Shown: in pieces, positions 1 through 32,602 of the stretch
Position numbering within the stretch: the stretch's first letter is position 1
How the letters are laid out: every line of letters begins with the position of its first letter
IMG/VR virus record: IMGVR_UViG_2698536533_000006
Direction: 5' to 3' (one strand)
Length of the DNA stretch: 32,602 bases
Source: a virus
Lineage: Duplodnaviria > Heunggongvirae > Uroviricota > Caudoviricetes
Made by a program: the position numbers and the translations under genes
Notes under the pieces: model-generated
Seen by the model: the letters and a program-made list of their open reading frames with translations, nothing else
What the model was told of the DNA's origin: nothing
The model's database searches: none

Positions 1-1
1 G

Positions 2-199
2 CTATTACCTTCTTCAGAGAGCCCCCAGCTACTTCCTGTGACTCTCGATGCAGCTGCCGAACAGCCAGAATCGCTCGCAGAGGACCCGAAAACCCTCAGT
101 ATCAGCTGTGAGGTAACGTTCCGGCACGGGACGCTCCGCTTCAATGGCAATGTCAGCGAAAAGCTCCTGACTCTGCTGATACAGGAACTGAAGCGATGA
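2..199 (+). CDS. IS66-family TnpA (orf1), C-terminal fragment cut by window start
   Basis: Open frame from base 2 to TGA at 197-199 (tail ...VSEKLLTLLIQELKR); stop overlaps the next ATG in ATGA, the usual IS66 orf1/orf2 junction. Confidence 0.55.
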   Translation, partial: LLPSSESPQLLPVTLDAAAEQPESLAEDPKTLSISCEVTFRHGTLRFNGNVSEKLLTLLIQELKR

Positions 200-519
200 T
201 CCCGTTACCTTCCGGGATCAAAATTTGGCTGGTTGCCGGTATCACCGATATGAGAAATGGCTTCAACGGCCTGGCTGCGAAAGTACAGACGGCGCTGAAA
301 GACGATCCCATGTCCGGCCATGTTTTCATTTTCCGGGGCCGCAGCGGCAGTCAGGTTAAACTGCTGTGGTCCACCAGTGACGGACTGTGCCTCCTGACCA
401 AACGGCTGGAGCGTGGGCGCTTCGCCTGGCCGTCAGCCCGTGATGGCAAAGTGTTCCTTACACAGGCGCAGCTGGCGATGCTGCTGGAAGGTATCGACTG
501 GCGACATATAACCAGGTGA
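196..519 (+). CDS. tnpB: IS66-family accessory protein TnpB (orf2)
   Basis: 107 aa beginning MIPLPSGIKIWLVAGITDMRNGFNGLAAKVQ...FIFRGRSG...LLW, recognisable as IS66 orf2. No tnpC follows; the last codons may be phage-derived. Confidence 0.85.
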   Translation: MIPLPSGIKIWLVAGITDMRNGFNGLAAKVQTALKDDPMSGHVFIFRGRSGSQVKLLWSTSDGLCLLTKRLERGRFAWPSARDGKVFLTQAQLAMLLEGIDWRHITR

Positions 520-520
520 A

Positions 521-680
521 TCATTTGATACCGACAAGGGGTTTAGTGAAAGGAGGTGAAATCACCTGTAAGATACTGAAATAAAACAGGTGATGGCTAG
601 ATGTGCGGATAAGGTCTATTTGATACCGATTGTGCAATAATTAGTCATTTATTATAAAATCGGCAACTCATTTGATACTG
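521..680. repeat. Three direct repeats of a 13-bp motif at the prophage left end; candidate transposase binding sites
   Basis: TCATTTGATACCG at 521-533, CTATTTGATACCG at 616-628, TCATTTGATACTG at 668-680, all in the same orientation within 170 bp of the junction. Confidence 0.5.
555..592. promoter_or_regulatory. Overlapping palindromes between end repeats 1 and 2; candidate protein-binding site
   Basis: GGTGAAATCACC perfect palindrome at 555-566 and CACCTGT(16 nt)ACAGGTG inverted repeat at 563-592. Confidence 0.3.
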
Positions 681-733
681 TGGTTTTAGTCTTTTAAGGC
701 GTTCCAAACAATGCGAAATACTCGATATAGTGC

Positions 734-765
734 AAAATGCGGGCTAATGCTATTAACCCGCTTTT
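734..765. terminator. Bidirectional intrinsic terminator-like hairpin at the 3' end of the repressor gene
   Basis: AAAA, GCGGG (739-743), 13-nt loop, CCCGC (757-761), TTTT; it overlaps the repressor stop codon (753-755). Confidence 0.4.
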
Positions 766-1298
766 GGTTCTACCGCGTTAGATTTGCGACTTCTCTCAGT
801 TTCTTCCAAAATCTCTCTGACGCGTTCGTCAGACATACCTTCAAGCTGTAATGCAGCTATTCTTTTCCTTCCTTCTAAGCGGATTAGATCTTGATTTTCA
901 GGCTCTAACAACCGAGCTAAGTACTTGGCTCCATTCAGAACCAAATTTTTCGATAGCTGCTCTAAGTCTTTTTCATCAAGTGCGCTGATAATCGTCATAA
1001 TTATCTTCTTGCTTTCATCTTGATTTTCCTTGATCTCACACCGATTCACTTGTGATGCATCACTGAATCCACATAGCCACTCAACACTTACTCCTTCGAT
1101 AGACGCAATCTGAAGGGCGACACTTAAGGATGGCTCAGTGCCACGAGACAGATAATTGTTTAGTGTTGAAAATGAAAGCCCCCAATCTCTTGCTGCAGCT
1201 CTGACGCTGCGGGAGCCAATCAGCCTTTTCAGACGCTCAGCAATGCTTTCTTTTCTACCACCAGGAAAAGAAAGAGATGTTGTTGTTTGCTTGTTCAT
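753..1298 (-). CDS. Prophage repressor, XRE/CI-type helix-turn-helix
   Basis: 181 aa, leftward and divergent from the early operon as for Mu c; HTH-like segment WGLSFSTLNNYLSRGTEPSLSVALQIASIEGVSVEWL; RBS GGAAGAAAAG upstream of the ATG. Confidence 0.75.
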   Translation of the reverse strand: MNKQTTTSLSFPGGRKESIAERLKRLIGSRSVRAAARDWGLSFSTLNNYLSRGTEPSLSVALQIASIEGVSVEWLCGFSDASQVNRCEIKENQDESKKIIMTIISALDEKDLEQLSKNLVLNGAKYLARLLEPENQDLIRLEGRKRIAALQLEGMSDERVREILEETERSRKSNAVEPKAG

Positions 1299-1457
1299 TT
1301 TCTTTTCTTCCTATCAATTTGAAATTATTNNNNNNNNNNNNNNNNNNNNNNNNNNNNNNNNNNNNNNNNNNNNNNNNNNNNNNNNNNNNNNNNNNNNNNN
1401 NNNNNNNNNNNNNNNNNNNNNNNNNNNNNNNNNNNNNNNNNNNNNNNNNNNNNNNNN

Positions 1458-1593
1458 AGCTGGCGTGGGTCAGAACAATCTGTACAACGCGGTATACCGC
1501 CATGTTCCCAAGTATGAGGGGATTATCGCGGAATGCCTGGGGGTGCCGCCCGAGGAGATTTGGCCCAGCCGCTACATTCGTAAGGTCGCGTAA
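1458..1593 (+). CDS. ner: Ner-like DNA-binding protein, C-terminal part (start lies in N run 1330-1457)
   Basis: Visible tail ...NAVYRHVPKYEGIIAECLGVPPEEIWPSRYIRKVA resembles the Mu Ner C-terminus (EVIWPSRY); sits directly upstream of the transposase. Confidence 0.7.
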
Positions 1594-1595
1594 TT

Positions 1596-3683
1596 ATGTT
1601 TGCTTCAGTTAAAGAACTGGTTGGATTACCGGGGATGCCGGGAACGGAGCAAGGCGTTCGCTATTCAATCAGGAAGTATGCAACCAGCGAAACCAGCAGA
1701 CGCCGCAAGAAAGGCGCTAAAGGTTTTGAATACAGCATTGACTGTTTACCTGAAGTGACACAGCAGGCATTACGCGAACGTTATGCCCTGCAACTGATGA
1801 CGCAAAAAGCCGATGAATCACCGGCTCCGGTGGTGACAAAGGCCAGACGCTCGTCTGCCGTGGTTGATGCGGTGGAGGCATATCGCGGATCACCACAACT
1901 GATGGTCGAACGCCTCAATGCCCTGACTGAAAACCAGCGCCAGGTGGCAGACGCACGCATTGCGATCGTCAGTGAGGTGCTGAAATTCACGCAACAACCC
2001 GGTTTCAGCTGCGCTAAAGCTATCCGGTTCCTCGTTAACAGCCTGGCACGATCACAACTGGACGAGCGCATTGTGGCAATGGTTGAGACGGCGAACGCCA
2101 AAAAGGGAAACAGCCGCGCGTTGAGTGAAATCACGCTGAAACGCTGGATTGCGGCCTTTAACAAGGCACAGAACGCCGCTGAACGCCTGCTTTTACTGGC
2201 ACCGGGTAAACGCCAGGAAATAAAAGCCGAAGATATTAACTGGCTGCCCGAATTTCTGGCGCAGTATCGCCAGTCAAACGGCCGACCAATGACCGAGGCT
2301 TACGAGGATTTTGTTGCTGAATGGCAGCACCGGCACGCTGATGAGCCTTATATGCTCGATATCATGCCCTCTTATGACACCATTCGCCGCGCAATGAAGA
2401 AACTGCCGGAAGTGGTGAAACAAAAAGGCCGGGTAACTGGCAGTGAATACCGTCAGCTTGAGGGATTCACGCGCCGCGACTGGTCCAGAATGCCGGTGAA
2501 TTATGTCTGGATTGGTGACGGTCACGGCATGAAGCTGAAATGCGCGCACCCGGTTCACGGGCGGCCATTCGCACCGGAAGTGACCTTTGTTATCGACGGT
2601 GGCACGCGCTTTGTGGTGGGCTGGAGCCTTGACCTGGCTGAAAATGTTTTCGCCGTAGCCGGTGCCATACAGCACGGTATTCGCCATCATGGCAAACCGT
2701 TTCTGTATTACTCGGATAATGGCTCCGGGGAAACCGCCGACGTCCTGGATAAGGAGATTGTGGGGATACTGCCACGACTGGGGATTAATCACCCGACAGG
2801 GATTGCCGGTAATCCGCAGGGACGGGGCATTATCGAACGGCTTAACCGCACATTACCGATGCGCATAGCCCGTAAATACCGCACCTATTTCGGGAAAGGA
2901 GCAGATCGCGAGACGTTACGTAAAACCAACCGCGATTTACGCTCGGCATTCAGTGCCCTGCAACAGGGCAAACGGCTGAACGCCCGGCAGCAGTCAGCGA
3001 TGCGTGATTTACCGTCCTGGTCTGAACTGATTGATGCCATTCGTGACGGTGTTGAGTGGTACAACAACCGGCCGCACGATGAATTACCCATGAAGCCGAA
3101 CGGTAAACATTACAGCCCGGCGGAGTTCAGAAAAAAACGCCTGGCGGAAGAGGACACGGAAATTGAATGGCTGTCCGATGTTGAACTGCGGGATATGTTC
3201 CGGCCGATGGTGGAGCGCCCTGTAAGACGCTGTGAAATACGCTGGCTGAATAATATTTACTACGCGCCCGAGCTGCGTGACGAGCATGGCCGTAAGGTAC
3301 TTATCAGCTATGACATTCATGATGCCGAACGAATTACCGTGCGCCGCCCGGATGGCAGCGTGATTTGCGAGGCGGTATGGGACGGCAATAAACGCGAAGC
3401 CTTCCCTGTCAGCGCGGAATACTACAAACAGCAGCAGCGCCTTAAAGGCATGCGTAAACGCGCAGAGGAAAAAATCCGTGATGCCGAGGATGAGGTTGTC
3501 AACGTGCTGGAGCACAAGCCGCAGGAGCCCTGGCTGGAAAACATATACCGCCCTGTGGGTAATACGGTGACCGTTCAGCAACCGGTCGCTGACGATGAAC
3601 CTGATGAAGAATACGAGCGTAATTTCCAGCGGGGATTGCAACTGCTCGAAGCGAAATTAAAAGAAAGTGATCCGCTGGCCTGA
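1596..3683 (+). CDS. MuA-like DDE transposase
   Basis: 695 aa; N-terminus (SVKELVGLPGMPGTEQGVRYSIRKYA...KGAKGFEYSIDCLPEVTQQAL) resembles the MuA DNA-binding domain; size and position after ner match Mu A. Confidence 0.9.
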   Translation: MFASVKELVGLPGMPGTEQGVRYSIRKYATSETSRRRKKGAKGFEYSIDCLPEVTQQALRERYALQLMTQKADESPAPVVTKARRSSAVVDAVEAYRGSPQLMVERLNALTENQRQVADARIAIVSEVLKFTQQPGFSCAKAIRFLVNSLARSQLDERIVAMVETANAKKGNSRALSEITLKRWIAAFNKAQNAAERLLLLAPGKRQEIKAEDINWLPEFLAQYRQSNGRPMTEAYEDFVAEWQHRHADEPYMLDIMPSYDTIRRAMKKLPEVVKQKGRVTGSEYRQLEGFTRRDWSRMPVNYVWIGDGHGMKLKCAHPVHGRPFAPEVTFVIDGGTRFVVGWSLDLAENVFAVAGAIQHGIRHHGKPFLYYSDNGSGETADVLDKEIVGILPRLGINHPTGIAGNPQGRGIIERLNRTLPMRIARKYRTYFGKGADRETLRKTNRDLRSAFSALQQGKRLNARQQSAMRDLPSWSELIDAIRDGVEWYNNRPHDELPMKPNGKHYSPAEFRKKRLAEEDTEIEWLSDVELRDMFRPMVERPVRRCEIRWLNNIYYAPELRDEHGRKVLISYDIHDAERITVRRPDGSVICEAVWDGNKREAFPVSAEYYKQQQRLKGMRKRAEEKIRDAEDEVVNVLEHKPQEPWLENIYRPVGNTVTVQQPVADDEPDEEYERNFQRGLQLLEAKLKESDPLA

Positions 3684-3988
3684 AATAAAAAAATAACCCG
3701 AGGGGTGACTCAGGTTATTTGAGGTTTCAGTCTCNNNNNNNNNNNNNNNNNNNNNNNNNNNNNNNNNNNNNNNNNNNNNNNNNNNNNNNNNNNNNNNNNN
3801 NNNNNNNNNNNNNNNNNNNNNNNNNNNNNNNNNNNNNNNNNNNNNNNNNNNNNNNNNNNNNNNNNNNNNNNNNNNNNNNNNNNNNNNNNNNNNNNNNNNN
3901 NNNNNNNNNNNNNNNNNNNNNNNNNNNNNNNNNNNNNNNNNNNNNNNNNNNNNNNNNNNNNNNNNNNNNNNNNNNNNNNNNNNNNNNN

Positions 3989-4705
3989 CAGTTTGTGGAA
4001 ACTCAGACAGTCCAGGAGCTGCGCGCACTGTTTCAGGCGGTTCGCCTGATGGGCTGTATTAACGTTATTGTGGGCGTACCGGGTGTGGGTAAAACGGCCA
4101 CTGCCCGTAATTACTGCCAGGAGCAACCAAACACCTGGATGATCACCCTGTCACCCGCGCACTCCAGCGTCACGGAGTGTCTGCTGGAGCTGGCCGATGC
4201 GCTGGGGATTGATTACACCCGCGCGAACAAAGGGGCATTATCCCGCGCCATCCGCCGTCGCCTGATGGGAACGCGTGGACTGGTGATTGTGGATGAGGCG
4301 GATCATCTTGGTATTGACGGTCTGGAGCAACTCCGGGCAATTCAGGACGCCACGGGGATCGGGATGGTGCTTATTGGTAACCCGCGCGGATTGTTTAAAG
4401 GTGGACGCCGCGCCTTTGATGATTTATCGCGCCTGTTCAGCCGTCTTGCCCGTACAAAACAACTTCGCAAGGCCAAAAAGGCGGATGTGCTGGCCATTGC
4501 CATGGCGTGGGGGATCAGTGGTGAGGCCGAGCTGGCCGTCATGCAGGCTATCGCTGAAAAGCCGGGAGCGTTACGCGTTCTGACACATACGCTTAACCAG
4601 GCGTGGCTCACCGCCAGCGGTGAAGGCGCGGCGCTGACAGAAAAACATATTAATGCGGCCTTTAAAGAGGTTTATACCAACCCTGAATTACTCTCACAGG
4701 TGTGA
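3989..4705 (+). CDS. MuB-like transposition ATPase, start hidden in N run 3735-3988
   Basis: Walker A motif GVPGVGKT and Walker B-like VIVDEADHL; directly downstream of the transposase. True start is somewhere between about 3720 and 3988. Confidence 0.85.
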   Translation, partial: QFVETQTVQELRALFQAVRLMGCINVIVGVPGVGKTATARNYCQEQPNTWMITLSPAHSSVTECLLELADALGIDYTRANKGALSRAIRRRLMGTRGLVIVDEADHLGIDGLEQLRAIQDATGIGMVLIGNPRGLFKGGRRAFDDLSRLFSRLARTKQLRKAKKADVLAIAMAWGISGEAELAVMQAIAEKPGALRVLTHTLNQAWLTASGEGAALTEKHINAAFKEVYTNPELLSQV

Positions 4706-4929
4706 TTATGGCGGTATTTAATATTCCTGATATTTACGGACGCTTTTACCTGGTTAATTTCGATAACGTGAAGGTGATTTCACTGGCCGAAAATAAAGAA
4801 TGTGGCGATTTACTTTTTGAATTTAATGACCGCACACGAATGGTGATATCTGCCGGACTTGATCGCGAAGGTGCGACAGAAGTTTACAGCGGAATATGCC
4901 GTTCTGTTGGTGCGAAACAAGTCAGCTAA
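4702..4929 (+). CDS. Small early protein (75 aa), in the position of Mu kil
   Basis: ATG overlaps the B stop (ATGA); no recognisable motif. The kil assignment is by position only. Confidence 0.45.
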   Translation: MIMAVFNIPDIYGRFYLVNFDNVKVISLAENKECGDLLFEFNDRTRMVISAGLDREGATEVYSGICRSVGAKQVS

Positions 4930-4941
4930 ATGAGGTGTTAT

Positions 4942-5196
4942 ATGAATATGCAATCCTGCGGTAACAAAATGAATTTATTCGACTCCCTGAACAGCGCGCG
5001 CCGTCTGACCGAACTTGCCGGTGCGGTACTGGAACGCAGTAAGCGCTATCCGCAACGTTTTGCACTGAAAACCACGCCGCCGGTAGGCAACGTGCAGGGA
5101 ACCGGTGAAATTGAAATCACCATACAGACCAACGGCCTGCGCCGCCGTGTGAAGGCCACCCGCATCAGCGGCTGCACGGTTTACTGGGAGGTGTGA
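4942..5196 (+). CDS. Small early hypothetical protein
   Basis: ORF with GAGGTG RBS 4 nt upstream of the ATG at 4942 (the in-frame ATG at 4930 is an alternative); translationally coupled to neighbours. Confidence 0.45.
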   Translation: MNMQSCGNKMNLFDSLNSARRLTELAGAVLERSKRYPQRFALKTTPPVGNVQGTGEIEITIQTNGLRRRVKATRISGCTVYWEV

Positions 5197-5197
5197 G

Positions 5198-5479
5198 GTG
5201 AAAAAAAATCTCATTGCATGGGCGTGGTCGAGTGGTCTTATTGAGTTTGGTTACGTCCTGCCGGAAGGTGCATTGCCGATAGTTGCCGGAAAGCCTGCCA
5301 CGGTACGGCATGTGATTGAGGTTATGGCGCGTCATGGACGTGATGAACAGGAGCAGTTACTGGTTCCGGGGATACCGGAAGCGGTGACGGAGGAAGAAGC
5401 CTTTAATGCCATGATTCGGTTCTGCCGTGAGGTTAGACGCCGGGTCAGTTATCCAAACAGAACGAGGACCAGAGGATGA
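5198..5479 (+). CDS. Small early hypothetical protein (93 aa, GTG start)
   Basis: GTG start 1 nt after the previous stop, preceded by GGGAGGTG. Confidence 0.45.
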   Translation: MKKNLIAWAWSSGLIEFGYVLPEGALPIVAGKPATVRHVIEVMARHGRDEQEQLLVPGIPEAVTEEEAFNAMIRFCREVRRRVSYPNRTRTRG

Positions 5480-5748
5480 GTAAAGTCGTACGCATTATTT
5501 TCGAATACAAGGAAGATGTTATCTGCAAAAACTCTGATGGCAGCACGCACAGAGGGGTAAGTCTGGATATACGTTCAACCGGAATAAAGAAGAAAGATAA
5601 TGGACCCGCCATGATTTTTGGGGTGGTTATGCTGGCAGAAAGCAGAAACTTCGCAGAGTTTGTGGCAATGAAAGCCAGTGCATTCATGAAAGACAGAGGC
5701 ATGGCTTCCGGGGTTATTAACGGTAATGAATTTAATCAACAGGGGTAA
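5476..5748 (+). CDS. Small early hypothetical protein, paralog A (MSKVVRIIFEY...)
   Basis: ATG overlaps the upstream stop; N-terminus and an AEF-x-A-x-x-AS-F segment are shared with the next gene. Confidence 0.5.
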   Translation: MSKVVRIIFEYKEDVICKNSDGSTHRGVSLDIRSTGIKKKDNGPAMIFGVVMLAESRNFAEFVAMKASAFMKDRGMASGVINGNEFNQQG

Positions 5749-5752
5749 TTCC

Positions 5753-6046
5753 ATGAGCAAAGTACGCGTTATTTTTGAATTTAATCATGTTTCGCATGAC
5801 GAAAAGTTGGCAGGCAATGACTGTGTTGAAGTGCATGAAAAGATTGGAGTGGATGTGAAAACAGAACGTGATACGGATAACAGGCCGACGTCACTCTGTG
5901 ACGTTTATGCAAGTATTCTCCAGTATCACAGTCCTGCAATTATTCAGTTTCTCTCAGCGGAATTTCAGGCATCTGCACAGTCTTTTGGAGCGGATGCCAT
6001 CATTAAACGCCACCGCGTGCATAAAGCATCAGGCACACTGCAATAA
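5753..6046 (+). CDS. Small early hypothetical protein, paralog B (MSKVRVIFEF...)
   Basis: ATG at 5753 with AGGGG RBS; N-terminal similarity to the 5476 gene. Confidence 0.5.
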   Translation: MSKVRVIFEFNHVSHDEKLAGNDCVEVHEKIGVDVKTERDTDNRPTSLCDVYASILQYHSPAIIQFLSAEFQASAQSFGADAIIKRHRVHKASGTLQ

Positions 6047-6057
6047 GGAAAAACAAA

Positions 6058-6588
6058 ATGGCTAAACGCGTTACAAAATTAAAGGCCGCAGCCGAGGCGG
6101 CACCGCAGACCCGGGAAGAAGTCAGCCGTGATATCCGCACCCTGGGAGATATTCAGCGAGAGGCGCTGCGCCTGGAAACGGCGATGAATGACGAAGTGGC
6201 AGAAATCACCGCCCGTTATACGCCGCAGATTGAAAATCTTAAAAAGCAAATCAAAGTGCTTTTTAAAGGGATTCAGGACTGGTGCAAAACCAACCGTGAT
6301 GAGCTGACGAACGGCGGCAAAACCAAAACAGCCAATCTGACCACCGGAACGGTGTCATGGCGGCTGGGAACGCCATCATGCAGCGTCAGCCGTGATGTGG
6401 AAGGTGTGATTGAAATGCTGCGCCGTATGGGGCTTGAGCGTTTCATCCGCACGAAAGAGGAAGTGAACAAGGAAGCCGTCCTGGCGGAGCCGGATGCTGT
6501 GAAAGGCATTGCCGGTATCAAGGTGAATAAAGGCGCTGAAAGTTTTTATGTCGAGCCTTTTGAACAGGACGCCGGACTGAATAAATAA
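6058..6588 (+). CDS. gam: Gam-like host nuclease inhibitor (Mu Gam family)
   Basis: 176 aa; extended similarity to Mu Gam (MAKRVTKLKAAAEAAPQTREEV...LGDIQREALRLETAMNDEVAEIT...NGGKTKTANLTTGTVSWR...FIRTKEEVNKEAVLAEP...EPFEQDAG). Confidence 0.9.
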   Translation: MAKRVTKLKAAAEAAPQTREEVSRDIRTLGDIQREALRLETAMNDEVAEITARYTPQIENLKKQIKVLFKGIQDWCKTNRDELTNGGKTKTANLTTGTVSWRLGTPSCSVSRDVEGVIEMLRRMGLERFIRTKEEVNKEAVLAEPDAVKGIAGIKVNKGAESFYVEPFEQDAGLNK

Positions 6589-6733
6589 CACCGCATTAAT
6601 CAATTAAATATCACTTCATTTTAATTATGGCGCTCGCGTCAGGGGACTGCTTGCGCCTGAAAACAGAAAATAAGGGTTAAGAAATATGAAATACGTTTAT
6701 ATCGTCATTAATAATGTGGTGGGGAAATAAATC

Positions 6734-6914
6734 ATGATTGATGCAAAAGTGCTTGAAGGGGTTAAAAACTGGCTGTGTATTTATGGCCGCCTGACCTGCG
6801 GTGTACTGGCTGAAAAAATGAATATGCCGCCATCCTCCATGGTTTATTTTCTGCGTGATGCGGTTGATGCAGGCGTGCTGACGGAATGTAACGGTTTTTA
6901 TGATATTCCGCGTC
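6734..6914 (+). CDS. Hypothetical protein, N-terminal part (runs into N run 6915-7209)
   Basis: ORF beginning MIDAKVLEGVKNWL... with RBS GGTGGGGAAA; the C-terminus is not visible. Confidence 0.4.
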
Positions 6915-7238
6915 NNNNNNNNNNNNNNNNNNNNNNNNNNNNNNNNNNNNNNNNNNNNNNNNNNNNNNNNNNNNNNNNNNNNNNNNNNNNNNNNNNNNNN
7001 NNNNNNNNNNNNNNNNNNNNNNNNNNNNNNNNNNNNNNNNNNNNNNNNNNNNNNNNNNNNNNNNNNNNNNNNNNNNNNNNNNNNNNNNNNNNNNNNNNNN
7101 NNNNNNNNNNNNNNNNNNNNNNNNNNNNNNNNNNNNNNNNNNNNNNNNNNNNNNNNNNNNNNNNNNNNNNNNNNNNNNNNNNNNNNNNNNNNNNNNNNNN
7201 NNNNNNNNNCTGCCGGGATATCTGCGGAGGTGGCGTAA

Positions 7239-7753
7239 TGTTCTTTAAAACATCAAACCCTTCCGCGCTGGCTGCGTGGCAAAAATACCAGCAGGACTGC
7301 CAGAAAGTTAAGGATGAGGCAAAACGCCTTGAGGCCGTGCTGAATGTTGCGTGCCGGTCGGTATTTGTATCCGGTATCAGTGGATTTTACTTTAAGGGAC
7401 TGCGTTTTACGGAGGACAAATATCCTTTTCATCGCGACTTATGGCGAAAACCGACTGCGTCGAATGGCTGGAGCTGCACACCGCGCACATCACGTATCCC
7501 TAAAACCCTGCGTGTTGCCTCTGATGAACTGAACAGTCTGTGGCGTGAATATTCGCCCGTCACGTATGCCAGAACCGATGCGCTGTTGTTCTGGTTGGGT
7601 ATTGATTTCTCGGCAATCCTGTTTGGCCCTGTGAAGTGGTTCTGCGTTGACGATGTGATTTACCTTCAGTGCGGCGTAAAACCCGCAAAACAGAAAATGA
7701 CCGAAATACTGTCTGATGAGTTTTATGCTGCTGAAAAGCGAGTCAGGGGGTGA
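7239..7753 (+). CDS. Hypothetical early protein (171 aa)
   Basis: ATG at 7239 preceded by GGAGGTGG; an upstream frame ends with TAA at 7236-7238 (TAATG coupling). Confidence 0.5.
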
Positions 7754-7756
7754 TGC

Positions 7757-8308
7757 ATGATGAAATTACAACCCATGGGACTAAAAGGTCGCGCCCCCGC
7801 TCATGTCCGTCCGTGGACACCTGAAGAAGATGCGCTGCTGATTGCGCTTTATTCATCCACCCCGGTTAAGGATATTGCTGCCAGAATAAAAAGAACTGTC
7901 TGGGCTGTATATAACCGGACTGGTGTATTGCGCAGTTCATACCCGGAGTTACTGAAATATAAACACCCAAGATTTACACCTGATGAAGATAAGTTTATTC
8001 GAAAAAATGCCAGAACAATGACCTGCCAGCAAATGGGAGAATATCTCGGACGTAATAAAGATTCTGTCAGATGTCGGGCAGGAATGATTGGTGCTGGATT
8101 AACAAAGTGCGGAGAGTTACGCCCCGGCACGCGCATATCTGATGATGATGTACGTCTTATACGTGAGCTGCGTGATTCCGATTACCCACGCCGTCTGTCA
8201 TTCCGGGAAATTGGCGAAAAGTTTGGAATATCTGAACATTCTGCTCACGCAGTTTATTACCGTCGCCGGACTGCCGAGGACGCTGTATTACGGGAGTTAA
8301 CGCCATGA
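7757..8308 (+). CDS. Hypothetical DNA-binding protein with three internal HTH-like repeats
   Basis: 183 aa with three similar segments: WTPEEDALLIALY..., FTPDEDKFIRKNA..., ISDDDVRLIRELR...; lower GC than the phage average. Confidence 0.5.
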   Translation: MMKLQPMGLKGRAPAHVRPWTPEEDALLIALYSSTPVKDIAARIKRTVWAVYNRTGVLRSSYPELLKYKHPRFTPDEDKFIRKNARTMTCQQMGEYLGRNKDSVRCRAGMIGAGLTKCGELRPGTRISDDDVRLIRELRDSDYPRRLSFREIGEKFGISEHSAHAVYYRRRTAEDAVLRELTP

Positions 8309-8637
8309 TAACGACCTTATTTGTTGAATCAGATGAACCTCTTGTGTGTGCCGCCGGAATGCCGCTCTGTGGCGGAACGCTGACCGGCGTTTATTTCGGG
8401 GATTTGCGCGGTTATCCCTGGCATTCACTGGATGACGCATTTCCGCCTGATATGGAGGCTGTCGTGCTGATTGTTCAGTATGGTGACCAACAGGAACTGC
8501 GCATCGGCCATATGGGGTATGAAGGCTTTTTTATTGATGAAGAAACCGGAGCCTGCCTTGAAGATGAGGACGGACAGGTGACGCACTGGTGCCATCTTTC
8601 GGCCTTGCCGGAATTACAGGGGATACATAATGGATGA
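8305..8637 (+). CDS. Hypothetical phage protein, DUF551-like C-terminus
   Basis: 110 aa; C-terminal VTHWCHLSALPE resembles the DUF551 signature as I recall it. Confidence 0.5.
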   Translation: MITTLFVESDEPLVCAAGMPLCGGTLTGVYFGDLRGYPWHSLDDAFPPDMEAVVLIVQYGDQQELRIGHMGYEGFFIDEETGACLEDEDGQVTHWCHLSALPELQGIHNG

Positions 8638-8773
8638 GCAAATTGTTGAATGTCCCACCTGTGGAAATGAGGACCCGGAGTATCTGAAAGAGTGCCCACA
8701 TTGTGGTGAGATAAAATGTAACCACTGCGATATGGGCGACGACACTGCATGTATAAATTGTGAGGATGAATAA
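8630..8773 (+). CDS. Zinc-ribbon micro-protein (47 aa, four CxxC motifs); absent from the ORF track
   Basis: My translation: MDEQIVECPTCGNEDPEYLKECPHCGEIKCNHCDMGDDTACINCEDE; CAGGGG about 7 nt upstream of the ATG; stop TAA at 8771-8773. Confidence 0.45.
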   Translation: MDEQIVECPTCGNEDPEYLKECPHCGEIKCNHCDMGDDTACINCEDE

Positions 8774-8774
8774 T

Positions 8775-9062
8775 ATGGAAAAAGAAATCAAATTTGCGCC
8801 TAAATCTATCGACGAAGAACTGGCTAAAATCGGCATGCTTGAACGTATGCGGGACATTATCGAATATGCGATAAAAGAAAATCTTGCAGCCAGAGAAGCC
8901 CTTTTGATAATGGAGCGGGAGATTAACCTGATTAAGGATGCTGTATCTCTGGATAATAAAATAGCCCGCGAGGAATACGTTCGCCGTAGGCTCGGTGTTG
9001 ATGGTTCAGCAATTCTTACATCTGAACATTATGCAAAAATTTTTAATCTTTTTCAGCGGTAA
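8775..9062 (+). CDS. Hypothetical protein (96 aa) in a low-GC segment
   Basis: ATG at 8775 two nt after the zinc-ribbon stop; protein MEKEIKFAPKSIDEELAKIG...; local GC is visibly lower than the flanking phage genes. Confidence 0.5.
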   Translation: MEKEIKFAPKSIDEELAKIGMLERMRDIIEYAIKENLAAREALLIMEREINLIKDAVSLDNKIAREEYVRRRLGVDGSAILTSEHYAKIFNLFQR

Positions 9063-9282
9063 TCCCCATACAGGCCCGGAGATTGTCGAAATGCCAGTCG
9101 GTATTAATATATGAGCCATCCTGGATATCTTCTGCATTTTCCGGGGTAGAGTTTTTTTGAGCGAGATTGATAATATGTATTGCCTCCTCACGGGAAATCA
9201 GCCCCTTATCGAACAGGGTTACCATAAGATTTCCAGCCATTGTGAATGCGGCAACATCAAGTGCATTTTTTATATCTGACAT
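9043..9282 (-). CDS. Hypothetical protein (79 aa), convergent with the early operon
   Basis: Minus-strand ORF with RBS AAGGAAAAA 5 nt upstream of its ATG; 3' end overlaps the 8775..9062 gene by 20 nt; low GC. Confidence 0.45.
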   Translation of the reverse strand: MSDIKNALDVAAFTMAGNLMVTLFDKGLISREEAIHIINLAQKNSTPENAEDIQDGSYINTDWHFDNLRACMGITAEKD

Positions 9283-9310
9283 AGATTTTTCCTTTTATGT
9301 TAATTGACAT

Positions 9311-9338
9311 GGCGGTGCGGTAACACCGCCCATTTTTT
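9311..9338 (+). terminator. Rho-independent terminator-like hairpin upstream of the GemA-like gene
   Basis: GGCGGTG (9311-9317), loop CGGTAA, CACCGCC (9324-9330), then CATTTTTTAT. Confidence 0.45.
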
Positions 9339-9352
9339 ATGGAGCCACGATA

Positions 9353-9865
9353 ATGAATCGCGCTTCCCTGATTACCTTAATACATGTCGCAAAACGCGAT
9401 CTACAGCTTGACCATGATACCTATACATCCGCGCTGCTGGCAGCCACCGGCAAATCCAGTTGCCGTGATATGTCACCCGGTGAGTTATCCCGCGTGCTGG
9501 ATGTTTTCAAAAAACGCGGTTTTAAAGTGCGTCAGAAGCCGGTTAACCGGGCCTTAAAACCGGGTACGGTGACCGCCAAAATTCGCGCCATCTGGAAAGT
9601 GATGCACCGGCAGGGATTTATCTCTGATGGCGGGGAAACGGCCCTTAACCGCTGGGTGAAATCGCAGACGGCCGCGCAGAACGACGGCGAAGGTGTGGCT
9701 AACTGGCAGTGGCTGGAGCAACAACCCGCGCTGGCCTCTGATGTGCTGGAGCGTCTCAAACGCTGGCACCGCCGCAAAATGCTGGCAGCCCTGGATATGT
9801 CGGAACGTGCAGTGATGAGTTATGAGCGTGTTTGCAGGCTGTATGAAAAATCATTCCCCCGTTAA
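9353..9865 (+). CDS. gemA: GemA-like protein (Mu gp16 family)
   Basis: 170 aa; position immediately upstream of the Mor-like gene as in Mu; N-terminus (LITLIHVAKRDLQLDHDTYTSALLAATGKSS) fits my recollection of the gp16 family. Confidence 0.6.
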   Translation: MNRASLITLIHVAKRDLQLDHDTYTSALLAATGKSSCRDMSPGELSRVLDVFKKRGFKVRQKPVNRALKPGTVTAKIRAIWKVMHRQGFISDGGETALNRWVKSQTAAQNDGEGVANWQWLEQQPALASDVLERLKRWHRRKMLAALDMSERAVMSYERVCRLYEKSFPR

Positions 9866-9935
9866 CCCCAAATCCCGCCACAGCGCGGGATTTTTATTTT
9901 AAACTTGCCCTGTGTAATGATGACCGGAGGCGGGT

Positions 9936-10358
9936 ATGGCTGAAACACAGATGAGCATGTTTGGTGACAGCGAACAGCTGCACGCGCTGATTGACCGTCT
10001 GGATGATATTCCTGATGATGAGCTGAAAAAGAACTGGCCCGGCACGCTGCGGGACCTGGTTGATGTGATCAGTGCTGAACTGCACCGTCAGGGGATTGAA
10101 CCTGCTCAGGCGGGAATGCTTGCCCGTAAGGTTGCAGCCGCACAGGCCGGGTACATGGGCGGGCGTGGTTATTATCTCCCGGTCGGTGAATCCCTTTTCA
10201 CCGAACTGCGCAATAATGAAATTTTTTCCCGCTGGAGCCAGGGCGAAAAAATTGAAACCCTGCGCCGCCACTACCAGATGTCAGAGACGCAGATTTACTC
10301 CGTTATCCGCAACCAGCGTCGCCTGCATCAGGAACGCACGCAGCCACGGCTTTTCTGA
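9936..10358 (+). CDS. Mor/C-family transcriptional activator
   Basis: 140 aa; strong RBS GGAGG; acidic N-terminus and C-terminal HTH-like region (IETLRRHYQMSETQIYSVIRNQRRL) resembling Mu Mor and C. Confidence 0.75.
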   Translation: MAETQMSMFGDSEQLHALIDRLDDIPDDELKKNWPGTLRDLVDVISAELHRQGIEPAQAGMLARKVAAAQAGYMGGRGYYLPVGESLFTELRNNEIFSRWSQGEKIETLRRHYQMSETQIYSVIRNQRRLHQERTQPRLF

Positions 10359-10429
10359 TATTCCGCAAATCCTGCCCCCTTTTCCTCACGGTTACGCTGA
10401 CTCAGAGAACACCATGAGACAGCGTAACA
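10359..10429 (+). promoter_or_regulatory. Candidate Mor/C-dependent promoter region upstream of the lysis cassette
   Basis: 71-bp non-coding spacer between the activator gene and the endolysin gene; assignment is by position only, no motif confirmed. Confidence 0.25.
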
Positions 10430-10930
10430 ATGCCAAAACTCCCCGCACCCCTGCGTAAAAAGCTGATTGCCCTTGTTCTGGCCGGAGCCGGGACGTTCAC
10501 CATTGCCACGCACTACACCGGCTACTGGGAAGGGAAAGAAAACACCACGTACATTGATCCCACCGGCACCCCCACCATCTGTTACGGCCATACCGGCCCG
10601 GATGTGAAACCGGGGATGACAAAAACTGATGAAGAGTGTCTGGAGCTGCTGGAAAAGGACATGAAATGGGCCTTTGCGGCTATCGATCGTCATGTTCAGG
10701 TGCCGCTTACCCGTGGTCAGACGGTGGCGCTGGCCTCCTGGATTTTCTGGGCCGGTGAAACGAACTTTCGCAACTCCACGCTCCTGCGCCTTATCAATGC
10801 CGGGCAGATGCCCGCGTCCTGTAAGCAGTATATCCGCTGGATTTATTCAAAGGGGGTAAAACTCCCCGGTCTTGAGGCCCGCCGTTCGGCGGATGAATGG
10901 TTATGTCGTTACGATTTGCCGAAAGTCTGA
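10430..10930 (+). CDS. SAR endolysin (phage lysozyme, GH24-like, with N-terminal signal-anchor)
   Basis: 166 aa; hydrophobic N-terminus LIALVLAGAGTFTIA followed by a catalytic E-x8-D-x5-T-like segment (WEGKENTTYIDPTGTPT). Confidence 0.85.
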   Translation: MPKLPAPLRKKLIALVLAGAGTFTIATHYTGYWEGKENTTYIDPTGTPTICYGHTGPDVKPGMTKTDEECLELLEKDMKWAFAAIDRHVQVPLTRGQTVALASWIFWAGETNFRNSTLLRLINAGQMPASCKQYIRWIYSKGVKLPGLEARRSADEWLCRYDLPKV

Positions 10931-11042
10931 ACCGCTTCTGGCGACCGCTCATGATTGCGCTGCTGTGTGCCGTTGTGCTGCTGCGGGGTGTGCTGTGTCT
11001 GCGGTGAACAATCCCTTACCGGCCCTGATTGCCGGAGGCTGT

Positions 11043-11393
11043 ATGGCGGCGCTGGGGGTGATGAGCGTGCTGGCTGCCGTGGTATGGGGAATGCACCAGA
11101 AGACGCAGCGCCTTGAGGACAATAATCATGTGCTTGTGCGTGAACGGGACGAAGCCCGTCTGGTGCTGGCAAACCAGCAACGCACCCTGCAACTCATTTC
11201 ACAAATCAGCAAGGCGGCCACGAATGAAAAACAGCAGAACATGCAGCACAGCGAGGAACAGCAGAGCATTGTCCGCCGGTCACTGGCAACGGTGCCTGCT
11301 GCCGCTGTGCCTGTGCCTGATGATGTGGCTGACCGGGTGCGGCGGGCCGTCTGTGAAATACGTGCCGGTGAAGCCGGTGCCGATCCCCGCTGA
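11043..11393 (+). CDS. i-spanin (Rz-like inner-membrane spanin component)
   Basis: N-terminal TM segment (ALGVMSVLAAVVWGM) then a coiled-coil-like region; GGAGG before the ATG at 11043. Start is uncertain (upstream in-frame alternatives exist). Confidence 0.55.
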   Translation: MAALGVMSVLAAVVWGMHQKTQRLEDNNHVLVRERDEARLVLANQQRTLQLISQISKAATNEKQQNMQHSEEQQSIVRRSLATVPAAAVPVPDDVADRVRRAVCEIRAGEAGADPR

Positions 11394-11595
11394 ATGGCTG
11401 GCTGACTGCCTGGTCCCTCCCGCGCCGCAGCCGTTCACGTTTGGTGCATCGGTCACTTACAACCTGCAACTGCTGGCGGTGATTAAAAACTGCAACGTGG
11501 ACAAGGCCAGCATCCGCCGTCTGGAGACACAGCGACAGCATGAATTTACTGATATGGCCGGAACGACTGCTGTTCCGGCAGGAAAGACGAAGTAA
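11224..11595 (+). CDS. o-spanin (Rz1-like outer-membrane lipoprotein), begins inside the i-spanin gene in the +1 frame
   Basis: Lipobox LTGC after a hydrophobic stretch (CLLPLCLCLMMWLTGC) and a proline-rich mature region. Start is ATG 11224 or TTG 11269. Confidence 0.5.
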   Translation: MKNSRTCSTARNSRALSAGHWQRCLLPLCLCLMMWLTGCGGPSVKYVPVKPVPIPAEWLADCLVPPAPQPFTFGASVTYNLQLLAVIKNCNVDKASIRRLETQRQHEFTDMAGTTAVPAGKTK

Positions 11596-11605
11596 GGAAA
11601 AAGGT

Positions 11606-11833
11606 ATGGATGATTCAGATTGTGCTCAGGCAGTCATGGAGCGTGCAACAGAACGCGCCCTTTGTGACCGGCTGACACGTAAGCGCCGGGTGGCGGAGAC
11701 ACCGGGCAGGCGTGTATGCGCGGACTGCGGGGGTGACATTCCGGCTGCCCGTCTGGTTGCCGTGCCGGATGCCATCCGTTGTGTGAACTGCCAGAACATC
11801 ATGGAGGCCGGTCATGTGGGTCAGCATCGTTAA
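11606..11833 (+). CDS. DksA/TraR-family C4 zinc-finger protein
   Basis: 75 aa; CADCG...(19 aa)...CVNCQ four-cysteine finger; RBS AAGGAAAAAGG upstream. Confidence 0.65.
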   Translation: MDDSDCAQAVMERATERALCDRLTRKRRVAETPGRRVCADCGGDIPAARLVAVPDAIRCVNCQNIMEAGHVGQHR

Positions 11834-12125
11834 AGATTATGTCGTGCCGATCCTGTCGGCAACGGCCACAGCCGGGGGGATCTTCATGGCGCTGATGCGC
11901 AAAACCTTTGTCCCCCGCGAGGCCTTTGAAAAACTCTCCGACCGGGTTGAGCGGGTGGAGAGCCGGATTTCCGGCCTGCCCACGCAGCAGGAGGTGAACA
12001 GACTCAATATCGAAATCACCACCCTGCGCGGTGAGCTTAAGGCCACCAATGCCACCCTGAAATCCGTCTCCCATCAGAACGAACTGCTGCTGGAGCAGGC
12101 TGTAAGGAAAAAACACAATGAGTGA
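11814..12125 (+). CDS. Membrane-anchored coiled-coil protein (position of Mu gp25)
   Basis: 103 aa; N-terminal hydrophobic segment (VVPILSATATAGGIFMALM) followed by a heptad-like region; ATG overlaps the upstream gene. Confidence 0.5.
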   Translation: MWVSIVKDYVVPILSATATAGGIFMALMRKTFVPREAFEKLSDRVERVESRISGLPTQQEVNRLNIEITTLRGELKATNATLKSVSHQNELLLEQAVRKKHNE

Positions 12126-12408
12126 TTTCATTACTGAAGATCAGCGTCTTGTCATTCTGCGGTCGCTGGCGGATTACAACGGCGAACTGGGCGAATCCGT
12201 GCTTCAGGACTGCCTGGATGATTACGGTCACCGCGTGTCCCGCGACACCGTTCATACCCACATTGCCTGGCTTGCCGAGCAGGGACTGGTGCGTAAGCGC
12301 ACGCTTGTTAACGGTTATTTCATCGCTGAACTGACCGGCCGGGGTCAGGATGTGGCGGAAGGCCGCGCCACCGTTCCGGGTGTGAAGAAACCACGCGCAA
12401 GGGGGTAA
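12118..12408 (+). CDS. Hypothetical protein (96 aa), position of Mu gp26
   Basis: ATG overlaps the upstream stop (ATGA); no recognisable motif. Confidence 0.45.
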   Translation: MSDFITEDQRLVILRSLADYNGELGESVLQDCLDDYGHRVSRDTVHTHIAWLAEQGLVRKRTLVNGYFIAELTGRGQDVAEGRATVPGVKKPRARG

Positions 12409-12410
12409 CG

Positions 12411-12992
12411 ATGGATAAGCCAGCGCGTGGCCGTGTACGCAAGGTGGATTTGCTCCCCGACAGCATCCGTAAGCCGCTGCTGGAAATGCTGCGTGAAAAA
12501 CGTCTGACGCAGGTCCAGATCCGCGAGGAAATCAACCGTCTGATCCGTGAAGCAGGTCTGCCGGAAGAGCAGCAGCTCTCACCGGCGGCCATCAGCCGGG
12601 AAGCCTCCCGTAATGAGCTGATTGCCCGTAATCTGCGTGATTTACGCGAGCAGACAAAAGCCATGATGGCCGAACTGGGGGATAAGCCGACCGGTGAAAC
12701 CACGGCACTGATTCTGGAGATGTCCCGTGCCCTGATGTACCGCCGTCTGCGTGCCGCCACCGAATCCCTGAACAGCGACAGCGATGTGGATATGCGCCTT
12801 ATTAAGGACATCCTCCTGTCGGCACAGCGTGCAGAAAGTGCCGCCGAGCGCAGCATTAAGCGTGAAAAAGAAATCCGGGCCGCATTTGCTGAAGAGATGG
12901 CGAATGCGGTCACCGATGAGTTGCGCGGCGTGGATGGCATGAGCGAGCAGATCGAATTCCGTATCAGGCAGATGCTGCTGGGTAAGGCGTAG
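12411..12992 (+). CDS. Mu gp27-like protein, putative terminase small subunit
   Basis: 193 aa, immediately upstream of the large terminase gene; basic N-terminus. Assignment is by synteny and general resemblance. Confidence 0.55.
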   Translation: MDKPARGRVRKVDLLPDSIRKPLLEMLREKRLTQVQIREEINRLIREAGLPEEQQLSPAAISREASRNELIARNLRDLREQTKAMMAELGDKPTGETTALILEMSRALMYRRLRAATESLNSDSDVDMRLIKDILLSAQRAESAAERSIKREKEIRAAFAEEMANAVTDELRGVDGMSEQIEFRIRQMLLGKA

Positions 12993-13002
12993 GAGGTGAA
13001 TC

Positions 13003-13251
13003 ATGGCAACAGATAACCGCTCACTGATGAGCAGTGCCCATCAGAAAGCATTCAGTCTTGCAACACAGTTACCTCCTGAAACCATAAAGGTATGTCGTGA
13101 GTTGACTGAACTCAGCATTGCCGGGGAAATATCCCTGGAACAACTGCATTCGCTGCTGGCAGAGGCTGCCACTGATGAGTTGAGCGGCGTGGACGTGATG
13201 ACTGAAGAGCTTGAGTCCCGAATCAAAAGCATTCTGACAGGTAAAGCATGA
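13003..13251 (+). CDS. Small protein (82 aa) sharing its C-terminal motif with the upstream gp27-like protein
   Basis: C-terminus DELSGVDVMTEELESRIKSILTGKA versus gp27-like DELRGVDGMSEQIEFRIRQMLLGKA; stop overlaps the terminase start. Confidence 0.5.
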   Translation: MATDNRSLMSSAHQKAFSLATQLPPETIKVCRELTELSIAGEISLEQLHSLLAEAATDELSGVDVMTEELESRIKSILTGKA

Positions 13252-14915
13252 TGAACAAAGCCAGAGAAACGTCGCCTTCACTGATGCAAATGACGCCTCC
13301 CCGCAAAATTGATCTGTCAGGTGAAAAAGCCCTGCTGGGCGTGGATGTGCCGGACAGCCTTGATTTGCCCGGTGATATGCCGGTGTTTCTGGATTATCAG
13401 GCCCGCTGGTTTGCAGATGAAAGTCAGGTCTGCATCGCGGAGAAATCCCGCCGCACCGGTCTTACCTGGGCGGAAGCCGGGCGTAACGTCATTACTGCTG
13501 CAAAACCGAAGCGTCGTGGTGGCCGCAATGTGTTTTATGTGGGATCAAAGCAGGAGATGGCGCTGGAATATATTTCTGCCTGCGCGCTGTTCTCCCGTGC
13601 CTTTAACCAGCTGGCAGATGCTGATGTGTATGAGCAGACATTCTGGGATCGGGATAAAAAAGAAGAAATTTTGACCTACATGATCCGCTTTCCGAACAGT
13701 GGATTCAAAATTCAGGCATTGTCTTCCCGTCCGTCAAACCTGCGCGGCCTTCAGGGGGATGTGGTGATTGATGAAGCCGCGTTCCACGAGTCACTGGATG
13801 AGCTTCTCAAGGCGGCAATGGCGCTCACTATGTGGGGCGCGCGCGTGCGTATTATCTCCACGCATAACGGCGTCGATAATCTGTTTAATCAGTACATTCA
13901 GGAAGCCCGCGAGGGGCGCAAGGATTACAGCGTCCACCGCATAACCCTGGATGATGCCATTGCGGACGGGCTGTACCGTCGTATCTGTTACGTCACCGAT
14001 CAGGAATGGTCACCGGAAAGCGAGCAGAAATGGCGTGATGATCTCTACAAAAACGCCCCGACCCGTGAGGATGCCGACGAGGAATACGGCTGTATCCCGA
14101 AAAAATCCGGCGGTGCCTATATCCCCCACGCGCTTATTGAAATGGCGATGATCCGCGACATCCCGATTCTGACGTTTGAAGCCCCGGACAACTTCATCAG
14201 CCGTGCCGCATGGCTGCGTGAATCGGAAGTTTTAACCTGGTGTGAAGAACATTTAAAACCGCTTTTAGAGAAATTAAATCCCCGTTCCCGCTTCAGCTTC
14301 GGGGAAGACTTTGCCCGCACCGGTGACCTGTCCTGCTTTGTGCTGCTGGAAATCACCGAATCCCTGGCAAAGCGCGAGGTGTTTCGCGTGGAGCTGCGCA
14401 ACCTGCCGTATGCCCAGCAGGAACAGGTGATGATGTACATCCTGACCCGCGTTCCGGCGCTGGTCGGTGCGGCGTTCGACGCCACCGGTAACGGCGGCTA
14501 TCTGGCAGAGGCCGCACTGCTGGCCTTTGGCCCGGACATCATCGACTGCGTGATGTTGTCGCCGAAGTGGTACGGCGAGTGGATGCCAAAACTGAAAGCC
14601 GAGTTTGAAGATCAGAATATCCTCGTCGCCCGCCATCAGACCACGCTTGATGATTTGCGCCATGTGAAGGTAGTGAATGGTATCCCGCAAATCGACAAGG
14701 GGCGCACGAAGGACCAGAACGCAACGGCTGCGAACGCCCGCCGCCATGGTGATTTTGCCGTGGCGCTCTGTATGGCAAACCGGGCGTCATACATGGAGGG
14801 CTTCATCCTGGATGAATCAGCCTGTCAGGCGCTACAGGAGCGGTCGCGGGCAATGGAGGGCGGTTATCGTGATGACGATGAGGCATATCATGAATTTGAT
14901 CGGGGGGGCTGGTAG
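13248..14915 (+). CDS. Terminase large subunit (Mu gp28-like)
   Basis: 555 aa; position and size match Mu gp28; general resemblance to terminase ATPase/nuclease proteins. Confidence 0.8.
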   Translation: MMNKARETSPSLMQMTPPRKIDLSGEKALLGVDVPDSLDLPGDMPVFLDYQARWFADESQVCIAEKSRRTGLTWAEAGRNVITAAKPKRRGGRNVFYVGSKQEMALEYISACALFSRAFNQLADADVYEQTFWDRDKKEEILTYMIRFPNSGFKIQALSSRPSNLRGLQGDVVIDEAAFHESLDELLKAAMALTMWGARVRIISTHNGVDNLFNQYIQEAREGRKDYSVHRITLDDAIADGLYRRICYVTDQEWSPESEQKWRDDLYKNAPTREDADEEYGCIPKKSGGAYIPHALIEMAMIRDIPILTFEAPDNFISRAAWLRESEVLTWCEEHLKPLLEKLNPRSRFSFGEDFARTGDLSCFVLLEITESLAKREVFRVELRNLPYAQQEQVMMYILTRVPALVGAAFDATGNGGYLAEAALLAFGPDIIDCVMLSPKWYGEWMPKLKAEFEDQNILVARHQTTLDDLRHVKVVNGIPQIDKGRTKDQNATAANARRHGDFAVALCMANRASYMEGFILDESACQALQERSRAMEGGYRDDDEAYHEFDRGGW

Positions 14916-16504
14916 TGGGACGCATCATTGATACTGACGGAAAACCTTTCTCCTTTGACCCGGAGATGCAGAGTGCCGCGCTGGATATTCCGCAGATTGC
15001 CAGCCGTTATATTGAACATCCGGCTTCGGGTATCACCCCGAACCGGGCGGCGCAGTGCCTTCGCGGGGCTGAACGTGGCGATCTGATTGCCCAGTCCGAT
15101 CTGGCCGCTGATATTGAAGAAAAGGACACCCACCTTTTTGCGGAGCTGGGCAAGCGACGTCTTGCCATTCAGGGGGTGCCATGGAGTATTGAGCCGCCAC
15201 CGAACGCCAGCGCGAATGAGAAAAAGGACGCGGAAATGCTCGACGAATATCTGCATTCCGCAGACTGGTTTGATGCCATGCTGTTTGACGCCACGGATGC
15301 CATCCTGAAGGGCTATTCCTGCATGGAAATTGAGCACGGGATGCTCGGTAAAATGCACATCATCCGCGCCATCCGCTGGCGTGACAGCGGGCATTTCTGC
15401 CTTAACCCGGATGATTTGAGCGAACTGCGGCTGCGTGACGGCAGCCATGCCGGGGTGGCGTTTCAGCCCTTTGGCTGGATAGTGCATCAGTCGCGTTCAC
15501 GCACCGGCTACGGTGGTGCGACGGGGCTTGTCAGAACGCTTATCTGGCCGTTCATTTTCAAAAACTATTCCGTGCGCGATCTGGCGGAATTTCTGGAGGT
15601 GTACGGCCTGCCAATGAAGGTCGGGAAATACCCGTCCGGGGCAACACCGGAGCAGAAAAGTGCCCTGATGCGGGCGGTGATGGATATCGGGCGACGTACA
15701 GGCGGGATCATCCCGGCCGGGATGTCGCTGGAGTTTCAGGCGGCAGCGAACGGTCAGGCCGATCCGTTTGAAACCATGATTTCGTGGGGTGAGCGTTCCA
15801 TCTCCAAAGCAATACTCGGCGGCACGCTGACCACAGAAGCCGGAGACAAAGGCGCGCGCTCGCTGGGTGAGGTGCATAACGAGGTGCGCCGGGAAATCAG
15901 GGATTCTGATTTACGCCAGCTGGCTGCAACCCTGAACCGCGATCTGGTGTATCCGCTGTATGCCCTGAACACCGCCCACGCCATTGATATCCGTCGCCTG
16001 CCGCGTATCTGTTTCCAGACCAAAGAACCGGGGGATATCACCAAAATAGCCAGTGCGGTGATGCAACTCAGTGCGGGGATGGATATTCCTGATCCCTGGG
16101 TACGGGATCAGACCGGTATTCCACAGCCCACGCCCGGTGAAGCCATATTCCGTGTCCGTCAGAGCAGTAATGAACCGGCCATGCCTGACAGGGAAACGCT
16201 ACCGGAAAAACAGGAAAAGACAGAACAGACGGCGCTTTCAGCCCGACTGCCGGAAGCGAAAAACACGCCGCGTGATGAACTGGACGACATGGGGGACGCG
16301 GTGCCTGCCCGCCGCTTACAGGAGGCCATCGATCCGGTGCTGGAGCCGGTCATTGATGTCATCAGAACGCGGGGGCTGGCGGAGGCACTGGCAGACCTGC
16401 CTGCCCTTTACCGTGAAATGGATGATTCCCGCCTGATGACGCTGCTCAGTGATGCCATGTTTGCTGCGGAAATGAAGGGGATGCTGGATGGCTCAGGGGA
16501 TTGA
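14915..16504 (+). CDS. Portal protein (Mu gp29-like)
   Basis: 529 aa, GTG start overlapping the terminase stop (TAGTG); position after the terminase; acidic C-terminal region. Confidence 0.8.
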   Translation: MGRIIDTDGKPFSFDPEMQSAALDIPQIASRYIEHPASGITPNRAAQCLRGAERGDLIAQSDLAADIEEKDTHLFAELGKRRLAIQGVPWSIEPPPNASANEKKDAEMLDEYLHSADWFDAMLFDATDAILKGYSCMEIEHGMLGKMHIIRAIRWRDSGHFCLNPDDLSELRLRDGSHAGVAFQPFGWIVHQSRSRTGYGGATGLVRTLIWPFIFKNYSVRDLAEFLEVYGLPMKVGKYPSGATPEQKSALMRAVMDIGRRTGGIIPAGMSLEFQAAANGQADPFETMISWGERSISKAILGGTLTTEAGDKGARSLGEVHNEVRREIRDSDLRQLAATLNRDLVYPLYALNTAHAIDIRRLPRICFQTKEPGDITKIASAVMQLSAGMDIPDPWVRDQTGIPQPTPGEAIFRVRQSSNEPAMPDRETLPEKQEKTEQTALSARLPEAKNTPRDELDDMGDAVPARRLQEAIDPVLEPVIDVIRTRGLAEALADLPALYREMDDSRLMTLLSDAMFAAEMKGMLDGSGD

Positions 16505-17832
16505 TTTAGGTTATGCCGCCACGCTTCCCTCAAAAGAGACGGTGGCATACTTCCGCGCCAAAGGGGCGCATATCAGCTGGAACTGGTTCGAAACAGACGC
16601 GGATGTTCATGCCCGCTCATTCACGGCAGCAAAAACGGCACGGCTGGATGTGGTAACCACATTACAGGCCGAAGTGCAGCGGGCCATTGATGAGGGGATT
16701 TCACAGAAAGAATTTATCCGCACACTGACGCCACGCCTGCAAAAGCTGGGATGGTGGGGAAAGCAGATTGTGGTGGACAGCGACGGTAACGCGGAAGAAG
16801 TGCAGCAGGGCAGTCCCCGTCGTCTGGCGCTGATTTACAACGTGAACACCCGTGTGGCTTACAATGCCGGGCGTTACACGCAGATGATGAACAACACGGA
16901 CACGCATCCGTTCTGGCAGTATGTGGCGGTCATGGACAGCCGTACCCGCCNNNNNNNNNNNNNNNNNNNNNNNNNNNNNNNNNNNNNNNNNNNNNNNNNN
17001 NNNNNNNNNNNNNNNNNNNNNNNNNNNNNNNNNNNNNNNNNNNNNNNNNNNNNNNNNNNNNNNNNNNNNNNNNNNNNNNNNNNNNNNNNNNNNNNNNNNN
17101 NNNNNNNNNNNNNNNNNNNNNNNNNNNNNNNNNNNNNNNNNNNNNNNNNNNNNNNNNNNNNNNNNNNNNNNNNNNNNNNNNNNNNNNNNNNNNNNNNNNN
17201 NNNNNGGCGCCAGAACCATGACACCGGATGTGGGCTGGTCATATAACCCCGGCTCGGCAGCGTTCGGCACAGACCAGGCGCTGATCCGCAAACTGATCGA
17301 GGTGAAAAGCCCGGCGTTACGGGAAATGGTGGTTCAGGAGATGAACAACAGCCCGGAGCGGCAGCTGGCGTTCCGCATCTGGGCAAAAAACATCATGCAG
17401 ACCCGGCGAGGTGGTAACGATATCCGCACGCTGGGCTTTATGACTGAAAGCATTGCGCAGGCAGTGGAAAGCCGGACGGGAACGCCACCGGCCCGCCTGC
17501 TGGCGATGAGCGGTAAAAATGTGCTCCATGCGGACAGTGTGAAACATCAGAATGACGGCATCGCTCTGACGCCGGAGGACTTCGGGCGCTTACCGGCAAT
17601 GCTGGCAAGGCCAAAAGCGGTACTGTGGGACAAACGGCACAACAATCTGATGTATATCGTGGAAAATCAGGATGGCAGTGTGCAGATTGCCGTTAATGCA
17701 CCGTACAGTCTGAAACGTCAGCCCGACAAACTGGATGTGATTGTGAATGCTTACCGGGTTATCAATATGGATAAGCTGAAATCGGATATCCGGGGCGGAA
17801 TGCTTGAGGTGCTGGAAGGACAAATTGATTAA
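16488..17832 (+). CDS. Head morphogenesis protein (Mu F / gp30-like), interrupted by N run 16951-17205
   Basis: Open frames on both sides of the gap with combined size near Mu gp30. Frame continuity across the gap cannot be verified. Confidence 0.6.
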
Positions 17833-17916
17833 CGGTCAGTGGCGGGGGTCGAACCCGCATACATGATCCACCCGGAGGCAGGCACCGACTTTACCAGTTA
17901 AGCGTACACTGACCGC
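17833..17916 (-). other. tRNA-like structured element (9-bp closing stem plus T-arm-like hairpin); not a canonical tRNA
   Basis: CGGTCAGTG (17833-17841) pairs with CACTGACCG (17908-17916); inner hairpin GCGGG-GGTCGAA-CCCGC reads GCGGGTTCGACCCCCGC on the minus strand. Confidence 0.3.
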
Positions 17917-17953
17917 CTGTTTATTTTATATTCATCCTTTATGCGGAGGCAAT

Positions 17954-18427
17954 ATGTCATCCATTGATGCAGCTGTCGTTGTTGACGTTACGCGTCTCCA
18001 GCGAGTGTTTGCCCGGCTTCAGTTTGTGGGCGGCGGAAAAGACCTGGCCCGCAGTGTGGCGGCGAGTCTTCTGTCATCGTCAGAAATGGCGTTTGAGCAG
18101 GAAAAAGAGCCGGATGGTGAACGCTGGCATGACTGGTCAGATCCTTACCGTGAGTGGCGTACCCGTAAGGGATACACGCCCGGCAAAATCCTGACGCTGA
18201 ACGGCGATCTGGCCCGCCGCCTGACCACGGATTATGGCGATACCTGGGCGCTGATTGGATCAAATGAACCTTATGCAGCCATTCATCAGTGGGGTGGCCT
18301 GCCTGGTATGCCACCGGGACCGGCGGCCATTGGCGCACGTCCGTATATGGGCTTTGATCAGGTGGCAGAACAGGAGATCATGGACGAAATCAGAAAACGC
18401 TTTAAAAAGGCCACAGAAACGCCGTAA
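17954..18427 (+). CDS. Virion morphogenesis protein (Mu G-like)
   Basis: 157 aa; RBS GGAGG; size and position match Mu G. Confidence 0.7.
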   Translation: MSSIDAAVVVDVTRLQRVFARLQFVGGGKDLARSVAASLLSSSEMAFEQEKEPDGERWHDWSDPYREWRTRKGYTPGKILTLNGDLARRLTTDYGDTWALIGSNEPYAAIHQWGGLPGMPPGPAAIGARPYMGFDQVAEQEIMDEIRKRFKKATETP

Positions 18428-18604
18428 TGGTTTAAGGTATGCAAACGTATTACCTTACCCCCTTCAGGCGCGTGTCGTGATTTTCTAACCTGTATTTAAC
18501 GGGCTTTAAAATCTGCGTGAAGCGCCTTTCTCATTCCCCCCCTGTCAGCACTTTCTGAAGTCCCGCAAAACCAGCCCCAAAAATACCCGGCTTATGCTGC
18601 CGGT
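18428..18604 (+). promoter_or_regulatory. Non-coding spacer between G and I; candidate late promoter (position of Mu P-I)
   Basis: 177 bp without a credible ORF in an otherwise coupled operon. Confidence 0.3.
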
Positions 18605-19738
18605 ATGAAGACAGAAAATCACCCAAAAGACGCAAATCGCCCCTCCGGTTTAGCCGTGCTTTCAGCTTCGCTGACTGCATCCGGCGACGGATGGTGTCAG
18701 TTACTGCCAGCCGGTCGGGTAAAGGCCCGTGACGGTCGCCCGGAAAAACCGACTGAAGGCTGGCTGATTAACGAATCCGCCTGTAACCGGATGAAAGCCG
18801 GGCTTTCCGCCCTGCATCAGCCGTTACTGATTGATTATGACCATCACTCCGTGAATGCGCAGAAAAACGGATTCAAGGCTATTGCTGCAGGATGGGTTAA
18901 GCCGGAAAACATCGAATGGCGTGAGGGTCAGGGGATTTTCATTAAACCTGAATGGACACCACAGGCACAAAAACATATTGATGACCGTGAATATGCCTAT
19001 CTGTCTGCATATATGCATTATTTCGCTGACACCGGGGAACCCTACCTGTTGCGCATGGCTTCCCTGACGAATGATCCGGGTATTACGGGTATGAACCCTG
19101 TCGCGGCACTCAGTGCTGATGATCTCTATGTCGTTTCCCCTTCTCAGGAGCAATCCCCCATGAATGAGCAATTACGCCAGTTGCTGACGGCGCTCGGTCT
19201 GACCGTGGCTGACGGTGACGAATTTACACCGGAACTGGGCACGGCGGCGCTGTCTGCCCTTACCGGGATCAAAACCCGTGCGGATGCGCACGACACCCTG
19301 AAAACGCAGGTTGCCAGCCTGTCGGCAGAACTGGAAACCGCAAAAGGCACACCAACTGGCGGCACTATTGATCTGACGAAATATGTGCCCGTTGAGACGT
19401 ATAACGCCCTGCGTACCGAATATGCCGCGCTGTCGGCACAACACGGCAGCACCACGCTGGAGCAGTTGCTGGATAAGGCCGAGTCCGAAGGACGCATTTT
19501 CAAAAGCGAACGCGGATACATGGAAGGACTCGGACAACAGATTGGCGTCGCGGCACTTTCTGCACAGCTTGACGCCCGCCAGCCGGTTGCGGCTCTGACC
19601 ACTCTTCAGACCGACACCGTAACCGTGCCGGATAAAAAGACCGCCACCGCTGTGCTGTCGGCTGAAGATATCGCCGCCGCACGTCTGTTGGGTAAAACCG
19701 AAGCCGAGTTCCTGAAAATGAAAGAGGAAATGCAATAA
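18605..19738 (+). CDS. Head maturation protease / scaffold protein (Mu I-like)
   Basis: 377 aa, immediately upstream of the major capsid gene; Ala/Leu-rich helical C-terminal half as expected for a scaffold domain. Confidence 0.75.
   Translation: MKTENHPKDANRPSGLAVLSASLTASGDGWCQLLPAGRVKARDGRPEKPTEGWLINESACNRMKAGLSALHQPLLIDYDHHSVNAQKNGFKAIAAGWVKPENIEWREGQGIFIKPEWTPQAQKHIDDREYAYLSAYMHYFADTGEPYLLRMASLTNDPGITGMNPVAALSADDLYVVSPSQEQSPMNEQLRQLLTALGLTVADGDEFTPELGTAALSALTGIKTRADAHDTLKTQVASLSAELETAKGTPTGGTIDLTKYVPVETYNALRTEYAALSAQHGSTTLEQLLDKAESEGRIFKSERGYMEGLGQQIGVAALSAQLDARQPVAALTTLQTDTVTVPDKKTATAVLSAEDIAAARLLGKTEAEFLKMKEEMQ
19160..19738 (+). CDS. Possible nested in-frame scaffold protein (Mu Z-like) from an internal start in gene I
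   Basis: Internal ATG at 19160, in frame, preceded by AGGAG at 9-nt spacing; would encode the C-terminal 192 aa. Confidence 0.4.
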   Translation: MNEQLRQLLTALGLTVADGDEFTPELGTAALSALTGIKTRADAHDTLKTQVASLSAELETAKGTPTGGTIDLTKYVPVETYNALRTEYAALSAQHGSTTLEQLLDKAESEGRIFKSERGYMEGLGQQIGVAALSAQLDARQPVAALTTLQTDTVTVPDKKTATAVLSAEDIAAARLLGKTEAEFLKMKEEMQ

Positions 19739-20685
19739 TGCCTACCCCGATTACACCGGCGATGATCACCGCCCTGATGACGGGCTACCGTTCTGATTTT
19801 CAGGCCGGGATGTCCATGGCTCCGTCGCAGTACCAGAAAATTGCGATGACCGTGCCGTCCACCTCGAAATCCAACACCTACGGCTGGCTGGGGCAGTTCC
19901 CGCAGTTCCGTGAGTGGATCGGCTCCCGCGTCATCGAGAAGATGAAAGCCTATGGCTACGCCATCGTGAACAAAACCTTTGAAGGCACCGTTGCCATTAG
20001 CCGCGATGACTTTGAAGACGACAATCTCGGCATCTACTCCCCGTTATTCCAGGAAATGGGTCGTGCCGCTGCGGCACAACCGGATGAACTGGTCTTTGCT
20101 GCACTGCGTGATGGTCTGAATGCGGCCTGCTATGACGGCCAGAACTTCTTTGATACCGAACACCCTGTTTACCCCAAAGTGGATGGCTCCGGTGATGCAC
20201 AGATGGTCAGCAATATGTTTGTGGCAAAAACCGGCTCTGTCGGTGCACAGGCGGATTACAGCGGCCCGGCCTGGTATCTGCTTGACTGCTCCCGCGCGGT
20301 AAAACCGCTGATTTATCAGGATCGCCGCAAAGCCGAACTGGTTGCCCAGACAAAAGTCGATGAAGGCCGTGCGTTTACTGATAACGAGTTTGTGTTCGGT
20401 GCTTCCGCCCGTCGCAATGTGGGCTACGGCTTCTGGCAGATGGCCTACATGATGCAGTCACCGCTGACGCTGGATGCGCTGTGGCACGGCTGGTCAGCCA
20501 TGCGTGACTTTAAGGCTGACGGTGGCCGCAAACTCGGCATCAAACCCACCCATATTGTTGTCCCCACCTCGCTGGAAAAACAGGCGGTGCAGCTGCTGGA
20601 GCGCGAGCTGTTCGCAGACGGTAACGCCACAGTCTCTAACGAGATGAAGGGCAAGCTGGAGCTGGTTGTCGCGGATTATCTGTAA
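19738..20685 (+). CDS. Major capsid protein (Mu T-like)
   Basis: 315 aa; ATG overlaps the gene I stop (TAATG); position and size match Mu T. Confidence 0.8.
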   Translation: MPTPITPAMITALMTGYRSDFQAGMSMAPSQYQKIAMTVPSTSKSNTYGWLGQFPQFREWIGSRVIEKMKAYGYAIVNKTFEGTVAISRDDFEDDNLGIYSPLFQEMGRAAAAQPDELVFAALRDGLNAACYDGQNFFDTEHPVYPKVDGSGDAQMVSNMFVAKTGSVGAQADYSGPAWYLLDCSRAVKPLIYQDRRKAELVAQTKVDEGRAFTDNEFVFGASARRNVGYGFWQMAYMMQSPLTLDALWHGWSAMRDFKADGGRKLGIKPTHIVVPTSLEKQAVQLLERELFADGNATVSNEMKGKLELVVADYL

Positions 20686-20728
20686 ACGGTGAGCCGGGCT
20701 TACGGCCCGGCCCCTGCGGAGGGCAAAT

Positions 20729-21058
20729 ATGAATGAACATCACACTGTGGCAGCAACAGATGATTCAGGCCTTCAGGTCAGTGGTGACAGTCCTGTCACG
20801 GTACTGGCAGAAGTGCGTTGCAGTCGTACGCATTTTCGTCGTGCGGGGTTCCTGTTCATGCGGGGACGCCAGCAGGTTGACGTCACCCCGGAGCAGCTTG
20901 CCCGACTGGAAGCGGAGCCATGCCTCACTGTACGAATACTACAGACGCCTGGTGATGATGCGGGAGCCGTGGCGGGTGTGGTTCATGCAGAGACCGGTGC
21001 AGATTTAGCCGAAGCCGAAACCGTACAGGATGCTCCCCGGAAAAAGACCGGCAATAAC
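20729..21058 (+). CDS. Hypothetical head-region protein, N-terminal part (runs into N run 21059-21331)
   Basis: ORF beginning MNEHHTVAATDDSGLQVSGD...; the C-terminus is not visible. Confidence 0.4.
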
Positions 21059-21331
21059 NNNNNNNNNNNNNNNNNNNNNNNNNNNNNNNNNNNNNNNNNN
21101 NNNNNNNNNNNNNNNNNNNNNNNNNNNNNNNNNNNNNNNNNNNNNNNNNNNNNNNNNNNNNNNNNNNNNNNNNNNNNNNNNNNNNNNNNNNNNNNNNNNN
21201 NNNNNNNNNNNNNNNNNNNNNNNNNNNNNNNNNNNNNNNNNNNNNNNNNNNNNNNNNNNNNNNNNNNNNNNNNNNNNNNNNNNNNNNNNNNNNNNNNNNN
21301 NNNNNNNNNNNNNNNNNNNNNNNNNNNNNNN

Positions 21332-21523
21332 CTGTGCGATCAGCGGGCATCCGATCAGGCGCGTGACCGTTACCGTGAGGCGCTGGCCTGGCTGAAAGAT
21401 GTCATGAACGGTAACGTGCCGGTCGGCGTGGATACAGACGGTGCGGCCCCTGAATCCGGGGATTTACCGCAGGTGCAGTCTGATGCGGCGGTGTTCGGGC
21501 GCAACCAGAAGGGCTTTATATGA
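21332..21523 (+). CDS. C-terminal part of a head/neck protein (position of Mu gp36), start in N run
   Basis: Open frame from the gap to TGA at 21521-21523, overlapping the next ATG (ATGA). Confidence 0.4.
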   Translation: MCDQRASDQARDRYREALAWLKDVMNGNVPVGVDTDGAAPESGDLPQVQSDAAVFGRNQKGFI

Positions 21524-22083
21524 TTACGGAAACCGAGCAGGCGTACATCGCCCGTATCCGTGAGTATTTCGGGAATGAACTGGTGTCTGTTGACACACAT
21601 CCCGGCGACTGGAGCGACAGCGTACTGCGCACCATGCTGATTAACGCCCCGGCTATCTATGTTGCCTGGCTGGGTGCCGGTGAAGGGCGTACCCGTGGGC
21701 GTCTGGTCAGTCACTGGGTGTTCTACGTCATCGGCGACATGCTCAATGGCCGTGAGGTCAGCCGTCCCGGGCTTTATCAGATTGTGGCCCGCCTGATTAC
21801 CGTGCTGGACGGCTTCAGAGCAGAAAAAACCTCACCGCTTTACTTTGAAAAGGCGGTCAACGGTTACACCGAAACGCAGGCAGGCAGCGGTGCCGTGATG
21901 TACGCCCTGTATTTCTCATGCGAGGAAATGATCGACCCGCTGACGGATATCAGCTCGCTGGATGATTTCCTGCGCCATTACGAAACCTTTACCGAACCGG
22001 AAGGCACGCCGGAATTTAAGGCACACATCCGTCTGCCTGGTGCAACTGCCGCCGGTGAAAACGCCGGACTGTCAGAGGAATAA
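21520..22083 (+). CDS. Mu gp37-like neck/tail completion protein
   Basis: 187 aa; position between the head genes and the tail sheath gene. Confidence 0.55.
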   Translation: MITETEQAYIARIREYFGNELVSVDTHPGDWSDSVLRTMLINAPAIYVAWLGAGEGRTRGRLVSHWVFYVIGDMLNGREVSRPGLYQIVARLITVLDGFRAEKTSPLYFEKAVNGYTETQAGSGAVMYALYFSCEEMIDPLTDISSLDDFLRHYETFTEPEGTPEFKAHIRLPGATAAGENAGLSEE

Positions 22084-22086
22084 CAG

Positions 22087-22365
22087 ATGACAACCATTTT
22101 TATTAAACCTGCGCCGGGATGCCTGATCCGCGATCCCGACACGATGACTCCGCTCTCTCAGGACGGGGAAGAGAAACCCTTCACTCCGTTCTGGTGCCGC
22201 CGTCTTAATGATGGCGACGTCATTGTGGTGGATAAAACGGCGGAGCCTGCCCCGGCTGCCACAACTGCTAATACCGGCGCGGCGGCAAAACCAGCGGGAG
22301 CGGTAGCAGAAAAAACTGCGGCGGTGGCTGAAAAAACCGCAGCATCAGATAAGGGGACGTCCTGA
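22087..22365 (+). CDS. Small protein preceding the sheath gene (Mu gp38 position)
   Basis: 92 aa with an Ala/Pro/Thr-rich low-complexity C-terminus; stop overlaps the sheath ATG. Confidence 0.5.
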   Translation: MTTIFIKPAPGCLIRDPDTMTPLSQDGEEKPFTPFWCRRLNDGDVIVVDKTAEPAPAATTANTGAAAKPAGAVAEKTAAVAEKTAASDKGTS

Positions 22366-23867
22366 TGATTAACTTTGATTATATCGGCGATAACAATCGC
22401 ATTCCGCTGGTACAGATTGAAATCAATAATTCAATGGCCGTGACCGGCACTCCACCACAGCGTCAGGCGGTACTGTTGTTTGGTCAGGCTGCAATGAAAG
22501 ACACTACCATTCAGGGGCGCGGTCAGCTTGATGTACCAGTACGTATTACCCGAGCTTCACAAGCAAGAGAACTCTGGGGGCGAGGTTCCATGATTGCACT
22601 GATGGTAGAGGAATTTATCGCCATTAACCCTGACACAGAGTTATATGCCATTGCACAGGGGGCTGGAACAGGTCAGTCCAGGGCATGCGTGATGAATATC
22701 ATTGGAACAGCATTGGCAGACGGGGTGTTAAGTGTTTACATCGGCGGTCGCCGTTACCTCCTGCCCGTCAGTAAGGGGAAAAAAGGTAAAGAGCTTGTGG
22801 AAGAGCTGGCTAAGGTCATTAACGCTGACACTGATGCGCCATTCACTGCTATCGCAGCTGAAGTCAGTGGTGATAATGCTGAAGGACTTAAAGGCAGCAT
22901 GGGGGTTAACGCCCGCTTTATCGGTGAATGCTCAGCTCATGATTTACGGGTGAACTATTATGACGGTGAAACTACACCGGCCGGTCTTACGCTGGAGCTC
23001 GTCGCGCCAACACAGAAGGCAACAAACCCCGATATCACCCGTAGCGTCTCAGGGATGGGGAATCGTCAGTACAACTACATCGTCATGCCCTATAAGGATG
23101 CGGCAAATCTCAAAATTCTGGCGGATGAACTGCTGAAACGCTGGGGACCGGTAAAAATGTCGGACGGTATGGTCTGGATGGCGCATACCGGCACCTTCGG
23201 TACGGCAACCAGTTTTGGTGAATCCCGTAATGACTTCCTGTTTACCTGCACTTCTATTCCTAAAGCACCAGAGCCGGATTATGTCTGGGCTGCCTCCATT
23301 TGTGCGGTCTGTGCGCCCTCCCTGTCAACGGATCCGGCCCGACCATTACAGACACTGGCGCTGCCTGCCCGTATGGCACCTGAAGCACCGGATCGTCTGA
23401 CGCGGGAAGAGCGAAACAGCCTGCTTTATACCGGCATGTCCACGGTGACCGTCGCGGCCGCGGATGTGGTGCAGATTGAACGTCAGGTGACGATGTACCG
23501 TCAGAATGCATACGGCGAAATCGATCCCAGCTATCTGGATGTGGAAACCATCTACACCCTGTCATATCTGCGTTATTCCCTGCGCACCTTTATCACGCAG
23601 CGTTTTCCGCGCCATAAACTGGCTGATGACGGGACGCCCGTTCGTGCCGGTCAGAATATCGTGACACCGGAGATCATGAAACTTCAGTTAATTTCGCTGG
23701 GGGAAGAATGGGTGGATCTGGGACTGGTCGAAAATCTGGACACCTTTAAAAAGAATCTGCTCGTGGAGCGCAACACAAAAGACCGTAACCGTCTGGATGT
23801 GATGTGTACACCGGATCTGGTTAACCAGTTCCGCTTCATGGCCGCGCAGATCCGTTTCATTTTGTGA
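22365..23867 (+). CDS. Tail sheath protein (Mu L-like)
   Basis: 500 aa, followed directly by the tail tube gene; this gene order is diagnostic of a contractile tail. Confidence 0.85.
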   Translation: MINFDYIGDNNRIPLVQIEINNSMAVTGTPPQRQAVLLFGQAAMKDTTIQGRGQLDVPVRITRASQARELWGRGSMIALMVEEFIAINPDTELYAIAQGAGTGQSRACVMNIIGTALADGVLSVYIGGRRYLLPVSKGKKGKELVEELAKVINADTDAPFTAIAAEVSGDNAEGLKGSMGVNARFIGECSAHDLRVNYYDGETTPAGLTLELVAPTQKATNPDITRSVSGMGNRQYNYIVMPYKDAANLKILADELLKRWGPVKMSDGMVWMAHTGTFGTATSFGESRNDFLFTCTSIPKAPEPDYVWAASICAVCAPSLSTDPARPLQTLALPARMAPEAPDRLTREERNSLLYTGMSTVTVAAADVVQIERQVTMYRQNAYGEIDPSYLDVETIYTLSYLRYSLRTFITQRFPRHKLADDGTPVRAGQNIVTPEIMKLQLISLGEEWVDLGLVENLDTFKKNLLVERNTKDRNRLDVMCTPDLVNQFRFMAAQIRFIL

Positions 23868-23875
23868 GGTAAGGC

Positions 23876-24241
23876 ATGAGCGGAAAACAGTATCAGGGCA
23901 CGGCCACCATCCGTGTGAACGGGCAGGAGTACGACACCCTTGAGGGGGCCACGTTCTCCCCGTCCGGCTTTGAGCGTGAAGTGGTGAAAGGCGCGAAAGT
24001 TTACGGCTATCGCGAGAAACCCCGTGAGGCGACGCTGGACTGTAAATTCCCGGCGGGCGGAGAAGGTTCACCGGCTGCCGATGAAATCAACACCTGGACT
24101 GCGGTCACGATTGAGTTCGTGGCCGATACCGGTGAAGTCCACATGATGACGAAGGCCTGGAGCAGTGAACCGGCCTCGCTTGACGGTGGTGGTGATATCT
24201 CCGCGAAGTTCGCCAGCGCCACCAGTACCCGTGTCCAGTAA
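23876..24241 (+). CDS. Tail tube protein (Mu M-like)
   Basis: 121 aa immediately after the sheath gene; RBS GGTAAGG. Confidence 0.8.
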   Translation: MSGKQYQGTATIRVNGQEYDTLEGATFSPSGFEREVVKGAKVYGYREKPREATLDCKFPAGGEGSPAADEINTWTAVTIEFVADTGEVHMMTKAWSSEPASLDGGGDISAKFASATSTRVQ

Positions 24242-24255
24242 TCAGGAAAAATGTA

Positions 24256-24732
24256 ATGAGCACACGTAAGAAAAAAACGGCGGTTTCTGACGAGGCCGTG
24301 ATGGAGGCTATCCGGGATGCACTTGAAGACGGCGATCCCCGCACCGCCGGGCTGGCTGAACAACTGGCGAACGGCTATGTGGATCTGCTCGACGGTCTGC
24401 CGTTCGGGGAATCCCGTGAATACCGCGTCACCTTCCGCGAACTGACGGCAAAAGACAGCATTGATGCGGAGAGCGAGGCCGAGCGTCTTATGGAAACCCG
24501 AAACGGTCCGGTTCTTGTGGCCTCACCGGCACTGCGCGGCATTGCGCTGCTGCGCCGTCAGATTGCCGCTGTCGGCCAGATTGAGGGGCCATTGTCTCCG
24601 CGTCAGATAGGACAGCTCAGCGAGCGCGATCTCTCCCGACTGATGGCGGCAGTAAGCCTGCTTGATTCCGCGATGGCCGGAAAGCTGGTCGCTGAACGGG
24701 GGCGACCAGATGCAGTGCCGGGATCAGATTGA
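24256..24732 (+). CDS. Tail assembly chaperone
   Basis: 158 aa between the tail tube and tape measure genes, the conserved position of tail assembly chaperones. Confidence 0.6.
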   Translation: MSTRKKKTAVSDEAVMEAIRDALEDGDPRTAGLAEQLANGYVDLLDGLPFGESREYRVTFRELTAKDSIDAESEAERLMETRNGPVLVASPALRGIALLRRQIAAVGQIEGPLSPRQIGQLSERDLSRLMAAVSLLDSAMAGKLVAERGRPDAVPGSD

Positions 24733-24856
24733 AGAAGCCGCAATTGTGCTGGGGATGGTGACAAAAAGCGGCCCGGAGTGGGCGCTTAACCTCCCCTTAT
24801 CGCAGCTTTACCGGCACTGCCGACAGACCGAAAAAATTCTCAGAACGAAGCAGTAA
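24662..24856 (+). CDS. Possible frameshift extension of the tail assembly chaperone (+1 frame overlap)
   Basis: 64-codon ORF in the +1 frame overlapping the last 71 nt of the chaperone gene and ending 4 nt before the tape measure start; G5 run at 24688-24692 lies in the overlap. Confidence 0.35.
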   Translation: MIPRWPESWSLNGGDQMQCRDQIEEAAIVLGMVTKSGPEWALNLPLSQLYRHCRQTEKILRTKQ

Positions 24857-24859
24857 CCC

Positions 24860-26917
24860 ATGGCAAAAAACCTGAAAGCCTCCCTGATTGTCGATTTACT
24901 CGGCAATATTTCTGCCAAATCCCGCCAGTGGTCACAGGAGCTGGGGGCATTCTCCCGTTCCGGCAGGACGGGGCTGGGTGGTCTTGGAAATGCAGCACGT
25001 CGTGCCGGTCAGGAGACAGAACTTGTCGGCTCCCGTATGCAGCGAACGCTTGCCGGTGTTCGTGGCAGTATCCGCACGGTGACGTCAGATTTTGACCGCC
25101 TTCAGGGCAGCATTACCGGCACCATCGGGCGGATAAGCAACCTTTACGGGATGCTGGCGGGAGGGGCTGCGGTCTACGGGTTTAATAAAGCCTTTATCCG
25201 CCCGGCCGCAGAGATGGAGAACTATATTCTGCGTCTCAACGCCATTAATCATGGCGATACGGCAAAAACGGAAGCAGTGAAAGCCTGGGCGGTACAGAAC
25301 GCCAAAGACACCACCTGGGGGCTGGCGGGGGTTATGCAGGAATACGCCTCCAGTCGCGGGTTCGGTATGAGTGACAGGGAAGCCCGTCGCTTTATTACCA
25401 TGCTTCAGGATCAGGGCGGCTATCACGGCTGGTCACTGTCAGATGCACAGGGTGCGTCCCTGCAACTCAAACAGATGTTTGCCCGCCAGAGTATCCAGGC
25501 AGCGGACGCCAATATTCTGACCGGATACGGGATTAACGTTTACCAGTTGCTGGCCGATAAGCTGGGTGTAAACCAGAAGATCATCCGTGAGAAAGGCGAG
25601 AAAGGAAAACTGGGACCGGACAGCATTCGCCTGTTATTTCAGGTGATGGCCGAACAGGCAAAAGGTGCCCAGAAAAACGCCATGAATTCCTGGACGGGAA
25701 TGACGTCCATGATGGGCGATGTCTGGGACGGATTTGCCCGCGAGGTGATGGCAAAGGGACCGTTTGACAGCCTGAAAAAGAGCCTGAAAGGCTTTCTGGA
25801 TTATGCTGATGCGGCACAGAAAAGCGGCTTACAGGATAAGCTGGCCACACAGACGGCCTCAGCCCTGAATCAGGGATTTGAGTATGCCAGAGACGCTGCG
25901 ACCGGCTTTTACCGGGTCATTCAGAAAGTCAGGGAAACGCTTCAGGCACTGCGCGACGCCGGTTATGGCGATGCGCTGGATCGCATTGGTCAGGGTGCGC
26001 AGACCGCCGCAAAGTACCTGATGTATATGTATCTCGCCTCCCGTGCGCTGAAGGTGCTCAGGTTTGCGGGGACGGGGGCATTACGTCTCGGCGCAACCCC
26101 CTTACGCTATGGCATGGCGATGACCTCCGTGCTGACGTCGCCCTTCCGCAAACCGCAGACCACTGTACCGGGAACGCAGCCCGGACGCGCTGGCCGGTTC
26201 CTGAATTTCCTTACCGGGGTAAATCCGGCTGCCGTTCAGCCCGTGCTGGTCACCAATTGGCCTGCGGGTGGCCTGGCCTCAGGTGGCGGGGATGTGGTGG
26301 TCAGCGGTGACGGCAAAACCGTGCGCGGCCGTAAAAAACGCGGCCCCGGACGTGGACGGGGTGTCACGACCGTCGTGACTGCCGGTGAGCAACTGGCGGA
26401 GAGTGCCGGTAAACAGGGCTTCTTCGGTCGTATGATGAGCCGTGCCGGTGGTCTGCTAACGGCGGCCGGAAACCGCATGGGGCTGGGGCGTTTTGCCGGG
26501 CTGTTCCGTGGTGCCGGTCGGCTGGGTGGTGGTGCCCTGTGGGCCGGTGCCATGGCGGCTCCTGTACTGCTGGACAGCAGCGCCAGTGCAGCCGATAAAG
26601 CCGGTGCCGTGGGTTCCCTTGCCGGAAGTATCGCCGGTGGCGCGCTGGGGGCGGCTGCCGGTCCGGTCGGGGTTGCCATTGGTTCCACGGTGGGCAGCTA
26701 TCTCGGTGATTATCTGGGGGGCTGGCTGACGCAGGCCTGGCAGAAACTGCGTGGCGGCAGTGACGAAAACGGCGGACAGGCCACCGCGAAAACCGCCGCA
26801 CGGGTGGAGCTTGTTGCCCCTGAAGGCTGGCGGGCGCGCAGTATTGATGTGGATGATACCGCACAGCATGGCCTGGATGTGAACGTCTGGAACGGAGGGA
26901 ACTATGGCCTCTACTGA
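24860..26917 (+). CDS. Tail tape measure protein
   Basis: 685 aa; position after the chaperone; helical N-terminal part and Gly/Ala-rich C-terminal region typical of tape measure proteins. Confidence 0.85.
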   Translation: MAKNLKASLIVDLLGNISAKSRQWSQELGAFSRSGRTGLGGLGNAARRAGQETELVGSRMQRTLAGVRGSIRTVTSDFDRLQGSITGTIGRISNLYGMLAGGAAVYGFNKAFIRPAAEMENYILRLNAINHGDTAKTEAVKAWAVQNAKDTTWGLAGVMQEYASSRGFGMSDREARRFITMLQDQGGYHGWSLSDAQGASLQLKQMFARQSIQAADANILTGYGINVYQLLADKLGVNQKIIREKGEKGKLGPDSIRLLFQVMAEQAKGAQKNAMNSWTGMTSMMGDVWDGFAREVMAKGPFDSLKKSLKGFLDYADAAQKSGLQDKLATQTASALNQGFEYARDAATGFYRVIQKVRETLQALRDAGYGDALDRIGQGAQTAAKYLMYMYLASRALKVLRFAGTGALRLGATPLRYGMAMTSVLTSPFRKPQTTVPGTQPGRAGRFLNFLTGVNPAAVQPVLVTNWPAGGLASGGGDVVVSGDGKTVRGRKKRGPGRGRGVTTVVTAGEQLAESAGKQGFFGRMMSRAGGLLTAAGNRMGLGRFAGLFRGAGRLGGGALWAGAMAAPVLLDSSASAADKAGAVGSLAGSIAGGALGAAAGPVGVAIGSTVGSYLGDYLGGWLTQAWQKLRGGSDENGGQATAKTAARVELVAPEGWRARSIDVDDTAQHGLDVNVWNGGNYGLY

Positions 26918-28262
26918 CACGCCGGGGCGTGGCTCCTTTCGTGGCGTACCGTTCCTGGTTTATCAGGAGCAGCGGGAACGGGGCGGACGTAACATTGTGC
27001 GCCGTGAATACCCACTGCGTGAAAGCGGCGGTGCGGATGATCTGGGGCCAAAACTCCCGGAGTTCACATTCACGGTTCTGGTGACCGGAGACGATCTTCA
27101 GACACAGCGAAGCCGCCTGCGTGATGCGCTGCGTGCACCCGGTGCCGGTGAACTGATGCACCCGGATTACGGCACGTTAAACGTGCTGATAAACAGCTTT
27201 GAAAGCCGTTATAACGCCAGCGAGCAGGGAACGGTTGAGTTCACGATCAACGTGATCCCCGCCAGTGACGATACCGCCCCTGCGGTGGCAGAAGATACGG
27301 CAGCTGCGCTGGAGCAGAAAAGCGGCTCAGCAATGAATCAGCTGTTTAACACGCTTTCAGACGGCTGGACGGTGATTTCAGACGGTCTGCATGATGTACA
27401 GGCCATGACCGACACCATCAGCGATAAGATTGATGCACTGGAGAATGCCGTTTCGGGGATGGGGATTGTGCAGGATATCAGTGCCTTTACGGCCAGTTTT
27501 ACTGCCCTGAAAGGCAATGCCGCCGCCCTGATTAATGCGCCCCGTCGCATGGCTGAATCGCTGGCCGGAATGTTTGCCGTGCTGACCGGGCTGCCCGGCG
27601 ATCCTTCCCTGTCTCTGACCGGAAAAGCCGGAACGCCGTCCGGCAGCCTGACCACAAACCGTGACAGCATGGCAGAGCAGGCCATGCCGCAGCTGTACCG
27701 CACACTTTCCTCCCTGCGTTACACCCTCAGCGAACAGGATGATCCACAGCGCCTGATTGGCCTGACGCCTGCGGCACAGAAAAATATCCGTCTGCTGCGG
27801 AGCGTGATGCAGAGTGCAACCCTGGTGTCGCAGGCACAGACGCTCGGAAAACTGCTGGATCAGGTCATCCGGCAGAATACGACGCACGTTCAGGATACTG
27901 ACCGTTCGGGCGGACTGGCCTGGCTGGAAAGTTCTGCTGATGTGCAGCGTATCAACCGGGATTTGAGCGATGCCATGGAACAACAGGTGCTGGATCTGTC
28001 CGCACAGGGCTATACCGGGACTGCCCTTGCATTACGTGATGCAGGGCTTGCGCTGACAGAAGATTTAACCACACGGAGCGTGCATCTTCCCGGTGCTTTT
28101 CAGGTCATGGTTCGCACCACCGAACCGGCACTGGTCACGCTGTACCGTGCCACCGGCAACAGCAGTCGCTGGCAGTATTTTGTCCGCAGAAACAATATCC
28201 CCGATCCGGTTTTTGTTCCGGGTGGCCGCAGCGTGGAGGTGATCAGTGAGCAGCAGGATTGA
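26904..28262 (+). CDS. DNA circulation protein (Mu N-like)
   Basis: 452 aa directly after the tape measure gene, as Mu N is. Confidence 0.75.
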   Translation: MASTDTPGRGSFRGVPFLVYQEQRERGGRNIVRREYPLRESGGADDLGPKLPEFTFTVLVTGDDLQTQRSRLRDALRAPGAGELMHPDYGTLNVLINSFESRYNASEQGTVEFTINVIPASDDTAPAVAEDTAAALEQKSGSAMNQLFNTLSDGWTVISDGLHDVQAMTDTISDKIDALENAVSGMGIVQDISAFTASFTALKGNAAALINAPRRMAESLAGMFAVLTGLPGDPSLSLTGKAGTPSGSLTTNRDSMAEQAMPQLYRTLSSLRYTLSEQDDPQRLIGLTPAAQKNIRLLRSVMQSATLVSQAQTLGKLLDQVIRQNTTHVQDTDRSGGLAWLESSADVQRINRDLSDAMEQQVLDLSAQGYTGTALALRDAGLALTEDLTTRSVHLPGAFQVMVRTTEPALVTLYRATGNSSRWQYFVRRNNIPDPVFVPGGRSVEVISEQQD

Positions 28263-29370
28263 ACTGTATATCGGTGGCAGTATTTTTTCCGGCTGGCTGA
28301 CGGTCAGCGTCCGTCGCTCGCTGGAGCATCTGGCCGGGTCGTTTGAACTGGGGCTGATGCTGCCCGGTGAGCGCATCCCCTCAGCCCTGCGAACCGGTCA
28401 GTCCCTGACGCTCAGAATTAACGGGCAGACGGTCATCAGTGGCTGGCTGGATCAGGTCAGTCAGCGGATCAGTGCAACCCGTCATCAGATCAGCATCAGC
28501 GGTCGGGATAAAACCGGCGACCTGGTGGACTGTGCCGCCATCCATCCCGGCAGCCAGTGGCGCAACCGGACGCTGGCACAGATTGCCGCAGATTTATGTG
28601 CGCCCTTCGGGATAGCCGTGCGCTGGCAGGTTAACGACGACACGGCTGCACGCCCCTTCAGCTCTTTTACGCTGGAAAACTCAGAAACCGTGGCGGATGC
28701 GCTGACCCGTGCTGCCCGGCATCGCGGGGTGCTGGTGACCAGTAATGCTGACGGCGATCTGGTGTTCACCCAGGCAGGAAGCCAGCAGACGGACAGACTG
28801 GTGCTGGGAGATAACCTGCTTGATGCCGATTACAACACGGACTGGCGAGGACGATACAGCGAATACCGTGTCCGGGGACACGGGCGCGGTGGTGGCAAAC
28901 GGGGAGACAGCGAATCCGCCGCCCGTCTGGCAGCACCTGTGGGCGTCATCAGTGATGAGCAGATCGGCCGCTACCGGTCGAAAATCATCCTCGCCGATCA
29001 ACAGACAGACACCACCGGTGCACGGCAGCGTGCCCTGCGTGAAATGCGCCGTGCGATTGCCCGTTCAGAACGGTTTTCTGCCACCGTGCGTGGCTGGTTC
29101 CGGGATGATGGCCGGTTATGGGATGTCAATCTGCTGACCGGTGTTTCAGCCCTGCGTTTCGGTATAGAACAGACTGAACTGCTGGTCTGTCAGGTGGAGT
29201 TTTTACTTGATGAACATAACGGGGAAGTCACCCGGCTGGTACTGGCACCGCGTGACGGCTTTATCGTTCCGGCAGAGCCGGACAGTAAGGGCCGGGGTGG
29301 TTCCGGTGACGATGTTGATGCCTTTATTCGCCAGCAGATGAAAAAACAGGGGATCAGCTTTGATGAATGA
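28246..29370 (+). CDS. Baseplate hub / tail protein (Mu P-like)
   Basis: 374 aa; GTG start overlapping the N stop region; position matches Mu P. Confidence 0.75.
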   Translation: MSSRIELYIGGSIFSGWLTVSVRRSLEHLAGSFELGLMLPGERIPSALRTGQSLTLRINGQTVISGWLDQVSQRISATRHQISISGRDKTGDLVDCAAIHPGSQWRNRTLAQIAADLCAPFGIAVRWQVNDDTAARPFSSFTLENSETVADALTRAARHRGVLVTSNADGDLVFTQAGSQQTDRLVLGDNLLDADYNTDWRGRYSEYRVRGHGRGGGKRGDSESAARLAAPVGVISDEQIGRYRSKIILADQQTDTTGARQRALREMRRAIARSERFSATVRGWFRDDGRLWDVNLLTGVSALRFGIEQTELLVCQVEFLLDEHNGEVTRLVLAPRDGFIVPAEPDSKGRGGSGDDVDAFIRQQMKKQGISFDE

Positions 29371-29974
29371 TGAAGTGTTCAGCCGCCTGATTGCCCCGGT
29401 AACGCGCGGTATTCGCCTGTTGTTTGGCCGGGGCGTTCTGACCGGCACACATGACGAACTGAAAATGCAGAATGTGCAGCTCACCGGCATGGACGGCGAA
29501 ACCTTTGATGATGTGGAGCGTCCCCAGCAGTACGGGCAGATCAGCGTTCCCCTGCCGGGTGCGGAAACCTTTTTTGCCTGTCTGGGCGGACAGCGGGATC
29601 AGACTGTGGTGCTTGTGGTGGAAGACCGGCGCAGCCGCCCGACCGGACTCACAGCCGGAGATACGGGGGTGTATCACCATGAGGGGCACCGGATACGGTT
29701 AACAAAGGATGGTCGCATTATTGTGACATGCAAAATGCTGGAGATTTACGCCGATGAGGGGATGCGGGTGGATACGCCGGAGGCCACCTTTACGGGCAAT
29801 GTGACGGTGGATAAAAACCTGCATGTTAAGGGTAATTTCGTGCTTGATGGTACAGGTAAATCAGACGGGCTGTTCACGATGTCTGATGCCGTTATTGCCG
29901 GGATCACCTATTCCGGCCATGTGCATCAGGATAACGGCAAAGGCAGTAAGACAGGAGCGCCGGAGAATGGCTGA
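29363..29974 (+). CDS. Baseplate spike protein (Mu gp45 / gpV-like)
   Basis: About 203 aa from ATG 29363 (a TTG at 29360 is the alternative); position after P. Confidence 0.7.
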   Translation: MNDEVFSRLIAPVTRGIRLLFGRGVLTGTHDELKMQNVQLTGMDGETFDDVERPQQYGQISVPLPGAETFFACLGGQRDQTVVLVVEDRRSRPTGLTAGDTGVYHHEGHRIRLTKDGRIIVTCKMLEIYADEGMRVDTPEATFTGNVTVDKNLHVKGNFVLDGTGKSDGLFTMSDAVIAGITYSGHVHQDNGKGSKTGAPENG

Positions 29975-30404
29975 TATTGCAATTGTATGGGATCAGGGGT
30001 GCGGTTCGCTGCAACTGAACGGTGCCGACTTGCTGACGGATGACAGTCTGCTGACGGCCGTTCTGATTTCGCTGTTTACTGACCGCCGGGCGCTGGCATC
30101 GGATGAAATCCCTGACGGTACGCGCGACCGCCGGGGATGGTGGGGAGACAGTTTTCGCCCGCGCCCCATTGGCTCCCGTCTGTGGCTTCTCAGCCGGGAA
30201 AAAACGCTGGCCTCGGTGATAAGCCGTGCCCGTGCTTACGCGGATGAGGCGCTGGGCTGGCTCAGTCAGGATGGCGTGGCGTCATCCGTGGTCTGTCATG
30301 CAGAACGTGTGGGACACGCGCGGCTGGCGCTTTCGGTGCGCATAACCCTGCCTGATGGTTCAGTGAGGCCCATGATTTTTTATGCTGATCTTAAGGGGGA
30401 GTAA
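29967..30404 (+). CDS. Baseplate protein (Mu gp46 / gpW-like)
   Basis: 145 aa; ATG overlaps the upstream stop (ATGGCTGA); position before the J-like gene. Confidence 0.7.
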   Translation: MADIAIVWDQGCGSLQLNGADLLTDDSLLTAVLISLFTDRRALASDEIPDGTRDRRGWWGDSFRPRPIGSRLWLLSREKTLASVISRARAYADEALGWLSQDGVASSVVCHAERVGHARLALSVRITLPDGSVRPMIFYADLKGE

Positions 30405-31486
30405 TGCCTTATCAGCCTTTACCGCTGGCACAGTTAATCACGCAGACACAGCAGGATATCAGCCAGCGCCTGCCCGGCTCGCAGCCGGGTGTGAATGAAA
30501 CCACCCTGAATGCCATTGCTTACGCTCAGGCAGGGTTATCTGCTCAGGAGCATGAGCATCTGGCCTGGATTGCGCGTCAGATCATCCCGACCGAAGCCGA
30601 TGAAGCCGAACTGCTGAAACACTGTGCATTCTGGGGCGTCATGCGTAAGCCTGCCTCTCGGGGGGACGGGCCGGTTCAGCTGATGCTGACCACGGATGCG
30701 GGGATCAAGGAAGGTGTGCTTCTCCAGCGAAGTGATGGCGTGGTTTACCGTATCACCACCTCCCTGACCGGTAAGGCCGGTACGCTGAATGTCAGTGTGG
30801 AAGCCGAAAGTGCCGGTCGTGCGGGGAATGCCCCGGCAGGGACAAAACTGACATTTATCACACCGCAGGCGGGGATCAACCAGACGGCCACGGTGACCGG
30901 AACGGGGATCACCGGTGGTGCGGATGTGGAAACCGTGCCGGAGCTGCTTTCCCGTCTGGTTTTCCGGGTGCAGAATCCACCGTCCGGCGGCACGCAGTAT
31001 GATTTTGAACGCTGGGCGCGTGAAGTGCCGGGCGTGACGCGGGCATGGTGCCGCCCGGAATGGCCGCAGGCGGGCAGCGTGGGGGTAACGTTTGTTCAGG
31101 ATAATAACCCGGATATTTTCCCCGGTGACGGTGATGTTCAGCGGGTGGCGGATTATATCCGCAGTCATGATGATCCGGCGACCGGCCAGCCTGTCGGACA
31201 GCCTCTGGGGCCGACGGTGACCGTGTTTAAACTGACCAATAAGCCGGTGCCCTTCAGCATCAGGATCATCCCGAAAACACCGGAGAATCAGGCGGCCGTA
31301 AAACAGGCGCTGACCGACCTGTTGTATAACGAATCCCGGCCCGGCGGTCTGGTTCTGCCGTCGTCTTTCTGGCGGGCGGTGGCAGGGGTGAAAAATCTGG
31401 AGGATTTTGAAGTGCGCAGTCCGCTGACGTCAGTTCAGGCGGGAGACAGTGAGCTGCTGACGGTAGGAGAAATCACATGGCTGTAA
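30404..31486 (+). CDS. Baseplate J-like protein (Mu gp47)
   Basis: 360 aa; TAATG coupling with gp46; position in the baseplate block. Confidence 0.8.
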   Translation: MPYQPLPLAQLITQTQQDISQRLPGSQPGVNETTLNAIAYAQAGLSAQEHEHLAWIARQIIPTEADEAELLKHCAFWGVMRKPASRGDGPVQLMLTTDAGIKEGVLLQRSDGVVYRITTSLTGKAGTLNVSVEAESAGRAGNAPAGTKLTFITPQAGINQTATVTGTGITGGADVETVPELLSRLVFRVQNPPSGGTQYDFERWAREVPGVTRAWCRPEWPQAGSVGVTFVQDNNPDIFPGDGDVQRVADYIRSHDDPATGQPVGQPLGPTVTVFKLTNKPVPFSIRIIPKTPENQAAVKQALTDLLYNESRPGGLVLPSSFWRAVAGVKNLEDFEVRSPLTSVQAGDSELLTVGEITWL

Positions 31487-32037
31487 CCCTGACCCCGCAT
31501 CAGCGCGCCCTGTTGCAGTTACTGCCTGACGGGCTGGCATGGGACAAGCGTCCGTCATCCGTACTGGCATCATTATGTCTGGGCCTCAGTCATTCGACAG
31601 CGCGTGTATCCTGGACGGGTAAACAGCTGCTTGCCGAGCGTTTCCCTGACACGTCGCGCCTGCTGCTGGAAGACTGGGAGCGTTATCTCGGGCTTCCCGA
31701 GTGTGATATGGCCGGAGCCACCCTCACGGAGCGACAGCGTTATGCCGGAAATAAATACCGGATGAAGCCCTCGCTGAACCGTGAATTTTATATCCGGTTT
31801 GCGGCGGAGTTTGGTTATCAGATTGACATTCAGCCCTCACCGGATTCGCAGTGGGTCAGTATTGTCACGATTAACAGTGAAACCGGCTACCGGAATATGA
31901 ATGTGCTGGATGATATTCTCACGCCGCTGCGTATTTATGAAGGCGGTGCGCTGGAATGTATTCTGAACCGTTATAAGCCTGCATGGCAGACGTTTATTTA
32001 CGTTTATGCAAACAGCCATGAAGAGGAGACTATTTAA
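31477..32037 (+). CDS. Tail protein (Mu gp48-like)
   Basis: 186 aa; overlaps the J stop; immediately upstream of the tail fiber gene. Confidence 0.65.
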   Translation: MAVTLTPHQRALLQLLPDGLAWDKRPSSVLASLCLGLSHSTARVSWTGKQLLAERFPDTSRLLLEDWERYLGLPECDMAGATLTERQRYAGNKYRMKPSLNREFYIRFAAEFGYQIDIQPSPDSQWVSIVTINSETGYRNMNVLDDILTPLRIYEGGALECILNRYKPAWQTFIYVYANSHEEETI

Positions 32038-32602
32038 TGTTTCATGTTGATAATAATTCCGGCGTGGCGAATATGCCTGCGCTGGCACCGGCGCAGAGTA
32101 ATACCACCACCTGGTTTACCGAAGGTGACGGACAAAAAGGTATCAGCTGGATTGGTCAGGACTGGCTGAATATTCTCCAGGCCGAACTGCTGAATATTCT
32201 GGCTGAAGCCAGTATTCAGCCGGATAAGGCGCAGTTAAACCAGCTTACGCTGTCCATTAAAGCCATTATCGCTGCGAATGCCTTTTCCCGGAAAAATAAC
32301 CTGAAAGAAATTGCTGATGCCGGTGCGGAGGCCCAGCGTCTGGCCCGTGGTTATCTTGGTCTGGGGACGCTTGCCACAAAAAACAGTCTTGGTCCCGCTG
32401 ACGTTAATGCCCTGGCGAAGGATCAGAATCTCGCCGACCTGGAGAATAAGGGAACCGCCCGTAATAATCTGGATGTTTACAGCAAAAGCGAAGGTGATAA
32501 CCGTTACCTGCGCAGGGAGCAGAACGGCGCAGACATTCCGGATAAAGGGGCTTTTATCGATAACGTCGGTTTACGGGAAACGGTAAACAGGGCGGCGAAT
32601 GC
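32037..32602 (+). CDS. Tail fiber protein, N-terminal part (continues past window end); absent from the ORF track
   Basis: ATG at 32037 overlapping the gp48 stop (TAATG); frame open to the window end (188 codons); fiber-like segments such as NALAKDQNLADLENKGTARNNLDVYSKSEGDNRYL. Confidence 0.7.
   Translation, partial: MFHVDNNSGVANMPALAPAQSNTTTWFTEGDGQKGISWIGQDWLNILQAELLNILAEASIQPDKAQLNQLTLSIKAIIAANAFSRKNNLKEIADAGAEAQRLARGYLGLGTLATKNSLGPADVNALAKDQNLADLENKGTARNNLDVYSKSEGDNRYLRREQNGADIPDKGAFIDNVGLRETVNRAAN

Follow-up and report, generated by a model that had tools for sequence, protein, structure and literature searches.

A transposable phage of the Sp18 type very probably integrated by transposition into a resident ISEc22-like element of the IS66 family in the ancestor of a subclade of Shigella sonnei Lineage 3. 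The left junction of the two elements lies near the beginning of the stretch of viral DNA analyzed here (32,602 nt, hereafter the window). When the window was aligned base by base with an intact IS66 element (L015), identity was lost abruptly past base 506: the intact element reads on GCCTAAGCGG, the window TATAACCAGG. The break falls after IS base 780 of 2442, 37 nt short of the tnpB stop codon, and base 507 is the first base of a Sp18-like transposable prophage, 5′-TATAACCAGG... The proposal made in the initial annotation, that a Mu-like prophage had inserted into a resident IS66 copy, is borne out, as the phage terminus directly abuts an internal IS66 position between bases 506 and 507. That annotation had placed the insertion directly after tnpB, considered tnpB intact up to 519 and located the junction near 510–520; the junction is real, its position is not, the break sitting inside tnpB. 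The alignment of 1–519 with intact IS66 elements, which it had put forward as a check, was run, and identity stops after 506.

Comparison of bases 1–1320 with all complete E. coli genomes (megablast) yielded two clean sets of matches. Bases 1–506 match annotated IS66-family tnpA/tnpB at 99.6%, and bases 506/507–1320 match a prophage end that adjoins many different chromosomal genes; among these genomes, no single record spans both 1–506 and 507–1320. Sequence searches found the junction in no plasmid and in no complete E. coli genome.

On the IS66 side, the window begins with the 3′ part of tnpA (orf1; 1–199, plus strand), which comprises about the last 65 codons and is 99.6% identical in nucleotide sequence to intact ISEc22-like tnpA. 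The native tnpB follows at 196–506 (plus strand), with codons 1–103 and the CA of codon 104, its start overlapping the tnpA stop in an ATGA at 196–199. The element was assigned to the IS66 family from this tnpA tail and from tnpB, which matches Pfam TnpB_IS66, both IS ends lying outside the window and tnpC being absent from it; the 65-aa TnpA tail alone gave no Pfam match. Bases 1–506 differ from intact IS66-family elements at two positions, 218 and 376, and TnpB carries the changes T8I and G61S relative to the nearest copies in E. coli. The reading frame continues into the phage up to base 519 and encodes a chimeric protein of 107 aa, TnpB(1-103)::HITR-stop (196–519, plus strand), that still matches TnpB_IS66 (E 1e-37). 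As shown by the alignment to L015, the native last 12 codons (QPKRLLTSLTML) are replaced by H-I-T-R-stop; the H codon is made up of CA from the IS and T from the phage, and the remaining codons of the tail are phage-encoded. The initial annotation had anticipated that the tnpB product might end in this manner, in a few phage-encoded codons.

The intact element L015 is 2442 bp long, has GTAAGCG... inverted repeats, is flanked by an 8-bp duplication and carries tnpC, which begins 49 bp beyond tnpB. It represents a plasmid-borne, uninterrupted allele of the same IS66 copy, with the same Tn3-fragment/GTAAG left junction. Among the TnpC proteins clustering at 90% with that of the intact copy, some carry the NCBI name "ISEc22 family". 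The left boundary of IS66 in the S. sonnei chromosome is situated within the Tn3-transposase fragment that also harbors the plasmid-borne intact copies, and its flank is the same as theirs. Judging by this common flank, the IS66 copy interrupted in the window was resident and once whole. ISEc22-like elements and the window copy resemble each other in their tnpA-tnpB part, 99.6% identical; the window copy differs in that it is split after base 780, in that its tnpB has acquired a foreign tail, in that tnpC and the right inverted repeat do not lie within the window, and in that, in the genomes carrying the junction, the left inverted repeat and tnpA have been struck by other IS elements.

Because the break lies precisely at the phage terminus and at an internal position of IS66, the left junction alone is enough to tell which element entered the other: the phage transposed into IS66, and not IS66 into the phage. 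Two other readings, an IS66-family variant simply devoid of tnpC and an IS66 element inserted beside a pre-existing prophage end, would account for the absence of tnpC from the window, and nothing else speaks for them. The IS sequence ends internally and not at the inverted repeat GTAAGCG..., the 99.6%-identical intact copies carry tnpC, and insertion of an IS would have left an IS terminus, not a phage terminus, at the boundary. A tnpC-less variant, which had been named as the case that would refute the insertion, is contradicted by the uninterrupted allele L015, and the Tn3-fragment flank shared with the intact copies disposes of both readings, which we regard as extremely improbable. The absence of tnpC from the window is instead due to the phage that transposed into IS66. 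A sequence that would contradict phage insertion, if present inside an intact IS66, is TATAACCAGGTGAATC. An example of the reverse arrangement was encountered in UGEP01000005.1 (L048 7296–9612), where a related Mu-like prophage carries, between its Gp45 and Gp46 genes, an IS66-family element (109-aa ORF, TnpB_IS66, DDE_Tnp_IS66 transposase).

Several features were observed to the left of the window. In the S. sonnei chromosome CP176614.1 (L001 6757–9805, left of window base 1), an IS110-family element is present in the left inverted repeat of IS66, and tnpA is interrupted by an IS3-family element (1264 bp; 3-bp duplication). Window base 1 is the exact end of this IS3-family insertion, which suggests that the source contig broke at that repeat. 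In CWZC01000017.1 (L002 1–92), the end of an IS1 abuts IS66 base 10. Further to the left of IS66 in the chromosome (L001 1–6756), the neighborhood is plasmid-like: it includes a replication-initiator fragment, a colicin-E1-type immunity gene, a DUF6404 gene, an IS3-family element and the Tn3 transposase fragment, and is 97–98% identical to F-type E. coli plasmids with senB nearby.

On the phage side, bases 507–700 (plus strand) correspond to the left end (attL) of the Sp18-like prophage, with the terminus TATA at 507–510, as defined by many independent insertions of this phage in E. coli and Shigella. Independent copies of the prophage at unrelated E. coli loci (a sgrR-like gene, bcsA, paaA, a diguanylate cyclase gene, sorM and many other loci) begin to match the window at 506/507, and the same element was found next to more than 20 different flanks. 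Five complete relatives (L041–L045), located in four E. coli chromosomes and in O157 Sakai (Sp18), are 38.4–39.0 kb in size; all five start with T(A/G)TAACCAGGTGAATCATTTGATACC and finish with ...AAAAAATCGCCGCGCTATA. On the right, some twenty further copies extend to the same base and diverge past it. As relatives and further copies share a common end base, window base 507 must be the first base of the phage.

The repeats typical of a transposable-phage end that the initial annotation had described next to IS66 are there, as three direct copies (plus strand) of the transposase-site core TTTGATAC, at 524–531 (L1), 619–626 (L2) and 671–678 (L3). With one more copy at 20149, the octamer occurs four times in the window versus 0.75 expected, a number reached in none of 100 shuffles. 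In the complete relative L041, the last 80 bp contain three inverted copies of the same octamer, and at each end of that prophage the first TTTGATAC site lies 19 nt from the terminus. The right repeat array was read in L041, the same array of the window's own copy being located outside the window. The leftward repressor that had been described next, an immunity repressor, is found as well, as an ORF of 181 aa at 753–1298 (minus strand). Its matches to HTH_3 and to the CI-repressor helix-turn-helix are weak, both below the Pfam cut-offs; the source annotations of the ORF are XRE-family or transcriptional regulator, and the protein shows no sequence relation to the Mu c repressor.

The prophage part of the window (507–32602, plus strand) runs from the early region through mor and the genes for lysis, head, tail and baseplate into the beginning of the tail fibre gene. 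The whole prophage amounts to about 38.6 kb, with the invertible segment, com, mom and attR in the approximately 6.4 kb past the window end. Five runs of N mask parts of the window (1330–1457, 3735–3988, 6915–7209, 16951–17205 and 21059–21331). They do not preserve length, 128 N standing for 248 real bases and 295 N for 324; downstream window coordinates are therefore shifted with respect to the real contig. By comparison with L001 and L002, the first run (1330–1457; 248 real bases) masks the divergent early control region together with the beginning of a ner-like early regulator gene, the 3′ part of which is readable at 1458–1593 (plus strand; HTH_35). Unmasked, this gene spans L001 11288–11518, matches Pfam HTH_35 and encodes 76 aa in both L001 and L002.

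Downstream of the ner-like gene, at the left end of the prophage, a MuA-type DDE transposase and its MuB-type AAA+ partner are present. The transposase (695 aa; 1596–3683, plus strand) is a distant homologue of MuA, with Pfam matches to HTH_Tnp_Mu_1 and Mu-transpos_C and a weak match to rve; it is 23% identical to MuA (BLASTP), and in a PDB sequence search the MuA domain I-alpha was its sole match. The closest relatives among isolated phages are the Yersinia phages vB_YpM_5/6 (82% for the transposase). The MuB-like AAA+ target-capture ATPase (3735–4705, plus strand; Phage-MuB_C, AAA_22), the start of which is masked by the N run at 3735–3988, is 51% identical to Mu B (3989–4702 being the readable part). 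Rfam and tRNA scans of the window gave nothing. The PGAP annotation of relatives includes a 'tRNA-OTHER' between the genes for head morphogenesis and virion morphogenesis (L041 17974–18053, minus strand; about 17834–17913 in the window); neither ARAGORN nor Rfam finds an equivalent in the window. At the right ends of three relatives that are approximately 99.8% identical (L008, L036 and L039), a DNA methylase gene takes the place of mom after com, or a transposase gene interrupts mom, and the modification module of the phage group is therefore variable.

The distribution of the junction was followed through the exact 107-aa fusion protein. A protein look-up retrieved it from 108 contigs, all of them named Shigella sonnei, and from none other. 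In this look-up the fusion ORF was recorded on a single contig of more than 1 Mb, the closed 4.93-Mb chromosome CP176614.1, in which the left junction is situated between 1,015,139 and 1,015,140. N runs aside, window bases 1–10377 are 100% identical to CP176614.1 and to CWZC01000017.1. IS elements are a frequent source of misassembly, and this could invite the explanation that the junction is an assembly chimera, or else host DNA packaged at a virion end. Its occurrence in 108 contigs from independent assemblies, the closed chromosome included, and a host-side sequence that reaches more than 10 kb in CP176614.1 speak against either origin, and we give them next to no credence. The junction is a clonal marker of a subclade within S. 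sonnei Lineage 3, whose representative is genotype 3.7.30.4.1, that of CP176614.1 (strain 381259, UK, 2017; PMC12511311). The insertion had been described as datable; being restricted to a lineage, with its fusion protein in S. sonnei only, it is so in principle.

Related or near-identical copies of the phage are located at other sites in Lineage 1 (L011), in genotypes 3.4.1 (L052) and 3.7.11 (L038) and in strain 53G (L007); over 11 kb, that of genotype 3.4.1 and the window are 2 SNPs apart. As copies occupy different sites in S. sonnei, the phage has been mobile within the species and looks active in it. Whether the copies in 53G, Lineage 1 and genotype 3.4.1 go back to the insertion studied here was considered, and this was rejected: each has a right flank of its own, in no case IS66, and the look-up had recorded the fusion ORF on no more than one contig above 1 Mb. 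In a comparison with the Lineage 1 copy, 12 of the 13 differences cluster within about 860 bp (30116–30979), in Gp46 and baseplate J, which indicates a recombination patch and not point divergence.

The size of the target duplication was determined in the complete relatives. All five are flanked by 4-bp repeats (AACA, GACG, GTGA, TACG and TAAA). For two of them, reconstruction of the empty site with just one 4-bp copy gave matches of 296/296, in one piece, to uninterrupted paaA and bcsA. A 5-bp duplication and shifted ends (a start at ATAACC or an end at ...CTAT; 5- or 6-bp repeats) were tried on the five insertions and discarded, as the 4-bp parse alone accommodates every one of them. The 5-bp target-site duplication that had been expected for this phage family is hence replaced by one of 4 bp in its relatives (n = 5). 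In the window's own copy, the left flank alone lies within the window: GACA at 503–506, the last four IS66 bases before the phage, is presumably the left copy of the duplication, given the 4-bp duplications of the relatives.

The ends read TATA...TATA here and TGTA...TATA in Sakai Sp18, with TA on the transferred strands; the cleaved 3′ ends are TA on both sides here, and CA at the left and TA at the right in Sp18. Neither the canonical 5′-TG...CA-3′ ends nor the 5-bp duplication of Mu proper was found. Because of its TATA...TATA ends and the 4-bp duplication of its relatives, the prophage is a member of the Sp18 group and not Mu in the strict sense. A survey published in 2021 described TG-CA as conserved in all Mu- and B3-like phages described until then, with duplications of 5 bp for Mu and 6 bp for B3, reported TA-TA ends as new in Leptospira and posed their existence outside Leptospira as a question (PMC8705779). 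In the searchable literature we found no paper stating TA ends or a 4-bp duplication for Sp18-like phages, which is not proof of novelty. The facts on termini and duplication are solid; whether they had been documented earlier is uncertain.

The integration probably proceeded as follows. The MuA-like transposase (1596–3683) and the MuB-like ATPase (to 4705) would have assembled on L1–L3 and R1–R3, the 3′ TA ends would have been joined to target phosphates 4 bp apart at GACA, and gap repair would have duplicated GACA. The leftward repressor (753–1298) would then have silenced the early operon. By this route the far part of IS66, with tnpC and the right inverted repeat, would have been displaced by about 38.6 kb, a displacement that would leave the IS66 copy dead.

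The far junction lies approximately 6.4 kb past the window, and its matching tnpC half and GACA repeat are predicted; in CP176614.1 the right end is expected near 1,053,773, and in CWZC01000017.1 near 8,438 (minus strand). It is expected to read ...GCGCTATA, GACA and GCCTAAGCGG, followed by the tnpC half; the GACA in this prediction stems from the 4-bp duplications in relatives. In its longer form, the predicted right flank in CP176614.1 would read ...CGCCGCGCTATA GACA GCCTAAGCGGCTGCTGACC..., and the far side as a whole should consist of ...AAAAAATCGCCGCGCTATA GACA GCCTAAGCGGCTGCTGACCTCCCTGACCATGCTGTAA, tnpC, the IS66 right inverted repeat (...CACGCTTAC), AAACAAAA and the Tn3-fragment. Exact patterns of the left junction and of the right junction, in its 5-bp and 4-bp forms, are absent from viral and metagenome collections; as the left junction is missing there too, the absence of the right one is uninformative. 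A Mom-based scan of genome contigs retrieved only relatives, of at most 85% identity, and a search for homologous proteins a 96%-identical cluster representative alone. Look-ups with Gp48, the 374-aa baseplate protein and Gp46 led to other insertions or to collapsed identical neighborhoods, without junction carriers, and no lineage-specific protein was found in the right 10 kb of the window.

With the right junction outside the window, the phage left end may have been joined to the IS66 interior by transposition and the present arrangement still not be that of a simple insertion. Intramolecular replicative transposition by the phage could have produced a deletion or an inversion, or a later IS1-/IS3-family rearrangement could have separated the right end from the IS66 remainder; both routes predict a right junction devoid of the tnpC half and of the GACA repeat. 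The neighboring IS insertions that differ between junction carriers (L001 versus L002) and the near-identical phage copies at different sites in other S. sonnei lineages (L011, L052) are points in favor of such a history. Stable lysogens of transposable phages, as established for Mu, nevertheless arise normally from simple insertion, and the draft contigs (47,934 bp) continue about 8.4 kb past the predicted right end, a length compatible with a single-copy IS66 remainder, although no proof of it. We therefore hold an arrangement of this kind to be unlikely and retain simple insertion into the resident IS66 copy as the preferred reading. The region is rich in IS elements: in relatives, this IS66 copy has IS3-family, IS110-family and IS1 elements inside it or next to it, and a later rearrangement of the far side is possible.

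Among known phages, Sp18 of E. coli O157:H7 Sakai and the Sp18-like phages of STEC and Shigella are those that the prophage resembles in size (38.4–39.0 kb), in gene order, in variable insertion sites and in 4-bp flank repeats. Most early and head genes are 85–96% identical to those of Sp18 at the nucleotide level, the attR end is identical in the part that was compared, and the attL termini are nearly so (TGTAACCAGGTGAATCATTTGATACC). The two differ in the immunity region (78% over 506–899, with no alignment reported for 900–1711, which includes the N run 1330–1457), in the tail region (about 79% identical), in the left terminus (TG in Sp18, TA here) and in the site occupied, sorM in Sp18 and an IS66 tnpB of S. 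sonnei here. Sp18 and its relatives have been described as intact, packaged, non-circularizing Mu-like prophages at strain-specific sites (PMC2669165, PMC7430833). In STEC CC119, six out of ten Sp18-like copies are inside mobile elements (PMC10132054), and an insertion into IS66 is therefore unremarkable.

The likeness to Mu extends to the gene order (leftward repressor, ner, A, B, kil, gam, mor, lysis, head, tail, invertible fibre segment and com-mom), to three transposase sites per end, with L1 apart from L2/L3 and R1–R3 packed, to near-random integration and to the 51%-identical MuB homologue. The transposase, only 23% identical to MuA, the unrelated repressor and the different sequence of the transposase sites set the prophage apart from Mu, as do TA...TA ends versus TG...CA and a duplication of 4 versus 5 bp (values for Mu from PMC8705779). 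With the TA-TA prophages of Leptospira (WETA1 group), it shares the non-canonical TA at both ends and the nature of a transposable prophage of about 38 kb; those prophages, however, are described with a B3/Tn552-type transposase and 6-bp duplications, in contrast to the 4 bp and the enterobacterial host found here (PMC8705779). Sp18-type phages of E. coli and Shigella may constitute a mechanistically distinct branch of Mu-type transposition, with a transposase distant from MuA, TA at the cleaved 3′ ends and a 4-bp cut; we see the case for and against such a branch as evenly balanced.

The event itself is of an ordinary, well-understood kind and serves chiefly as a lineage marker. It holds little biological surprise: a phage that transposes near-randomly struck one of the many IS copies of Shigella, one already battered. 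The junction between 506 and 507 and the TnpB::HITR protein provide an exact, easily searched clonal marker, and the 27-mer GACTGGCGACATATAACCAGGTGAATC a junction tag for the S. sonnei genotype tree. The ends and the duplication are of possible interest for transpososome geometry, and Sp18-like prophages should be delimited by seeking 4-bp repeats and T(A/G)TA...TATA, not the 5-bp repeats and TG...CA of Mu.

Follow-up and report, generated by a model that had tools for sequence, protein, structure and literature searches.

The left end of a 32,602-nucleotide stretch of viral DNA (Caudoviricetes; IMG/VR record IMGVR_UViG_2698536533_000006; the whole stretch is referred to below as the window) carries three direct 13-bp repeats, with palindromic sequence between the first two. 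This arrangement raises the question of whether we are looking at the transposase-binding left end (attL) of a Mu-type prophage and what role, if any, the palindromes have there. Our analysis allows us to conclude, with good confidence, that a Mu-like transposable prophage of ~38.6 kb, belonging to the Sp18 / "Mu_JNE" type of E. coli, has inserted in ISEc8 orf2 and has its left end (attL) at position 507 of the window; the 13-mers would form the cores of its transposase sites and the palindrome block a putative pac site. What we see is a Mu-type end architecture of an ordinary kind, not annotated before, in a known, widespread family of E. coli prophages, the points of some interest being a 4-bp stagger, TA termini, a shifted L1/R1 site and a terminase-linked block in the spacer.

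The following features delimit the insertion:

1..506, plus strand: orf1/orf2 fragment of ISEc8 (IS66 family), the target DNA interrupted by the prophage; 99% identical to ISEc8 copies, the match ending at 506
503..506, no strand: GACA, predicted left copy of a 4-bp target-site duplication, as judged from 4-bp duplications at nine of ten other insertions and from intact ISEc8
507..516, plus strand: left terminus of the prophage, TATAACCAGG, placed by the start of homology to copies at other sites (507), by the junctions and by the LC727895 annotation

The ISEc8 orf2 (196-519) is truncated at 506 by the prophage, and the intact element reads ...GGCGACA/GCCTAAG across this point. Copies of the left-end region, 95-100% identical, are found at other chromosomal sites in 12 complete E. 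coli genomes, the homology beginning at 507 in most of them. Both junctions were read in 11 complete prophages, of which seven belong to the Sp18 type and three to the window type, the remaining one being a 95% variant. Matching flanks were present in 10 out of 11, and all ten have the common termini T[A/G]TAACCAGG... and ...CCGCGCTATA, i.e. T[A/G]TAACC...GCGCTATA across the element; the end pair of strain 48 (L135/L136), whose unrelated flanks point to a rearrangement, was left out of the duplication count. The target duplication is 4 bp at nine of the ten insertions (AACA, GTGA, AGAG, TACG, GACG, TAGA, GGCG, TTCG, TTCG; four unambiguous, five compatible with 4 or 5 bp) and 5 bp (CGTCT) at one. 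Assigning the left terminal T to a 5-bp duplication was considered and rejected, since the fifth base of the right flank differs at four insertions. The depositors of GenBank entry LC727895 annotate the same prophage boundaries and a 4-bp duplication, and a literature search returned no relevant paper on the 4-bp duplication of Sp18-type phages.

Because the end of the ISEc8 match, the start of homology at 507, the ten insertions with matching duplications and the LC727895 annotation point to the same place, the junction is set at 506/507, with the true terminus at 507, 14 nt before the first 13-mer. The original prediction, which was made from the letters alone, had the repeats within 170 bp of the junction, a roughly correct figure given their offsets of 15-174. 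The right copy of the window's own target duplication lies beyond the window, and the right end of this genome is predicted to read ...CCGCGCTATA followed by ISEc8 GACAGCCTAAG. The left terminus TATAACCAGG and the right terminus TATAGCGCGG agree in 7 of their 10 positions, and the second position is A in the window and G in the Sp18-type relatives.

All three 13-mers of the original prediction are present on the plus strand, TCATTTGATACCG at 521-533, CTATTTGATACCG at 616-628 and TCATTTGATACTG at 668-680, and each lies within a longer predicted site:

517..538, plus strand: L1, approximate 22-bp predicted transposase site TGAATCATTTGATACCGACAAG; its core is the 13-mer at 521-533, 17 nt from the terminus
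612..633, plus strand: L2, approximate 22-bp predicted site; core CTATTTGATACCG at 616-628, invariant in 15 variants
659..685, plus strand: L3, predicted site; core TCATTTGATACTG at 668-680, preceded by a 5' flank that is conserved (CGGC at 661-664)

The L2 core starts 95 nt beyond that of L1. With up to two mismatches allowed, the 13-mer has four matches in the window versus 0.81 expected, three of them in one orientation within a 160-bp stretch. Its 10-mer derivative TTTGATACYG has four exact matches versus 0.09 expected (0 out of 100 shuffles reached four), three of which sit in the same orientation in 160 bp at the left end, and the 8-mer TTTGATAC is expected 0.0014 times per 160 bp. At three mismatches the count equals chance (8 matches in the window versus 7.9), and thus only the three good copies carry signal. 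This chance-level count, as well as the occurrence of iteron-like arrays containing TTGATAC in unrelated contigs, could be taken to mean that the 13-mers are chance repeats, iterons or sites of another protein rather than transposase sites. Such a reading is hardly credible in view of three exact 10-mers in 160 bp versus 0.09 expected in the whole window, of inverted copies at an equal distance from the opposite terminus, and of a layout that is clade-wide and tied to the boundaries of the element (as described below).

The window stops inside the tail genes, short of the right end, which was read in L002 (E. coli 600029) and in relatives. L002 carries a complete prophage of 38,634 bp whose aligned blocks are 99.0-100% identical to the window, and the right end of this prophage, read inward, is TATAGCGCGGCGATTTTTTTGATACCGATTTGCATTTCATTTGATACCGCTGAAAAACGCCGATACGCAACTTATTTGATACTAAATCGG. 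As the original prediction had anticipated for a Mu-type element, three inverted copies of the motif are found there, in which TTTGATAC occupies offsets 18, 40 and 75 counted from the right terminus. The core offsets from the termini are 18/113/165 on the left (window) and 18/40/75 on the right (L002), so that the terminal core is at offset 18 at both ends, R1 and R2 (at 40) abut in a 22-bp register, and R3 follows 35 bp inward of R2. The sequence of L3 closely resembles that of R3 (ATACGCAACTTATTTGATACT). About 30 distinct right-end variants, collected from IMG/VR and reference phages, read T[A/G][T/A]AGCGCG... and carry the same three sites; within the clade the right ends have the sequence TATAGCGCG or TAAAGCGCG (TGTAGCGCG in two variants), and are conserved over ~100 bp before diverging. 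When 24 sites are compared, TTGATA does not vary at all, the T and C next to it hardly vary and the outer flanks are weaker, which gives a site consensus a-TTTGATAC-YG-a for the information-rich cores of ~22-bp sites. Many matches of the pattern scan in viral contigs were coding repeats or iteron-like arrays, and a match was kept only with a nearby transposase match or a terminus context; a single degenerate pattern spanning both ends gave 0 matches in a scan of genome contigs.

The same 3+3 layout was found in Yersinia phage vB_YpM_5 (core offsets L 18/122/164, R 18/40/75) and Klebsiella phage Kp4866-3 (L 18/88/130, R 18/40/74), and the same left-end layout in Yersinia phage vB_YpM_Tongde, in line with the comparison of related ends suggested along with the original prediction. 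Their transposases are 82%, 57% and 56% identical to that of the window, respectively. All three phages have TTTGATAC sites, and in each of them 17 nt separate L1 from the left terminus; the L1 core of the window lies at the distance that is also seen in Kp4866-3, in vB_YpM_5 and at the right end. They differ from the window in the positions of L2 and L3, the L1-L2 and L2-L3 distances being variable, and in a Mu-like CCGGGA..GGAT..CGGGAT motif in the L1-L2 spacer. A more distant phage, Kp4852-3 (transposase 42% identical), has TTTGCA-type repeats at the same places.

The E. coli Sp18-type prophage (Mu_JNE122137 in LC727895/LC727881) belongs to the same phage family, with a transposase 94% and a small terminase 97% identical to those of the window and the same L1-L3, R1-R3, spacer block and right terminus; its depositors record a 4-bp duplication. 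It differs in the immunity region (repressor 42% and Ner 43% identical) and in the left terminus, TGTA versus TATA in the window, and its DNA diverges beyond offset ~175.

To assess which parts of the left end are constrained, a pattern scan of IMG/VR was combined with the E. coli loci, yielding 30 window-type left ends, 15 of them distinct. Conservation over these 15 variants is distributed as follows:

507-533, terminus and L1: 22 of 27 columns invariant, mean pairwise identity 0.94
542-594, palindrome block: 50 of 53 columns invariant, mean pairwise identity 0.985
595-618 (offsets 89-112), before L2: 3 of 24 columns invariant, mean pairwise identity 0.55
619-630, L2 core: 9 of 12 columns invariant, mean pairwise identity 0.92
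631-659, L2-L3 spacer: 6 of 29 columns invariant, mean pairwise identity 0.63
660-681, L3: 14 of 22 columns invariant, mean pairwise identity 0.87
682-761, beyond L3: 9 of 80 columns invariant, mean pairwise identity 0.52

The 13-mers coincide exactly with conserved islands separated by hypervariable DNA, including a stretch at 595..611 (no strand) before L2 that is a true spacer without sequence constraint, and conservation drops sharply right after 681. Since the conserved islands of the 15 variants correspond to the terminus with L1, to L2 and to L3, plus the palindrome block, the attL reading is supported, with the three 13-mers as the conserved cores of three predicted transposase sites at the left end of the prophage.

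The neighboring part of the window contains the following features:

753..1298, minus strand: repressor-like gene (181 aa), transcribed toward the left end; weak HTH_3/XRE Pfam match (E = 2e-4, just below the cut-off)
1330..1457, no strand: 128 consecutive N, hiding the operator/enhancer region and the beginning of a ner-like gene
1596..3683, plus strand: MuA-family DDE transposase (695 aa), presumed ligand of L1-L3; Pfam Mu-transpos_C and HTH_Tnp_Mu_1
3719..4705, plus strand: MuB-like AAA+ target-capture ATPase; Pfam Phage-MuB_C and AAA_22

In identical prophages the repressor-like gene bears the annotation "transcriptional regulator", and upstream of the transposase lies a gene for a Ner-like HTH_35 protein. 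By BLASTP, the transposase is 23% identical to MuA and collinear with it over the full length (E = 1e-13). A search against PDB sequences aligned its N-terminal part with the MuA I-alpha structure (1tns) and its core with retroviral integrases; the motifs GDG, SDNG and IIERLN at residues 307, 373 and 414, together with these integrase-core matches, fit a DDE triad. The HTH_Tnp_Mu_2 domain (I-beta/I-gamma) gave no Pfam match in the transposase even at E <= 1, a phmmer search of PDB likewise matched I-alpha and the core with no I-beta/I-gamma match, and this region is covered only by the low-identity collinear alignment with MuA. A single-sequence AlphaFold2 model of residues 1-300 was unusable (pLDDT 41). 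Overall, the proposal of transposase sites at a Mu-type attL is borne out by the inverted copies at the right end, the mapped terminus, the clade-wide layout, the conserved islands and the adjoining MuA and MuB homologues, all of them features of sequence, and physical binding of L1-L3 by the transposase is very probable.

The comparison with phage Mu places this end architecture within a known scheme. In Mu, three MuA sites per end are bound via the I-beta-gamma domains (PMC3562280, PMC3145075); in the Mu record we locate L1/L2/L3 at about 6-27, 112-133 and 151-172, R1/R2 at 6-27 and 28-49, and an inverted R3. Both elements have three sites per end, with L1 and R1 by the termini at an equal distance and R1/R2 abutting in a 22-bp register (PMC3562280), as well as a long L1-L2 spacer with L3 following L2. 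The site cores are related (Mu TCACTTGAAGTACGAA versus window TCATTTGA--TACCGA, giving CAYTTGA..TAC.GA), and homologues of MuA, MuB and Ner adjoin the left end of the window. On the other hand, the similarity of the sites is only partial, as L1 of the window agrees with Mu L1 (TGATTCACTTGAAGTACGAAAA) at 12 of 22 ungapped positions, and the transposases share the low identity given above. The sites of the window consist of one contiguous conserved block (the consensus given above), whereas those of Mu consist of two half-sites. In the window clade the terminus and the L1/R1 core are 5 bp further apart, R3 has the direct rather than the inverted orientation, the duplications are mostly 4 bp versus 5 bp in Mu (PMC3145075, PMC3562280), and the 3' termini are TA, as at the left end of the window, versus the conserved CA (PMC3562280). 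Left ends of the Sp18 type, however, have TG, i.e. CA is kept as in Mu. The repressor of the window is XRE/HTH_3-like (a weak match) and not of the Mu c type, and the sequence of the L1-L2 spacer is different.

By analogy, monomers of the MuA-family transposase (1596-3683) would bind L1, L2 and L3, and the three inverted sites at the right end would be bound likewise. The bound subunits would pair both ends, aided by the enhancer/operator region and the MuB-like ATPase, and would nick the DNA at the 3'-TA (or CA) termini, 17 nt outward of the L1 and R1 cores, whereupon the ends could be joined to target DNA with a stagger of usually 4 bp. These departures from Mu leave the general picture of how such phages work unchanged. 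For this Mu-like prophage family the exact left boundary and the cis-acting end sites are now fixed, and the site consensus and layout could help in finding and delimiting such prophages as well as in constructing mini-elements.

The palindromic DNA between L1 and L2 required a separate functional assessment:

542..594 (offsets 36-88), no strand: conserved 53-bp block of the L1-L2 spacer, proposed pac (small-terminase) site; 50 of 53 columns invariant in 15 variants

The perfect palindrome claimed at 555-566, GGTGAAATCACC, turned out to be mistaken, its reverse complement being GGTGATTTCACC; this region contains instead a 6-bp inverted repeat, AGGTGA (554-559) / TCACCT (562-567), around a central AA. 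The second element described, an inverted repeat CACCTGT (563-569) / ACAGGTG (586-592), was confirmed and is in fact longer, with 9 bp pairing perfectly (ATCACCTGT at 561-569 with ACAGGTGAT at 586-594) across a 16-nt loop. As the window has eight 9-bp inverted repeats of this kind versus about three in shuffles, the repeat alone is unremarkable, and its significance comes from conservation, which ends in the 15 variants at the last base of the second arm. The block is confined to left ends, with no equivalent in the right ends.

One conceivable function is that of a hairpin, in RNA or DNA, terminating or insulating leftward transcription of the repressor gene or blocking read-in from the host. 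The folding energies lend it some appeal (-11.5 kcal/mol, z = -3.85 for the minus-strand RNA; -14.1 kcal/mol, z = -2.5 for the plus strand), but the loop is 16 nt long with no U-run after it, and the promoter/terminator scan gave nothing at the palindromes (540-600). The sole natural change in an arm (T569 to C, in locus L064) is uncompensated, and conservation also spans ~20 nt upstream of the hairpin. The Rfam search of 400-1329 found no family at the block, its sole match being a meaningless lncRNA (E = 0.66), and ARAGORN found no tRNA in the window. We therefore consider a hairpin of this type improbable.

The original prediction was that the palindromes could bind a host factor or the repressor. 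Its second half, by which they would serve as repressor or Ner operators silencing end usage in the lysogen, draws on the dyad symmetry typical of HTH repressor sites and on the location of the repressor gene ~160 bp away, and yet is highly improbable: the block does not vary between lineages with repressors 42-53% and Ner proteins 43-55% identical. The operator region can be read in L002, which has 250 bp at the position of the N run, with operator-like palindromes of its own (ATTGATCCAC/GTGGATCAAT and AAACTTGATAACTAA/TTAGTTATCAAATTT) and no AGGTGA motif. Invariance of the block while the repressor is only 42% identical (Sp18 type) thus argues against a repressor site, and the absence of an operator motif agrees with this, so that what stands of the earlier proposal is that the block is functional and that a host factor is possible.

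A specific version of the latter would make the block an architectural site at which a nucleoid protein (HU, IHF or Fis) bends the spacer so that the L1 and L2 transposase subunits meet, as HU does in Mu. The block indeed occupies the spacer equivalent to that in which HU binds Mu (PMC3145075). However, HU binding is not sequence-specific and would leave 50 invariant columns out of 53 unexplained. The IHF consensus WATCAANNNNTTR has no match with up to one mismatch inside 542-594, its sole match in 507-700 overlapping L1, and a quite different spacer is found in phages that share the end sites and have a related transposase. We regard this as an unlikely explanation of the block, though HU-type bending may occur and could coexist with a role in packaging. 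The block co-occurs with closely similar transposases (92-99% identical, in IMG/VR loci holding the whole gene), and for this reason it may have a transposase-accessory role.

A better account of the conservation is suggested by the terminase. The window encodes a homolog of the Mu small terminase:

12411..12992, plus strand: small terminase (Mu Gp27 family), proposed reader of the block; Pfam Phage_Mu_Gp27, E = 3e-33

At residues 55-65 this protein reads QLSPAAISREA versus KLSR[ST]GLNRYA in the Mu-type proteins. The window-type and Sp18-type phages, with QLSPAAISREA, have the palindrome block in the spacer. In the five phages with a KLSR[ST]GLNRYA small terminase (Mu, vB_YpM_5, Tongde, Kp4866-3 and IMG/VR L076) the block is replaced by a spacer with CCGGGA..GGAT..CGGGAT, and four of these five use the TTTGATAC end sites of the window, while Mu uses its own. 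The ends and transposase of vB_YpM_5 are window-like, yet its small terminase is one residue off that of Mu and its spacer has the Mu-like motif; small terminases of the Mu-identical class occur in the Yersinia phages, and Kp4866-3 has the KLSR[ST]GLNRYA motif. Representative spacers are:

Mu: ACCGGGAGGACATTGGATTATTCGGGATCTGATGGGAT
vB_YpM_5: TCCGGGAGGAAAGTGGATCAAACGGGATTTGATGGGAT
Kp4866-3: ACCGGGAAGAGATTGGATCAAGCGGGAAC

An alignment of these three with the window shows a spacer motif common to the three phages with a Mu-type terminase and absent from the window. This co-variation rests on essentially two terminase clades, so that phylogenetic linkage could mimic it, and it is suggestive only.

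Groenen and van de Putte (1985) reportedly placed the pac site of Mu at about nt 32-58 from the left end, in the L1-L2 spacer. The block of the window, too, is found at the left end only, inside the L1-L2 spacer and beside the predicted start of headful packaging, in a phage with a Gp27-family small terminase, but it is built from AGGTGA inverted repeats and has no clear similarity to the Mu spacer motif. Packaging of Mu begins at the attL end (PMC2837660). Because the block changes together with the small terminase, we put forward block 542-594 as a putative pac site for this protein, an assignment whose chances we judge to be evenly balanced; the Gp27-family small terminase (12411-12992) would begin headful packaging from this signal at the left end.

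Slightly more tentative is a broader version of the pac assignment, in which the block would be a pac of new specificity read by a diverged Gp27-family terminase, the chimeras vB_YpM_5 and Tongde would show that pac and terminase travel together in exchanges, irrespective of the transposase and its sites, and the transpososome would have a geometry unlike that of Mu (cleavage 5 bp further from L1/R1, TA 3' ends, a direct R3 and a 4-bp stagger). Natural chimeras such as vB_YpM_5 and Tongde join window-type ends to a Mu terminase and a Mu-type spacer. The departures from Mu and the terminase-linked block provide testable handles on the evolution of transpososome geometry and packaging specificity.

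The right end of the family was matched in 232 out of 5426 complete E. coli genomes, with O157 and other STEC among those listed. Prophages of the family are inserted in genes, insertion sequences and other prophages.

At the prophage junctions of the related loci L002-L015 and L133-L138, target duplications were 4 bp long at nine of the ten informative insertions and 5 bp long at the remaining one; the corresponding left junction of the window spans 503-510. In contrast to Mu and the retroviruses, with their conserved CA ends, the Mu-like clade to which the window belongs has 3'-TA termini, and its left terminus is polymorphic, TATA in the window versus TGTA in the Sp18-type phages (related E. 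coli prophages sharing the end sites but carrying a different immunity region).

In E. coli strain 48 (L135/L136) the flanks of the left and right ends are unrelated (CTGG and TTCG, respectively), suggesting recombination between prophage copies. In strain JMF1 (NZ_CM139231.1) only ~16 kb separates the two ends, pointing to a prophage that has undergone deletion. Five IMG/VR loci (L141, L144, L156, L161 and L163) were rejected as right ends, as they match the right-end pattern by chance: their TGTGGATAA-type boxes adjoin unrelated TTGATACAGATC repeat arrays that look like replication-origin iterons. Within the window, a fourth exact copy of TTTGATACCG (20149-20158) falls inside the major head gene (19738-20685), and this copy is also present, within coding sequence, in L003 and L004; as one additional 10-mer has an expectation of only ~0.09, the match is probably a coincidence.

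The comparison with L002, the complete 38,634-bp prophage of E. coli 600029, bears on the immunity region, where 128 N (window 1330-1457) stand in place of 250 bp. Two features of this region are as follows.

Window 739-766: hairpin GCGGG-N13-CCCGC with A- and T-runs on its flanks, overlapping the repressor stop codon.
L002 1839-2088: repressor-ner intergenic operator/enhancer region and start of the ner-like gene, the stretch replaced by N in the window.

The L002 operator/enhancer region contains the palindromes ATTGATCCAC/GTGGATCAAT and AAACTTGATAACTAA/TTAGTTATCAAATTT. The hairpin looks like the actual terminator for leftward transcription of the repressor, and its stem, though not its loop, is retained in the Sp18-type phages; the terminator scan made no call there because the loop exceeds 8 nt. 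In Mu, one DNA-binding fold acting on the operator/enhancer is common to repressor and transposase. Here the transposase N-terminus (window 1596-1800) is similar to both the I-alpha domain of MuA and the DNA-binding domain of the Mu c repressor (PDB 1tns, 1g4d), whereas the phage's own repressor (753-1298) is XRE/HTH_3-like, and therefore the shared-fold arrangement of Mu may not apply.

Elsewhere 99-100% identical to L002, the window has four short stretches without alignment to it (3735-3988, 6915-7209, 16951-17205 and 21059-21331), two of which coincide with ORF differences from the L002-annotated head-morphogenesis gene and the HI1506-related and gp436 genes.

The Yersinia phages vB_YpM_5 and vB_YpM_Tongde are natural chimeras, in which a Mu-identical small terminase and a Mu-like spacer between the first two left-end transposase sites are joined to TTTGATAC end sites and a window-type transposase (82% in vB_YpM_5, 56% in vB_YpM_Tongde). 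The vB_YpM_5 record is a circular assembly, in which ~66 bp of foreign DNA separates the right end from the left.

Follow-up and report, generated by a model that had tools for sequence, protein, structure and literature searches.

Which functions does a Mu-like prophage keep between its transposition gene B and gam? The DNA considered here, a 32,602-nt viral stretch (IMG/VR record IMGVR_UViG_2698536533_000006; "the window" below), carries five small genes in this interval, a slot that in Mu is occupied by kil and E5–E8. A sequence-only reading had noted five tightly coupled small ORFs behind a MuB-like gene, in the position where Mu has kil and other early genes, and it was right on both counts, as judged from ORF calls, RefSeq coding sequences, intergenic gaps, SD-like motifs and the gene content of Mu. 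All five are genuine, conserved genes that belong to the early accessory set of this E. coli Mu-like prophage. What their products are related to, and what they might do, is addressed in the sections that follow.

The interval between B and gam

The upstream boundary is a MuB-like AAA+ ATPase gene (3719..4705, + strand; 'AAA family ATPase' in the RefSeq annotation of identical DNA), within which positions 3735–3988 are masked as N. The downstream boundary is gam (6058..6588, + strand), which encodes a Ku-like DNA-end-binding protein listed by RefSeq as 'host-nuclease inhibitor Gam family protein' and 57% identical to Mu Gam (BLAST, E 2e-71). The 1.35 kb in between is filled by five translationally coupled genes of 73–97 aa, corresponding to + strand ORFs at 4702/4708–4929, 4930/4942–5196, 5198–5479, 5476–5748 and 5753–6046, and the same five coding sequences are annotated by RefSeq on identical DNA. 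For the first two genes RefSeq uses ATG 4708 (73 aa) and ATG 4942 (84 aa), the latter preceded by a GAGGTG Shine-Dalgarno sequence, whereas the sequence-only reading had started them at GTG 4702 and ATG 4930. From B to gam the successive gaps are 2, 12, 1, −4, 4 and 11 nt, with an SD-like motif at every start in the series. A scan for + strand promoter-like sites inside the block found none, terminator-like sites in the block did not exceed their count in shuffled sequence, and an Rfam scan of positions 4000–7000 returned sub-threshold noise only. DNA that is 100% identical occurs in E. coli chromosomal prophages, where it encodes a repressor, a Ner-like HTH protein, MuA, an AAA ATPase, five hypothetical proteins and Gam.

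The block was found in 233 of 5,426 complete E. coli genomes. In the annotated frames, dN/dS for genes 1 to 5 is 0.23, 0.11, 0.13, 0.29 and 0.45, and that of gam is 0.09; the ratios in shifted frames range from 0.7 to 4.4. Purifying selection acts on all five genes (dN/dS 0.11–0.45), and the ORFs, whose presence in related prophages the earlier reading had left to be checked, are conserved there. The region is at the same time a mosaic. Five layouts were seen among 38 informative loci, and genes 3, 4 and kil are each absent from some otherwise intact layouts; gene 3, missing in 13 of the 38, is dispensable, and gene 5 exists in two ancient allele classes. Gene 5 DNA is ~70% identical between prophages whose backbone shows no difference from B through gene 3 (100% identity) and whose gam genes are 93–99% identical. 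In other genera, B–gam intervals hold one to five unrelated small ORFs.

These patterns bear on whether the small genes could serve the phage itself, in transposition, replication or regulation, instead of manipulating the host. Classical Mu genetics mapped the poorly defined functions arm, cim and lig to the semi-essential region, the genes considered here follow A and B immediately within one operon, and the Mu GenBank record equates kil with cim, describing it as 'also known as cim for control of immunity'. That the functions of the Mu semi-essential genes have been called 'largely unknown' (PMC3820752) also leaves room for such roles. We consider them very improbable all the same, as the content of the interval varies among Mu-like phages while A, B and Gam are conserved, individual genes are lost from intact layouts, and no DNA-binding or enzymatic domain was detected with Pfam or NCBIfam. 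In addition, Mu E6, to which genes 4 and 5 are compared below, gives a host-directed phenotype when expressed alone.

Genes 1 to 3: an orphan, a Kil homologue and a widespread family

None of the five proteins has a sequence match in Pfam, NCBIfam, PADLOC or the PDB. Word-indexed protein searches with genes 4 and 5, and tblastn searches against phages with genes 1, 4 and 5, returned close E. coli relatives only.

Gene 1 (4708..4929, + strand; 73 aa, acidic, pI 4.9) is a lineage-specific orphan. It belongs to PHROG 3375, a family of unknown function (E 1e-46), and follows B immediately in every layout observed. The 35 IMG/VR loci that extend to this position all have it; its tblastn matches among phages were confined to two E. 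coli Mu-like inserts. Kinship of gene 1 to gene 5 or to Mu gp8 was considered and dropped, since no protein-level relationship is supported; the similarity to Mu gp8 is weak (z = 2.8 against shuffles). At the DNA level, genes 1 and 5 have a 14-nt exact repeat in common.

The sequence-only reading had found no nameable motif in any of the five products, which proved mistaken for gene 2 (4942..5196, + strand; 84 aa, basic, pI 10.3). By sequence comparison this gene is a Kil homologue. It matches PHROG 2679, 'Kil', with an E of 6.6e-46 and PHROG 2743, the family of Mu Kil itself, with an E of 9e-4; reciprocally, Mu Kil matches PHROG 2679 (E 9e-5). BLASTP aligns gene 2 with Mu Kil at 33% identity over 39 aa (E 1e-4; shuffle z = 8.6), and the protein, WP_001057199.1, carries the RefSeq name 'Kil protein family' in one genome. 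Mu Kil (gp5) and gene 2 have a C-terminal motif in common, A-x-R-[IL]-x-G-C-x-[VI]-x-W, and both have a pI of ~10, are of similar size (74 aa in Mu, 84 aa here) and map to the B–gam interval. They differ in order, with gene 2 second after B and Mu kil first, and their BLAST alignment is limited to the C-terminal ~39 residues. Mu Kil causes host killing and spherical cells (PMC3961180), a phenotype with which the PHROG label 'septation inhibition' disagrees. For gene 2, killing or cell-shape activity is a prediction only.

Gene 3 (5198..5479, + strand; 93 aa, GTG start, pI 9.5) belongs to a large uncharacterised phage family, PHROG 1518 (E 4e-43), that is labelled 'host nuclease inhibitor'. Family members include DMS3-12, JBD69 gp14, BcepMigl gp54 and the C-terminal part of D3112 'gam'; an exhaustive HMMER search gathered at least 546 clusters at 50% identity. 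Gene 3 is 43–50% identical to proteins of Pseudomonas, Burkholderia and Stenotrophomonas phages over ~75–83 residues, and the proteins on both sides are ~90 aa long. The family gene usually adjoins gam in Mu-like phages, lying directly downstream of it, whereas gene 3 of the window lies two genes upstream. A word-indexed protein search with gene 3 retrieved close relatives only, and long members of the family have no Pfam domain that hints at a function.

The family name appears to be an annotation artefact. In D3112 the match of 'gam' to gene 3 is confined to residues 176–248, and the corresponding sequence is a separate gene in DMS3 and JBD69; in the D3112 record a 1-nt indel fuses gam to the gene 3 homologue, and it is from this fusion that the 'host nuclease inhibitor' label derives. 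The same indel disposes of D3112 as a Rosetta-stone fusion linking Gam to gene 3, which we had considered and rejected. The family is without similarity to Gam itself: Pfam and NCBIfam searches gave no match of gene 3 to the Gam domain, and BLAST of gene 3 against Gam of the window and Mu Gam yielded nothing beyond E ~0.5. This matters for annotation, in that a family of at least 546 clusters has been named, apparently, from a single-base indel in one phage record of 2004.

The tandem pair, genes 4 and 5

Gene 4 (5476..5748, + strand; 90 aa, pI 9.3), whose first codon shares bases with the gene 3 stop codon (ATGA), is followed by gene 5 (5753..6046, + strand; 97 aa, pI 6.3). The sequence-only reading had presumed them to be paralogues that arose by local duplication and divergence, citing a shared N-terminus and an internal AEF...AS.F segment. 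Pairwise alignment does give a significant similarity. BLASTP aligns 76 aa of the two products at 22% identity (E 6e-4). Their Smith-Waterman score of 50 was attained by none of 2000 shuffles (mean 23.9, sd 4.3; z = 6.1), and profile-profile comparison returns a probability of 84–86% (E 5e-6 to 7.5e-6). By these sequence measures genes 4 and 5 are homologous. The AEF...AS.F segment fails as evidence: both strings exist, but they are out of register in the BLAST, MAFFT and hhalign alignments. Duplication and divergence hold as far as the homology goes, but at 22% identity the event was not recent, and the distance between genes 4 and 5 is about that between gene 5 and its Kluyvera/Enterobacteriaceae homologues (25% identity). 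Unequal recombination joining two diverged alleles of one family would fit the sequences equally well.

The two genes differ in their wider distribution. Gene 4 matches its own PHROG 4107 only, and its named homologues are all from E. coli. Gene 5 belongs to PHROG 2230 (E 2e-38), and its two allele classes in E. coli are ~58–60% identical, with a dS of ~1 and a dN/dS of ~0.3. A further protein, P0030, joins a gene 4 N-terminus to a gene 5 C-terminus. Homologous exchange between the paralogues was rejected as its origin, as the junction (...IFG|ADA...) is out of register, leaving gene 4 at residue 49 and entering gene 5 at residue 80; P0030 looks like the product of a microhomology deletion.

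Most of the signal linking genes 4 and 5 lies in their N-terminal ~35–45 residues. The stretch that hhalign aligns with confidence is residues 1–34/45, and removal of the first 10–11 residues lowers z from 6.1 to 2.1 (p = 0.045). A repeat search showed that the shared N-terminus is underlain by a 19-nt direct repeat, 89% identical, with copies on the + strand at 5488–5506 (codons 5–10 of gene 4) and 5762–5780 (codons 4–10 of gene 5). These observations, together with the placement of genes 4 and 5 in separate PHROGs and the misaligned AEF strings, could mean that the proteins have in common only an N-terminal module of ~11–35 residues, kept through gene conversion between the 19-nt repeats, through the requirements of initiating or coupling translation, or through recombination at the edge of a cassette, and that the remaining two thirds are unrelated. 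We judge this rather improbable. Even with those first residues removed the score exceeds that of shuffles, hhalign in global mode aligns 79 columns (E 3e-5), the proteins are similar in length with the same order of elements in their predicted structures, and gene 4 is matched over 70 columns by a profile that includes Mu gp7 (see below). Moreover, the N-terminal peptide of gene 5 is kept across its allele classes despite a pS of 0.61 in codons 1–33, which argues for selection on the protein and against recent conversion.

A probable relationship to Mu E6/gp7 and a possible role at the host envelope

Comparison of sequences and models suggests that gene 5 is a member of the Mu E6/gp7 family, to which gene 4 would belong less securely, as a diverged paralogue. 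The case for gene 5 is built on intermediate sequences, cross-hits in PHROGs, predicted topology and gene position. The intermediates are 'MAKVIIE' proteins of Kluyvera and an Enterobacteriaceae genome, whose genes sit between kil and gam and which match PHROG 2230, the gene 5 family, over their full length (E 2e-15 and 4e-13). Mu gp7 (E 0.009) and a 72%-identical gp7 variant (E 4e-4) also match PHROG 2230 end to end. In hhalign comparisons, the bridge proteins match gene 5 (91%, E 1e-6) and the gp7 family matches the bridge (72%, E 3e-5); a merged bridge and gp7 profile matches gene 5 (90%, E 1.9e-6) and gene 4 (38%, E 3e-4, 70 columns), and a profile of gene 5, bridge and gene 4 matches gp7 (87%, E 4.5e-6, 74 columns). 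The link between gene 5 and gp7 runs through intermediates, and these steps are already taken for granted in the merged profiles. Every profile compared is shallow (Neff ~1.1–1.7), and direct comparison of the gp7-family profile was not significant with either gene 5 (E 0.063, probability 1%) or gene 4 (E 0.013, probability 3%). A scan of viral contigs for further 'MAKVIIE' proteins recovered one identical copy only.

Predicted structures are consistent with the same assignment. In the published AF2 model of Mu gp7 (pLDDT 67–97 over residues 1–67), strands at 1–14 and 19–33 are followed by a helix from 35 to 67 or beyond, so that a long beta-hairpin leads into a long helix. Our AF2 models, run on shallow alignments and of low confidence, place the elements in the same order, with strands 6–18 and 24–35 and helix 54–73 in gene 4 (pLDDT 48), and strands 4–19 and 25–39 and helices 48–57 and 61–77 in gene 5 (pLDDT 57). 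So simple a topology as a hairpin followed by a helix can also arise in unrelated proteins, and a Foldseek search of BFVD and the PDB with the gene 5 model found nothing at E ≤ 0.001. The structure prediction and remote homology search that had been suggested for these genes provided probable named relatives for genes 4 and 5, but no confident fold.

The proteins also agree in general features. Mu E6/gp7 has 87 aa, compared with 90 and 97 for genes 4 and 5, and the genes for all three map to the early operon, behind kil and ahead of gam, an order that recurs at the Kluyvera and Enterobacteriaceae loci. An N-terminal strand of the form M-[AS]-K-V-x-[IV]-I-x-E is common to Mu E6/gp7 and the prophage proteins. 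There are also differences: pairwise identity is ~20% or less, this prophage has two diverged tandem copies where Mu has one, gene 5 exceeds gp7 by a C-terminal extension of ~10 residues, and gene 4 is basic whereas Mu gp7 is acidic. Mu gp7 (E6, Mup07, orf63) is the protein named Gnarl2 (Silas et al., Nat Commun 2025, PMC12373910; bioRxiv 10.1101/2023.04.06.535777). Its expression caused a downshift of O-antigen bands and strongly increased T5 infection in the wild E. coli strains ECOR1 and ECOR22, and AP-MS gave no clear pattern as to its target (PMC12373910). The products of genes 1–5 were absent from the Gnarl2 screen in that paper; the O-antigen and T5 phenotype is documented for Mu E6 alone, and at ≤20% identity function need not be conserved.

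On a reading that we consider fairly probable, this E. coli Mu-like prophage carries, between B and gam in its early ('semi-essential') operon, a mosaic cassette for small accessory proteins, among them a Kil homologue and two copies of the E6/Gnarl2 family; these proteins probably bind host proteins. At induction or infection, the early transcript would give rise by translational coupling to five small, soluble, non-enzymatic proteins, for which binding to host proteins is the most likely mode of action. Gene 2 would act as Mu Kil does. Genes 4 and 5, as two old and diverged family copies with a predicted N-terminal beta-hairpin and long helix, would by analogy with E6 interfere with LPS/O-antigen production in the host, or with a different envelope pathway; the two may differ in target or in the host strains on which they act. 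The cassette would be completed by a member of a very widespread phage family (gene 3) and an orphan (gene 1). We infer every biochemical function in this prophage; a host-interaction role for the block is reasonable because the closest characterised relative of gene 5, Mu E6/Gnarl2, is a counter-defence accessory gene directed at the O-antigen barrier. A looser analogy is offered by Pseudomonas Mu-like phages, in which the small early proteins Tip (D3112 gp05) and Aqs1 (DMS3) bind host PilB and LasR; they resemble the genes described here in being very small early-operon products of transposable phages, and differ in host and targets.

A possible but unlikely alternative is that genes 4 and 5, and perhaps 1 and 3, inhibit intracellular defences such as restriction-modification, CBASS or Gabija and do not modify the envelope or O-antigen. 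They are small, fast-evolving early genes (dN/dS 0.29–0.45 for genes 4 and 5, compared with 0.09 for gam), two deep allele classes of gene 5 have been swapped into a near-identical backbone, and Gam, encoded next to them, counteracts RecBCD and itself interacts with defence systems. On this reading, resemblance to E6 would be uninformative as to the target. On the other hand, Pfam, PADLOC and known anti-defence families gave no match, gene-wide dN/dS is below 1, so that positive selection is not demonstrated, and the sole characterised relative acts on the O-antigen barrier. Nor do the proteins resemble strongly acidic DNA mimics of the Ocr/ArdA type: net charge is never below −2.5 in any of the five, and the pI values of genes 4 and 5 are 9.3 and 6.3.

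An envelope role could also take a more elaborate form, which we regard as distinctly speculative. Genes 4 and 5 would then constitute a diversifying two-gene module of the Gnarl type, whose products bind separate host factors of the envelope or of O-antigen biosynthesis or form a heterodimer; the deep allele classes of gene 5, exchanged by recombination among prophages that are otherwise nearly identical, would be matched to the variable O-antigen chemistry of E. coli. If so, the B–gam cassette would be a polymorphic 'serotype-matching' system of Mu-like prophages, one that could serve superinfection exclusion or stop progeny from re-adsorbing to lysed cells.

Nothing in these results is categorically new, and the Mu-type semi-essential early region behaves as expected. 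Hundreds of E. coli genomes, O157:H7 among them, list the products of the block as hypothetical proteins, and the link to E6/Gnarl2 makes genes 4 and 5 candidates with a concrete and cheap assay. If the link is true, Gnarl2 would be not a single Mu gene but a divergent family, with occasional duplication, at a fixed position in enterobacterial Mu-like prophages, and a family of this extent would help to find its host target.

Coding status and setting of the B-gam genes

All five small ORFs that the sequence-only reading placed after B are present on the + strand, between the MuB-like ATPase gene and gam. Their extents stand as written for gene 3 (5198-5479), gene 4 (5476-5748) and gene 5 (5753-6046); the starts at 4702 and 4930 do not, as ATG 4708 is better supported for gene 1 (4708-4929, 73 aa) and ATG 4942, with GAGGTG just before it, for gene 2 (4942-5196, 84 aa). 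Successive genes from B through gam are separated by 2, 12, 1, -4, 4 and 11 nt, and an SD-like motif accompanies every start. Simple scans of the block revealed no promoter-like sites on the + strand and no excess of terminator-like sites, and an Rfam scan gave no match. In the annotated frame, dN/dS calculated from 6-22 distinct alleles per gene was 0.23, 0.11, 0.13, 0.29 and 0.45 for genes 1-5 and 0.09 for gam, as compared with ~0.7-4.4 in shifted frames. This comparison excludes spurious ORFs, and genes 1-5 are real protein-coding genes, of which genes 4 and 5 evolve faster than gam. The products have no hydrophobic spans, are all predicted to be soluble, and have pI values of 4.9, 10.3, 9.5, 9.3 and 6.3, respectively.

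Several E. coli chromosomal prophages are 100% identical over 1.55 kb around genes 1-5. This region was found in 233 of 5,426 complete E. coli genomes, mostly at 95-99% identity and in up to 4 copies per genome, and is also carried by two Mu-like elements inserted in Stx phages. RefSeq annotates the identical DNA, in order, as repressor, HTH protein, Mu transposase, AAA family ATPase (MuB-like), five hypothetical proteins and Gam, then Mor, lysozyme and others. Mu shares this architecture, with kil, E5, E6, E7 and E8 between B and gam, a zone termed the 'semi-essential' early region with 'largely unknown' functions (PMC3820752). The B-gam block is an ordinary Mu-type accessory region; new here are the proposal that two 'hypothetical' genes belong to the E6/Gnarl2 family, the fact that they stand in tandem, and the probable origin of the gene 3 family's mislabel. 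In Mu the gp9 (E8) gene lies between B and gam, whereas the window, with its rearranged early-region gene order, encodes a related 183-aa SANT/Myb-like protein at 7757-8308, downstream of gp11/gp12 homologues.

At the left edge, an IS66-family TnpB (Orf2) gene (196-519, + strand, and also 38-199; Pfam PF05717, E 1e-37) immediately precedes the prophage repressor (753-1298). The left flank of the identical prophage in strain 600029 is a truncated sgrR-family gene, not IS66 TnpB, and the window copy therefore lies in a different context. Five N runs of 128-295 nt (1330-1457, 3735-3988, 6915-7209, 16951-17205 and 21059-21331) cover sequence in the Ner-like region, in MuB, at the gp11/gp12 junction and in two stretches of the late region, and ORFs that cross them, such as 6734-7753, are artefactual fusions.

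Gene 2 and the label of gene 3

The claim that none of the five genes has a nameable motif fails for gene 2, which by sequence is a Kil homologue. It matches PHROG 2679 'Kil' (E 7e-46) as well as the PHROG to which Mu Kil itself belongs, 2743 (E 9e-4); reciprocally, Mu Kil matches PHROG 2679 (E 9e-5). BLASTP aligned gene 2 and Mu Kil at 33% over the C-terminal 39 residues (E 1e-4; shuffle z = 8.6), both are ~75-85 aa with a pI of ~10, and an identical protein is already called 'Kil protein family' in one RefSeq genome. Since E. coli turns spherical on Mu kil expression (PMC3961180), 'septation inhibition', as PHROG words it, does not describe this family precisely.

Gene 3 matches PHROG 1518 'host nuclease inhibitor' and shares 43-50% identity with proteins of Pseudomonas casadabanviruses and of Burkholderia and Stenotrophomonas phages, many of which bear the same name. 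The D3112 match lies inside a 266-aa 'gam' CDS. DMS3 and JBD69 each have one gene for Gam and another for the gene 3 homologue. Between D3112 (L072, AY394005, 4476-5276) and DMS3 (L075, 975-1776) there is a single-base difference, CCCTG-ACACC versus CCCTGAACACC, which in D3112 takes the usual Gam C-terminus out of the reading frame and lets the CDS continue into the next gene. The D3112 'gam' is thus Gam joined to a downstream gene 3 homologue by one base, and gene 3 shows no similarity to Gam. Because of this fusion, the name 'host nuclease inhibitor' on PHROG 1518 and many NCBI entries probably derives from the D3112 record.

The gene 3 family comprises 546 clusters at 50% identity (E 1e-3 or better), and despite this size it has no Pfam or NCBIfam model. 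Members are mostly 80-110 aa; some are duplicated or extended, the extensions of long members match no Pfam domain, and one protein (P0072) carries two tandem copies. A rough consensus of P0071-P0219 reads [AY]CWASGLIEFG..VPEGALPIA.G...VR......ARHA....LLVPG[VI]PEA. The gene often adjoins gam, upstream in the Enterobacteriaceae locus L006 and downstream in locus L017, DMS3 and JBD69, and a non-Mu phage carries a homologue too, with no gam annotated in its vicinity.

Genes 4 and 5 and the E6/Gnarl2 family

Pairwise alignment upheld the proposed similarity of genes 4 and 5, with 22% identity over 76 residues (E 6e-4). The Smith-Waterman score was 50 (shuffle mean 23.9, sd 4.3; z = 6.1), a value reached by 0 of 2000 shuffles, and the family profiles matched at a probability of 84-86% (E 5e-6 to 7.5e-6). 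The signal is front-loaded: z is 2.1 once the first 10-11 residues are removed, and the confident hhalign stretch covers residues 1-34/45. That the two genes share an N-terminal module only would fit this distribution, and we consider it improbable; their AF2 models, although poor (pLDDT 48 and 57), both have a long beta-hairpin and then helices. An internal 'AEF...AS.F' segment, previously cited for duplication, carries no weight, as no alignment puts the two strings in register. We accept genes 4 and 5 as homologous, the pair being either an old duplication or two diverged alleles joined. Their common N-terminal MSKV(V)R(I/V)IFE(Y/F) is underlain by a 19-nt direct repeat (89% identical). This peptide is invariant across both gene 5 allele classes despite heavily diverged synonymous sites in codons 1-33 (pS 0.61), which indicates that protein-level selection, not recent conversion, has kept it.

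The pair is able to collapse into a single hybrid ORF. A 67-aa E. coli protein (P0030) is a natural in-frame deletion in which gene 4 residues 1-49 are fused to gene 5 residues 80-97 at a common 'FG' (TTTGG microhomology), joining ~5476-5622 to ~5990-6046 in window terms. Separately, TTTTTGAATTTAAT is an exact 14-nt repeat at 4814-4827 and 5772-5785 that encodes (L)FEFN at residues 36-40 of gene 1 and at residues 7-11 of gene 5. In 1.5 kb of random sequence, chance alone would produce ~0.005 matches of this kind, but the repeat is rich in AT; beyond it, genes 1 and 5 showed no similarity.

For genes 4 and 5, every named homologue comes from E. coli. The gene 5 HMM finds small ORFs at the same kil-to-gam position in Kluyvera (L008, 88 aa) and Enterobacteriaceae (L006, 85 aa) loci, and these bridge proteins start MAKVIIE, exactly as Mu gp7 (E6) does, with a middle that resembles gene 5. 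They match gene 5's PHROG 2230 end to end (E 2e-15 and 4e-13), as do Mu gp7 (E 0.009) and a 72%-identical gp7 variant (E 4e-4). With hhalign, the bridge aligned to gene 5 at a probability of 91% (E 1e-6) and the gp7 family to the bridge at 72% (E 3e-5); a merged bridge and gp7 profile gave 90% with gene 5 (E 2e-6) and 38% with gene 4 (E 3e-4), and a merged gene 5, bridge and gene 4 profile gave 87% with gp7 (E 4.5e-6, 74 columns). Direct comparisons of gp7 with gene 5 (E 0.06) and gene 4 (E 0.013) were not significant. The published AF2 model of gp7 (pLDDT 67-97 over residues 1-67) consists of strand 1-14, turn, strand 19-33 and helix 35-67+ (PMC12373910 supplement), and the gene 4 and gene 5 models have the same element order. 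Gene 5 is probably a member of the E6/Gnarl2 family, and for gene 4 the comparisons lean towards membership.

Mu gp7 (NP_050611) is orf63, 'gnarl2', of Silas et al., whose expression downshifted O-antigen bands, strongly enhanced T5 infection of ECOR1 and ECOR22, and was conditionally lethal in some hosts (PMC12373910). The products of genes 1-5 were absent from that screen (PMC12373910), and we consider it less likely than not that the O-antigen phenotype is conserved in the E6-like genes here.

Mosaicism and a proposed role

Recruitment with gene 5 yielded 41 IMG/VR loci, of which 38 were informative. The layout 1-2-3-4-5 occurs in 25 of these, gene 1 followed by a Mu-gp8-like gene, 2, 4 and 5 in 7, 1-2-4-5 in 3, and 1-4-5, 1-gp8-like-4-5 and 1-2-5 in one each; gene 3 is therefore dispensable, as gene 4 and kil are at times. 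In about one fifth of related prophages, a 140-aa Mu gp8 (E7)-like gene (L005, 1843-2265; also L039, L052, L057, L059, L060, L061 and L066) lies between gene 1 and kil, and gene 3 is absent. The two look like alternative cassettes. Gene 5 itself falls into two allele classes with ~58-60% protein identity (dS ~0.9-1.2, dN/dS ~0.3). In one locus (L062) the divergent gene 5 allele is embedded in a backbone with 100% identity from B through gene 3 and 93-99% identity across gam, and intragenic recombinants of gene 5 occur (P0048). The B-gam interval in other genera spans 0.4-1.8 kb with 1-5 small ORFs, and the only recurring genes are Kil, the E6-like gene, Mu E5 and gene 3.

On induction or infection, the early transcript would be translated by coupling into small proteins that bind host proteins. 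Kil would disturb cell-shape maintenance, and the two E6-like proteins would be expected to disturb LPS/O-antigen assembly or a related envelope pathway. That the small proteins instead act inside the cell against host defences seems unlikely, and roles internal to the phage, in transposition or regulation, are very improbable. Returning to an effect on the envelope, LPS is the adsorption target of Mu-type phages, so a change in LPS or O-antigen could block superinfection or re-adsorption of progeny to debris. Silas et al. suggested for gnarl genes a block to superinfection or to progeny re-adsorbing on debris (PMC12373910). Positive selection on genes 4 and 5 is not demonstrated, dN/dS being below 1 in the annotated frame; the presence of two copies and two allele classes hints at target diversification.

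Follow-up and report, generated by a model that had tools for sequence, protein, structure and literature searches.

A triple helix-turn-helix protein encoded late in the early operon of Mu-like prophages and its remote likeness to phage T5 D5

Whether a reading frame that seems to be assembled from three helix-turn-helix (HTH) units is a genuine gene of its prophage, and which role a protein of this kind could play in the early phase of phage expression, are the questions raised by positions 7757-8308 of the DNA analyzed here. The window, by which we mean the whole stretch of 32,602 nt, is a Mu-like prophage of Escherichia coli, with its gene order read from the RefSeq annotation of an identical prophage. 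An earlier note, made from the sequence alone, had described a 183-aa protein of three similar Myb/SANT-like or sigma-region-4-like units, had suggested a DNA-binding modulator of transcription encoded in an early region, and had taken the low GC content of the gene as a sign of separate acquisition. In the following paragraphs we describe the locus, the fold and the relatives of this protein, and weigh the roles that may be assigned to it.

A chromosomal prophage of E. coli strain 600029 matches positions 7400-8700 with 100% identity, and a related stretch is present in 232 of 5,426 complete E. coli genomes. According to RefSeq, the 600029 prophage begins with a repressor, a Ner-like HTH protein, the Mu transposase, a MuB-like ATPase, small ORFs and Gam, and continues after Gam with two hypothetical genes, the triple-HTH gene, more small genes, gp16/GemA, Mor, lysozyme and the late genes. 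The position between gam and gemA/mor thus places the triple-HTH gene within the variable 'semi-essential' part of the early operon, as this portion of the early region is termed in Mu. The identical RefSeq product is WP_000977059.1, a 'SANT/Myb-like DNA-binding domain-containing protein', and sister alleles with 72-74% protein identity carry the names 'AsnC family protein' or 'hypothetical protein'.

Several further observations concern the surroundings of the gene. Five runs of N are masked in the window (1330-1457, 3735-3988, 6915-7209, 16951-17205 and 21059-21331), and the run at 6915-7209 joins two real genes, a 177-aa Gp11_C-like gene and a 171-aa gene of the Mu Gp12 family, into an apparent 339-aa ORF (6734-7753, + strand). 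On the downstream side, a 47-aa zinc-ribbon-like ORF (8630-8773, + strand) contains eight cysteines as four CxxC pairs (MDEQIVECPTCG...CPHCG...CNHC...CINC); it overlaps the preceding 110-aa gene at its start and, at its end, the next ORF, which runs from 8760. The corresponding region is a gap in the RefSeq annotation (locus L002, 10239-10375), and counterparts of 72-96% identity that keep all eight cysteines occur in other Mu-like loci, among them the viral contig L090, which is Mu-like but divergent. A 79-aa ORF (9043-9282, - strand; GC 0.42; hypothetical in RefSeq) lies on the opposite strand within the early operon, and a strong terminator-like hairpin, GGCGGTG...CACCGCC, followed by a T-rich stretch, is located at 9311-9330 (+ strand), right before gemA; the early transcript could end there, or the hairpin could be the border of an inserted cassette. 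In E. coli 2012EL-2448 (locus L003, 4936-5633), an IS1A element is inserted in the equivalent prophage region immediately upstream of gemA, which indicates that the segment tolerates disruption.

The reading frame coincides exactly with an entry of the ORF list and with a RefSeq CDS, so that its extent stands as the earlier note had given it. The features of the gene and its borders are as follows.

7745-7750, + strand: Shine-Dalgarno-like AGGGGG, 6 nt upstream of the ATG, read from the sequence
7757-8308, + strand: coding sequence of the 183-aa triple-HTH protein, stop included (ORF listing; RefSeq CDS in the 100% identical prophage)
7757-7807, + strand: N-terminal segment, aa 1-17, consensus MIL.PMG.PGKCPAHVRAW, conserved and predicted to be disordered
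7808-7960, + strand: HTH unit 1, aa 18-68 (WTPEEDALLIALY...), Myb/SANT-like, with helices 22-31, 37-43 and 48-59
7961-8116, + strand: HTH unit 2, aa 69-120 (FTPDEDKFIRKNA...), Myb-like, with helices 75-84, 90-97 and 101-110
8117-8305, + strand: HTH unit 3, aa 121-183 (ISDDDVRLIRELRD...LSFREIGEKFGIS...), divergent, with helices 129-140, 149-156 and 160-169
8305-8308, + strand: ATGA, in which the stop of the triple-HTH gene overlaps the start of the downstream 110-aa gene (sequence and ORF list)

The coding sequence begins with ATG-ATG, and the stop codon of the upstream gene (TGA, 7751-7753) lies between AGGGGG and the start, 4 nt before the latter. At the other end, the ATGA overlap, which is also present in the E. 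coli and Salmonella relatives, suggests translational coupling with the 110-aa gene. A promoter and terminator scan of the + strand from gam to about 9311 found no promoter-like or terminator-like signals beyond chance; with no such site between the gene and its neighbors, we read the triple-HTH gene as one cistron of the early operon. The earlier note had made its reading depend on coding conservation in relatives, and this is what was found: comparison with two prophage variants of 71-72% protein identity gave a dN/dS of 0.27-0.28 (dS about 0.6), and 43 full-length homologues of 169-216 residues, with identities down to 31%, are free of disruption. The ORF is a real, conserved gene under purifying selection.

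The units of the protein start at W20, F73 and I127, with a period of 53-54 aa. Within the single sequence, the repeat stands out little from chance (z of the Smith-Waterman scores 2.7, 1.1 and 2.5, from 2000 shuffles). With 19 close homologues, profile comparison gave a probability of 98% for units 1 and 2, while unit 3 had no significant likeness to the other two; this likeness became significant with the more diverse alignment of 43 sequences, in which hhalign related unit 1 to unit 2 at 98.9% (E 1e-17), unit 2 to unit 3 at 90.3% (E 1.4e-6) and unit 1 to unit 3 at 84% (E 7.5e-6). The three similar units of the earlier note are therefore significant at the level of family profiles (84-98.9%), if weak in the single sequence.

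Structure prediction, which the earlier note had proposed as a check for HTH folds, returned three separate three-helix bundles of equal helix lengths (AlphaFold2 on the family alignment; mean pLDDT 84.3). The model is all-helical without beta strands, a fourth helix at the C-terminus (residues 173-181) follows unit 3, and the pTM of 0.55 leaves the mutual arrangement of the three domains undefined. Residues 1-15 are disordered (pLDDT <50). The N-terminal segment to which they belong retains its motif across the 43-sequence family, with L4, G11 and H16 invariant and P6 conserved to at least 90% in alignment A1. Foldseek with the whole model found nothing in the PDB at E <= 0.001, as expected for domains that are flexibly linked like beads on a string; against predicted viral structures it gave 27 matches at the same threshold, with names such as 'Myb-like domain-containing protein' and 'AsnC family protein' alongside endonucleases and regulators from many phages.

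Which class of HTH the units represent is best seen from the family rather than from the protein itself, for which no Pfam HTH family reaches its gathering score. The Myb_DNA-binding profile attains 19.7 bits (cut-off 24.4) and a second Myb profile 16.5 (22.9), and unit 3 draws sub-threshold matches to HTH_AsnC-type (18.8 bits, cut-off 27), HTH_10 (18.7, cut-off 23.1), Sigma70_r4 (12.2, cut-off 24.1) and HTH_38. In an orthologue of 46% identity (P0024), both Myb profiles exceed the Pfam cut-offs (34.5 and 32.4 bits), and Sigma70_r4 reaches 24.9 bits against 24.1. When the family profile was compared with PDB sequences, residues 19-109 aligned in register with the R2R3 repeats of c-Myb (residues 60-150, E 3.5e-6) and with B-Myb (residues 9-99, E 1.7e-4), unit 1 corresponding to R2 and unit 2 to R3. 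Each unit is a three-helix bundle with the HTH formed by helices 2 and 3, as a Myb/SANT-like domain (PF00249 / PF13921) requires. The protein shares with the R2R3 Myb proteins (c-Myb, B-Myb, WER; PF00249, PF13921) the (W/F)T.EED at the start of helix 1 and the tandem spacing, about 52 residues there and a period of 53 aa here. It differs in that, of the three signature tryptophans, W20 alone is kept (and invariant), with F73 in unit 2 and aliphatic residues at the other core positions, and in that it adds a third, non-Myb-like HTH in a bacteriophage rather than a eukaryotic setting. Unit 2 also matches phrog_14101, a 'transcriptional regulator' (E 1.3e-8, residues 73-108). Units 1 and 2 are thus a true duplicated Myb-like tandem pair, and unit 3 is a divergent HTH of another flavor, so that the earlier Myb/SANT-like or sigma-4-like description holds, in its Myb form, for the first two units. 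The classical SANT type has a protein-binding role; the basic pI of the present protein (9.9 for the whole, 9.6, 9.6 and 8.4 for the units) fits the DNA-binding, Myb use of the fold better than that one.

Other HTH classes were considered and set aside. The likeness to the Lrp/AsnC family consists of the sub-threshold AsnC-type match of unit 3 (18.8 versus 27 bits); the RAM/ACT-like ligand-binding domain, an alpha-beta sandwich, is absent and the all-helical model leaves no room for it, so that the RefSeq name 'AsnC family protein' on the sister alleles is a misnomer from a weak HTH match. Membership in the sigma-70 family was rejected on the Sigma70_r4 score (12.2 versus 24.1 bits) and on the absence of sigma regions 2 and 3. 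The likeness to GcrA of Caulobacter (PDB 5yiu) is structural and confined to the DNA-binding domain, whereas the C-terminal sigma70-binding domain is absent from the phage protein and the Pfam GcrA family (PF07750) does not match it; an orthologue of GcrA was rejected on these two grounds. GcrA also has a single unit, against three in the phage protein. The widespread bacterial multi-repeat proteins of the type WT.EED...EIA..LGRT..AV..RA..LGL have a repeat unit that matches Pfam GcrA and differ in carrying 5-10 units against three here. The unit is extremely common: the family search of a representative library gave 11,538 matching proteins at E <= 1e-3, of which many have it in 5-10 tandem copies. 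In P0028, P0031, P0040 and P0081, which are 300-1570 aa long, the WT.EED...LGL unit is repeated head to tail 3-10 times, and in P0031 the array is fused to an N-terminal domain that by eye reads as a putative helicase/ATPase; Pfam sees the units of such long arrays as a mixture of Sigma70_r4_2, HTH_23, Myb and GcrA. NCBIfam has no family for the triple-HTH protein and gave one far-sub-threshold match among the six neighbors tested (CD3324_fam on Mor). Myb-type HTH proteins of phages have been noted earlier in jumbo phages, where they are related to the Firmicute RsfA and where a role as transcription factors was proposed for them (Iyer et al., 2021, PMC7824862); they are likened here by description, as phage-encoded Myb-type HTH proteins from other phages and other hosts. 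A literature search for Myb-like proteins in Mu-like prophages found nothing.

The closest functional lead comes from phage T5. Residues 2-182 of the protein align with positions 80-256 of the 319-position profile of PHROG_323, 'transcriptional regulator, D5-like' (E 5.3e-53, 181.6 bits), and T5 D5 itself (T5.118, YP_006946.1, 255 aa) matches the same family at E 1.2e-71. Comparison of the triple-HTH family with D5 by hhalign gave a probability of 96.5% (E 8.2e-10) over 148 columns, residues 17-171 against D5 70-232, which covers all three units and places unit 3 on D5 residues ~190-232; the likeness is remote, with 28% identity over the aligned columns. Judged by these profile matches, the triple-HTH protein belongs to an already catalogued family that includes T5 D5 as its only characterized relative. 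With a RefSeq name and a PHROG in existence, the protein is less novel than the earlier note had implied.

According to the T5 record, D5 binds DNA, is needed for both DNA replication and late transcription, and takes part in shutoff; its gene lies between those of the ligase and the DnaB-like helicase D6. Both proteins are early-expressed, helical, HTH-based phage proteins encoded beside replication genes. They differ at the N-terminus, where D5 has ~70 extra residues (the triple-HTH protein starts at profile position 80, D5 residue 70) and lacks the MIL.PMG.PGKCPAH motif, the triple-HTH family having its own conserved arm of 17 residues. They differ also in standing, since D5 is an essential protein of a virulent phage, annotated as needed for T5 replication and late transcription, whereas the triple-HTH gene is accessory. 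In a recent preprint, D5 is reported to be a DNA-binding HTH protein with a toxicity of its own and a trigger of the type IX retron-Kva2; the cause proposed there is that D5 mimics the winged-helix protein of the retron on its msDNA (2026 preprint, bioRxiv 10.64898/2026.07.11.737809). The DRT4 paper was discarded as a lead on D5, as the T5 DNA-binding trigger that it reports is ORF55.

The distribution of the gene is patchy and its position is constant. A tblastn search of 50,697 phage records at E <= 1e-5 matched 13 of them, from which, on the assumption that the records of Mu and P2 lie within the searched collection, both phages appear to have no detectable homologue; this apparent absence would make the gene dispensable for their life cycles and hence accessory. 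A scan of genome contigs returned distant Myb-repeat proteins alone (Sphingomonads, Verrucomicrobia and others) and no orthologues. In the Mu-like prophages of E. coli and Salmonella, the order is Gam (or DUF3164), DUF5420 (missing in some loci), Gp11_C, Mu Gp12, the triple-HTH gene and the 108/110-aa gene, followed further on by GemA and Mor, and the gene keeps its place directly upstream of GemA-like and Mor-like genes even in a distant Mu-like element, where MuA is 45% identical. In the P2-like prophages (Peduoviridae), a Dam-type D12 methyltransferase, usually a small ORF, the gene and the gpA replication endonuclease follow one another, with gpA displaced downstream by 1-2 kb in some loci; in loci L043-L045 and L091-L111, the MethyltransfD12 methyltransferase lies within ~1 kb before the orthologue, and gpA follows it directly or within ~2.5 kb. 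The early strand and the vicinity of replication or switch genes are common to all these contexts. By the compared gene orders, it is an exchangeable accessory cistron that always stands late in the early operon, in two conserved niches.

Exchange is also visible among the E. coli prophage variants, between which the triple-HTH gene has ~78-79% nucleotide identity against 92-95% in the adjoining genes. The mor gene (9936-10358) forms a divergence island as well (~78% nt, with 92-98% in the flanking and intervening genes; comparison with L003 and L004). A linkage of triple-HTH and Mor alleles, which the first three loci had suggested, was rejected in a survey of 40 viral-contig loci, where L068, L072 and L073 pair a 73-75% allele with a Mor of 96-100%. 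Judged by these pairings, the two genes are independent recombination patches and not a co-evolving pair. The GC content of the triple-HTH gene is 0.473 (GC3 0.375), against 0.52-0.60 (GC3 0.54-0.67) in the late genes and 0.525-0.568 in A, B, gam, gemA and mor. The neighboring accessory early ORFs have values of 0.40-0.51, and those at 8630-9282 and 5476-6046 of 0.40-0.44; as these neighbors are equally low, the GC content marks the whole variable early segment and not one gene. The gene is thus lower in GC than the core (0.52-0.60), as the earlier note had seen, but the difference is not specific to it, and separate acquisition is better supported by the mosaicism (79% versus 92-95% nt) and by the orthologues in unrelated P2-like phages than by GC.

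Units 1 and 2 have one further relative outside this setting, the N-terminal half of a mycobacteriophage HNH homing endonuclease (35% identity, E 2e-7). In Mycobacterium phage Thibault, the 'HNH endonuclease' gp103 (locus L116, 1000-2801) lies between two 'DNA methylase' fragments, gp102 and gp105, and looks like a homing-endonuclease insertion that would use a tandem Myb-like module for target recognition. DNA recognition is the sole plausible job of the module in such an enzyme, and this supports DNA binding by the triple-HTH protein.

Taken at the level of a moderately confident proposal, the protein probably serves as an accessory early factor that binds double-stranded DNA via its three HTH domains and damps transcription and/or aids replication and the change to later expression. 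At 21 kDa it is a small, basic protein of monomer size, with three HTH domains on short linkers, and is made from the early, lytic operon. We infer binding to double-stranded DNA, in which the third helices of the units would lie in successive major grooves, with units 1 and 2 placed as in Myb R2R3 and unit 3 providing a further contact; the conserved basic N-terminal arm may add contacts, in a groove, or attach to a partner. If D5 is taken as a guide, the outcome could be a damping of early or host transcription and/or help with replication and with the switch to middle and late expression. The early placement that the earlier note had seen is borne out, whereas the transcription modulator is one conditional reading of a family in which T5 D5 is tied to replication too. 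Against this proposal speak the remoteness of the likeness to D5, the apparent dispensability of the gene for Mu and P2, the scores of the protein itself below every Pfam HTH cut-off, the whole-model Foldseek search with no PDB match at E <= 0.001, and the lack of a Mor partner by allele co-variation.

Several alternatives have to be weighed against this accessory DNA-binding factor. That the three-fold repeat arose by chance in a non-functional ORF can hardly be credited: the single-sequence alignments of the units, which lie 1.1-2.7 SD above shuffles, would allow it, but the profile-profile probabilities of 84-99%, the three confident three-helix bundles, the dN/dS of 0.27 and the 11,538 library matches at E <= 1e-3 contradict it. 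A factor directed at RNA polymerase, whose sigma-region-4-like or GcrA-like units would bind the beta-flap or sigma70 of the host enzyme, either in place of DNA or in addition to it, and redirect or shut off host transcription in the course of lytic growth, is unlikely. The weak Sigma70_r4 matches (12.2 bits, and 24.9 against a cut-off of 24.1 in P0024), the effect of T5 D5 on transcription class switching, and an N-terminal peptide that is conserved yet disordered and could be a docking motif are consistent with it; the Sigma70_r4 likeness, however, is generic, as the same units match dozens of HTH families, and the sigma-interacting C-terminal domain of GcrA, a GcrA Pfam match and sigma regions 2/3 are all absent.

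The gene might also descend from selfish DNA: the module that recognizes DNA in a homing endonuclease or another selfish element would persist as a relic or as a protein of its own, and may now be a competitor or immunity factor at the homing site and not a regulator, a reading that we regard as very improbable. Its affinity to the methylase-splitting mycobacteriophage HNH endonucleases (35% identity of the unit 1-2 module with their N-terminal half), the phrog_1891 'HNH endonuclease' match (E 0.0077, and 6.6e-6 for the Citrobacter orthologue), its character as a divergence island (79% nt against flanks of 92-95%) and the Dam-type methylase that always adjoins it in P2-like phages are set against an entirely helical protein with no nuclease domain or remnant, a stable rather than sporadic operon position, and a full 180-aa three-unit layout that is kept under purifying selection from 31 to 99% identity, which points to a function of its own. 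A conflict gene of the moron type, concerned with superinfection exclusion or anti-defence or encoding a protein sensed by a defence system, with no part in the expression of the phage itself, is likewise improbable. Such a role agrees with the location in a variable, low-GC accessory early segment, with the apparent absence from Mu and P2 by the tblastn list, with the exchange of alleles between prophages, with the triggering of a type IX retron by the relative T5 D5, and with the weak matches of the multi-repeat relative P0081 to Ren-like exclusion PHROGs. On the other hand, neither the triple-HTH protein nor six neighboring ORFs match PADLOC-DB at E <= 0.01, the gene is part of the lytic early operon and not of a moron cassette that is expressed in lysogeny and brings its own promoter and terminator, and being sensed by a retron is a liability and not a function. 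Extending the accessory-factor reading beyond the Mu-like prophages, one may speculate, with little confidence, that D5-like triple-HTH proteins form one class of early DNA binders across virulent T5-like and temperate Mu-like and P2-like lineages. By coating or bridging DNA, such proteins would silence transcription of early or host genes and allow replication and late expression to proceed; in the temperate-phage branch, the disordered N-terminal peptide would dock a host partner, and the prophage proteins would, as D5 does, trigger type IX retrons, with their rapid allele turnover as escape from this sensing.

Mu-like prophages are common in pathogenic E. coli and Salmonella, and the present gene is one more accessory gene in their semi-essential early region. 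Since multi-HTH early proteins are abundant in phages, the general picture is unchanged, and the triple-HTH gene, as a member of a catalogued family, is a fairly ordinary accessory early gene. For annotation, the RefSeq name 'AsnC family protein' on the sister alleles is misleading. The useful outcome is the profile-based link to T5 D5, together with the definition of two conserved genomic niches, and the link leads to the hypothesis that the protein binds double-stranded DNA, affects early shutoff, replication or the late switch, and may be toxic and possibly trigger retrons.

Follow-up and report, generated by a model that had tools for sequence, protein, structure and literature searches.

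A short-form ortholog of phage Mu gp13, an acidic eight-cysteine micro-protein, in the early region of an Escherichia coli Mu-like prophage

The 32,602-nucleotide stretch of DNA analysed here (the window; IMG/VR record IMGVR_UViG_2698536533_000006) contains a micro-gene at 8630..8773 on the (+) strand, stop codon included, whose 47 codons translate to MDEQIVECPTCGNEDPEYLKECPHCGEIKCNHCDMGDDTACINCEDE. The ATG at 8630 is the first after the preceding in-frame stop, which leaves no earlier start, and the frame closes with a TAA at 8771-8773. An AGGGGA read directly from the sequence at 8618..8623 (+), 6 nt before the ATG, is the putative Shine-Dalgarno of the micro-ORF. Upstream lies a gene for a 110-aa, weakly DUF551-like protein of PHROG 6925 (WP_000633432.1; 8305..8637, +), whose last 8 nt, stop included, are shared with the start of the micro-ORF (8630-8637, ATGGATGA). 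Downstream, the gene for a 95-aa homolog of Mu gp14 (PHROG 6075, WP_000409993.1; 8775..9062, +) has its ATG at 8775, 1 nt past the TAA of the micro-ORF. The micro-protein carries four CxxC pairs, C8/C11, C22/C25, C30/C33 and C41/C44, and ends in an acidic tail, E-D-E (8762..8770, +), after C44. The original prediction, made from the sequence alone, had given exactly this translation and had described four CxxC pairs in 47 residues with an acidic tail, a plausible ribosome-binding site and a position between two coupled genes, all of which are found at the locus.

The density of CxxC motifs in the micro-ORF exceeds chance expectation. The six frames of the window contain 606 open stretches of 30 aa or more, of which it alone holds more than two CxxC in any 47-aa span; four in such a span occurred in only one of 200 mononucleotide shuffles of the window. 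Cysteine makes up 17% of the protein. Its 14 acidic residues are accompanied by two lysines and no arginine, giving a net charge of -12 and a pI of about 4.05.

Selection was measured on 12 distinct orthologous DNA versions over a 40-codon core, and the mean pN/pS in the micro-ORF frame is 0.09 across these 12 sequences. The window differs from Mu at 15.5 of 21.7 synonymous sites (Sd; pS 0.72) and at 6.5 of 98.3 non-synonymous sites (Nd; pN 0.066), while the variable sites are distributed 6/6/29 over codon positions 1/2/3. Other frames give pN/pS values of 1.8-3.2, with the exception of the antisense shadow frame (0.20, as expected), which contains six stops in the window. Purifying selection on the micro-ORF, as estimated from these comparisons, is strong. 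The original prediction had proposed a conservation and dN/dS check in related prophages and had named loss of the cysteines or of the reading frame in related phages as evidence against the gene; both the eight cysteines and the frame are conserved, the latter under purifying selection. The low pN/pS and the retention of the cysteines across homologues settle the reality of the micro-gene, and on this comparative evidence 8630-8773 is confirmed as a real, strongly conserved protein-coding micro-gene. Two long ORFs on the minus strand, at 8531-8857 and 8475-8750, overlap it. A reading in which the micro-ORF arose by chance, or in which one of these antisense ORFs is the real gene, could appeal to their length, to the former listing of one of them as 'putative E-82' in M64097, and to the absence of the micro-ORF from PGAP annotation. 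This reading is already refuted: the two antisense frames have pN/pS values of 1.98 and 2.81 against 0.09 for the forward frame and are broken by 2-5 stops in several orthologues, and the micro-ORF has homologues in more than 180 protein clusters.

Gene content and DNA identity show the window to be a Mu-like prophage of E. coli. ORFs near the micro-gene match Mu Gam, GemA, Mor and lysozyme, rightward of them lie gp27, TerL and portal, which are packaging and head genes of Mu type, and the segment 8305-9062 is 100% identical in DNA to a Mu-like prophage present in several E. coli chromosomes. The micro-gene is encoded on the early (+) strand in a slot that has gam to one side and gemA to the other. 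In Mu, this SEE region has been described as semi-essential (PMC4553209). The early location suggested in the original prediction agrees with the gene map, in which the micro-gene belongs to the semi-essential early genes of a Mu-like prophage and is translationally coupled on both sides.

By sequence and position, the micro-gene is a short-form ortholog of phage Mu gp13 (E14/Mup13). In tblastn comparisons residues 7-47 are 87.8% identical to Mu (E=7e-17), and the same 88% is seen over these residues for D108, SfMu and Yersinia Mu-like phages. The counterpart in NC_000929 is Mup13 ('gp13; previously called E14'), a hypothetical protein of 60 aa encoded between gp12 and gp14, with the records NP_050617.1 and, in UniProt, GP13_BPMU ('Uncharacterized protein gp13'). 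The micro-protein matches PHROG 5584 with E=3.1e-26, its residues 7-47 falling on profile positions 20-60 of 60, and also the C-terminal end of PHROG 6418 (E=2e-20); both PHROGs are listed as 'unknown function'. The features of the Mu gp13 family are all present in the window protein: eight cysteines with their spacing, a K before pair 3, the CDMGDD loop, and a C-terminal module with a short acidic tail (C44-E-D-E). The gene occupies the orthologous early-strand slot between gam and gemA, and as in Mu the gp14 homolog starts 1 nt later. However, Mu gp13 has 60 aa against the 47 found here, and in place of its 19-residue N-terminal leader (MENNKTSYSWLGKFTTVKQ) the window protein has MDEQIV, from another upstream cassette. 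The window also differs from Mu in carrying two extra genes, SANT/Myb-like and DUF551-like, between the module and gp12, which lies about 0.9 kb upstream of it. Being the ortholog of Mu gp13, the micro-gene is not novel; it is already known, gp13/E14 having been annotated since the M64097 and NC_000929 records. At present gp13 ranks as an ordinary 'hypothetical protein' whose ancestry is known, and its interest is that of an unstudied phage accessory module rather than of a discovery. Literature searches returned no publication on the function of gp13/E14, and no experiment or characterised homolog bearing on that function was found.

DNA homology to Mu starts at 8648, in codon 7, which encodes the residue preceding the first Cys, and continues into the gp14 homolog, matching Mu 7528-7875. 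Codons 1-6 (MDEQIV; 8630..8647, +) form a leader derived from the upstream cassette, and the first 14 nt of this leader (MDEQI) are common to an unrelated 103-aa gene that occupies the same slot in other E. coli prophages. Since this replacement gene starts with the same MDEQI, the Shine-Dalgarno-like motif, the ATG and the leader belong to the upstream cassette. As these DNA comparisons indicate, the 47-aa form is a mosaic, with its junction within codons 5-7. About 130 E. coli genomes have something other than the micro-gene behind the upstream gene; in the two of them that were examined, it is an unrelated 103-aa hydrophobic protein of PHROG 17269. The micro-gene itself occurs in 49 of 5426 E. 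coli genomes, and the upstream gene in 144. The micro-gene is a swappable, dispensable accessory cassette, which is at the same time encoded on the early strand, translationally coupled and under selection.

The part shared with Mu is an eight-cysteine module spanning C8-C44 (8651..8761, +), of the form CxxC-x10-CxxC-x4-CxxC-x7-CxxC, which was delimited from conserved columns, spacers and an AF2 model. Its landmarks in the window protein are a near-invariant K29 and the loop C33-D-M-G-D-D38, and the pattern of the family can be written as C-x2-CG-x(9-31)-CP-x-C-x4-C-x2-CDMGDD-x2-C-x2-C followed by an acidic tail. An exhaustive profile search returned 157 cluster representatives at E <= 1e-3, and a second, word-indexed search returned 117 proteins, none of which bears a functional name. 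Two sets were used to describe the family: an alignment of 111 sequences selected by HMM and a set of 183 proteins picked by a regular expression that demands eight cysteines. Since the latter requires the cysteines, their conservation was taken from the former. Nine positions are invariant in the 111 aligned homologues (C11, C22, C25, C30, C33, D34, G36, C41 and C44) and seven more are at least 90% conserved (C8, G12, P23, K29, M35, D37 and D38). In the set of 183, Cys pairs 2 and 3 are always separated by four residues (183/183), and pairs 3 and 4 are seven residues apart in all proteins but one (182/183). Variation in length is confined to the stretch linking pairs 1 and 2, which ranges from 9 to 31 residues. 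In the same set, 97% of proteins carry the module no more than 15 residues from their C-terminal end, the six residues past the last Cys are net-acidic in 97%, and the module as a whole has a net negative charge in 96%.

About 80% of family members are stand-alone proteins of at most 80 aa, while in the others the module is found behind unrelated N-terminal domains. One kind of natural fusion, of 231-234 aa, joins gp12 to the module in at least three diverged versions and constitutes PHROG 6418; these proteins have an identical C-terminal module, set in frame on Mu gp12, whereas the module of the window stands alone. Another fusion has a ProQ_C-like N-terminal domain (26.6 bits against a cut-off of 27), and further N-terminal partners are without any family match. 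Taken together with the near-invariant cysteines and rigid spacing, these comparisons mark a C-terminal module of about 40 residues as the apparent functional unit. Pfam, NCBIfam and PADLOC contain no family for it.

Most of the phages that carry the module are transposable, with hosts among the Beta- and Gammaproteobacteria. Of 73 loci in IMG/VR, 40 belong to enterobacterial Mu-likes that have the gene in the Gam...GemA slot, and others belong to diverged Mu-likes in which it comes directly after Gam; at some loci its place is between gp27 and TerL, or just past portal. About 25 of the 73 loci are without detectable Mu markers. Outside the Mu-likes, the module gene occurs among others in a lambdoid-like phage that has a Q-like antiterminator and a DnaQ-like exonuclease, in a prophage with an integrase, where it stands immediately before an exonuclease, and in Klebsiella phage Kpn BU9, where it precedes a different, non-homologous exonuclease. 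A small element of marine Gammaproteobacteria has it in second place in an operon that runs divergently from a repressor-like gene. A scan of GTDB with a degenerate DNA motif for the strict form KCxxCDMGDD found 15 species representatives, all of them Beta- or Gammaproteobacteria. Clustering of neighbouring ORFs across 23 module groups gave no recurrent neighbours beyond GemA, portal, Mor and Gam. The idea that module and exonuclease form a conserved gene pair was set aside, the two exonucleases being non-homologous.

The natural reading of the four Cys pairs is that the module holds two predicted structural Zn(Cys)4 sites. An AF2 model built with a 10-sequence alignment was unusable (pLDDT 59), whereas with 111 sequences it reached a pLDDT of 84.2 and a pTM of 0.60. 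It contains a beta-hairpin (19-21 / 28-30) whose turn is the CPHC knuckle, and its nearest structural neighbours are RIM, FYVE and PHD fingers, all below significance; FYVE and PHD fingers head the Foldseek list at E >= 0.25, and a search of BFVD with the model returned nothing. We infer that the modelled fold is most like a cross-braced binuclear finger. The x4 spacer between pairs 2 and 3 and the geometry of the hairpin lean towards a cross-braced (1+3/2+4) over a sequential (1+2/3+4) topology. In cross-braced fingers such as FYVE, RIM/rabphilin, PHD, RING and prokaryotic RING-like domains, the same four Cys pairs occur with x4 between pairs 2 and 3 and a beta-hairpin bearing the second knuckle; however, the module is much shorter, with 37 residues from first to last Cys, and acidic. 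Sequence matches to this group are weak (EEA1 FYVE at E ~0.2-0.4, and Prok-RING_2), and sequence and profile searches of the PDB returned sub-significant matches to the Cys pattern only. FYVE domains are marked by the signature motifs WxxD, R(R/K)HHCR and RVC. The window protein has no WxxD, reads LKECPHCG where the basic RRHHCR is expected, and so differs from FYVE in having no basic lipid-binding motifs.

The term zinc ribbon, used in the original prediction, is not established for this protein, since Pfam ribbon models score below threshold and the AF2 neighbours are the non-significant cross-braced fingers named above. The best of the Pfam zinc ribbons (Zn_ribbon_LapB, DZR, Zn_Ribbon_1, Zn_ribbon_3 and others) reached 16.8 bits against a cut-off of 25.7 with the window protein; for the other 110 members, judged on E-values alone, the best match was 6.1e-05, to Zn_Ribbon_1. 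Among C4 ribbons, the N-terminal finger of RadA/Sms (CQNCGYNSPKYLGRCPNCG) shares C-x2-C-x10-C-x2-C and several non-Cys residues with the first half of the module (CPTCGNEDPEYLKECPHCG), and this x2/x10/x2 spacing would favour the sequential over the cross-braced topology. The RadA match has E=0.03 and covers half of the module, however, and the second half, KCxxCDMGDDxxCxxC, is without counterpart in RadA/Sms and ribosomal L32/L40e. Another small protein considered as a relative is YdaE of the Rac prophage, a 'zinc-binding protein' of 56 aa encoded in an early operon beside kilR and recE. Its cysteine pattern is C-x4-C...C-x3-C, and hhalign found no relationship to the module.

Known phage and prophage proteins that act on host systems offer further comparisons. 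The restriction alleviation proteins Lar and RalR resemble the module in being small, Cys-rich products of prophage early operons with a CP[FH]CG knuckle, but Lar has a single Cys4 site where the module has four Cys pairs. The window protein scored 11.3 bits with the Lar family PF14354 (threshold 28.6) and 12 bits with TIGR03655 (threshold 39.6). Weak matches to Pfam Lar_restr_allev recur in 32 of 111 family members, the best with E=0.006, at 11-17 bits against the same 28.6, and an hhalign comparison with RalR aligned 11 columns at the CPxCG knuckle with a probability of 30%. With all matches sub-threshold and the RalR alignment restricted to this knuckle, membership in the Lar family was rejected; the recurrent weak matches appear to reflect the CPxCG knuckle alone. 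RalR is now annotated as a DNase toxin. The defence-system HMMs of PADLOC-DB gave no match to the window protein at E <= 1. T7 Ocr and Gp2 and T4 Arn are small acidic phage inhibitors of host DNA-binding proteins, and Ocr, ArdA and Arn are acidic mimics of DNA. Ocr, Gp2 and Arn share early expression, small size and strong negative charge with gp13 and could serve by analogy as a model for its mechanism, but they are non-zinc proteins that have no relationship to the module in sequence or fold.

These observations may be brought together in a tentative explanation, held at slightly less than even confidence, in which an accessory gp13 acts through a two-zinc module whose acidic head binds a host protein. 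The module would fold around two structural Zn(Cys)4 centres, so that the 47-aa domain forms a zinc-stabilised acidic protein-binding head. During early lytic growth, this head would dock on a basic, probably DNA-binding surface of a conserved host protein, and the docking would block or redirect that protein. In the fused versions, the module would anchor the variable N-terminal domain on that same host protein, and the dispensable gene would move as a cassette. The docking of the acidic head on a host protein, which is offered as most likely, is the least secure step of this explanation. The domain is judged too small for a catalyst, and its strong acidity (-12, with the CDMGDD loop and the acidic tail) makes nucleic-acid binding unlikely, though it points to no particular target; on such physico-chemical properties, the most plausible role of the module is to bind another protein by a basic surface on that protein. 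Because the gene is gained, lost and relocated like a moron and the module has many N-terminal fusions, a host target, whether in host takeover or in anti-defence, is favoured, though with marked reserve. As a hypothesis, the role of 'inhibitor of host proteins' raised in the original prediction fits the acidity, small size, accessory status and modularity of gp13.

The gp12-gp13 fusions, together with the subfamily adjacent to portal and terminase, could mean a phage rather than a host partner. The main rival explanation, which is possible but rather unlikely, makes the module a partner or regulatory subunit of the early machinery of the phage, acting for example with gp12 and its SEE neighbours in support of replication or transposition (functions of the 'arm'/'cim' type). 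It draws on the in-frame fusions of PHROG 6418 in at least three diverged versions, on the overlap of gp13 with gp12 in Mu, on the association with transposable phages across the 23 module groups, in which GemA, portal, Mor and Gam recur, and on the placement of one subfamily between gp27 and TerL or after portal. However, the fusions could be mere indels in a 14-nt gene overlap, two extra genes part gp12 from the module in the window, the module occurs in non-Mu phages without gp12, and no adjacent partner is strictly conserved. An unlikely alternative is a restriction alleviation of the Lar/Ral type or another form of anti-defence, with a small zinc protein neutralising a host nuclease system. 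Here the weak Lar_restr_allev and TIGR03655 matches, the early accessory position, an acidity like that of Ocr, ArdA and Arn, and the proximity of the module to exonuclease genes in two unrelated phages have to be set against Lar scores that all lie below the gathering score, a RalR alignment of 11 columns, one Cys4 site in Lar instead of two, mutually non-homologous exonucleases and the absence of PADLOC matches.

Two other explanations carry little weight. That the module is a nucleic-acid-binding zinc-finger regulator of the early operon, transcriptional or translational, would be in keeping with the many small Cys4 ribbons that bind DNA or RNA, with a weak resemblance to the RadA, L32 and L40e fingers, and with the winged-helix-like or ProQ_C-like N-terminal domains of some fusions; it is made very improbable by a charge of -12 with two lysines and no arginine, by the net negative charge of 96% of modules, and by the DMGDD sequence of the conserved surface loop. 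A metal or redox peptide (a zinc buffer, a metallothionein-like protein or a thiol switch) is slightly less probable still. The high cysteine content and very small size would suit such a peptide, but rigid spacing and invariant residues other than Cys (G12, P23, K29, D34, G36, D37 and D38) point to a defined fold with a conserved surface, and the module is a C-terminal domain on diverse proteins. A bolder form of the host-docking explanation, speculative and doubtful when taken as a whole, sees the gp13 module as the founder of a widespread but so far unrecognised family: zinc-stabilised acidic 'warheads' with which transposable and other temperate phages of Proteobacteria, using the module alone or fused to varied N-terminal domains, would neutralise one conserved DNA-binding or defence protein of the host. 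If true, it would give the semi-essential early region of Mu a new function, defined in mechanism, in host takeover or anti-defence.

Mu is a classic model phage, yet its genes between gam and gemA are functionally blank. Among them, gp13 is the most sharply motif-conserved (more than 180 clusters, eight cysteines, DMGDD and rigid spacing) and it is without a Pfam family. Its acidity, its modular fusions and its gain and loss as a cassette make it a cheap, well-defined candidate for screens of host factors or anti-defence activity. The value that remains lies in this well-defined, Pfam-less phage domain family, ready for experiment, and in a gap in RefSeq annotation. PGAP annotates the 60-aa form but has no annotation for the 47-aa form in any of three alleles that were checked, and it also misses a 63-aa Mu-type allele in the locus L024, so that a gene under strong selection is missed in the short-form alleles checked and in this longer one. 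The micro-ORF had been described as uncalled, which holds for PGAP/RefSeq in these three alleles but not elsewhere, because the exact 47-aa protein is already in public databases, for example as BCA72774.1 and as the UniRef entry A0A8B4CAA8_SHISO ('Mu prophage protein'). The exact sequence is present on at least 1000 contigs. A profile of the eight-cysteine module would recover the missed genes. An apparent fusion of the 47-aa protein to 110-aa proteins proved to be a clustering artefact, the 110-aa protein being the product of the upstream DUF551-like gene.

The 47-aa zinc-module gene (8630-8773, plus strand) is a short-form ortholog of Mu gp13. Mu gp12 and gp13 are naturally joined in frame in E. 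coli proteins of 231-234 aa, represented among the protein sequences by at least three diverged versions (P0265, P0272 and P0278), and these fusions explain PHROG 6418. They may have a function, or they may be products of decay at the 14-nt overlap between the two genes. A longer form is suggested in a Mu-like prophage of Salmonella enterica subsp. salamae (loci L005 and L006, approximately 4706-5180), where the gp13 homolog is called at 59 aa. Its open frame extends for about 300 nt farther upstream through an unannotated gap, giving a 157-aa reading that begins directly behind the preceding gene and whose N-terminus matches PHROGs 60, 660 and 3323. This may represent a further, under-called fusion form. 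Two metagenomic proteins depart from the family within the eight-cysteine module itself. P0009 carries VPPVEMR in place of the family CPTCGNE; reading the same DNA in the +1 frame yields this string, and the substitution is therefore either a compensated frameshift or a sequencing artefact. In P0073, the N-terminus of the SANT/Myb-like protein runs directly into Cys pairs 3 and 4 of the module, a join that apparently arose through deletion.

Compared to Mu, the window has two additional genes between gp12 and the zinc-module gene. These encode a SANT/Myb-like or HTH protein (7757-8308; PHROG 323, "transcriptional regulator, D5-like") and a 110-aa DUF551-like protein (8305-8637; PHROG 6925). 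Downstream, a 79-aa PGAP-annotated gene on the minus strand (9043-9282; PHROG 32893) occupies a place resembling that of Mu gp15. A strong terminator-like hairpin is present on the plus strand (9311-9330; GGCGGTG...CACCGCC, then a T-run), with gemA directly downstream of the hairpin. In the prophage of E. coli 2012EL-2448 (L014, 1406 onward), an IS1A element is inserted immediately downstream of the antisense gene, at the position that gemA has in the window; this prophage copy is probably defective. Two minus-strand ORFs of 108 and 91 aa (8531-8857 and 8475-8750) overlap the micro-ORF. Codon-level analysis and stops in the orthologues mark both as non-coding, and they were rejected as genes. 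A similar ORF is listed as "putative E-82" in the old Mu record M64097. The window also contains five runs of N, of 128-295 bases each (1330-1457, 3735-3988, 6915-7209, 16951-17205 and 21059-21331). The third lies inside the gp11/gp12-like ORF (6734-7753), hence the long run of X in its translation.

In many E. coli Mu-like prophages, the micro-ORF slot is filled by another cassette, encoding a 103-aa hydrophobic protein (PHROG 17269). In strains CP55_Sichuan and M3, this gene (L115 and L116, 1826-2137) sits at the equivalent of window position 8630 onward and shares its first five codons (MDEQI) with the micro-ORF. Neither the gp14-like gene nor the antisense gene is present alongside the alternative cassette.

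Family members are also found at other positions. Mu-like prophages of Burkholderiales encode a module subfamily with an insert of 20-30 residues between Cys pairs 1 and 2 (L010, 6001-6174; L095; also L089 and L092). Its genes lie in the late rather than the early region, either flanked by gp27 and the large terminase gene or immediately after the portal gene. The 83-kb viral contig IMGVR_UViG_3300012078_000004 (L075 and L076) has two copies of the module gene, inverted relative to each other and separated by about 26 kb; the arrangement could stem from inverted duplication or be an artefact of assembly. In the Rac prophage of E. coli K-12, the 56-aa "zinc-binding protein" YdaE is encoded on the minus strand (L114, 6839-7009) by a gene that is flanked by racC and kilR and located upstream of recE. 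The place of ydaE in its early operon is analogous to that of the zinc-module gene, to which this small zinc protein is unrelated.

Follow-up and report, generated by a model that had tools for sequence, protein, structure and literature searches.

The AT-rich convergent gene pair before gemA in an Escherichia coli Mu-like prophage corresponds to Mu gp14/gp15 followed by a conserved hairpin

Genes and features upstream of gemA

The window analysed here is a stretch of 32,602 nt from a Caudoviricetes genome (IMG/VR record IMGVR_UViG_2698536533_000006), in which an initial annotation had drawn attention to positions 8775–9352. Two convergent genes are found there. The plus-strand gene, orfP (8775..9062), encodes an all-helical protein of 95 aa homologous to Mu gp14 (E15), and the minus-strand gene, orfM (9043..9282), encodes an acidic protein of 79 aa (pI 4.5) with four helices, a member of the Mu gp15 family. 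The open reading frames confirm these coordinates and the 20-nt overlap of the 3' ends (9043..9062). On the left the pair is preceded by a zinc-ribbon ORF (8630..8773, plus strand; 47 aa, four Cys pairs), the homologue of Mu gp13 (E14). On the right it is followed by a hairpin with a T-run (9311..9339, plus strand), situated directly before the ribosome-binding site of gemA, and by gemA itself (gp16 family; 9353..9865, plus strand; PF06252 match at 1.8e-28), which is divergent from orfM across a 70-nt spacer. A second terminator-like hairpin with a T-run (9870..9903, plus strand; dG −13.0 kcal/mol) lies outside the pair, between gemA and mor; in one related locus, L003, it is duplicated on either side of a 690-bp insert. 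The segment is the prophage's version of the last block of the Mu early region, that is, gp13, gp14 (orfP), a leftward gp15-family gene (orfM), the hairpin, and then gemA-mor. By sequence comparison, the AT-rich convergent pair is the copy of Mu gp14/gp15 carried by this E. coli Mu-like prophage, together with the conserved hairpin before gemA.

The earliest possible start of orfP is a GTG at 8760; the ATG at 8775 is the PGAP choice in the identical HH35 prophage and aligns with the start of Mu gp14. The orfP product is 49% identical to Mu gp14/E15 (BLASTP, E 3e-29) and matches phrog_6075 across residues 1–95 (5.4e-44), the family matched by Mu gp14 at 2e-54. As expected of a member of the Mu gp14 family, it is a rightward early gene that lies between gp13 and the gemA region; its pN/pS is 0.19–0.38. 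In a profile search of PDB sequences gp14 gave a sub-threshold match to a kinesin coiled coil (E 0.001), which we set aside as noise due to composition or to coiled coils. Over 41 aa the zinc-ribbon ORF shares 88% identity with Mu gp13 (E 1e-25); it matches phrog_5584 (3e-26), and its pN/pS is 0.27–0.31. Its zinc-ribbon Pfam matches are weak and below the cut-off. This ORF has no PGAP annotation.

The relationship of orfM to Mu gp15 is more distant. The orfM product matches phrog_32893 at 1e-45, and its direct BLASTP comparison with Mu gp15 is not significant (E 0.38). We accept the homology because of independent profile evidence. When a profile of orfM relatives was run against 1243 six-frame ORFs, the D108 leftward ORF scored E 2e-10 and Mu gp15 and SfMu gp16 scored E 2–3e-5, the next match being at E 5. 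Further, PHROG cross-matches join phrog_32893, phrog_38610 and phrog_8747: Mu gp15 matches phrog_32893 at 5.9e-4, and an intermediate family member, L026, matches all three. A Foldseek search of the orfM model against viral models gave nothing significant, the long-form Mu gp15 ORF (Q38493) being fourth (E 1.8, TM 0.59). Hence orfM appears to be homologous to Mu gp15 at the profile level only, as judged by profiles and synteny. The family profile matched Hsp70 lid helices among PDB sequences below threshold (E 0.03–0.1), and these matches were likewise considered composition or coiled-coil noise.

The gene order gp13–gp14–gp15–hairpin–gemA is common to Mu, SfMu, D108 and more distant Mu-like prophages. 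In the RefSeq record of Mu, gp15 is encoded on the minus strand, overlapping gp14 and lying between it and gemA, and SfMu is arranged alike. In D108 a leftward ORF of 119 aa takes this place; the D108 record does not annotate it, but its counterpart in a D108-like E. coli prophage is annotated by PGAP. Genes of the gp14 and gp15 families occur together and in convergent orientation in all 15 distinct Mu-like contexts, and gemA adjoins them in most. The gp15-family gene has a convergent gp14 partner with a 3' overlap in 13 of the 13 contexts tabulated, the overlap varying from 4 to 98 nt, and a spacer of the orfM–gemA type, 68–74 nt long, is present in ten of these 13. The right-hand neighbour is exceptional at two loci: L029 has a DUF2786 gene instead of gemA, and the neighbour in L028 has no GemA Pfam match.

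One could suppose that orfM is not a gene, and that gp14 and gemA are separated by a regulatory spacer, or by the coding sequence of a plus-strand peptide as in the GenBank record of Mu (Mu_54). That record, AF083977, indeed has a plus-strand ORF of 55 aa in place of gp15; moreover, no promoter was found for orfM, and several relatives carry frameshifts in it. Two variants (P0007 and P0008) are shifted at a T7 run (9152..9158; A7 in orfM, Gln-Lys-Asn codons), and three others (P0005, P0009, P0010) nearby, passing into the alternative open frame at 9006..9191. The initial annotation had held that disruption of the minus-strand ORF in close relatives, with the plus-strand gene conserved, would speak against its proposal. 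Such disruption does occur, but all frameshifted variants form small clusters of one or two members, whereas the intact form prevails, in clusters of 33 and 32 members, and is under purifying selection: pN/pS is 0.18–0.32 in the orfM frame versus about 1.5 in its antisense frame.

Other observations also argue for a gene. The protein family is maintained at 31–49% identity across different prophages, with invariant residues; to sample it, a word-index search returned close relatives only, and an exhaustive search gave nine family representatives. The ribosome-binding site, described initially as strong, is a Shine-Dalgarno sequence AAGGA (9290..9294, minus strand) 7 nt before the ATG, and an equivalent GGA/GAG motif is kept there in all 11 family members examined. 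The AF2 model of orfM has a pLDDT of 80, and PGAP annotates the protein (WP_001280088.1). Mu_54, on the other hand, has no PHROG match, and no plus-strand ORF longer than 46 aa exists between the orfP stop codon and gemA. We thus regard the non-coding interpretation as highly improbable. Given pN/pS values of about 0.2–0.4 and the PHROG matches, orfP and orfM are both, on sequence criteria, real genes under purifying selection. In the PGAP annotation of the HH35 prophage the opposite strand carries the repressor and orfM only, in agreement with the claim that orfM is the sole leftward gene besides the repressor. The comparison shows a real leftward gp15-family gene at a place where the current GenBank record of Mu has swapped gp15 for Mu_54 and the D108 record leaves its copy without annotation.

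The hairpin and transcription across the block

The hairpin before gemA, noted initially from its stem and T-run, is present and is conserved with covariation. Its sequence is GGCGGTG-CGGTAA-CACCGCC at 9311–9330, followed by CATTTTTTA, and the consensus scan detects it on the plus strand only. The stem has 7 bp, six of them G–C pairs, the loop has 6 nt, and the tail CAUUUUUU contains six U; the calculated dG is −13.2 kcal/mol. It therefore has the G+C-rich stem-loop and the U-tract on the transcribed strand that define an intrinsic terminator. By count, terminator-like sites are not enriched in the region 8200–10000 (3 versus 1.9 ± 1.3 in shuffled sequences), and a 58-nt fold has z = −1.8; the reality of the hairpin therefore rests on its conservation and not on the single sequence.

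This conservation is pronounced. All 12 aligned loci have the hairpin at this site; 100% of the alignment cells are paired, and two pairs show compensatory changes. None of 500 shuffles reached the observed covariation score, and in slid controls only 30–79% of the cells pair. The stem GGCGGTG/CACCGCC is identical in eight of the 12 loci, and the other four retain pairing. G–T wobble pairs in L026 and L002 fit RNA of the plus strand only. The stem is always followed by a pyrimidine- or T-rich tract. The dG of the individual versions ranges from −13 to −17 kcal/mol, with four to seven U in the 8-nt tail, except in Mu, whose tail is CCCUUUCC. The hairpin is absent where a plus-strand gene overlaps the gemA start, and an analogous hairpin is present where a reverse DUF2513 gene fills the position. 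No Rfam family matches it.

These features suggest that the hairpin and T-run form an intrinsic terminator or attenuator of rightward transcripts. As the Mu tail CCCUUUCC is a poor U-tract, termination in Mu may be weak. An alternative is that the hairpin is not a terminator but a 5' stem-loop stabilising the gemA-mor mRNA made from a semi-early promoter, or else a palindromic protein-binding site in a divergent promoter region. The Mu record (AF083977) annotates a "semi-early" promoter in the gp15–gemA spacer, that is, across exactly this spacer; the D108 tail, as that of Mu, is a poor U-tract; and identity of the stem in eight of the 12 loci is what one would expect of a sequence-specific site. 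However, pairing is retained in the four loci with other stems, only plus-strand RNA permits the wobble pairs, every stem is followed by the pyrimidine- or T-rich tract, and no promoter hexamers lie upstream of the stem in the window. We consider this alternative unlikely, although it deserves to be kept in mind.

Promoter searches provided little. No sigma-70-like promoter was found in the 220 nt upstream of the leftward gene in ten of 12 loci, and the other two have weak matches at different positions. The consensus scan yielded no gemA promoter in the window and no minus-strand terminator in the region 8200–10000. A perfect TTGACA at 9304–9309 was dismissed as a promoter element: it has no −10 box at a workable spacing and is not conserved. 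Constitutive expression of the gem operon in lysogens is reported in PMC3820752, which cites Paolozzi & Ghelardini 1992; like the semi-early promoter of the Mu record, it favours a separate gem unit.

Termination at the hairpin, the use of promoters and expression of orfM in the prophage state are what we infer from this arrangement. If the hairpin is a terminator or attenuator, the block may work as follows. The gp14 protein would be translated from the rightward early transcript. Past the gp14 stop codon, about 290 nt of this transcript would be untranslated and would run antisense through orfM. The transcript would then reach the hairpin and U-tract, acting as a partial intrinsic terminator or an insulator, so that the early transcription unit would end there and gemA-mor would be separate from it. 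Despite a good ribosome-binding site, expression of orfM would be opposed by convergent rightward transcription across the whole gene; hence orfM may accumulate mainly when the early promoter is repressed, in the prophage state. The suggestion that the pair has antisense regulatory potential agrees well with the overlap and the lack of a terminator between the genes: if both strands are transcribed, antisense interplay is unavoidable. Since mor is needed for the lytic programme, a strong terminator before gemA-mor would call for read-through or a bypass. Taken jointly, the identity of the block with the Mu gp13–gp14–gp15–hairpin block and the proposed end of the early unit at the hairpin, with orfM made mainly in the prophage state, constitute our best explanation, towards which we lean by a small measure. 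The position of the block at the boundary of the early operon and the gem operon offers a testable idea of how gemA-mor expression could be separated from early transcription.

Composition, exchange and possible function

The initial annotation described the locus as much more AT-rich than the surrounding phage and named a GC content equal to that of the flanks as grounds for giving up its proposal. The difference is real: the GC content of 8775–9352 is 0.413 versus 0.549 in the window (N runs excluded), at the first percentile of 578-bp windows, and similarly low values are found elsewhere only in the repressor/left-end region. The GC3 of the two genes is also low, 0.35 and 0.41, versus 0.59 in gemA. 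The GC content of the block is about 40–46% whatever the host phage, and equals that of the surroundings only in the low-GC Photobacterium and L029 phages.

Variability among related prophages, named initially as a check, was found as well. Among 233 E. coli records matching 8300–9900, 13–14 carry the block (coverage at least 80% in 13), and the others have different genes there. The exchangeable segment, which differs among related E. coli Mu-like prophages with conserved flanks, spans 8621..9333: the blastn breakpoints are 8620 on the left and, on the right, 9334 in the variant with a reverse DUF2513 gene (L002) or 9380 in the variants with plus-strand genes only (L003–L005). In a survey of gemA loci, with related loci retrieved by GemA alignment, both genes are present in two of 69 species-representative loci and neither in the remaining 67. 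The gp14/gp15/hairpin block is an accessory, exchangeable unit that is co-inherited and, in sister prophages, replaced by other cargo. E. coli Mu-like prophages have cargo slots before gemA and between gemA and mor that can be mined for accessory functions.

The proposal of a horizontally acquired two-gene cassette holds in part. The genes form a linked unit (15 of 15 contexts) with distinct GC content and variable presence; however, the acquisition is not new, because Mu, SfMu and D108 have this pair at the same position, so that the block is old in the lineage of Mu. The apparent foreign cassette is the local allele of a block of uncharacterised genes that Mu itself possesses. This is mostly a correction of scope, and its significance is modest.

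Morons of lambdoid phages are extra genes that lie among conserved ones and have a promoter and a terminator of their own; often they deviate in GC content and are expressed from the prophage. The block resembles them in being present or absent in otherwise collinear genomes and in its deviant composition. On the other hand, consensus scans, which weak or activator-dependent promoters could escape, found no sigma-70 promoter for the leftward gene and no terminator on its strand; thus the classical layout of a moron was not recovered.

As to function, neither orfP nor orfM has a usable Pfam, NCBIfam or PADLOC match, and the same is true of the alternative cargos. In particular, none of the products of orfP, orfM, the zinc-ribbon ORF and the alternative reverse cargos matched a defence protein model of PADLOC-DB 2.0 at E ≤ 0.1. 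The fold matches of the pair are generic helical ones only, and a literature search found no paper on the function of gp14 or gp15. The idea of a toxin/antitoxin-like, immunity or anti-defense role found no support in these searches. Both proteins are small, helical and acidic, and would more probably bind a protein partner, from the host or the phage, than DNA.

One interpretation of these data is that the pair is a foreign moron, acquired horizontally and helping the lysogen or the phage against other phages or against host defences, through superinfection exclusion, defence or anti-defence, under antisense control. The low GC content, nearly constant across host phages as described above, is consistent with that, as are the slot with alternative cargo, including another reverse gene, and the rarity of the block among species-representative gemA loci. 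Small acidic helical proteins, moreover, are typical of phage inhibitors of host proteins. But the presence of the pair at this position in Mu, SfMu and D108 makes it an old component of the lineage, database matches are absent from PADLOC, Pfam and NCBIfam alike, and orfM has neither a detected promoter of its own nor a terminator on its strand. We hold the interpretation to be rather improbable. It concerns function and origin, and conflicts with our best explanation only in part.

A toxin–antitoxin system seems very unlikely, whether a type I-like one, in which the antisense transcript of the convergent gene controls a small toxin, or a type II-like one made of two proteins. The strict co-inheritance of the genes, the complementary transcripts expected from convergent, overlapping genes and the hydrophobic N-terminal helix of orfM would fit it. 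Type I systems, however, consist of a small hydrophobic membrane peptide toxin under a non-coding antisense RNA, while both partners here are conserved proteins of 67–121 aa under purifying selection. The hydrophobic stretch of orfM is only about 15 residues by a Kyte-Doolittle estimate, which would not suffice to span a membrane, and in the AF2 model it is packed within a soluble helical bundle. Type II systems are co-directional operons, whereas this pair is convergent; both proteins are acidic, neither shows a DNA-binding domain, and no toxin or antitoxin family of Pfam or PADLOC matches them.

A bolder suggestion, which we find doubtful, is that in transposable phages gp14, gp15 and the hairpin form a self-contained "state-switch" unit that is horizontally mobile. 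Synthesis of the acidic leftward protein would be restricted to the prophage state and silenced by colliding early transcription, its rightward partner would be made in lytic growth only, and the hairpin would gate early transcription into gemA-mor. If so, the two proteins would share a target, in the host or the phage, and act on it in opposite states of the life cycle, for example as a lysogen-protecting or exclusion function switched off by the lytic partner, and Mu gp15 would acquire a role.

Comparison with known systems

The closest counterpart is the end of the semi-essential early region of Mu, with gp13 (E14), gp14 (E15) and gp15 (Mup15, NP_050619). The gene order, the orientations and the hairpin before gemA-mor are the same, as are the convergent 3' overlap of gp14 and gp15 and the spacer of about 70 nt between gp15 and gemA. 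The differences are in detail. Mu gp15 belongs to a different PHROG and has 88 aa versus 79 aa in orfM, which has a C-terminal WH(F/L)DNL motif not evident in Mu gp15. The 3' overlap is 20 nt here and 62 nt in Mu, whose hairpin is followed by a much poorer T-run. Finally, gemA and mor overlap in Mu, whereas here they are separated by the second terminator.

With the lambdoid morons the block shares the deviant GC content, the presence or absence among collinear relatives and the orientation against the surrounding operon. It differs in that no promoter and no same-strand downstream terminator were detected, the hairpin is on the 5' side of the reverse gene and on the other strand, and there are two genes, old in the Mu lineage. 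Prophage accessory slots, such as the P2/P4 hotspots holding defence genes, are similar in their fixed position between conserved genes and in the alternative, unrelated small cargos of sister prophages. Unlike those hotspots, no cargo tested here matches a known defence protein model.

Convergent or antisense arrangements of temperate phages are exemplified by the face-to-face promoters pR and pL of coliphage 186 and by lambda oop against cII, where the promoters and the interference were mapped experimentally. The opposing gene of the present block is not a known regulator; in common with these systems, the block has opposed units with overlapping transcripts, so that a strong lytic promoter would be expected to suppress the opposing gene.

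The convergent pair in its prophage

The window is an Escherichia coli prophage of the Mu-like (transposable) type, its segment 8300–9900 being 100% identical to prophages of several complete E. coli genomes, e.g. HH35 (NZ_CP136993.2). The genes follow the order repressor (leftward), ner-like, transposase A, B, kil region, gam and several small early genes, and then, to the right of the pair considered here, gemA (+ strand; PF06252, 1.8e-28), mor (+ strand; PF08765), lysozyme, and head and tail genes. The left end (window 1–520; L099 32239–32602) adjoins a truncated MASE1-domain gene, consistent with Mu-type transposition into a gene of the host. Five masked runs of N (1330–1457, 3735–3988, 6915–7209, 16951–17205, 21059–21331) lower naive GC profiles and produce false long ORFs, among them 6734..7753, which contains a run of X; all composition figures were computed with these stretches left out. 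In the HH35 prophage, identical to this one, PGAP calls a 'tRNA-OTHER' (window about 17821–17900, − strand) flanked by the genes for virion morphogenesis and for a minor head protein; ARAGORN found no tRNA anywhere in the window.

The rightward gene orfP occupies 8775..9062 (+ strand), where the ATG at 8775 is the PGAP start and aligns with the Mu homologue. The leftward orfM, at 9043..9282 (− strand), comes from the ORF scan and is annotated by PGAP in the identical prophage, where the repressor and this 79-aa gene are the only leftward ones. As the initial annotation had it, the two converge with a 3' overlap of 20 nt in an AT-rich segment: 8775–9352 has a GC content of 0.413, the window as a whole 0.549. 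The lower value is in the first percentile among same-size windows, equalled only in the repressor/left-end region.

Judged by their sequences, orfP and orfM are real genes. They match phrog_6075 (5e-44) and phrog_32893 (1e-45), respectively, both functionally unassigned. Among alleles of 89–98% nucleotide identity, pN/pS is 0.18–0.32 for orfM and 0.19–0.38 for orfP, similar to the neighbours (0.12–0.31), while the opposite-strand frame across orfM yields about 1.5 and contains stop codons. Several relatives have orfM frameshifts in the C-terminal half, partly at the A7 run (9152–9158); the frameshifted forms make clusters of 1–2 sequences, the intact ones of 33 and 32. The alleles are mosaic inside the block: one locus (L009) is 97.6% identical in orfP and 88.8% in orfM. 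Both proteins are small and acidic and are modelled as all-helical, the orfM product with four helices (pLDDT 80, pI 4.5), and that of orfP with a single long helix of 35 residues and three short ones (pLDDT 87, pI 5.9).

Relation to Mu gp13, gp14 and gp15

In a translated search of phage genomes, orfP proves homologous to gp14 (formerly E15) of phage Mu, with 49% identity (E 3e-29), and to gp14 of D108, with 56%. Upstream of it, the conserved 47-aa zinc-ribbon ORF (8630–8773), with four CxxC-type pairs, corresponds to Mu gp13/E14 (88% identity over 41 aa); PGAP leaves it unannotated in the identical E. coli prophages. In Mu, gp13 and gp14 have the same position, as the last genes before gemA. 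Other E. coli prophages have the zinc-ribbon ORF and lack gp14/gp15 (matches only at query 28–157).

RefSeq Mu (NC_000929) has a minus-strand gp15 (7896..8162) that shares 62 nt with the end of gp14 and is divergent from gemA. SfMu has a leftward gene in the same arrangement, and D108 has a leftward 119-aa ORF (1354–1713 of its locus, L008) that lacks annotation in the D108 RefSeq record and whose counterpart is annotated by PGAP in a D108-like E. coli prophage. Pairwise BLASTP of orfM against Mu gp15 gives no significant match (E 0.38). A family profile comprising only relatives of orfM, collected by exhaustive search, finds among 1243 six-frame ORFs the D108 ORF (E 2e-10), Mu gp15 and SfMu gp16 (E 2–3e-5), with the next match at E 5. 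Further, Mu gp15 (phrog_8747) and the D108 ORF (phrog_38610) both match phrog_32893, the PHROG of orfM, and one intermediate family member matches all three. Given the profile matches and PHROG cross-matches, we place orfM in the gp15 family; its link to Mu gp15 itself is at the level of profile plus synteny. The identity of the whole as the Mu gp13-gp14-gp15 block is highly probable, at the least.

The current GenBank record of Mu (AF083977; L006 1461–1628) has a + strand 55-aa ORF, Mu_54, where RefSeq has gp15 (L017 497–763). Family profiles, PHROG matches and synteny favour the minus-strand gp15; Mu_54 lacks a PHROG match as well as a counterpart in the window.

The linkage was assessed in seven diverse family representatives (31–49% identity), Mu, SfMu, D108 and two loci reached via GemA. 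In every context examined the gp15-family gene and a gp14-family partner (E 4e-18 or better) converge, with a 3' overlap of 4–98 nt, and the 5' end of the gp15-family gene is 68–74 nt from the gemA start in 10 of 13 tabulated contexts. Both genes are present in two of 69 species-representative gemA loci, and neither in 67. The invariant residues of the gp15 family are D9, F13, N18, L23, G27 and H64 (orfM protein), the last within the motif WH(F/L)DNL. In a rough ORF-based survey, other reverse ORFs (80–137 aa), unrelated to gp15, were seen directly upstream of some distant gemA loci (L030 from Edwardsiella, 1029–1442; L055 and L057 from Enterovibrio and Vibrio), the Edwardsiella one without a hairpin.

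Cargo slots on either side of gemA

The block is an exchangeable accessory. It is carried by 13 of 233 E. coli records matching the flanks, and by 14 of 51 in a more sensitive, block-only search. The breakpoints lie at 8620 on the left and at 9334 or 9380 on the right. Other prophages carry unrelated rightward genes (one, two or four), the last of which overlaps the gemA start, and no hairpin. In another variant, two rightward genes are followed by a convergent, overlapping reverse DUF2513 gene, and a hairpin again stands before gemA (GGCGGC/GCCGCC).

The block GC content is 40–46% across loci (50% in one, L025). In enterobacterial phages, Mu among them, it is 8–16 points lower than that of gemA; in a Photobacterium prophage and in L029 it is the same as that of the surroundings. 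Low GC across host phages is thus a property of the block, and no sign of a recent event here. The proposal of a horizontally acquired cassette agrees with the deviant composition and variable presence.

An IS1 element is situated in the hairpin/spacer region, just outside the orfM 5' end, in E. coli 2018-166 (L013 2188–2884), where the prophage is deleted from the IS1 site to the DNA circularization gene; strain 2012EL-2448 also has IS1 just outside this end.

While gemA and mor overlap in Mu, here they are separated by a strong second terminator-like hairpin at 9870–9903 (+ strand), AAATCCCGC-CACAGC-GCGGGATTT plus a T-run, so that a predicted terminator stands on each side of gemA. A 690-bp insert lies between two copies of this hairpin in E. 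coli STEC1587 (L003 2650–3400) and holds two genes, one reverse and of 140 aa, the other of 78 aa, which makes the gemA–mor gap a second cargo slot.

The hairpin before gemA and known systems

The hairpin with a T-run reported upstream of gemA is indeed present: GGCGGTG-CGGTAA-CACCGCC at 9311–9330 (+ strand), then CATTTTTTA. The terminator scan finds it on the + strand only (dG −13.2 kcal/mol). Terminator-like sites are not enriched (three in the scan vs 1.9 ± 1.3 in shuffles), and with a fold z-score of −1.8 the single sequence alone is statistically unremarkable. In the alignment of 12 loci, all 84 of 84 pair cells are standard pairs, two pairs being altered on both sides (5 cells); the covariation score is reached by none of 500 shuffles, and slid controls pair in only 30–79% of cells. 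Two G-T pairs, in the intermediate family member and in the DUF2513 variant (L026, L002), would be A-C mismatches in leftward RNA, hence the structure fits the rightward RNA. The energies range from −13 to −17 kcal/mol, and 4–7 of the next 8 nt are U in all versions except Mu (tail CCCUUUCC). The spacer order is always G+C-rich hairpin, pyrimidine- or T-rich tract, gemA Shine-Dalgarno. No Rfam family matches the hairpin.

The rightward early transcript, past the gp14 stop, would run untranslated for about 290 nt, antisense to the whole of orfM, and then meet the hairpin and U-tract. In the simplest reading the hairpin would be a partial intrinsic terminator or insulator, closing the early unit before gemA–mor; we give a terminator or boundary role about even chances. 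This reading fits the presence of the hairpin only where the preceding gene is reverse-oriented, the 'semi-early' promoter annotated in this spacer in the Mu record, and the reported constitutive expression of the gem operon in lysogens (Paolozzi & Ghelardini 1992, as cited in PMC3820752). The ribosome-binding site ascribed to the leftward gene is present and conserved in the orfM family; no recognisable sigma-70 promoter was found for the family gene. Since rightward transcription must collide with it, orfM may be expressed chiefly in the prophage state, a tentative expectation.

The case is of modest interest in three respects: the support that sequence comparison lends to gp15 as a genuine leftward gene, a three-part linked unit at the early/gem operon boundary, and the cargo slots recognised on both sides of gemA. 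In composition and variability the block is moron-like, but it lacks the moron layout, as consensus scans found no promoter or terminator of its own. By the membership tests it also falls outside the toxin–antitoxin systems suggested initially and the known defence systems. The closest known system is the Mu gp13-gp14-gp15 block, annotated and uncharacterised; the block is of a known, functionally blank kind.

Follow-up and report, generated by a model that had tools for sequence, protein, structure and literature searches.

Lysis genes of a Mu-like Escherichia coli prophage: a cassette most likely without a holin, and a conserved small ORF within it

Introduction

Phage Mu lyses its host without a holin. 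Its gp22 is a SAR endolysin, gp23 and gp23.1 are the spanins, and gp25, a DUF2730 protein termed a ‘releasin’, is needed for gp22 to leave the membrane (Chamblee et al. 2022, PMC9239132). Holin-less, releasin-controlled lysis has been shown for this one phage. A different type of control is that of phage 21, where the S21 pinholin, encoded directly upstream of the SAR endolysin R21, controls its release. A further variation is provided by the Shewanella phage LambdaSo, in which Lcc6, a small protein with a single transmembrane domain (TMD), is needed for SAR-endolysin-based lysis besides the canonical parts (bioRxiv 10.1101/2024.01.23.576932).

The genes dealt with here are those of a late-operon lysis cassette in an E. 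coli Mu-like prophage, and the cassette is most likely holin-less and of the Mu style, a reading to which a probability of about 0.8 is attached. It is largely ordinary, being built like the known Mu system, and the new item in it is a conserved, unannotated candidate gene of 36 codons. The finding of the same design in a lineage so diverged from Mu supports the releasin strategy as one general among transposable phages, and the lineage offers natural variants for considering mechanism, namely an R21-like SAR segment preceded by a stronger basic cluster and a net-basic releasin tail. For annotation, the pertinent points are that RefSeq cuts the o-spanin lipoprotein signal and omits the conserved small ORF; otherwise there is little new.

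The prophage and its late operon

The window (the whole stretch of 32,602 nucleotides that was analysed) contains five masked stretches and ends before the right end of the prophage. That the element hosting the cassette is a Mu-like prophage is apparent from GemA and Mor genes in the window and from a Mu transposase in a 99.6% identical prophage. Of 5426 complete E. coli genomes, 231 (about 4%) contain it, O157:H7 and other Shiga-toxin strains being among the carriers, and the hosts of the lineage are E. coli, Shigella and Citrobacter. No members of the lineage were found among the isolated phages searched, and tblastn against isolated phages with the small ORF as query gave only two Stx-phage records, both with an inserted copy of the Mu-like element. 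An endolysin-based scan of genome contigs yielded one locus, in Citrobacter braakii. The gene order of the cassette is retained in relatives down to 65% endolysin identity. PGAP reports a ‘tRNA-OTHER’ for a related prophage, but neither ARAGORN nor Rfam gave one in the window.

Gene by gene, the locus is syntenic with annotated Mu 21-27 (AF083977). The order 22, 23, 23.1, 24, 25 is that of Mu, the cassette comes after a C-type activator and before gp26, gp27 and the large terminase, and in both phages the late transcript (a putative one in the window) is without a holin. However, the identities of the proteins to their Mu counterparts are only 24-44%: 24% for the i-spanin (gp23), 44% for the o-spanin (gp23.1), 39% for the endolysin (gp22), and 33% over 94 residues for the DUF2730 protein (gp25; BLASTP E 2e-18). 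The middle-gene membrane proteins of Mu, gp19 and gp20, have no counterpart in the window prophage, which also has a single Mor/C regulator (no other Mor-family gene being present in the prophage) with 40% identity to Mu C and 28% to Mu Mor. Finally, the Mu endolysin and i-spanin genes overlap directly, whereas the window has the extra small ORF at this point. The features are collected in Table 1.

Table 1. Positions in the window of the cassette genes and of elements within or next to them
Feature	Position	Strand	Basis or remark
Mor/C-family late transcription activator	9936..10358	+	Directly 5′ of cassette; Pfam Mor E 6.7e-31
Plys-like late promoter elements, putative	10368..10398	+	AATCC 10368-10372; -10-like TACGCT 10393-10398
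SAR endolysin, GH24 muramidase	10430..10930	+	Pfam Phage_lysozyme PF00959 E 1e-36
SAR segment L12-Y29	10463-10516	+	After basic cluster K3/R9/K10/K11
Predicted catalytic residues	E34 10529-10531; D43 10556-10558; T49 10574-10576	+	E-x8-D-x5-T triad
Unannotated hydrophobic small ORF, candidate gene	10897..11007	+	36 codons; 34 from conserved ATG 10903; MVMSLRFAESLNRFWRPLMIALLCAVVLLRGVLCLR
i-spanin, Rz-like	10995..11393 (frame 10872-11393)	+	PHROG 214 E 1.4e-29
o-spanin lipoprotein, LysC/Rz1-like	11224..11595	+	PF23793 LysC E 3.8e-17
TraR/DksA-family C4 zinc-finger protein	11606..11833	+	PF01258 E 8e-12; Mu gene 24 position
DUF2730 protein, Mu gp25 releasin homologue	11814..12125	+	PF10805 E 1.2e-22; PHROG 736 E 2.6e-32
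DUF2730 TMD V10-M28	11841-11897	+	KD 1.80, hydropathy scan
DUF2730 junction motif R29-K30	11898-11903	+	M-R-[RK]-[ST]-F conserved in 7 homologues

Between the activator and endolysin genes, the AATCC and TACGCT elements line up with the C-dependent late promoter annotated in Mu and have been kept in six relatives, and a sigma-70 consensus promoter was not found in this region. A Plys-like late promoter is predicted to lie here, 5′ of the endolysin gene.

The endolysin and its N-terminal segment

Among 60 endolysin homologues E34 is invariant, and conservation of D43 and T49 is 90% or more. Segment L12-Y29 is weakly hydrophobic, with half of its residues (9 of 18) being Ala, Gly or Thr, and the pattern of basic residues followed by a weakly hydrophobic stretch is maintained at the N-terminus of the homologues. 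The best 19-residue Kyte-Doolittle mean is 1.39, as against 1.09 for Mu gp22 and 2.11 for R21. The segment has two Gly where gp22 has a six-Gly run, and it resembles that of R21. The closest solved structures are those of phage 21 R21 and DLP12 RrrD, which have the same catalytic triad, the best being R21 (3HDE; E 2.9e-25, residues 5-161 aligned). An AF2 model of the endolysin (pLDDT 93.9) superposes on full-length R21 (3HDE) and on RrrD (4ZPU) with a TM of 0.85-0.86 and an rmsd of 1.9 Å over 161 columns. In it the N-terminal segment forms two helices packed into the enzyme, directly before catalytic E34.

The position of this segment in the model is pertinent to whether it could be a cleavable Sec signal peptide, with the endolysin being secreted in soluble and active form. 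Small residues that could be signal peptidase sites can be read from the sequence (A18-G19-A20 and T24-I25-A26), but such cleavage is very improbable. In alignment the segment corresponds to the SAR domain of R21, which is not cleaved, residues 1-30 are modelled at a pLDDT of 84-97, and a constitutively secreted active muramidase would kill the cell upon late gene expression. In addition, the model fits the SAR-less form of R21 (3HDF) much worse than the full-length protein (TM 0.60, rmsd 4.4 Å), and that truncated form is said to have been described by Sun and colleagues in 2009 as an inactive conformation. As the segment is modelled as part of the enzyme and superposes on full-length R21, a cleaved signal peptide is argued against, and retention of the segment as part of the folded, active enzyme is indicated by the model. 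The earlier note had seen an endolysin with an N-terminal signal-anchor here and had named a cleavable signal peptide as what would speak against it; the GH24 match, the triad, the basic cluster and the character of L12-Y29 all fit a SAR endolysin, and the modelled fold argues against the other.

The releasin homologue

The PF10805 match of the DUF2730 protein extends over its residues 6-97, corresponding to profile positions 3-101 of 102. Its gene is the fifth after that of the endolysin when the small ORF is counted, otherwise the fourth, and all relatives examined have it at this place in the cassette. The predicted topology of the protein, whose basis is the positive-inside rule only, is N-out and C-in with a single TMD, and the coiled-coil-like domain that follows the TMD would be cytoplasmic. 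Significant similarity to Mu gp25 is the criterion for a type I releasin (PMC9239132), and the window protein would, by its signature, its gp25 similarity, its TMD-RK junction and its position, belong to that type. The view in the earlier note that a membrane-anchored coiled-coil protein stands in the position of Mu gp25 is confirmed by domain, identity and gene order, and its statement that gp25 has been proposed to promote release of the SAR endolysin was correct, this being the ‘releasin’ activity of Chamblee et al. 2022 (PMC9239132).

In one respect the two proteins diverge. The cytoplasmic domain of the window protein has 11 acidic and 14 basic residues among 75 (net +3), whereas that of gp25 is slightly acidic (12 acidic and 11 basic of 74). 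Net acidity of this domain has been described for gp25 but does not define the family. With a net-basic tail, the window protein is a misfit with the ‘acidic microenvironment’, or charge-neutralisation, model.

Proposed course of lysis and the possibility of self-release

In the course of events proposed, the Mor/C-family activator would switch on the Plys-like promoter, and a single predicted transcript would cover the endolysin gene, the small ORF, the i- and o-spanin genes, the TraR-like and DUF2730 genes and the packaging genes. Sec would export the GH24 endolysin, whose SAR segment would tether the inactive enzyme to the inner membrane with the basic cluster on the cytoplasmic side. The DUF2730 protein, with its RK junction, would help the SAR segment to leave the bilayer, and the freed segment would refold into the enzyme body in the manner of R21, with E34/D43/T49 then becoming active and the peptidoglycan being degraded. 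The i-spanin in the inner membrane and the o-spanin lipoprotein in the outer membrane would then disrupt the outer membrane. The topologies proposed, and the non-cleavage of the SAR segment, are drawn from hydropathy, the positive-inside rule, homology and predicted structure.

Dependence of the window endolysin on the window DUF2730 protein is an extrapolation from Mu, because the SAR segment is unlike that of gp22 and is R21-like. R21 itself releases spontaneously or with its pinholin. An endolysin that is self-releasing, like R21 or P1 Lyz, with its accumulation alone timing lysis and the DUF2730 protein dispensable or otherwise employed, would be in keeping with a SAR composition and fold nearer to R21 than to gp22, and with the net-basic tail of the DUF2730 protein. 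In other Mu-like phages DUF2730 proteins also accompany cytoplasmic endolysins, which are without SAR domains (PMC9239132), so the function of the family may exceed SAR release, and Mu with a 25::cam mutation is still able to lyse its host, taking about 3 h (PMC9239132). Self-release is nevertheless unlikely. Whereas in gp22 K6/K7 confer gp25 dependence, the two residues being sufficient to lock the SAR domain until gp25 acts (PMC9239132), in the window endolysin four basic residues precede the SAR segment and three of them, R9/K10/K11, abut it in parallel to K6/K7. The invariable position of the DUF2730 gene in the relatives also counts against it, as does the ability of gp25 to raise the release of unrelated SAR endolysins (PMC9239132).

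Spanins and the zinc-finger gene

The i-spanin has an N-terminal TMD at about residues 9-33 (IAGGCMAALGVMSVLAAVV; KD 2.22 by hydropathy scan), followed by a domain predicted to be helical and periplasmic. Its start is most likely GTG 10995 and not ATG 11043, to judge from several features of the locus and its relatives. GTG 10995 is the PGAP start in the 99.6% identical prophage, an ATG is at the same position in Citrobacter-type loci, the equivalent start is the one chosen by gene callers in the 68-71% identical loci (L044-L046), and an invariant GGGGT/GAGGT is present 6 nt upstream. The i-spanin that the earlier note placed at 11043..11393 stands as an i-spanin, with its PHROG 214 match and one TMD, and gives way only as to its start. 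A longer form (from TTG 10872 or ATG 10893, or the 142-aa ‘endopeptidase’ of PGAP in O157) was rejected, since substitutions in 10931-10994 are mostly non-synonymous in that frame (pN/pS 1.6-4.9; 18/12/7 variable sites by codon position).

The o-spanin has the lipobox LTGC, with Cys39 encoded at 11338-11340 and the next residue being Gly, not Asp. Relatives of the O157 (E. coli) and Citrobacter types keep both ATG 11224 and the initial M-K-N; the PGAP/RefSeq LysC start at 11353 leaves out the lipobox. The o-spanin frame is +1 relative to that of the i-spanin ((11224-10995) mod 3 = 1), and the two genes share 170 nt, with the o-spanin gene continuing 202 nt beyond the i-spanin stop. The lipoprotein and its +1 frame had been recognised at the outset, but the description ‘nested’ does not hold: the genes are overlapped, as in P2 lysB/lysC and Mu 23/23.1, in contrast to the embedded lambda type. 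In P2 LysB/LysC and lambda Rz/Rz1 there is likewise an inner-membrane subunit with a TMD and an outer-membrane lipoprotein in the +1 frame.

The gene after the spanins, earlier read as of DksA/TraR type, proves to be so, its product exceeding the cut-offs of both PF01258 (45.4 bits; cut-off 24.9) and TIGR02419 (69.6 bits; cut-off 59.7), and a gene of this type is conserved at its position in L045-L047. The finger is recognisable in the window protein; all that Mu gp24 has in common with it is the spacing of the Cys residues, an identical CxxC-x17-CxxC. As a TraR homologue Mu gp24 is marginal (BLASTP E 0.047, with no Pfam hit).

The search for a holin

A hydropathy scan over all six frames, taking in the 323 ORFs of at least 30 aa in the window, gave none with two or more TMDs on the strand that carries the phage genes. 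In the 99.6% identical prophage, the PGAP genes looked at (those of the early region, the lysis cassette and the right end) included none with a multi-TMD product, the sole extra TMD protein in its right end (outside the window) being a 60-aa DUF1378 protein. The window is without a gene such as that for S21 upstream of its endolysin gene. In a non-Mu phage, a relative of this endolysin at 50% identity is immediately preceded by a holin gene; a holin, where the family makes use of one, can thus be recognised. The view in the earlier note that no canonical multi-TM holin is visible survives this re-analysis, in which no classical holin emerged. The only extra hydrophobic ORF is the small one, and judged from its sequence it is not a classical holin, its hydrophobic run being 13 residues and a hydrophilic tail being lacking.

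A conserved small ORF between the endolysin and i-spanin genes

The small ORF shares 34 nt with the 3′ end of the endolysin gene and 13 nt with the 5′ end of that for the i-spanin, its stop being at 11005-11007. In 27 distinct relatives it is open and ends at the same place with its length unaltered, and it is also open in loci at 68-71% endolysin identity; its frame, length and stop are conserved in all relatives that have a gap between lys and the i-spanin gene. Mu and L047 lack it. In a word-indexed search of 5.8 billion clusters it turned up as a called protein only 7 times, always near-identical, and for distant homologues an exhaustive profile search gave none, its yield being P0080, a spurious repeat protein, and one member of the family itself. 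There was no match in Pfam, PHROG or NCBIfam, including the holin families in Pfam and PHROGs. Mu gp20 (39 aa, one TMD) was considered as a relative and rejected (hhalign probability 0.1%). The small ORF had been overlooked in the earlier note.

The substitutions in the interval fit coding in the frame of the small ORF. Counted by codon position, the variable sites are 12/7/18 in this frame as against 18/12/7 in the i-spanin frame (Fisher p 0.007), and pN/pS is 0.23-0.81 as against 0.74-4.9 in the other frames. The pattern W-R-P...L-L...R-G-x-L-W-L is maintained across clades.

With a hydrophobic core present in its predicted product, the small ORF could be considered for the missing membrane component, whether as a minimal holin, a pinholin-like or depolarising factor, or a release co-factor, and a peptide that is the missing inner-membrane component would mean that the cassette is not truly holin-less. 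Conservation of frame, length and stop, the coding-like substitutions, and the position and translational link between the endolysin and i-spanin genes are in favour, and in Lcc6 of LambdaSo a small accessory lysis factor with a single TMD is already known. The relevance of Lcc6 is to the small ORF only, beside which it is set by description and not by sequence; it differs in having 65 aa with a 43-aa cytoplasmic tail, in being encoded far from the lysis genes and in working alongside a pinholin. However, a role as the missing component is decidedly unlikely. The hydrophobic run is uninterrupted for only 13 residues, between R16 and R30, there is no hydrophilic, charged C-terminal tail in the style of holins, and the invariant R30-G31 codons are also the ribosome-binding site of the i-spanin. 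The peptide is under no more than moderate selection (pN/pS reaching 0.8 between clades), an obvious ribosome-binding site upstream of the small ORF was not found, no homologue has a known function, and Mu and L047 do without it.

A different type of role would be as a bridge for translational coupling only, with ribosomes from the endolysin gene re-initiating and being led to the weak GTG of the i-spanin, and the peptide being functionless. Such coupling is suggested by the way in which the small ORF begins before the endolysin stop and ends after the start of the i-spanin, and the direct overlap of lys and the i-spanin gene does the same job in Mu and L047. In addition, between the E. coli and Citrobacter types pS is 0.22 in the interval but 0.82 in the adjacent lys, and this unusually low synonymous divergence suggests constraint at the nucleotide level. 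Against a functionless peptide, amino acids are conserved where synonymous sites are saturated (L044 versus L046, pS 0.80 and pN 0.21), the sequence pattern just described persists across clades, and conserved RNA structure was not found across the lys/i-spanin junction (fold z-score +0.9, consensus -2.2 kcal/mol, almost no covariation). A bridge and nothing else is possible, though doubtful.

It may also be, and this is put forward only tentatively, that the small ORF encodes a real inner-membrane peptide active in lysis, which would either tune the release or the timing of the SAR endolysin together with the releasin, or be a minimal depolarising trigger. If so, the E. coli, Shigella and Citrobacter lineage would use a four-part inner-membrane step that Mu lacks.

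Gene order and correspondence with Mu

In gene identities, order and architecture the cassette at 10430-12125 is a counterpart of the Mu lysis region, and the probability that it is a Mu-type holin-less cassette, working through a SAR endolysin, a releasin and spanins, is put at roughly four in five. The updated Mu record runs C activator, Plys, gp22 ('SAR endolysin'), gp23 ('i-spanin'), gp23.1 ('o-spanin'), gp24, gp25 ('releasin'), gp26, gp27 and large terminase, and the window proteins match those of Mu one-to-one. Two elements kept in relatives, AATCC and the -10-like hexamer TACGCT, line up with the Plys annotated in Mu and suggest a Plys-like promoter upstream of the endolysin gene.

The cassette is real and was correctly interpreted; the Mu literature already accounts for it. 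Mu is holin-less, with genes 19, 20 and 25 not DNP-triggerable and lysis delayed by DNP; gp22 was shown experimentally to be a SAR endolysin, and its release requires gp25, a dependence that comes from K6 and K7 beside the SAR domain (Chamblee et al. 2022, PMC9239132). The earlier note's account of gp25 as a promoter of SAR endolysin release accords with that paper. What is added is modest: evidence that a common but diverged lineage of E. coli prophages shares the releasin design, corrections to gene starts, and a small ORF that is conserved.

Features of the lysis cassette and its flanks, with identity to Mu proteins
Feature	Position	Strand	Basis	Mu counterpart, identity
GemA	9353-9865, directly upstream region of cassette		Pfam	
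Terminator-like hairpin	9870-9893, 3' of GemA			
Mor/C-family activator	9936-10358, upstream of endolysin		Pfam	C, 40%
GH24 endolysin	10430-10930		PF00959, E 1e-36	gp22, 39%
Small ORF, 36 codons (34 from ATG 10903), encoding MVMSLRFAESLNRFWRPLMIALLCAVVLLRGVLCLR	10897-11007	+	unannotated, hydrophobic	
Rz-like i-spanin	start GTG 10995 (likely)		PHROG 214, E 1.4e-29; one strong TMD by hydropathy	gp23, 24%
LysC/Rz1-like o-spanin	start ATG 11224, +1 frame of i-spanin		PF23793, E 3.8e-17	gp23.1, 44%
TraR/DksA C4 zinc finger	11606-11833		above curated cut-offs in Pfam and NCBIfam	
DUF2730 protein	11814-12125		full-length match, E 1.2e-22; N-terminal TMD by hydropathy	gp25, 33%
gp26-like protein				gp26, 63%
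gp27-like protein (small terminase)	downstream of cassette		Pfam	gp27, 56%

The endolysin and its putative releasin

An N-terminal signal-anchor on the endolysin, as claimed in the earlier note, fits a GH24 protein that begins MPKLPAPLRKK, with four basic residues, and continues with LIALVLAGAGTFTIATHY, a weakly hydrophobic stretch of 18 residues of which half are Ala, Gly or Thr. Its hydropathy maximum over 19 residues is 1.39 (1.09 for Mu gp22 and 2.11 for R21, the phage 21 SAR endolysin). The alternative, a cleaved signal peptide, was tested indirectly, through structure. Of the solved structures, full-length R21 (3HDE) and RrrD, its homologue from E. coli DLP12, are nearest in sequence, and the alignment begins at residue 5, thus covering the N-terminal segment. 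An AlphaFold2 model built with 60 homologues, among which E34 of the E34-x8-D43-x5-T49 triad is invariant and D43 and T49 are at least 90% conserved, has a mean pLDDT of 93.9 (84-97 for residues 1-30), with helices 6-17 and 22-34 running into the catalytic Glu. It superposes on full-length R21 and RrrD with TM 0.85-0.86 and rmsd 1.9 Å over 161 columns, and much more poorly on the SAR-less R21 structure 3HDF (TM 0.60, rmsd 4.4 Å). On this model the segment is predicted to belong to the mature fold, as it does in R21, rather than to be a leader that is removed, so that signal cleavage would probably not occur.

The membrane-anchored protein had been likened by position to Mu gp25, a placement borne out by gene order and by the pairwise match (E 2e-18). 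For DUF2730 the prototype is gp25, whose TMD has N-out/C-in topology and whose junction motif is RR or RK (Chamblee et al. 2022, PMC9239132). The window protein has a TMD at V10-M28 with R29-K30 immediately after it, and seven homologues keep the motifs M-R-[RK]-[ST]-F and SHQ-x-[EQ]-L-[LM]-L-E. Together with R9-K10-K11 directly adjoining the endolysin's SAR segment, this junction supports the Mu-type interpretation; the topologies would presumably be those of Mu, and we infer, with more reserve than for anything else here, that the endolysin depends on the DUF2730 protein. Two differences from Mu matter for the mechanism: the SAR segment is R21-like whereas that of Mu is Gly-rich, and the DUF2730 cytoplasmic domain (11898-12122) has 11 acidic and 14 basic residues, net +3, whereas that of gp25 is slightly acidic. 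The basic charge fits poorly with the 'acidic microenvironment' model considered for gp25.

The zinc-finger gene, likewise recognized in the earlier note, stands where Mu has its uncharacterised gene 24 (3525-3719 of the Mu record). Mu gp24 falls below every threshold of the Pfam TraR models, and shares CxxC-x17-CxxC spacing with the window protein (BLASTP E 0.047); going by this likeness, gp24 could be a degenerate form of a TraR-type protein that binds RNA polymerase.

Search for a holin

Re-analysis, like the first reading, yielded no recognisable holin: among the 323 ORFs of 30 aa or longer in the unmasked sequence of the window, hydropathy gave none on the coding strand of the phage with more than one TMD, and nothing there corresponds to gp19 (4 TMD) or gp20, the membrane proteins of Mu's middle genes. 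As the window ends before the prophage right end, that end was examined in the prophage of E. coli strain 102651, whose PGAP genes were checked for the early region, lysis cassette and right end. Besides the i-spanin and DUF2730 proteins, these encode two early hypothetical proteins with weak internal hydrophobic stretches, and a single other membrane protein, 60-aa DUF1378 with one N-terminal TMD. In a non-Mu phage with a 50% identical endolysin, a Phage_holin_2_4 gene lies immediately upstream, and so a holin is easily recognised where this endolysin family uses one.

The DUF1378 gene is in a DUF6645-DUF1378-DUF826 block (6433-9380 in L005, the 102651 prophage sequence, outside the window) that precedes com/mom; the three families also occur in lambdoid prophages. 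DUF6645 is 684 aa, and the DUF1378 TMD is followed by a charged tail. In layout it matches the LambdaSo accessory lysis factor Lcc6 (a TMD with a cytoplasmic tail of ~40 aa).

Spanin genes and their starts

The i-spanin gene does follow the endolysin gene, with a start that is most likely GTG 10995 and not ATG 11043 as had been proposed. PGAP picks that GTG in the 99.6% identical prophage, Citrobacter-type relatives have ATG at the homologous codon, gene callers choose the same codon in loci with 68-71% endolysin identity, and an invariant GGGGT/GAGGT lies 6 nt upstream. For the o-spanin the earlier choice of ATG 11224 stands, being conserved across E. coli and Citrobacter types. RefSeq/PGAP start LysC at a GTG (window 11353; 2954-3196 in L003, a locus annotated by PGAP), after the lipobox Cys, giving an 80-aa product without signal peptide or lipobox, and metagenome gene callers truncate it likewise (3909-4112 in the relative L045). 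The lipobox is LTGC, with Cys39 followed by Gly. Though rightly placed in the +1 frame, the o-spanin gene is overlapped rather than nested: its first 170 nt lie over the end of the i-spanin gene and the other 202 nt beyond that gene's stop, an arrangement shared with Mu 23/23.1. The P2 lysB/lysC genes are also overlapped.

A conserved small ORF

The sole unexplained part of the cassette is a small ORF that bridges the gap from the endolysin stop (10930) to the start of the i-spanin gene. Of its two candidate starts, ATG 10897 falls within the codons for the conserved DEWLC of the endolysin and ATG 10903 is the more conserved; the TGA (11005-11007) is 10 nt past the i-spanin GTG. It is open, with constant length and stop, in 27 of 27 distinct sequences (E. 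coli, IMG/VR, Citrobacter) and also open in metagenomic loci with 68-71% identical endolysins (MAMYIRPPQSQLSRLWRPVTLALLVFVLFMRGVLWLG, VAMYVRLAESRLSQYWRAVTLGLLVFVLVLRGGLWLG); frame, length and stop are conserved in all relatives having the gap. It is absent from Mu and a 65% identical relative, where the i-spanin gene directly overlaps the endolysin stop.

Selection on a peptide is one reading. In the stretch overlapping no other gene end, variable sites at codon positions 1/2/3 number 12/7/18 in its frame (third-position enrichment, p = 0.007) and 18/12/7 in the i-spanin frame. Nei-Gojobori pN/pS is 0.23-0.81, as against 0.74-4.9 in the other two frames, the clearest pair being relatives L044 and L046 (pS 0.80, pN 0.21), and no RNA structure explaining the conservation was found. 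Alternatively, the ORF may be mainly a translational-coupling bridge, given an uninterrupted hydrophobic run of only 13 residues, invariant Arg30-Gly31 codons that are also the i-spanin ribosome-binding site, unusually low synonymous divergence between E. coli and Citrobacter types, and no clear ribosome-binding site upstream of its own. Lacking the hydrophilic tail of holins, it is not a classical holin.

Searches of Pfam, PHROG and NCBIfam gave no family match, and 1.84 billion representatives no distant relative. Only a handful of protein calls of the ORF exist, one of them named 'Uncharacterised protein [Shigella sonnei]'. Single-nucleotide indels fuse it to the endolysin in two database entries (L030, P0007) and to the i-spanin TMD in another (P0006).

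Prophage context

The window covers the greater part of an E. coli prophage that is Mu-like and transposable. Its stretch 9900-12450 shares 99.6% identity with the prophage of strain 102651. Of 5426 complete E. coli genomes, 231 carry this stretch at 80% identity or more, and many of these are of O157:H7 strains. Among deposited phage records, besides weak matches around gp26/gp27 to Mu, D108 and SfMu, only two match, both of Stx phages with an 'inserted Bacteriophage Mu-like phage'. Between 9353 and 10430 the order is GemA, hairpin, Mor/C gene and endolysin gene. The Mor/C gene is the only regulator of its family, with C rather than Mor as its nearer Mu relative, and Mu genes 18-20 lack counterparts, all of which suggests a simpler early-to-late transcription cascade than the Mor-then-C of Mu.

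Five N-masked runs (1330-1457, 3735-3988, 6915-7209, 16951-17205 and 21059-21331) leave the cassette untouched. PGAP marks a 'tRNA-OTHER' between the virion morphogenesis and minor head genes of the near-identical prophage (L005 26063-26150, ~ window 17813-17900, minus strand), where ARAGORN and Rfam gave nothing in the window. Between gp27 and the large terminase, an 82-aa hypothetical ORF (13003-13251, +) ends in ELSGVDVMTEELESRIKSILTGKA, repeating the gp27 C-terminus ELRGVDGMSEQIEFRIRQMLLGKA, and looks like a partial duplication; the O157-type variant is without it. At the left edge an IS66 Orf2/TnpB gene (196-519, +; PF05717, E 1e-37) precedes a repressor-like HTH gene (753-1298, -), and the prophage in this genome seems to lie beside or within an IS66-family element. 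The copy in strain 102651 interrupts a lateral-flagellar motA gene.

Follow-up and report, generated by a model that had tools for sequence, protein, structure and literature searches.

Between the two terminase genes of a Mu-like prophage of E. coli lies a small open reading frame, orf82, whose product ends in a tail homologous to that of the putative small terminase encoded just upstream. The question is where this second tail came from and whether it has anything to do with DNA packaging. We analyzed the locus within the whole available stretch of 32,602 nt (the window; Table 1). The first-pass annotation had described a gp27-like protein followed by an 82-aa ORF and suggested that the short protein could be a paralogous adaptor or competitor, or else a retained partial duplication. 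On balance, we favor another account, in which orf82 is a chimera made by recombination and not a duplicate of its neighbor.

Table 1 Features of the terminase locus in the window
Feature	Position	Strand	Basis
gp26-like winged-helix protein	12118..12408	+	PHROG 436 (E = 2e-40); weak wHTH Pfam matches
gp27, Mu-type putative small terminase (TerS), 193 aa	12411..12992	+	PF11985 and PHROG 426
gp27 C-terminal tail, allele A, residues 163–193	12897..12989	+	BLASTP-aligned stretch
Shine-Dalgarno AGGAGG of orf82	12991..12996	+	Read from sequence; same in L090 and L009
orf82, probable chimeric accessory ORF, 82 aa	13003..13251	+	PHROG 30922; RefSeq WP_000179787.1, hypothetical protein
orf82 N-domain, residues 1–55, three predicted helices	13003..13167	+	Member of the 'post-gp27' small ORF family
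orf82 tail, residues 56–82, gp27-tail allele B, ATDELSGVDVMTEELESRIKSILTGKA	13168..13248	+	BLASTP and tail HMM
ATGA overlap of orf82 stop and TerL start	13248..13251	+	TGA 13249–13251, ATG 13248–13250, read from sequence
TerL (Mu gp28 homologue), 555 aa	13248..14915	+	PHROG 2 'terminase large subunit' (E = 5e-43)
Mosaic patch	12890..13300 (about)		Identity drop against single-copy relatives; holds 259-nt insert

A C-terminal tail shared by gp27 and orf82

Both ORFs stand as first described, and so does the identification of gp27, which matched Pfam PF11985 (Phage_Mu_Gp27) over its full length (116 bits against a cut-off of 28, profile positions 1–173) and PHROG 426, 'terminase small subunit' (E = 1.8e-54); a search against PDB sequences gave no match. 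The gp26-like gene, whose product is named 'VpaChn25_0724 family phage protein' in RefSeq, opens a gp26–gp27–TerL block. Because confidence in the AF2 model of gp27 was low (pLDDT 59.9), we read it for secondary-structure layout alone, with helices at residues 128–171 and 179–189 flanking a loop at 172–178. The gp27 tail consists of the end of the long helix, an RGVDGMS loop and a terminal helix.

The reported recurrence of the gp27 C-terminus at the C-terminus of the 82-aa protein was borne out. BLASTP aligned gp27 residues 163–193 with orf82 residues 52–82 without gaps (18/31 identical, 24/31 positive, E = 3e-10), and formal local alignment upheld the significance of the match, with a score of 90 against a shuffled mean of 19.8 (s.d. 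4.3) that none of 2000 shuffles reached. The nucleotide-level likeness holds as well: in ungapped alignments anchored at both stop codons, identity was 51/75 (68%) and 62/93 (67%), and the two tails, in neighboring genes, form direct repeats at a distance of exactly 259 nt. Three independent checks agreed. An HMM of 12 gp27 tails matched orf82 at E ~1e-12, with all 2100 shuffled decoys at E ≥ 0.5; the gp27 tail matched PHROG 30922, the family of orf82, at positions 51–82 (E = 6e-8). hhalign paired orf82 48–82 with gp27 159–193 (E = 3.8e-5) and with nothing else of gp27. The genuine common segment is ~27 residues long (orf82 56–82); the extra 4–5 residues of the BLAST alignment sit at the fusion point, which was placed by aligning orf82 with a tail-less ORF from the related locus L090.

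Conservation of this motif extends through the gp27 proteins, and in the enterobacterial branch it reads DELRGxDGMSExLExRIxxxLLGKA. orf82 matches the tail HMM, yet it differs at four positions that are invariant in gp27, carrying S, V, T and T at −21, −17, −15 and −3 (R/H to S, G to V, S to T and L/M to T), residues seen there in none of 36 distinct gp27 tails. It retains the helix-loop-helix layout together with the hydrophobic L-12, I-8, I-5 and L-4 on the face of the terminal helix.

Separate origins of the N-domain and the tail

Was the second tail copied from the gene next door? Adjacent genes carrying direct repeats would fit a recent tandem duplication of the gp27 3′ end followed by rapid upstream divergence. 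The two tails, however, are identical at 24/31, 24/31 and 14/31 of first, second and third codon positions (pS 0.69), and synonymous sites between them are near saturation. The orf82 tail is closest to single-copy gp27 tails of the L002 type (78% nucleotide and 73% amino acid identity), nearer than to its neighbor's (67% and 60%). Upstream of the tail, orf82 and gp27 have no similarity in any frame, and the N-domain shows none to gp27 residues 1–162 (shuffle p = 0.63). Recent tandem duplication of the adjacent gp27 is thus effectively refuted. Of the retained partial duplication proposed earlier, the second homologous tail stands, but it is an old and diverged allele that was not copied from the adjacent gene, and it is joined to an N-terminal domain that is unrelated to gp27 and occurs elsewhere without any tail.

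Such tail-less homologues of the N-domain follow gp27 in other Mu-like prophages: L029 and L086 (65 aa), L084 (69 aa) and P0012 (67 aa). BLASTP aligned the N-domain with the Salmonella 69-aa ORF in the same position (L084) at 38% identity (E = 3e-8) and with the equally placed 65-aa ORF of L029 at 35% (E = 4e-7); identity to P0012 was 54%. These small ORFs start 7–10 nt past the gp27 stop on the same strand, upstream of TerL (12992 to 13003 in the window, with the same spacing in L084, L086, L090 and L093). They end shortly past the third helix in unrelated C-termini (..VKKV, ..QQEEP, ..RRGKT). A profile search recovered 40 clusters, with tailed and tail-less forms together, all 82-aa tailed forms being from E. 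coli. orf82 itself matched PHROG 30922, a family of unknown function that also holds the tail-less ORFs (hypothetical proteins), over its full length (residues 2–82 on profile positions 2–82 of 82, E = 6.9e-52), and gave no match to PF11985 at E 0.1 or better. Residues 1 to ~55 are thus the small helical domain of a family of 65–69-aa post-gp27 ORFs in E. coli and Salmonella Mu-like prophages, and the last ~27 residues are a gp27 C-terminal tail from a different Mu-like phage lineage.

The AF2 model of orf82, of moderate confidence (pLDDT 69.7), has helices at residues 3–22, 25–39 and 45–60; for the three-helix model of the N-domain, Foldseek returned chance matches to the PDB (E above 1). orf82 had four matches among 1.84 billion representative proteins, and relatives at ≥79% identity come from E. 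coli or metagenomes only. Searches of PADLOC, Pfam and NCBIfam assigned neither orf82 nor the other cargo ORFs of this junction to a family; for orf82, no match to a terminase-interference or anti-phage defense family came out. Two further resemblances were rejected. Derivation of the N-domain from a duplicated TerL 5′ end had a collinear tblastn alignment (13/44, TerL residues −5 to 39, E = 0.11) and a shuffle p of 0.004, and was not accepted because the small ORF of L029 gave no signal when compared with the TerL of L029 (p = 0.60). An apparent decayed tail in the 87-aa ORF of L028 (..AERLRGAELYLFVRYFVGKTS) is plausible by eye, but its tail HMM score was no better than those of shuffles.

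Could the tailed form instead be ancestral, the small-ORF family having started when the 3′ end of gp27 was partially duplicated, with later loss of the tail in the Salmonella 65–69-aa forms and P0012? All the small ORFs occupy one slot, several end in basic or Gly-Lys residues just before the TerL start (..RRGKT, ..VGKTS, ..VKKV) that recall the ..GKA of gp27, and MAFFT pairs the Salmonella 65-aa ORF ending in ..LEDKVKKV with ..ATDELSGV of orf82. Against this, the gp27-tail HMM finds no remnant in L025, L028, L029 or P0012, where scores are at shuffle level, and the N-domain has no homology to gp27. Three tail-less subfamilies with differing C-termini stand against a single tailed branch limited to E. 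coli. P0012/L090, the nearest relative over the first 34 residues, is tail-less, and its C-terminal half is common to the Salmonella 69-aa branch. This pattern suggests that the tailed forms are nested within the tail-less ones, and we regard a tailed ancestor as very unlikely.

Mosaicism at the gp27/TerL junction

The distribution of orf82 bears on both its origin and its role. It is present in 25 of ~231 E. coli genomes with the same prophage type; the first-pass annotation had named absence of the ORF from relatives as a ground for refutation, and it is indeed absent from the other ~206 close E. coli prophages and from Mu, D108 and SfMu. gp27 is universal in the group and orf82 optional. 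Four states of the junction occur in public data: empty (the L002 type and Mu, where 7 nt separate gp27 from gp28), with a tail-less ORF (L090 and Salmonella), with the chimera (the window), and with a remnant (L009, a deletion derivative in which nine codons of orf82 are left). The locus also marks out the gp27/TerL junction of Mu-like prophages as a cargo hotspot.

In the window, a patch at ~12890–13300 is 47–87% identical to single-copy relatives, whereas its flanks are 90–100% identical; against L002, sliding identity falls from 27–30 to 14–26 matches per 30-nt window. GC content is 0.47–0.51 in the patch and 0.56–0.61 in gp27. The first ~17 residues of TerL form a distinct allele, also termed B, that is inherited together with the orf82 tail and found at ≥90% identity only in the 25 orf82-bearing genomes. 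The same holds for the pair of tail B and TerL 5′ allele B, which the 206 other genomes match at 60–80%, and among 84 Mu-like loci compared, a second tail copy is confined to orf82 loci. The patch is foreign and contains the gp27 tail and the TerL 5′ end of another phage, fused in frame with a small ORF.

L090 has the gp27 tail A, the AGGAGG and the ORF start of the window, followed by an ORF of 67 aa with no tail, a spacer of 120 nt and a TerL 5′ end unlike that of the window; this is probably the pre-fusion layout. We propose recombination between a phage whose gp27 directly abutted TerL and an L090-like ancestor, in which tail A was followed by the ribosome-binding site, the tail-less ORF, the spacer and TerL. 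The left crossover would have been illegitimate, within the small ORF, and the right one homologous, in the conserved TerL sequence encoding PPRKIDL, so that the donor gp27 tail and TerL 5′ end came in as a single block. A full-length donor gp27 with tail B (ending ..DELSGVDVMTEELESRIKSILTGKA) was absent from E. coli complete genomes, IMG/VR and GTDB representative genomes, so that both the direction of the recombination and its steps are deduced from the surviving arrangements.

Why would the tail have kept its reading frame? The orf82 AGGAGG overlaps the TAG stop of gp27 and lies 6 nt upstream of the ATG, and the ATGA stop/start overlap with TerL also joins gp27 to TerL in single-copy relatives, where it would normally couple TerL translation to the upstream gene. 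We suggest that the frame survived because only an in-frame join would carry ribosomes to this overlap. Such coupling is proposed from the ATGA overlap. RNA folding revealed no structure sequestering the TerL start (z = +1.24, not significant), and TerL, whose ATG is preceded at 6 nt by a weak AGG, might initiate independently. A scan for promoters and terminators found nothing relevant within the locus, leaving orf82 with neither of its own.

A possible role for the orf82 tail

In lambda gpNu1 and P22 gp3, the C-terminal segment of TerS binds the N-terminus of TerL, the P22 site being the first 23 TerL residues (PMC9611059). The gp27 tail, and hence the orf82 tail, would be expected to touch TerL by analogy. 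Like the gp27 tail, the lambda and P22 segments follow the oligomerization core of the small terminase, and in those phages they are flexible; they differ in having no sequence relationship to the gp27 or orf82 tails and in not being detached on a second protein. A literature search on the function of the Mu gp27 tail and on the orf82 accessions returned nothing, including any paper showing that this tail binds TerL.

By this analogy, orf82 might dock on TerL through its TerS-type tail. It would then be an adaptor that delivers the N-domain to the packaging motor, or it would limit gp27–TerL assembly by competition or regulation; in a variant, it might block the TerS of co-resident Mu-like prophages. 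Several observations fit. In a family whose lineages share only 30–40% overall identity, the gp27 tail ranks with the best-conserved regions, and orf82 has kept its layout and hydrophobic positions. A strong ribosome-binding site places orf82 translation just ahead of TerL, the tail and the TerL N-terminal allele are passed on together as a single block, and pN/pS is below 1. Nevertheless, orf82 is not needed for packaging: ~89% of near-identical prophages and every classical Mu-like phage lack it, and L009 carries a deletion of it. Its nearest N-domain relatives work without a tail, and among the 84 loci compared no other Mu-like lineage has a second one. The four substitutions at gp27-invariant positions argue that the orf82 tail is not under gp27-type constraint. 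We therefore consider such an adaptor or competitor role, as raised in the first-pass annotation, doubtful and the less likely reading.

orf82 is intact at all 29 of its places in E. coli and in 8 IMG/VR contigs. Its pN/pS is 0.18–0.59 (binomial p = 0.006–0.16 against neutrality), compared with 0.01–0.11 for gp27 and TerL (0.01–0.06 for gp27 among orf82-bearing loci). The difference from the neighbors was significant by Fisher's test in the three comparisons that involve L003, the divergent allele of M18 (p = 2e-7 to 6e-4), and not significant in two closer pairs (p = 0.26–0.42). With pN/pS below 1, an ORF that is always intact and a preserved hydrophobic helix face, the protein is likely to be under some selection, which may extend to the tail.

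The more specific proposal that orf82 acts as a detached TerS tail, docking on TerL to tune the assembly of the terminase, seems to us distinctly unlikely. If it were true, orf82 might keep newly made TerL inactive until pac-bound gp27 displaces it, or might weaken the TerS of co-resident Mu-like prophages, to whose tails it is closer (73% identity) than to the tail of its own gp27 (60%); the four unusual substitutions would then be adaptive changes of affinity or specificity and not decay. Under the chimera account that we prefer, the orf82 tail would now be under relaxed or altered constraint, the protein would be a dispensable late-operon accessory co-expressed with TerL, and any binding to TerL would be a residual property and not the reason why the gene exists.

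orf82 can be compared with several known systems. With the gp27 family (PF11985/PHROG 426) it shares a tail in which the end of a helix leads through a Gly/Asp loop into a short amphipathic helix with GKA at its end, as well as a position directly upstream of TerL with a stop overlapping the TerL start in both arrangements, but it has neither the N-terminal HTH-like region nor the long helical core (together ~85% of the profile). With the tail-less post-gp27 ORFs it shares the N-domain, the slot right after the gp27 stop and the late-operon context, whereas fusion to a gp27 tail is confined to the 82-aa branch of E. coli. The nearest precedent for a competitor is Rpp of PICIs, a satellite-encoded protein with its own fold whose target is TerS, not TerL, and which diverts packaging to the satellite (PMC6739421). 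Like orf82 in the competitor reading, Rpp is a small protein acting on the terminase by protein contact; orf82, however, is phage-encoded inside the terminase operon and has no known activity. Phage mosaic junctions, which bear scars of illegitimate recombination, and morons, accessory genes lodged between conserved late genes, resemble this locus in presence/absence polymorphism among near-identical phages, lower GC, sharp identity breakpoints, several unrelated cargo genes at one junction and a chimeric ORF, and differ in that the orf82 joint is intracoding and keeps a recognizable functional peptide of a neighboring essential gene in frame. To our knowledge, joints of this kind have rarely been documented so clearly.

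Taken as a whole, orf82 looks like an ordinary by-product of phage mosaicism whose protein could still be able to bind the packaging motor, and tail similarity alone is insufficient ground to annotate it as a terminase subunit. The main value of the locus is as a clean, traceable case of phage mosaicism making new genes. It also offers a natural construct in which a small-terminase tail is displayed on an unrelated scaffold adjoining TerL. Should this tail bind TerL, it would provide a simple handle for mapping how TerS and TerL of transposable phages meet; should it fail to bind, the four substitutions would mark residues that are important in gp27.

A gp27-like tail at the end of orf82

Over 12100-13400, the window was 99.9% identical to the chromosome of Escherichia coli strain 102651; it is a Mu-like prophage of E. 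coli. Its gp27, a putative small terminase (TerS) of the Mu type, matched PF11985 over the full length with 116 bits (cut-off 28) and also PHROG 426 'terminase small subunit'. For orf82, the 82-aa ORF between gp27 and the large terminase TerL, no Pfam family was found; its PHROG is listed as function unknown, its RefSeq entry (WP_000179787.1) is a 'hypothetical protein', and no paper mentioning the protein or its PHROG was found in the literature. A strong ribosome-binding site, AGGAGG at 12991-12996, lies 6 nt before the orf82 ATG, and the orf82 TGA stop overlaps the TerL ATG within ATGA at 13248-13251. A promoter and terminator scan revealed no promoter-like site and no convincing terminator inside the gp26-gp27-orf82-TerL block.

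Genes around orf82 in the window and small ORFs at the gp27/TerL junction of related prophages (L numbers denote related Mu-like prophage loci)
Feature	Position	Strand	Family	Source
DUF2730 protein	11814-12125	+		window
gp26-like winged-helix protein	12118-12408	+		window
gp27, 193 aa	12411-12992	+	PF11985; PHROG 426	window
orf82, 82 aa	13003-13251	+	PHROG 30922	window
TerL, large terminase, Mu gp28 homologue	13248-14915	+	PHROG 2	window
DUF935/Mu-type portal	14915-16504	+		window
65-aa ORF (MQQKYDWYALLSGAHEQAF...VKKV)				Salmonella prophages, 72-74% gp27 identity
69-aa ORF (MHKEYDWEALSSSAHEKAFSVA...QQEEP), then reverse-strand 72-aa ORF				prophages with 86% gp27 identity
166-aa ORF	L088 3148-3648	-		Salmonella
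87-aa ORF	L028 3590-3853			
63-68-aa ORFs, unrelated			PHROG 1761	more distant Mu-like phages
50-55-aa membrane mini-proteins				more distant Mu-like phages

RefSeq names Mu gp28 (Mup28, NC_000929.1 12899-14554, L089) a 'putative portal protein'. This product name looks outdated: the homologue in the window hits PHROG 2 'terminase large subunit' (E 5e-43), and DUF935/Portal_Mu is encoded by the gene after it. The window also contains five runs of masked N of 128-295 nt (1330-1457, 3735-3988, 6915-7209, 16951-17205 and 21059-21331), one of them within an ORF downstream of the portal (16488-17246).

The first-pass annotation had claimed that the C-terminus of gp27 recurs in orf82, and the resemblance proved to be far beyond chance. 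BLASTP gave an ungapped alignment of orf82 52-82 with gp27 163-193 (E 3e-10; 18/31 residues identical and 24/31 positive), and the alignment score of 90 was reached by 0/2000 shuffles (19.8 ± 4.3). An HMM built from 12 gp27 tails recovered three orf82 variants at E ~1e-12, with 2100 shuffled decoys at E 0.5 or worse; the gp27 tail itself matched PHROG 30922 (E 6e-8), and hhalign paired gp27 159-193 with orf82 48-82. The repeat, as claimed, extends to the nucleotides, 51/75 and 62/93 being identical (~67-68%) in alignments anchored at both stop codons, the two copies lying exactly 259 nt apart. Upstream of the tail, no similarity between orf82 and gp27 was detected in DNA, protein or profile comparisons. 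Because only the tail is present, orf82 is not a gp27/TerS family member; it belongs to PHROG 30922 and an unnamed family of small post-gp27 ORFs. A third partial copy of the repeat core, GGCGTGGA(T/C)G, occurs in TerL (13333-13347), where it encodes ..LLGVDVP..; its resemblance to the GVDV of the orf82 tail is probably due to chance.

Across 31 aligned codons, the two tails were identical at 24/31 first, 24/31 second and only 14/31 third positions, with a Nei-Gojobori pS of 0.69 and pN of 0.23. The tails therefore separated long ago, both having stayed protein-coding through most of the interval since. In orf82, the tail was closer to gp27 tails of the L002 type, from other E. coli Mu-like prophages (78% nucleotide, 73% amino acid identity), than to that of the adjacent gp27, 259 nt upstream (67% and 60%). 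The earlier proposal of a retained partial duplication holds only loosely: the tail is homologous to that of gp27, but it was not copied from the adjacent gene, and orf82 is not a copy of the neighbouring gp27.

Distribution of orf82 and cargo at the gp27/TerL junction

The gp26-gp27-TerL 5′ region was present at ≥90% identity in 231/5426 complete E. coli genomes, and the 184 nt specific to orf82 (12993-13176) in 25 of these 231, at 29 places. A query joining the orf82 tail to the start of TerL (first ~50 nt) was matched at ≥90% in the same 25 alone and at 60-80% in the other 206. In single-copy relatives, exactly 259 nt are absent, and gp27 terminates in ..DELRGVDGMSEQLESRIKGILLGKA, its stop codon overlapping the start of TerL; in Mu, the gp27-gp28 gap is only 7 nt. 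Matches in D108, SfMu and Yersinia Mu-like phages were limited to the gp26-gp27 part (query positions 34-897), and the orf82-specific DNA had no match in them. Among 5.8 billion proteins, we found 11 relatives of orf82, all from E. coli or metagenomes, full length and at least 79% identical. Searching 1.84 billion representative proteins exhaustively with HMMER added solely P0012, a related small protein, and scanning a single genome for each GTDB species revealed none.

The orf82 start codon is polymorphic, being ATG in the window type (13003-13005) and GTG in the FORC_069 type (L004 2511-2513), the commonest haplotype; the upstream AGGAGG is unchanged. In the FORC_069 haplotype, S71F brings the orf82 tail nearer to the adjacent gp27 tail (..EFRI..), which could be micro gene conversion or coincidence.

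We surveyed the junction in 79 IMG/VR loci with gp27 relatives and in contigs encoding Salmonella gp27 homologues, and small cargo was frequent (L084 3093-3647; L085; L088; L028; L065, L066, L070; L075, L077, L083). In Mu-like prophages this junction is a cargo hotspot: unrelated inserts occupy it in different lineages (the reverse-strand 72-aa and 166-aa ORFs of Salmonella, the 87-aa ORF, the 63-68-aa PHROG 1761 ORFs and the 50-55-aa membrane mini-proteins), and none of them matches Pfam, NCBIfam or PADLOC. Residues 4-46 of orf82 aligned with the 69-aa ORF (38% identity, E 3e-8) and the 65-aa ORF (35%, E 4e-7). A profile of the small post-gp27 ORFs retrieved 40 protein clusters: ~30 Salmonella 65-69-aa forms without the tail, two 65-67-aa forms (P0012, P0162) and the tailed 82-aa E. 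coli forms. A gp27-tail HMM detected no tail remnant in any shorter (65-69-aa) form, and a six-frame scan of 84 loci found a second tail copy only in orf82 loci; the tail is thus a lineage-specific addition to a pre-existing small gene. One Salmonella 65-aa post-gp27 ORF (L029 3590-3784) unexpectedly matched PHROG 220 'minor head protein and DNA pilot' (profile positions 917-974 of 1338, E 2.5e-5), which may reflect a fused member within that PHROG.

In two IMG/VR contigs, gp27 is broken by a premature stop codon (L014 ~2086; L034 ~3323), pointing either to decay of some of these prophages or to assembly errors. P0014, a 291-aa protein, holds a complete gp27 (96% identical, full length); it is 2 residues longer than gp26 (96 aa) and gp27 (193 aa) together, so it could represent gp26-gp27 read-through, a fusion of the two or an artefact of gene calling.

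Probable recombination at the orf82-TerL boundary

The tail-less counterpart occurs in L090, whose gp27 carries exactly the unusual tail of the window (..SEQIEFRIRQMLLGKA), followed by the same AGGAGG and ORF start (ATGGCAACAGATAACCG). There the ORF runs on as the 67-aa P0012, and after a 120-nt spacer comes a TerL that begins differently (MSKRTGEEK...). In L009, which derives from this layout by deletion, a remnant of 9 codons is left (MATDWFSYE*). Window and L090 are the same as far as the ORF start, and homology then extends through orf82 residue 55 (..LLAEA vs ..LVAHA); beyond this point the window switches to ATDELSGVDVMTEELESRIKSILTGKA, the ATGA overlap and a TerL N-terminus of a third allele (MMNKARETSPSLMQMTPP). 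Identity with every relative returns at ~13300, in conserved TerL sequence encoding PPRKIDL. Relative to single-copy prophages, identity per 30 nt was 27-30 in the flanks and only 14-26 at ~12890-13300, where GC drops to 0.47-0.51.

Read most simply from these surviving arrangements, an L090-like phage would have recombined with a phage whose gp27 abuts TerL, by an illegitimate crossover inside the small ORF and a homologous one in TerL, so that the donor's last ~27 gp27 codons and TerL 5′ end were carried in together. As for the donor, no full-length gp27 encoding GVDVMTEELE was found in IMG/VR or GTDB representatives, and none with the orf82-type tail in complete E. coli genomes. We propose that the tail's reading frame was kept because only an in-frame join would let ribosomes reach the ATGA overlap feeding TerL translation; it is this overlap that points to translational coupling, and RNA folding did not indicate any structure that would hide the start of TerL.

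TerL is hypervariable over its first ~17-25 residues, which occur as at least five unrelated alleles among phages in which the rest of the protein is 95-99% identical (window 13248-13300; L002 3894-3950; L009 ~3615-3700; TerL starts of L029, L086 and L090). All converge at (P)PRKIDL, a motif that serves as a breakpoint for recombination. Since the TerS-binding site in P22 is the TerL N-terminus, this variability may bear on TerS-TerL specificity.

Constraint on the tail and its possible role

Among orf82 haplotypes, pN/pS was 0.18-0.59 for orf82 (N-domain 0.12-0.60; tail 0.26-0.54), whereas in those loci gp27 gave 0.01-0.06 and TerL 0.05-0.11. Relative to these neighbours, orf82 differed significantly in the three comparisons with the M18 allele, which is divergent (Fisher p 2e-7 to 6e-4), but not in the two closer pairs (p 0.26-0.42), and the departure of orf82 from neutrality was marginal (binomial p 0.006-0.16). 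Of all tails examined, that of orf82 was on average the least identical to gp27 tails (mean 0.63; others 0.72-0.81).

In both lambda and P22, TerL is bound by the C-terminal part of TerS, the P22 site being the first 23 TerL residues (PMC9611059); a literature search found no comparable report for Mu gp27. The first-pass annotation had raised the possibility of an adaptor or competitor for TerL. The orf82 tail does retain the hydrophobic positions of the terminal helix, and its AF2 model (helix 45-60, low-confidence loop 60-67, helix 68-79) mirrors the predicted layout of the gp27 tail (H128-171, loop 172-178, H179-189; low confidence). However, at positions -21, -17, -15 and -3 it carries S, V, T and T, where gp27 has R/H, G, S and L/M in 36/36 distinct tails from 116 homologues. 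Given these substitutions, the tail-less relatives and the dispensability of the ORF, we consider it rather unlikely that the tail docks on TerL as an adaptor, competitor or regulator. That orf82 is a phage-encoded detached TerS tail regulating terminase assembly seems quite doubtful. The best account is that the tail is a recombination scar, now drifting under weak constraint, and that the entire orf82 is an accessory gene and dispensable.

The process is the same as in temperate-phage mosaicism generally, namely illegitimate recombination at gene boundaries combined with moron-type cargo slots. Unlike the usual mosaic scars, orf82 keeps a peptide of the adjacent essential gene in frame and recognisable and, also unusually, all intermediate states are available.
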